Positions 1 to 15,356 of a DNA stretch of 15,356 nucleotides are shown here, in pieces. Under the pieces are notes generated by a model that saw nothing but the letters and a program-made list of their open reading frames with translations, searched no databases and had not been told where the DNA came from. This DNA is from Trichoplax adhaerens. Lineage: Eukaryota; Animalia; Placozoa. The stretch lies in contig NW_002060943.1 in assembly GCF_000150275.1 (NCBI RefSeq), positions 2,986,604 to 3,001,959 of the forward strand, in the 5' to 3' direction. The translations under genes and the position numbers were made by a program. The first letter of the stretch is position 1, and each line of letters begins with the position of its first letter.

Positions 1-42
1 AAATTTTATACACTACGAAGTCATATCCTATTTTCTCCTTAC

Positions 43-200
43 AATTCCAGAAACATAATTAAGTCAAAAGTAATCCGTAGATATTTAGGTAGAAATAAGG
101 CGGAAAGGAGATGGGAGTTGACATTTTTGTTTTTATCGATTTTTTCTCTCTGTTTATCATCCAGTACGATTTCTTCAGATTCTGACTCATCATCTAGAAT
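43..200 (-). pseudogene. Probable spliceosomal exon (158 nt) of an MFS transporter (SLC22/SV2/SVOP-like central loop into TM7), likely pseudogenic
   Basis: On the minus strand the acceptor ttcatttttAG precedes 200 and the donor GTAAGG follows 43. The open frame reads ILDDESESEEIVLDDKQREKIDKNKNVNSHLLSALFLPKYLRITFDLIMFLE, which resembles 'LF.P.Y.R.T..L' of SV2/SLC22. Upstream (about 257-372, minus strand) there are degenerate 'RYL' and 'KVYT*IA*I' pieces with stops, resembling the PES.RYL...KVL.KIAK.N segment. Confidence 0.45.
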
Positions 201-380
201 CTAAAAATGAATATCAAGCCATTAAATTATATCCGTTATTGTAATTGCCACTCGCTTTACTAAATTCAGTAGCAGAAATATTGAATTTATGCTATCTATG
301 TATAAACTTTATAAGTACTATGCTATACGGTTGAAGTAAGCGCGTAAGTATCTGATTAAAGCAATTTAATTCTAAAATAT

Positions 381-3300
381 AATCTTAAATGTAACTTAAA
401 ATATGAAGATAACAGATTGCAAGCTAGATTATTTTTATTGGTACTGAAATTATAGATCAGTAATAATTTTTATTGTATGATGACTTACATTTTGGCTTTC
501 TTTATGAAAATATTTGATAGCAATAGCTTTTTGAGTGATTATTAAATAGGTATAGCTGACCATTACCTGTTGTAACGATATCCAGGAAAGAACATTATTA
601 CAGCTTAGTCTAAATAAGGATACAAATAGATACTCAAGAATACGATTCATTTTGAAATCTTGGCAATAATTTCTGAAGCAAGAATATCATTGTGTTTTAG
701 ATATACAACTTATACTTATGGAATTTTATTCTCACGTTATAACAGTCTTTAGCTCGAAATACTAGACTATAAATTTCGAAACGGACAGTAACCGCACACG
801 ATTATCACTTATGAGCACTAACATTAATGTATCAAATATAATCTTGCCTAATTCTAAGTCTTAAATCTATACCATAAAACTATAAGAACAGGGGATTTTA
901 CATAAAAGAATCCGTTGTGTTTTTTAGATATCTGTAAAATTAGAATAGCAGAGAGTTTTAAAGTAACTGTAAAATCAAATACTTTAAACTATACAACAAG
1001 TATAATGCTACGCTAGTAGGATTCAATAACAAGTAATGTATTAATTACTTAAAACATTAACTTTGTCTTATTATAAGCATGAAATTAATACGATTCCTAA
1101 GACTCTAGAGTCAGTTGTCGGAGTATCGTTAAACTAATATTGAGAATTTCGTTGGACGAAATACGTTTTAGCTAGATCGGTTTTCCGCAATTGAATAAAA
1201 CTAAATACAAAACCCATGCGATGCAATTCGCAAGGCTCTTCATGTAATGTGATGTCACAGCATCTCTAGTCTAAAATGACCAGGAACTTCGTCAGTTTTT
1301 ATATTAGTACTGCTGACTTAAATTAGGTATAAAATCCATACAATTTCATTTGCAAGATTCTAATGAGATTTCAGAAATCTTCAAACTTAAATTAAGGATT
1401 TTATTGAAGAGAAATTTCATCAACTAGATGAGTTTAAATCAATAGGCTTTAAAGCTTAAAGTCAAATGCTCATGCCACGGTACGAACTACTGTAAAGAAT
1501 TAAATGACTAAATTCAGCGAACATTTATATATGTATGGCGATTACAGTTATTTACTTACAGTAAGAATTACTGAATCGATAGTTTGCTACGGTAAATTAT
1601 AAACAATTCCTATAAAGTAATTAAATACAGTACAAGCTCTTGTAACTGTAATTATGATTAATGCTACGATGTAGGTGCATTGAGATGACTCTGTGAATGG
1701 ACATACTGTAGTCCTATTAGGTAAAATCAGTCAGTAAATGTCCTTATCGATAAATATTTTTGTGAGATGATTCATCAATGTTAGCCGCCACCGAAAGGTA
1801 TTTAAGCTTAGCTGATCATTAAATAATAATCAGTTCTCTATTTGTGTAATCTAGAAACAAAAGCATCTAAGTTCTTATGAGCAGTTAAGGGATTATTATG
1901 TCCCGAAAACTTTCGAAATTTTAGAGATTTGCTTTTACATAATCATTGTCACAAAGCTTGTTTTTCACCAGCTTTAGAAATGTAAAGATTTGTTTCTACG
2001 TAAACCTTGCTGCAAAGCTGATTTGTGACAGCACATCGCCATCGCCATCAAGTATGTTTGTTAACAATGATCAGATCGAATTGAAAGTTTTAGACTAAAG
2101 GCTATGAATGAAATAGATCGCATAACGCTATCTTATATTGTACTATATATTTGTATATTTTTAGACTTTCGAAATTGACTATTTGATTCAACAATCTTAA
2201 TTTATAAAATAATTTGTGTAATAAATCAAACACCAGATGTACAATAATCGATATTGAAACTCTATTACTAATTTACCGAAGTAAAGCATTTCTGTAAAAT
2301 GCAGAACTGATTAATTATCTGGAGAATTTGAGCAACCTGACATTAGATATTACCAGTCTTTGATAGTAAATTAGCTAGAAATAATGTCGTCTTGTCAACA
2401 AAAGTGTTAGAAGCCTTACCTCTAAGATGAATGAGAATGCAGTTGTCACGATCATTGGTTGAATTCCACTTCTATGTAATGAATTCGGTAATCCTAAAGA
2501 TTTATAAATTAGCATAAGTTATGGATACGTACTTCTAATCGTACTGCTATGTTCTGGCAGTTACCTTATGTGACGTGATACTATCTAAACTAATATTATT
2601 ATATAATACAGTTTTATATGTAGTATATTATCTTATGGTACATTGTGTATAGACTATAAAATGAGTTGTTGGCGAATGCCATGAGGAATTGTGACTATAT
2701 AGGCAATCGGAGCTATATTAGTACTTTGGAGTAATAAAGGTCCCTATTTCTATGATAAAAAGGGTGTTTGTATTTCCTGAGAGAATCCTTAACCTCCCTA
2801 GTATCCAGTGATCGTAACAACTATGAAATTGACTTCGACAATAATTTTCTGCGACTTGGAAATTTCAACAGCAAAATATTTCTATTGCTTCTTTACCTAA
2901 GACTCCTATCCCTTGAAGGATGGCCACAAAAATGAAATCTAATTTTTAAAAACATGAATAGGTTTTAGTTTTACTGTGTCAGCTGTAATAGTAAAAGCTG
3001 TAAATCAGATAGTTGTAGTATTATATATCAGAGTACGCGATGAACTAACACATTTTTAGAAAAAATAGCCCATTCCGAAAAGTTAAATAATTGTTATTTG
3101 ATATTTCTTTCTCTGTAGCTTCGTTCTCGTCACTTGAAGAATCCAAAGTTTTGCCATTTGTTGATGAAACAGCCATCTTTGTGTATCTTAGCGTGTAAAA
3201 TTACTGCTTGTATTAACGATACTCCAATAAATCGCCTTACGGACATTAAGAAAGCCAAGCTATTAAAACCGGTATTTTAGCTATACGTACTATCCTATAC

Positions 3301-4345
3301 CAACTTCAACAACATCGATTTACTTAATACAAAAATCACGACAATCTTTAAATAAATAGTTTTTCAATCGGATTAGTTAATAGTAGCTAAAATAAAACGA
3401 TCTTCACCTCAATATCCAATGCTTATTGCTTTTAAGATGAGATCGGTAGATCAACATAAAACTGTTTGGCTGTTAAATCGATATAGTTCGTTTTTCTCAC
3501 TTTTTATGTACACAATAAATCACTCTTATTCGCTAATAAACTTTAAAATGTATTTAATTTGAAGTAGTTACAGGTGCTAAGTTAGTAAAATTCTACTATC
3601 ACCATTTATTTTCTCTTGAAGGGATTCAGTCTAACCTTATATCGAATCGAATCAATTGTTCTCAGTGGATTAAAGACCTTACCAATAAGAACATCCCATC
3701 ATTACAGATCGCATAAAATAATTCCTTAGTCTAGATATTGAGGCTTCTAGTGGTACAAATGGCTGATATATAATGATAGCTTGTAGTAAGTCTACTCAAA
3801 AAGAAGAAATGATGAGCGAACGGTTATAAAAAACTGTCCGAATTAACTCGACAATCCAGAACGTTGATAGTCCCTGGGGATTAATTAAGGACGCCATTTT
3901 ATTGTAGTTCTTGCCGCGCATCTATACAATCCGTCCCTTTTATTAGATAATAGTAACATTTCGTAGTTCTATTAGCAGTTCTAATTGATTATTTTGATTA
4001 TAGTTTCGAATCAACTAATTTATTTCGTAGATGGACTTCCTCTTAACTTTAGATAAGATAAACGCGTACATTTTCTCAATCTACGATATCTTCATTTAAT
4101 TCGTTAATCAGGATAGATAAACTAATACTTGCACGAATTTGATTTTTAATTTGCACTATGCTGATAGAATAGTCTACTGGGCAGAGTCAAATTTGGCTAC
4201 AATTTCATCTCTTTCACTAGACTACTCTTGGTATTATGATTATATTAGGTGATCGAGTTATTCACTTGTAATGTAGCAGCTGTCTTATTCGAGTTATTAC
4301 CCTCAAACGTTTGTTCTATTTATAGGATAATTCATCAGGTAGCCA
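381..4345 (+). pseudogene. Heavily decayed leucine-rich-repeat (LRR) protein gene relic
   Basis: Plus-strand LRR-like fragments broken by many stops and frameshifts: LKL*ISNNF (~444), NLGNNF (~656), LKTLTLSYYKHEINTIP (1048), VFRN*IKL (~1180), KLRILLKRNFIN (~1389), KCSCHGT (~1464), LKVLD/..NEIDRI (2081), LARNN..KVL (2371), EIDFDNNFLRLGNFNSKIFLLLLYLRLLSLEG (2825-2920), NIDLLNTKITTI (~3311), NLRYLHL (4078). Boundaries are approximate. Confidence 0.55.
2520..2825. mobile_element. ~300-bp segment present only in duplication copy A (insertion in A or deletion in B)
   Basis: Copy B reads directly across this point (...CACAAATAATGAAATTGAC). TATG flanks both ends (2520-2523, 2822-2825), and there is a short inverted repeat TGGATAC (2522-2528)/GTATCCA (2801-2807). 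Confidence 0.4.
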
Positions 4346-4346
4346 A

Positions 4347-4375
4347 GGTTAGGGTTAGGGTTAGGGTTAGCGTTA
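4347..4375 (+). repeat. Interstitial telomeric sequence GG(TTAGGG)3TTAGCGTTA
   Basis: Read directly from the sequence; TTAGGG is the canonical metazoan/ancestral eukaryote telomere repeat. Confidence 0.9.
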
Positions 4376-4613
4376 ATACCATACATCTAGTTGTTTTACG
4401 TTATTTGTGTCCTTATCTAATAAATGGAGCACAAAATAATGGATTTTATGTTGCGGAGAATTGAAATTTTACAGGCTAGCTTACGCATAAAATTATATAG
4501 AAATTATGAATGAAAACTATACAAACCGGTGCTATTTATCTTTATTACTTTAAATATCGTATTATTTACACCTTCTACTAAGATTCAGATATATAACATA
4601 GAGCATAGTAGTA

Positions 4614-6425
4614 ATTAACTATATGGAGAATTCTAACTACCTGTTTTCTACATATTACTGGTGTTTAATAATAAATTAGCTAGAAATAACTTCGTCTTAT
4701 TATAATTAAAAGTGTTTGAAAACCTTACCTCTAAAATGAGTTAGAACACAGTTGTTACGATCATTGGTTGAATTTCTCTTTCAGATAATGAATCAGGTAA
4801 TCCTAAAGAATCCATAAATCAACACAAATAATGAAATTGACTTTGATGGGTAATCCTTGACGATTTGGAAAATTTTAGCAGTGAATTATTTTATTGCTTC
4901 TCTACCTAAAACTCCGAGTCCGTGAAGAAAGGCCACATAAATCAAATGTAATATTTAGAACATTGATGAATTTTTAGTTTTAGCGTGTTGGTTGTTTTAA
5001 AAAAGCAAATCAAATAGTTATAGTATACTCCATATAATAATGAAGATATACGATAAATTAACATATTTCTAGAAAAAATAAACCATTTTTGAAGATTAAA
5101 TAATATTTATGTTGTATTTTTTTCTCTGTAGATTCGTTATCGTCATTCGAAGAATCTAAACTTTTGCAACTTGTTGAAGAATTAGCCTTTTTTGCGTATC
5201 TTAGGGTGTAGAATCAACACTTGTACTAATGATTTTCCAATAAATCACGCTACGAATATTGAGAAAGTCAAATTATAATTATAAGAACACACATTTCAGT
5301 AATAGATACTACTCAAGTACTGATTACAACATAGACATACTACAATAGGAAAGATCACAAGAACTTTTACGTGAATAATTTTTCTATCAATTTGTTAAAG
5401 CTGGTTAAGAAATGATCTTACCCTTAAACATTCAACGATTATCGCTTTTAGTAGTAGACTAACGTTAAATTGTTAGGCTCTTTTCGATTGATATGATTTG
5501 TTTCTTAGCTTTAACAACCGAAAAAATTCAATCTTAGTTGCTAAGATACTCTAAAATATGTCTAATGTTAAGTAGTTACTAGTACTAAGTCAGTACGAAA
5601 TTCTACACTACTATCATCATTTAATAATATTTTCCCTTAAAAGGATCAACTGCTACCTTATGTTGATTCGTACTAGTAATCGTCGGCTAAATACTTATCT
5701 TATTAGTAAGAAAAATTCGATATTTATAGCTCGCATGAAGTAAGTTTCTATCTTGTATATCGAGACTTCTAATATTTAAGTTAAATAATAATTATAATTA
5801 TTAAAAATAAGTTGTACTAAATCAAGTAGAAGACAGAATTAAGTGCGCGAAGGGTAACAAAAACTCTCTAAATGACCTTGACAATCGATAAAGTTAAAAA
5901 TCCTCAAGAGATTAGGAACGCCACTTTATCATAGTCAGTCGTCGCGCGTCTACATAATCTGTGCATTCTATAGAATGAAAACAACACTCCCAATTCCTTT
6001 AACCCTATTTGATTTTTGTGATTGTAACTGTCAACTTAATTAATTCATTTTGTAAGCAAACTTCAGCTCCACCTTTTACAAGATTCATCAATCTACGATA
6101 CCTTCATTTAATTCACTGACCGGGATGGATAAAGTAATATTTGTCTGAATTCATTTATTTCATGCGTTTACATATTTTATTCTAATTACTTTATGATTAG
6201 CAGTAAATTTCATTTCAATTTTACTCGACTTATAATATGTTGATAGGATGGATTATTAGGCAAAGTCAAGTATGGCTACAATTTTATCTCTTTCGTCAGT
6301 CTACTCTCATACTATGATTATATTAGGTAATCGAGTTGCTCACTTGTAATGCTGTTGGATTATTCAAGTTATTACCCTCACAGTAAATGCTTGTTTCATC
6401 CATAGGATAATTTATCGGACAGTTA
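4614..6425 (+). pseudogene. Second, diverged partial copy of the LRR relic
   Basis: Collinear with 2310-4345. Fragments include LARNNFVLL*LKVFENLTS (4676), EIDFDG (~4833), FINLRYLHL (~6084) and KVKYGYNFISF (~6262). Confidence 0.5.
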
Positions 6426-6976
6426 AATATCGCCACTATTTCATTTATTGGGTTAGGATGCAAATACTTCACTCATATTTACTAATTAAGTTATAACTAA
6501 ACGCTTAAATACGTGTATTACTCAATTCATCTATAGGACTAGCCTATCCTCCATCAAATCAAACTCTGCACTACTAACAAAGTGTGTCTACAGTGTCAAA
6601 ACTATTTAAATTACTTATTCAATTTTCTGAAGGGACATAATATACAGTTAGTTTCGTCATAATTATTGAATTCTATACCACATCAACTCTGAAAGCTATT
6701 TAAGTAAAATTTCTCTATCATCCATACGACACAAACAGAAGTCGATATGCGAATATAGAAAGTTTAAAGCAATAAATAATTGCGCTATGTACTGTACATC
6801 AAAAGGTCAATTTGAATCTTTTGGTAAGAATTTTACTGATTTATAACACAAATTCAAATTCTGGTTTAATTAGTGGGATTCGAAAGTCAGATCTTTAATA
6901 CTCTTATTAAACGCAAGAAGATTAGCCCAATAAATCTTACTTAAAACAGATCGTCTCTATAATTAACATAATATCG
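6426..6976. mobile_element. 537-bp non-coding insertion (6433-6969) flanked by a 7-bp direct repeat AATATCG (putative TSD), with subterminal inverted repeats
   Basis: Absent from paralogous copy A. AATATCG occurs at 6426-6432 and 6970-6976. ATTTATTGGGTTA (6443-6455) pairs 12/13 with TAGCCCAATAAAT (6923-6935). No ORF. Confidence 0.6.
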
Positions 6977-8126
6977 TGCATCTAGCTGTTTTACTTTGGT
7001 TGTATCTTGTCCTGTTAGAGAGTGACTGATATAAAGTACTATTTGGATATTGCTACTATATTTTACCATTAATACGACGCCCTTCGTTCTAGTAGAATTC
7101 CATGTAATGAAAAATGTTAATATTAATTATCAGAATAAAAATATTTGCATGAAAGTTATGTCATTCGAATCCAAATATGGCATTGTATCCGATGCCATTG
7201 AAATTAACCTTCAATCCTTAAATTTTTTAACCGGACAGATTTTCAAATGGCCAGTGTCATCTTACATAATACGTACAGCATATAAAAAAGATTTTATGTT
7301 ACAAAAATAGCGTCAACGATGTACTAGTACTACTACACATATATAATAGATAAAATATACACCTACGTTAACGGTTTCCAGTCGAAAATGCATTTGTAAA
7401 ACATGTCTCTTAAATCTCGTATCAGTGAAAATTAATCGTAAAATTTTTAATACTATACATTCTACCTCGGAATCTTAATCAAATCTCTCTTTATACAAAA
7501 ACTTTCTTTGACACGTCATAAATCTTGAAATACTTGCAAGATGAAGGATTACTTGTTATCAATCCGCAGTACTACATGATTCTAACTTAACAGTAAATAT
7601 CTTTCGTTGCAAAGAAATGGAATTAAATTAGATGCAGTATTATATCAACGTTGAACGATTTTATTACCATGGCATAAAAAAAAAGTGATCGATTCTTCGA
7701 CAAAGATGCCAATCGTACATTTATAAGACTCTATGGCATTTTTGTGCGACATACTCTAACTCATATAACTTGAATTTAATAAATATTTCATACAAGAATT
7801 AATTAGTTGTACATTTTCTATTAATAGTAAGATGTATGTATTTATGAATAAATCAAGCCACTTTTGCTAACTGACTAGTAATACAACAAGAAGAATACAG
7901 TAAATTATTATATAGATTGCCAGATTCTATACATTGTGCTGAAAATTTTATAATTGTTTTAACTTCCGCATGACCCCATAGGAACTTGCGTTTGAAAATT
8001 TTCTTAACCTGTTACTATGAAATAATGCTAAACAATAAATTGAGTACAGTCTGATGTAGCCTTGGGTGTGATCCAGACTGAAAGGTCTATAATGCTGAAG
8101 TAACTTCATTACAATTTCTTAACAGG

Positions 8127-9620
8127 CTACTTTTTCATTTTCTTCTTATTGGGCAATTTTTTTAAATTATCCATAGGTTCTTGCCGCTTTAATGGAGCAA
8201 ACTTAGTTAGGGCAACATCCCGTGCTTTCTTATGATTTACAATACACTTCGGATATGTTTTACCCAAAGCTATTCCAGCTTTTTTCAGTACTGCTGCCGG
8301 AGCTTCCCATGGTTGCTGTATGTAATCATTGGATAATTTGGCTATTTCAGGGATCCATTTTCTGACATAATTCCCATCAGAATCGAATCTTTCACCTTGC
8401 GTTACTGGATTAATGATGTAAAAATAAGAAGAAATATCAGCTCCACATCCCGTTATGCGTTGCCAGCTGCAAGAATTTAGAGCTAAATCAGCATCCACAA
8501 GTGTATCCCAAAACCATTCAGCCCCATTTTGCCAAGGAATCAAAAGATGCTTTGTTAAGAATGAAGCTACTATCGTTCTGACTCGATAACTGATTACACC
8601 AGTATTCAATAACTCGCGCATTCCAGCATCTACGATAGGATAGCCAGTTTTACCTTGTTGCCAGAGTTTTAATTTCTCCTTATCCACTTTCCATATCGTT
8701 TCATCAAAATTCAATTTATAACTCTTTTCCGGAAAATCCGGATAGTAATGCAACAGATGGAAGCAAAAGTCTCTCCATCCAAGCTCAGTTAAAAATTTTT
8801 GTGAACTATCCGAAGGTACTGATCGCAAATGAACACTTTCTTTAGCTGTATGCCATACAACAAATGGACTGATCTCACCAAAATGGAGATGTGTTGATAA
8901 CTGAGAGGTTTTACTCGGCCAAACTGTTTCCTTCCCTTTGCGATAATCAACTAATTTATACTTTATAAATTCTTTAAGTTTACGAATTGCTCCATCTTCA
9001 CCTGGGCAACCGATTACTATTTTTAACTCATCTTTCCAATCCTTTTTAGCAGAAACTAAATGCCAAGAATCGAGCGTATCAGTTTGAACTTTGATATCTA
9101 ATGTGTTATTGAATCTTGGTTTATCGTACGGTTTACGAGGTTGGTCTGACGATAAGCAGCGATTCCAGTACATTATATACAATTTAAATGGTTCATCTTT
9201 TGCACTTTTAACCGCCCATGGCTCATATAATAGTCCAGCTTGGAATGACCCGACTGTAACATCATCAACTTTTAACGCTTCTTCAATGGACTGATCTCTT
9301 TTCACAGCATAGGGTTCATAACATCGGTTCCAGTAGACAGCATCTGCCCTACTTTGTAGCAGTACCTGGCGTAAAATTGTAAGTGGGTCTGCACCCCGTC
9401 TTAAAATTAGGGGTATATTGAACTTGAGGAGATCATTCTGCAACGATTTTAAGCTATGATGTAGCCACCACAGACTGGCTTTACCCAATTTCCATTTGCC
9501 AGGCGTTTCTTGATCCAAAATATAAATGATAACAACATGGCCTCGTTTAGCAGCATGAAATAATGCTGGGTTGTCAATTAATCGTAAGTCGTATCTAAGC
9601 CAGACGACTGTACAAACCAT
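8127..9620 (-). CDS. Cryptochrome/photolyase family flavoprotein, paralog A (class III CPD photolyase/plant-CRY-like, 497 aa), intronless, with C-terminal basic NLS-like tail; lesion-binding residues degenerate (cryptochrome-like)
   Basis: Intact ORF with family motifs WLRYDLRLIDNPAL, ASLWWLHHSL, TSQLSTHLHFGEISP, ELGWRDF, WQQGKTGYPIVDAGMREL and WFWDTLVDADLA. It also has the PWEAP...AGIALGKTYP C-terminal segment typical of class III/plant-CRY proteins, and ends in KRQEPMDNLKKLPNKKKMKK. Confidence 0.95.
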   Translation of the reverse strand: MVCTVVWLRYDLRLIDNPALFHAAKRGHVVIIYILDQETPGKWKLGKASLWWLHHSLKSLQNDLLKFNIPLILRRGADPLTILRQVLLQSRADAVYWNRCYEPYAVKRDQSIEEALKVDDVTVGSFQAGLLYEPWAVKSAKDEPFKLYIMYWNRCLSSDQPRKPYDKPRFNNTLDIKVQTDTLDSWHLVSAKKDWKDELKIVIGCPGEDGAIRKLKEFIKYKLVDYRKGKETVWPSKTSQLSTHLHFGEISPFVVWHTAKESVHLRSVPSDSSQKFLTELGWRDFCFHLLHYYPDFPEKSYKLNFDETIWKVDKEKLKLWQQGKTGYPIVDAGMRELLNTGVISYRVRTIVASFLTKHLLIPWQNGAEWFWDTLVDADLALNSCSWQRITGCGADISSYFYIINPVTQGERFDSDGNYVRKWIPEIAKLSNDYIQQPWEAPAAVLKKAGIALGKTYPKCIVNHKKARDVALTKFAPLKRQEPMDNLKKLPNKKKMKK

Positions 9621-9880
9621 TTCTTGTCAATTTTTTCCAATTTAGCAGTTAACACATTCAGTAGTCATTTAGCATATGCACTTTGATAAACGGTGCATGT
9701 GATATTTAGTGTAATTTACACTTCATCACTAGCTAGCAAGAAATACCTAGCAGACCGTTTGGCCTAATAAGACAAGAAGATGCTAAAGGAAGCTCCTTGT
9801 TGAAGTATACTTTATAATCGACTTGATCCCTTTACTAAATATCATGCAATATGTTTATTTTATTAGGAATTCAGGATAAG

Positions 9881-10166
9881 CTAAATTACGTCCAATTTTT
9901 TAGAACAAATCAAACCCTTAACGTTGGTCTCCAATTTGAGCCAGTAATTGCTTTGCAGCTTTAGGCCTTTACAGATTTGGAATTTGACAACTTGGGCAGA
10001 ATCTTCGTCCAAGCCTCCACCCTCGTATACTTCGCTATATTAGCAATTTAGAATAAACAAATTCAACTAAATTACGTCCAACTCTTTCTCCAATTTTGAA
10101 AAAAGTAATTGCTTTGTAGCTTTAGGTCTTTGCAAGTTTGGAATTCGACAACTTGGATATGATCTT
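9881..10166 (+). repeat. Imperfect direct repeat, copies 9881-10005 and 10067-10166
   Basis: Both copies read CTAAATTACGTCCAA...TCTCCAATTT...AGTAATTGCTTTG.AGCTTTAGG.CTTT.CA..TTTGGAATT.GACAACTTGG. Confidence 0.9.
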
Positions 10167-10530
10167 GATCAATGACTGTATCGTTGTACTCTCTGCTACC
10201 GCTGATGATATCGTTGTTAATTTTAAATTGTAGATTGAGCAATCCAAAAGGAGAAACCCATTGAAATCTTCATACAACTGCTAAGGACGATCAAAGGCAT
10301 TGATTTAGCATATAGATCAGGTCTACTCTAGCAGAAGCTTGCTCCAAGCTGTCGAGGGAAGCTGCTGCAAATGATGGAAGCAAGCCCGATACGACCGTAT
10401 CATAGCAATACCGTATCTCCACGGTGTTGTTTGTAATCCAGGCTGTCAGTATCTTGCTCAATGCTCAGTATTAGGACCGCACTCTTACACTAAACAGTCT
10501 AGTATCATAGTAAAGGCGAAAAGAATCGAG

Positions 10531-10550
10531 CTACTTGTTCGAACAAGTTT
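10531..10550. promoter_or_regulatory. Candidate p53-family response element CTACTTGTTC|GAACAAGTTT containing a perfect 16-bp palindrome
   Basis: Two RRRCWWGYYY decamers with zero spacer (8/10 and 10/10 matches, both CWWG cores intact). ACTTGTTCGAACAAGT at 10533-10548 is self-complementary. It lies between the divergent photolyase starts. Confidence 0.4.
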
Positions 10551-11004
10551 GCGGTGGTAATTAATTCATCAGCTGCGCTTGAGCTCTTCTGCTAGTAGCT
10601 GCTGCACAGACTACAGAAATTACCTTAGCAAATGCCATAAAGCTCCTACAACGTGTCTAAAACTTTTTACAGTGTAAGCTGAACTTGCCGCAATCTTGTT
10701 TAGTGCTGCGTAAGATATAATATTGCAATCAATAGTTTGTAGCTGATGATCTTGATCGCTATTAACTAGAACACGAATGCTGCAGCTCTGCTTGTGATGG
10801 CATTAGTAGTCCCCGGTAATAAAGACGTAGTATATCCGTTTTCACTCTGTCAAAATCCTTAGCATAACAGTTCTCCTCTTGGATCGGATGCAGGATAATA
10901 ACGATCATTTCGGTTGGGTTTATATCAATGTAGATGATCGAACTGACCAAAATTAAACCAAATCAGCATCATTGGCTGTTGCAGAATAGAAACCCTACTT
11001 CCTC

Positions 11005-12546
11005 ATGTCATCTTCAAAGATACCTTGCACGCTGGTGTGGTTACGCCGAGATTTAAGATTAATTGATAATCCTGCATTATTTCATGCTGCAAAACGTGGT
11101 CAACTTATTACTGTTTACATTTTCGATGAAGATTGCTCTGGCAAAAGGAGAACAGGCCAAGCTTGTTTATGGTGGCTGTATCATAGCTTGAAATCATTGC
11201 GTAATCAACTAAGCCAATGGAATATTCCTCTCATTGTGAAAAGCGGTAAAGATGCATTTACTATTTTAAAAAAGTTGCTCGATAGGTATAACGCTGATGC
11301 AATTTATTGGAATCGTTGTTATGAACCATTTGAATATAATCGAGATTACTCGATTGAAAAAAGATTTGTGGCAAGAAAGATCAAAGTTGAAACCTACCAA
11401 GATAGGGTACTGTATGAACCATGGAAGGTCAAGAACGGTAAAGGACAACCATTTCAGCTGTTTCCATGCTACTGGAATCAGTGTTTGTCTTTACCACAGC
11501 CTCGGAAGCCTTACGATAAACCAAAATTTACTGTTCATAACCAAGGCTGTGTGGAATATAAGTATGACGATGCTGGTGTATGGCAATTATTGGCTTCAAT
11601 AGCAGATAATGATACGAGTACAAGGCTACAAGATTTCTGGCATCCAGGCGAGGAGGGAGCAATTCAAAAACTAAAACGCTTTATGAAGAATTCTTTAAAG
11701 GTTTATTCAGAAAAAAGAGATTGCATTTGGTTAGATGCAACCTCCAATCTATCACCTTACTTACATTTCGGTGAGATTAGTCCTTTTACCATTTGGCATA
11801 CAGCTTGTTTTATGCGCCATTCAACTACGAGATCAATATCCGTTCCATTGCATTGTACAAAGCGATACCTTACCGAACTAGGATGGAGGGAATTCACATG
11901 TCATTTACTATTTCATTACCCAGATTTACCTGAAAAAAGTTTTAAATCCAATTTTCATCAGTTAAAGCTAGAAATTGATGAGGAGAAATTGCATGCATGG
12001 CAAAATGGTAGCACCGGTTATCCAATTGTCGACGCAGGCATGAGACAACTCTCGCAAGCTGGTTTTATGCCTAATCGCGTCAGGATGATTGTGGCTTCAT
12101 TTTTAATTATGCATTTGTTAATCCCATGGCAGAAAGGAGAAGAATGGTTTTGGAATAGATTGGTGGATGCCGACTTAGCTCAAAGTGTATGCAATTGGCA
12201 ATGGATAGCTGGTTGTGGACCTGATGTAGCACCTTATTTTCGTATGTTCAACCCTGTAATCCAAGGCGAAAAATTTGATGCTGAAGGATACTATGTACGA
12301 AAATGGATACCTGAAATTGCTAAATTACCTAATTCTTATGTTCAAAAACCGTGGGAAGCGCCTCCAACAATGTTAAAAATAGCAAATATAACGTTAGGAA
12401 AGACCTATCCTCGACCAATAGTAGAACATAAAGTAGCTCGTGAACTAGCATTGGCTACGTATTCACAATTAAAGCGTAAGCGGGAACCACCGAGCAACAA
12501 GAATAAGAAGCGTAAACGAGCTAAGAAAGAAAAGTTAAAAGACTAA
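11005..12546 (+). CDS. Cryptochrome/photolyase family flavoprotein, paralog B (class III CPD photolyase-like, 513 aa), intronless, with C-terminal basic NLS-like tail
   Basis: Intact ORF with WLRRDLRLIDNPAL, WHPGEEGA, TSNLSPYLHFGEISP, ELGWREF, GFMPNRVRMIVASF, LVDADLA..WQWIAGCGPDVAPYFRMFNP and PWEAP...LGKTYPRPIVEH. Ends in KRKREPPSNKNKKRKRAKKEK. Confidence 0.95.
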   Translation: MSSSKIPCTLVWLRRDLRLIDNPALFHAAKRGQLITVYIFDEDCSGKRRTGQACLWWLYHSLKSLRNQLSQWNIPLIVKSGKDAFTILKKLLDRYNADAIYWNRCYEPFEYNRDYSIEKRFVARKIKVETYQDRVLYEPWKVKNGKGQPFQLFPCYWNQCLSLPQPRKPYDKPKFTVHNQGCVEYKYDDAGVWQLLASIADNDTSTRLQDFWHPGEEGAIQKLKRFMKNSLKVYSEKRDCIWLDATSNLSPYLHFGEISPFTIWHTACFMRHSTTRSISVPLHCTKRYLTELGWREFTCHLLFHYPDLPEKSFKSNFHQLKLEIDEEKLHAWQNGSTGYPIVDAGMRQLSQAGFMPNRVRMIVASFLIMHLLIPWQKGEEWFWNRLVDADLAQSVCNWQWIAGCGPDVAPYFRMFNPVIQGEKFDAEGYYVRKWIPEIAKLPNSYVQKPWEAPPTMLKIANITLGKTYPRPIVEHKVARELALATYSQLKRKREPPSNKNKKRKRAKKEKLKD

Positions 12547-13611
12547 TATGGAGCTTTGTCTACATCACGGGATATACGTGTACAAAGATGGATTGATCAC
12601 TGTTTATTGCGGTGTTGCCTTGCAATGCTCCGTACTCTGGTATTACGGTGTAGCTCTGTTTAATGTAAATAGATTGGATAGTTTAATTTAATACTGCTAT
12701 TAATTATTGTTCTCGAATTGAGTCGCCATTGACCGAAGCTTACGCTTGAGCTTTATTTCAAGTATGTTGTCTTCAATTAAAATTGAGGTAATCTTTTCTT
12801 ACTAATAATGCGATTCCATTCTAAATTGCTTTTCGAGTAATCAATATTAATCCACGATCAACTAGAAATACTTGGCACTTTTCAGTACCATGACAGCTTC
12901 TATTTATATAGGTATCTATAACGTTGTGCCATATACCTTGGTAAAACTTGGTGTTGTAGTTGAATCACGATAATCTTTATACCTTCACTAAATTAAACAC
13001 ATTGTCCTTCTAGATCGAATTTTGAGTTTATTATTATTATTAATCACACATATCCGTATATAACGACCGATGACAAGAATTAATACTGCTAGTTCTAGGT
13101 CGATGCTATCCTATCATGGCTATAATGGCCAATGACTAGATCCATCTAGAGGTTGACAGTAGATTACTAGGAAAATCATGCATTGCAATAGCTCACTGTA
13201 TGCGTGCATGCTTAACTGGTCAAATTTAGGCGAAATTGAAAAGTTTGCTGTGATATTTCTGTATATTCATGGAGTACAATTGGGTCCAAATTTCTACCTG
13301 CCAACAGTGGGAGGACACGAATCAGACCACTAAAGAAACCATGGATTAATAGTGGTCAAGTCATTCTACGCGTATAGTCATAGACTACTATACTAGAAGA
13401 TGTCCATTGGATTCTGAAGACTTTTATGTCGTATCGAAGTCATTAATAGAAGATTAGAAGGATAACAGAATGGATCATGTACCTAAAGAACCTTTCTATT
13501 TCTACTCGTACGCACACTCTACTCTCGTATCATAAGGTACCTCCCTATTTTAGAGATTCTGTTCTCTCCACAGTTTACGCCTACTGCATTCTGAGATAAG
13601 TGATCATCCGA

Positions 13612-13978
13612 TCTGATTGCATTAAATTACCAGAGATTACTGCACAATAGTTTTACCTAATGCAAATGCAAGTGAATTGGATTTGATTTGGACCGGGTAA
13701 AAATTGTGCAGTAGGTCCCGTCTGATTGCATTATTACTGTACATTACCAGAGACGACTGCACAATAGTTTTACCTAATGCAAATGCAAGAGAATTAAAAT
13801 TTGATTTGGACTGGGTAAAAATTGTGCAGTAGGTCCCGTCTGATTGCATTACATTACCAGAGACGACTGGACAATAGTTTAGCCTAATACAAATCCGAGT
13901 GAATTGGATTTGATTTGGATTGGGTAAAAATTGTGCAGTAGGTCCTGTCTGATTGCATTACATTACCAGAGACGACTG
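13612..13978. repeat. Tandem repeat (minisatellite) of ~109-bp units with internal inverted repeats, at least 3.3 copies, truncated by the gap
   Basis: TCTGATTGCATTA recurs at 13612, 13721, 13839 and 13948 (periods 109, 118, 109). Each unit contains ACTGCACAAT..TTTTACC (slightly degenerate in unit 3) followed by GGTAAAAATTGTGCAGT. Confidence 0.95.
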
Positions 13979-14028
13979 NNNNNNNNNNNNNNNNNNNNNN
14001 NNNNNNNNNNNNNNNNNNNNNNNNNNNN
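13979..14028. other. Assembly gap (50 N)
   Basis: Run of N. Confidence 1.
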
Positions 14029-14031
14029 CTG

Positions 14032-15356
14032 AGGGATTCAGTCTAACCTTATATCGAATCGAATCAATTGTTCTCCGTGGATTAAAGACCTTACCAATAA
14101 GAACATCCCATCATTACAGATCGCATAAAATAATTCCTTAGTCTAGATATTGAGGCTTCTAGTGGTACAAATGGCTGATATATAATGATAGCTTGTCGTA
14201 AGTCTACACAAAAAGAAGAAATGATGAGCGAACGGTTATAAAAAACTGTCCGAATTAACTCGACAATCCAGAACGTTGATAGTCCCTGGGGATTAATTAA
14301 GGACGCCATTTTATTGTAGTTCTTGCCGCGCATCTATACAATCCGTCCCTTTTATTAGATAATAGTAACATTTCGTAGTTCTATTAGCAGTTCTAATTGA
14401 TTATTTTGATTATAGTTTCGAATCAACTAATTTATTTCGTAGATGGACTTCCTCTTAACTTTAGATAAGATAAACGCGTACATTTTCTCAATCTACGATA
14501 TCTTCATTTAATTCGTTAATCAGGATAGATAAACTAATACTTGCACGAATTTGATTTTTAATTTGCACTATGCTGATAGAATAGTCTACTGGGCAGAGTC
14601 AAATTTGGCTACAATTTCATCTCTTTCACTAGACTACTCTTGGTATTATGATTATATTAGGTGATCGAGTTATTCACTTGTAATGTAGCAGCTGTCTTAT
14701 TCGAGTTATTACCCTCAAACGTTTGTTCTATTTATAGGATAATTCATCAGGTAGCCAAGGTTAGGGTTAGGGTTAGGGTTAGCGTTAATACCATACATCT
14801 AGTTGTTTTACGTTATTTGTGTCCTTATCTAATAAATGGAGCACAAAATAATGGATTTTATGTTGCGGAGAATTGAAATTTTACAGGCTAGCTTACGCAT
14901 AAAATTATATAGAAATTATGAATGAAAACTATACAAACCGGTGCTATTTATCTTTATTACTTTAAATATCGTATTATTTACACCTTCTACTAAGATTCAG
15001 ATATATAACATAGAGCATAGTAGTAATTAACTATATGGAGAATTCTAACTACCTGTTTTCTACATATTACTGGTGTTTAATAATAAATTAGCTAGAAATA
15101 ACTTCGTCTTATTATAATTAAAAGTGTTTGAAAACCTTACCTCTAAAATGAGTTAGAACACAGTTGTTACGATCATTGGTTGAATTTCTCTTTCAGATAA
15201 TGAATCAGGTAATCCTAAAGAATCCATAAATCAACACAAATAATGAAATTGACTTTGATGGGTAATCCTTGACGATTTGGAAAATTTTAGCAGTGAATTA
15301 TTTTATTGCTTCTCTACCTAAAACTCCGAGTCCGGAAGAAAGGCCACATAATCAAA
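14032..15356 (+). repeat. Near-identical direct copy of 3620-4946 (terminal contig; probably allelic haplotype or mis-scaffolded duplicate)
   Basis: Constant offset of +10412. The differences I saw were three substitutions near the start and single-base indels at the contig extremities. Confidence 0.95.
14759..14787 (+). repeat. Interstitial telomeric sequence (same tract within the near-identical duplicate)
   Basis: Identical to 4347-4375 at offset +10412. Confidence 0.9.

What the first reader, a model, noticed from the sequence alone, without database searches (positions are those of the whole stretch)
8127..12546. Divergent photolyase/cryptochrome pair with complementary loss of function: a candidate sensor + lesion-binding system
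Seen, by manual alignment to E. coli photolyase motifs: paralog A keeps the photochemistry residues (Trp triad W310/W363/W386 and flavin-N5 Asn N382) but has substituted lesion-pocket residues. Paralog B keeps the pocket (R238, E291, W294, N357, R358, M361, W400) but lost the Asn (S394) and the distal triad Trp (L322). Both ORFs are intact although the neighbouring gene relics are decayed, which suggests purifying selection. Established: cryptochromes arose repeatedly from photolyases, with plant CRYs deriving from class III-like enzymes. Inference: this is an independent sub- or neofunctionalisation in an animal-like host, with A as a new blue-light receptor and B as a CPD-binding or atypical repair enzyme, co-regulated from one upstream region.
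Basis: partly seen in the sequence, partly recalled or inferred. Interest (0 to 1): 0.85.

Follow-up and report, generated by a model that had tools for sequence, protein, structure and literature searches.

The report
Placozoan bacterial-type photolyase paralogs, diverged
The window holds two of at least three to four intact photolyase genes that a placozoan (Trichoplax) acquired from bacteria; the genes themselves are published, but I found no report that each copy has changed a different, otherwise invariant active-site residue, or that one copy looks like a newly arisen cryptochrome.

Summary
Observation confirmed. Paralog A (8127-9620, minus strand, 497 aa) and paralog B (11005-12546, plus strand, 513 aa) are intact, intronless and head-to-head, and 55% identical.

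The genome is Trichoplax adhaerens or a very close relative. The genes are class III CPD-photolyase homologues; the best solved relative is Agrobacterium PhrA (4U63).

They are already published as bacterial-to-Trichoplax transfer candidates PhrB_1-4 (Driscoll 2013) and as a "CPDIII photolyase" (Deppisch 2022).

New here:
- It is a family, not a pair. C lies 5.7 kb downstream, and a C-like D lies 284 kb away.
- The family arose from one acquisition. Its members are the only cryptochrome/photolyase genes in the genome.
- The genes are under purifying selection (dN/dS 0.08-0.28). GC3 is host-like, and there are basic, NLS-like C-terminal tails.
- None keeps the full set of residues invariant in 116 bacterial relatives. 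A has a remodelled lesion pocket plus Leu at site 377. B has N378S and W306L. C and D have R226S, E274S and W306L.

A is probably not a CPD repair enzyme and may be a cryptochrome. B and C probably still repair. "Decayed gene relics", a sensor-plus-binder system and co-regulation are not supported. Expression evidence is weak.

The parts
8127..9620 (-). Paralog A, 497 aa, intronless class III photolyase homologue. FAD-binding residues, Trp triad (W310/W363/W386) and N5 Asn (N382) are kept. CPD-pocket residues are changed (K230, Y345, T349, R388, Y401) and site 377 is Leu (L381).
8130..8183 (-). Lys-rich C-terminal tail of A (about residues 480-497, ...KKLPNKKKMKK). It extends beyond the end of the bacterial homologues and looks like a nuclear localisation signal.
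   Evidence: C-termini compared with bacterial homologues; NLS function is inferred
9621..11004 (.). 1384-bp region between the head-to-head genes. GC is 0.38, as high as the coding parts. It contains a 95-nt direct repeat (9943-10037 / 10104-10198) and a 16-bp palindrome at 10533-10548. No coding signal was found.
11005..12546 (+). Paralog B, 513 aa, intronless class III photolyase homologue. The CPD pocket is intact (R238, E291, W294, N357, R358, M361, W400, R413). The N5 Asn is replaced by Ser (S394) and the distal triad Trp by Leu (L322).
11005..11320 (+). First ~100 codons of B, homogenised with paralog C (and D). Nucleotide identity is 99% in this assembly and about 95% in Trichoplax sp. 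H2, against about 75% for the rest of the gene. This is a gene-conversion tract.
12478..12543 (+). Arg/Lys-rich C-terminal tail of B (...KNKKRKRAKKEKLKD), absent from bacterial homologues and NLS-like.
   Evidence: function inferred

Best explanation
The window carries two members, A and B, of a placozoan-specific gene family of class III CPD-photolyase homologues.

Origin and status:
- A single bacterial gene entered the nuclear genome of a placozoan ancestor. The nearest relatives today are marine Alphaproteobacteria-type sequences at 44-50% identity.
- The gene took on host composition, stayed intronless and gained basic, NLS-like C-terminal tails.
- It duplicated locally into A, B and C, plus a C-like D.
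- These are the only cryptochrome/photolyase-family genes in the genome, and they are maintained by purifying selection.

Divergence after duplication:
- A kept the flavin site, the Asn at flavin N5 and the Trp triad. It replaced five invariant lesion-contact residues and put a hydrophobic Leu at site 377. Most likely it still binds FAD and is photoreduced but no longer repairs CPDs, so it behaves like a cryptochrome or another non-repair flavoprotein.
- B keeps the CPD pocket but has Ser at the N5 position and Leu at the distal Trp.
- C and D keep the Asn but have Ser at R226 and E274.
- B and/or C are the likely nuclear CPD repair enzymes, possibly with altered efficiency.

Shown: gene structure, family, residues, selection, single origin, synteny. 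Inferred: all biochemical roles, nuclear targeting and expression.
For: Family and class:
- Pfam PF00875 and PF03441.
- Best solved relative is 4U63, Agrobacterium class III PhrA, at E 1e-128 to 1e-130. Plant CRYs follow at about 1e-95 and class I at 1e-65 to 1e-75.

Host and integration:
- C is 98.8% identical to a Trichoplax sp. H2 protein.
- The locus is collinear with H2 contig NOWV01000073.1 at 97.65%.
- The genes sit on a 13.26-Mb scaffold of a 105.6-Mb genome, next to multi-exon neighbours.
- GC3 is 0.31.

Single origin:
- The placozoan proteins are monophyletic (SH-aLRT 100) inside the bacterial set, as ((A,A_X),(B,(C,D))).

Only family members in the genome:
- Own-genome searches with PF03441, PF00875 and TIGR00591 hit only these loci. 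Driscoll 2013 and Deppisch 2022 agree.

Selection:
- A against the orthologue in an unnamed run: dN/dS 0.08.
- A, H1 against H2: 0.28.
- B, H1 against H2: 0 nonsynonymous and 2 synonymous changes.
- C, H1 against H2: 0.26.
- B against C: 0.21-0.24.

Residues:
-.
- A's changes at bacterially invariant columns are concentrated in pocket segments, 10 of 22 against 3 of 81 elsewhere (Fisher p 5e-6).
- They are shared by the 78%-identical orthologue P0004.
- At site 377, polar residues stabilise FADH- and repair, while hydrophobic residues are typical of animal CRYs and 6-4 photolyases (PMC9356274). A has Leu; the bacteria have Asn or Ser.
- M345/W384 is the CPD-recognition pair (PMC7560933 Table 1). 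A has T/R, and H in the orthologue.

Tails:
- Basic C-terminal tails are absent from the bacterial homologues.

Arrangement:
- The head-to-head A/B layout is also present on the contig of the distant orthologue.
Against: - No biochemical or genetic test exists.
- Expression is only weakly supported. In the one on-record RNA library (X11), low-depth contigs lie on B and on parts of the intergenic region, and none lie on A. Other runs cover everything and may be DNA.
- A keeps Asn at N5, whereas plant and insect cryptochromes have Asp or Cys. It also keeps E274 and W277, so a changed lesion specificity is not excluded.
- Four of A's changed pocket positions differ between the two A orthologues. 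That fits relaxed constraint on the pocket better than a new, precise ligand.
- B's N378S matches an E. coli mutant reported as crucial-site defective (Xu et al. 2008, title cited in PMC9356274). So B may not repair.
- Single-site E. coli mutants at R226 and E274 reduce repair but, as I recall, do not abolish it. C's activity is therefore uncertain.
- The donor lineage is not resolved.
Confidence: 0.62

Rival explanations
1. All paralogs, A included, are still working CPD photolyases. The substitutions are tolerated variants. The copies differ only in expression, timing or dosage, that is, ordinary subfunctionalised repair genes.
For: - All keep the FAD-binding residues, W277, R342 and the proximal and middle Trp.
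- All are under purifying selection.
- All have NLS-like tails suited to acting on nuclear DNA.
- From my own recollection of the E. coli literature, single-residue mutants at R226, E274 and M345 lower quantum yield but do not abolish it.
Against: - A has five simultaneous changes at positions invariant in 116 bacterial homologues, including both members of the M345/W384 CPD-recognition pair. It also has a hydrophobic residue at site 377, which destabilises FADH-.
- The changes are concentrated in the pocket.
- B's Ser sits at the Asn reported as crucial for repair.
Confidence: 0.15
2. One reading: A, a blue-light sensor, and B, a catalytically dead CPD binder, form a two-part, co-regulated sensor plus lesion-binding system.
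For: - The residue pattern in A and B.
- The head-to-head arrangement is conserved in H2 and in the distant orthologue's contig.
- Both genes are under purifying selection.
Against: - A third and a fourth paralog exist, with a third pattern of changes.
- There is no evidence of an A-B interaction, and photolyases are monomers.
- The intergenic sequence is not conserved between the divergent species.
- The only candidate regulatory motif is compatible with chance.
- In RNA run X11, contigs cover B but not A.
Confidence: 0.08
3. The genes are bacterial contamination or symbiont DNA in the assembly, or recently inserted, decaying pseudogenes.
For: - The nearest non-placozoan relatives are all bacterial.
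- The genes have no introns.
- The reference assembly has gaps and a suspicious duplicate next to the cluster.
Against: - The same three-gene arrangement is present in an independent assembly of Trichoplax sp. H2, on a 358-kb contig with eukaryotic neighbours.
- GC3 of 0.31 matches the host.
- Identity to any bacterium is at most 50%.
- The tails are of eukaryotic type.
- ORFs are intact in three taxa, with dN/dS 0.08-0.28.
Confidence: 0.02

Closest known systems
PhrB_1-4 of Trichoplax adhaerens (Driscoll et al. 2013, PMC3641634); 'CPDIII photolyase' of T. adhaerens (Deppisch et al. 2022, PMC9498864)
   Same: These are the same genes. They are four bacterial-like photolyase copies on a large eukaryotic scaffold, proposed as lateral transfers and as the only family members in the genome.
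   Different: The passages I read (term searches, not the supplements) treat them as interchangeable repair enzymes, or as one 'all-rounder' photolyase. In those passages, and in my literature searches, I found no report of the paralog-specific active-site changes, the selection figures, the basic tails, the gene conversion or the conserved head-to-head layout.
Agrobacterium tumefaciens PhrA, class III CPD photolyase (PDB 4U63)
   Same: It is the best solved relative (E 1e-128 to 1e-130). It shares the two-domain fold, the FAD-binding residues and the classical Trp positions. It also shares Trp at the two positions that I recall forming the alternative route in PhrA.
   Different: PhrA and the 116 nearest bacterial homologues have the complete canonical pocket, N378 and W306. 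Each placozoan paralog lacks two or more of these, and each has an added basic C-terminal tail.
Plant cryptochromes CRY1/CRY2 (PDB 1U3C, 6K8I)
   Same: They are the second-best solved relatives. They are a precedent for a class III-like photolyase that loses the CPD pocket and becomes a photoreceptor. A, like them, has lost M345 and W384.
   Different: Plant CRYs have Asp at the N5 position, V/Y at the recognition pair and long C-terminal extensions. A has Asn, T/R and an 18-residue basic tail. Both proteins score far below the NCBIfam plant-CRY cut-off (378-386 against 603.85 bits).
E. coli photolyase N378 mutants (Xu et al. 2008, cited in PMC9356274)
   Same: B carries Ser at exactly this position, with an otherwise intact pocket.
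   Different: That is an engineered class I enzyme. B is a natural class III-type protein conserved under selection, so compensation elsewhere is possible. It has not been tested.

Membership tests
Cryptochrome/photolyase family | N-terminal photolyase alpha/beta domain plus C-terminal FAD-binding helical domain | tested here: met
   PF00875 (E 1e-42 to 5e-44) and PF03441 (E 1e-78 to 1e-83) cover both proteins end to end.
Cryptochrome/photolyase family | Conserved FAD-contact residues (E. coli Y222, T234, S235, S238, R278, R344, D372, D374) | tested here: met
   All are identical in A, B and C.
Class III CPD photolyase | Closest to PhrA-type sequences rather than to class I, class II, DASH or 6-4 types | tested here: met
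   4U63 is the top solved hit by more than 30 orders of magnitude. The proteins nest within PhrA-like bacterial homologues. They fall below the cut-offs of the class I, 8-HDF, DASH, class II and plant-CRY NCBIfam models.
Class III CPD photolyase | CPD-recognition pair Met345/Trp384 and lesion contacts R226, E274, W277, N341, R342, R397 | tested here: not met
   This status is for A, which has K, E, W, Y, R, T, R, Y, so five of the eight are changed. B has all eight. C and D have S at R226 and at E274.
Class III CPD photolyase | Asn next to flavin N5 (E. coli N378) | tested here: not met
   This status is for B, which has S394, also in Trichoplax sp. H2. A (N382) and C (N390) keep the Asn. It is invariant in 116 bacterial homologues.
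Class III CPD photolyase | Classical Trp triad W382-W359-W306 | tested here: inconclusive
   A is complete. B, C and D have Leu at the distal position but keep Trp at the E. coli 316 and 365 equivalents. I recall, without a checked source, that these form the alternative route in PhrA.
Class III CPD photolyase | Light-driven splitting of cyclobutane pyrimidine dimers | not testable with these tools
   Needs enzyme assays or complementation.
Cryptochrome (functional class) | No DNA repair activity; light-dependent signalling | not testable with these tools
   For A this is only inferred, from pocket loss and Leu at site 377.
Cryptochrome (functional class) | N5-proximal Asp (plant type) or Cys (insect type) | tested here: not met
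   A has Asn and B has Ser. Type II animal CRYs also keep Asn (PMC9356274), so this does not exclude a CRY role.
Cryptochrome (functional class) | C-terminal extension beyond the photolyase homology region | tested here: inconclusive
   There are 18-25 residue basic tails. They are short and look more like an NLS than a regulatory tail.
Plant cryptochrome (TIGR02766) | Score above the curated cut-off of 603.85 bits | tested here: not met
   378.5 bits (A) and 385.8 bits (B).

The most novel reading that the evidence does not exclude
Paralog A is an independently evolved animal cryptochrome. It would be a blue-light flavoprotein sensor, derived within Placozoa from a horizontally acquired bacterial class III photolyase, and the only flavin photoreceptor of an animal that lacks canonical cryptochromes. 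B and C/D would be the specialised remnants of the repair function.
Probability: 0.3. Interest if true: 0.8.

Novelty: new member of a known kind. Interest (0 to 1): 0.5.

Why it matters
Placozoans are among the simplest animals, and this genome has no cryptochrome or photolyase other than these bacterial-derived genes. If A has become a light sensor, it would be a further independent photolyase-to-cryptochrome transition. It would also be one that started from a horizontally transferred gene in an animal, with its still photolyase-like sisters lying a few kb away as natural controls.

That makes the residue changes behind the transition directly testable by swapping them. The relevant sites are the pocket, site 377 and the N5 residue.

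It also bears on how Trichoplax copes with UV. None of its copies has the full canonical catalytic set. If all copies turn out to be ordinary repair enzymes, the finding reduces to an already published gene transfer.

Tried and rejected
- **Contamination or symbiont DNA:** rejected on H2 synteny, eukaryotic neighbours, GC3 and the basic tails.
- **Young pseudogenes:** rejected on dN/dS and intact ORFs in three taxa.
- **'Decayed gene relics' in the flanks or between the genes:** tblastn with A, B and C found no extra photolyase fragments in the window. Nine ORF pieces gave no Pfam hit. No tRNA or Rfam hit was found.
- **p53-type element at 10531-10550 (another first-reader note):** it matches 18 of 20 positions. 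The expected count is 0.43 per window, and 69 of 200 shuffles give at least one match. It is absent from the distant orthologue's intergenic region. It is compatible with chance.
- **Conserved regulatory blocks between H1 and the distant species:** none found.
- **Expression:** Runs X1 and X4 cover the genes and the spacer alike, so they may be DNA. RNA run X11 supports B weakly and A not at all. I do not claim expression.
- **Exact-sequence look-up of A in other assemblies:** nothing on record.
- **Literature:** a search for N378S found nothing. The PhrA structure paper PMC4416854 is not held, so statements on PhrA's alternative Trp route, and on quantum yields of E. coli pocket mutants, rest on my own recollection.
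- **Not run:** structure prediction and complex prediction. Family membership is already clear, A plus B exceed the 1000-residue limit, and I do not claim that they bind.


Full report
**What is there**

The window has only two long ORFs: 8127-9620 on the minus strand (A, 497 aa) and 11005-12546 on the plus strand (B, 513 aa). They sit head-to-head across 1384 bp. Both carry the two photolyase domains, PF00875 and PF03441, end to end. They are 55% identical. Both are full length relative to bacterial homologues, so they have no introns. The window has no tRNA or Rfam match.

**Where it comes from**

The window is G000:C1414:2986604-3001959. That is a 13.26-Mb scaffold in a 105.6-Mb, 1414-contig genome, so the genome is eukaryotic. 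The best non-self protein hit is a "deoxyribodipyrimidine photo-lyase [Trichoplax sp. H2]". That protein is 98.8% identical to a third paralog in the same scaffold. The whole locus is collinear with H2 contig NOWV01000073.1 at 97.65% nucleotide identity.

**The residue observation**

I took E. coli phr from NC_000913. Literature numbering is the index in the 472-aa product minus one. I then aligned it with the placozoan proteins.

| E. coli site | A | B | C | D (partial) |
|---|---|---|---|---|
| R226 | K230 | R238 | S235 | S |
| E274 | E279 | E291 | S287 | S |
| W277 | W282 | W294 | W290 | W |
| W306 (distal Trp) | W310 | L322 | L318 | L |
| N341 | Y345 | N357 | N353 | N |
| R342 | R346 | R358 | R354 | R |
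| M345 | T349 | M361 | M357 | M |
| W359 | W363 | W375 | W371 | W |
| N378 (flavin N5) | N382 | S394 | N390 | in gap |
| W382 | W386 | W398 | W394 | in gap |
| W384 | R388 | W400 | W396 | in gap |
| R397 | Y401 | R413 | R409 | in gap |

The 116 nearest bacterial homologues calibrate this. R226, W277, W306, N341, R342, M345, N378, W382, W384 and R397 are invariant in all 116, and E274 is E in 103 and Q in 13. These are therefore derived changes at sites that do not otherwise vary.

**It is a family, not a pair**

An own-genome search found a third intact gene, C (503 aa, plus strand, L001:649-2160), about 5.7 kb downstream of B and just outside the window. It also found a fourth copy, D, 284 kb away, which runs into an assembly gap. 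C keeps the N5 Asn and M345/W384/R397. It has Ser at R226 and at E274, and Leu at W306. D is 98% identical to C and shares these states. So no copy has the complete canonical set. Searches with PF03441, PF00875 and the class II model TIGR00591 hit only these loci. These are the only cryptochrome/photolyase-family genes in the genome.

**Class and origin**

- The best solved relative of both A and B is Agrobacterium PhrA, the class III CPD photolyase 4U63, at E 1e-128 to 1e-130. Plant CRY1/CRY2 follow at about 1e-95 and class I enzymes at 1e-65 to 1e-75.
- Both proteins fall below every NCBIfam cut-off, including the plant-CRY model.
- Outside Placozoa, the closest proteins among 5.8 billion are bacterial at 44-50% identity. 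The named ones are Thalassobaculaceae, Oceanibaculum, Hyphobacterium and a Rickettsiales MAG.
- I built a quick maximum-likelihood tree of 64 sequences, taking every second bacterial hit and E. coli as outgroup. It leaves out H2 duplicates, plant CRYs and PhrA, for which I had no sequence handle. The placozoan proteins form one clade (SH-aLRT 100) inside the bacterial set, as ((A,A_X),(B,(C,D))).
- That fits one acquisition followed by duplication. The donor is not resolved.
- GC3 is 0.31, like the host, so the transfer is old.

**Already published**

Driscoll et al. 2013 listed four bacterial-like photolyases, PhrB_1-4, on large T. adhaerens scaffolds as lateral-transfer candidates, and found no other family member (PMC3641634). 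Deppisch et al. 2022 reported for T. adhaerens "only a CPDIII photolyase", described as an all-rounder (PMC9498864). I read these papers by term search and did not open their supplements. In the passages I read, and in my other searches, I found no description of the paralog-specific active-site changes.

**Are the genes alive?**

Nei-Gojobori estimates:

| Comparison | dN/dS | Note |
|---|---|---|
| A, H1 vs H2 | 0.28 | 12 nonsynonymous, 11 synonymous |
| B, H1 vs H2 | 0 | 0 nonsynonymous, 2 synonymous |
| C, H1 vs H2 | 0.26 | |
| A vs A_X | 0.08 | dS saturated |
| B vs C | 0.21-0.24 | |

- A_X is P0004, an orthologue 77.6% identical to A. It comes from an unnamed Logan run that is presumably another placozoan lineage.
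- All three proteins end in Lys/Arg-rich tails of 18-25 residues that the bacterial homologues lack. These look like nuclear localisation signals, which is an inference. None has an N-terminal presequence.
- Candidate poly(A) signals lie 230 nt after B's stop and about 350 nt after A's stop.

Expression itself is only weakly supported. Two runs cover genes and spacer alike and may be DNA. In the on-record RNA library X11, low-depth contigs lie on B (11318-12855) and on parts of the spacer, and none lie on A.

**What A looks like**

- Of 105 columns at least 97% invariant in the bacterial homologues, A differs at 13.
- Among the 103 of those columns that align to an E. coli residue, A differs at 10 of the 22 in the known flavin/lesion-contact segments, against 3 of the 81 elsewhere (Fisher p 5e-6). 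I defined the segments after seeing the data, so this is descriptive.
- B (2 of 22) and C (3 of 22) show no such concentration.
- A_X shares K, Y and T, and has H and F where A has R and Y. The remodelling therefore predates the split of these lineages and has persisted under strong overall constraint.
- Four of the changed positions differ between the two A orthologues. That fits a pocket no longer used for a lesion better than a new, precise ligand site.
- At site 377, A and A_X have Leu, while the bacteria have Asn or Ser. Wen et al. 2022 showed that polar residues at this site stabilise FADH- and raise repair, while hydrophobic ones destabilise it and are typical of animal CRYs and 6-4 photolyases (PMC9356274).
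- PMC7560933 Table 1 lists M/W as the CPD signature, H/W for 6-4 and animal CRY, Q/Y for DASH and V/Y for plant CRY. A's T/R fits none of these.
- A keeps Asn at N5, which is unlike plant CRYs (Asp) and insect CRYs (Cys) and like type II animal CRYs.

I conclude that A is very probably not a CPD photolyase and is a plausible, unproven, cryptochrome-like protein.

**What B and C look like**

B has the full pocket, with Ser at the N5 Asn. [quoted passage not shown] From memory, the mutant studied there was N378S; it bound substrate but was inactive. I could not read that paper.

C has Ser at R226 and at E274. As I recall, alanine mutants at those sites in E. coli lower binding and quantum yield but do not abolish them.

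The Leu at W306 in B, C and D may not matter. All paralogs keep Trp at the E. coli 316 and 365 equivalents. I recall, from the PhrA structure paper that is not held here, that these form PhrA's alternative electron route. The triad is also reported not to be always essential for function in E. coli (PMC7560933).

B and/or C are thus the likely repair enzymes, but neither is canonical.

**The 'system' idea**

The two kinds of loss cannot complement each other in trans, because one molecule needs both the pocket and the Asn. Nothing indicates that A and B bind each other.

The head-to-head layout is old. On the A_X contig, the divergent neighbour begins with a B-like N-terminus. However, the spacer shows no conserved block between the two species. 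Co-regulation is therefore possible but unsupported.

**Other structure in the locus**

- The first ~100 codons of B and C are 99% identical in this assembly and about 95% identical in H2, against about 75% for the rest of the gene. This is gene conversion at the 5' ends, and D shares the conserved N-terminus.
- Just past the window end, the reference has a 1304-N gap. It is followed by a ~99% copy of window 9422-11319 (the A 5' end, the spacer and the B 5' end) joined to C.
- H2 has no such copy upstream of C.
- Contigs from three runs show a different upstream sequence joined at 11014, matching D and H2.
- Depth in the DNA-like run X1 is not doubled over the spacer.
- Together with a 10,412-bp direct repeat (3620-4944 = 14032-15356 at 99-100%), this points to an assembly artefact or an H1-specific rearrangement. 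It does not affect A or B.

**Verdict**

Two parts of the interpretation are right: the proteins are class III-like, and they diverged within an animal. It is wrong about gene relics.

The genes and their bacterial origin are known. The pattern of active-site divergence, and the possibility that A is a cryptochrome born from a transferred gene, appear to be new and are easy to test.

Noticed in passing
G000:C1414:3004848-3006359 (L001:649-2160), about 5.7 kb downstream of B, outside the window: Third intact paralog C (503 aa, plus strand). It keeps N378, M345 and W384 but has Ser at R226 and E274 and Leu at W306. It is 98.8% identical to the annotated Trichoplax sp. H2 photolyase.
   Followed up: yes
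L004 (G000:C1414:3285307-3286446): Fourth copy D, 98% identical to C, on a 1.2-kb contig island between N runs. Its upstream flank matches the region upstream of C in H2 at only 90-92%. It is either a separate recent duplicate or a misplaced divergent haplotype. The part after residue ~378 lies in a gap.
   Followed up: partly
window 11005-11320 vs L001/L008: Gene-conversion tract. The first ~100 codons of B and C are 95-99% identical at the nucleotide level, while the rest of the genes is about 75% identical. In the H1 assembly, all C differences from H2 within the first 1140 nt lie in the first 246 nt.
   Followed up: yes
L006:1-4360 (just past the window end): A 1304-N gap is followed by a ~99% copy of window 9422-11319 (the first 66 codons of A, the spacer and the B 5' end) fused to C. 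It is absent from H2 and not supported by read contigs. It is probably an assembly chimera at the shared B/C 5' repeat.
   Followed up: partly
window 3620-4944 and 14032-15356: A 99-100% direct repeat with 10,412-bp spacing runs to the window end and brackets the A-B pair. Each copy holds a (GGTTAG)4.8 telomere-like microsatellite (4347-4375 and 14759-14787). More diverged third copies of sub-segments lie at 2344-2500 and 6088-6351. H2 has different sequence at the position of the second copy.
   Followed up: partly
window 13621-13978: A 109-bp tandem repeat of 3.2 copies lies downstream of B. It is expanded in Trichoplax sp. H2 (L008:7747-8651). The H1 assembly's collinearity with H2 ends exactly here.
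   Followed up: partly
window 9621-11004: The spacer between A and B has GC 0.38, as high as the coding sequence and above the flanks (0.30-0.34). It holds a 95-nt direct repeat (9943-10037 / 10104-10198, 75% identity). It is covered in part by contigs of an RNA library (9798-10139, 10577-10931). No Pfam match was found. It may be long 5' UTRs or a non-coding transcript.
   Followed up: partly
window 10531-10550: p53-like element CTACTTGTTCGAACAAGTTT (18 of 20 positions, containing a 16-bp palindrome). It is conserved in H2 but absent from the distant orthologue's spacer, and its occurrence is compatible with chance.
   Followed up: yes
L009:1-183 (Logan run SRR30664516): The contig that carries the 78%-identical A orthologue also carries, head-to-head about 1 kb away, the start of a B-like gene (MAPKISCTLVWFRRDLRVIDNPALYHAAKRG...). 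The divergent A/B arrangement is therefore ancient.
   Followed up: partly
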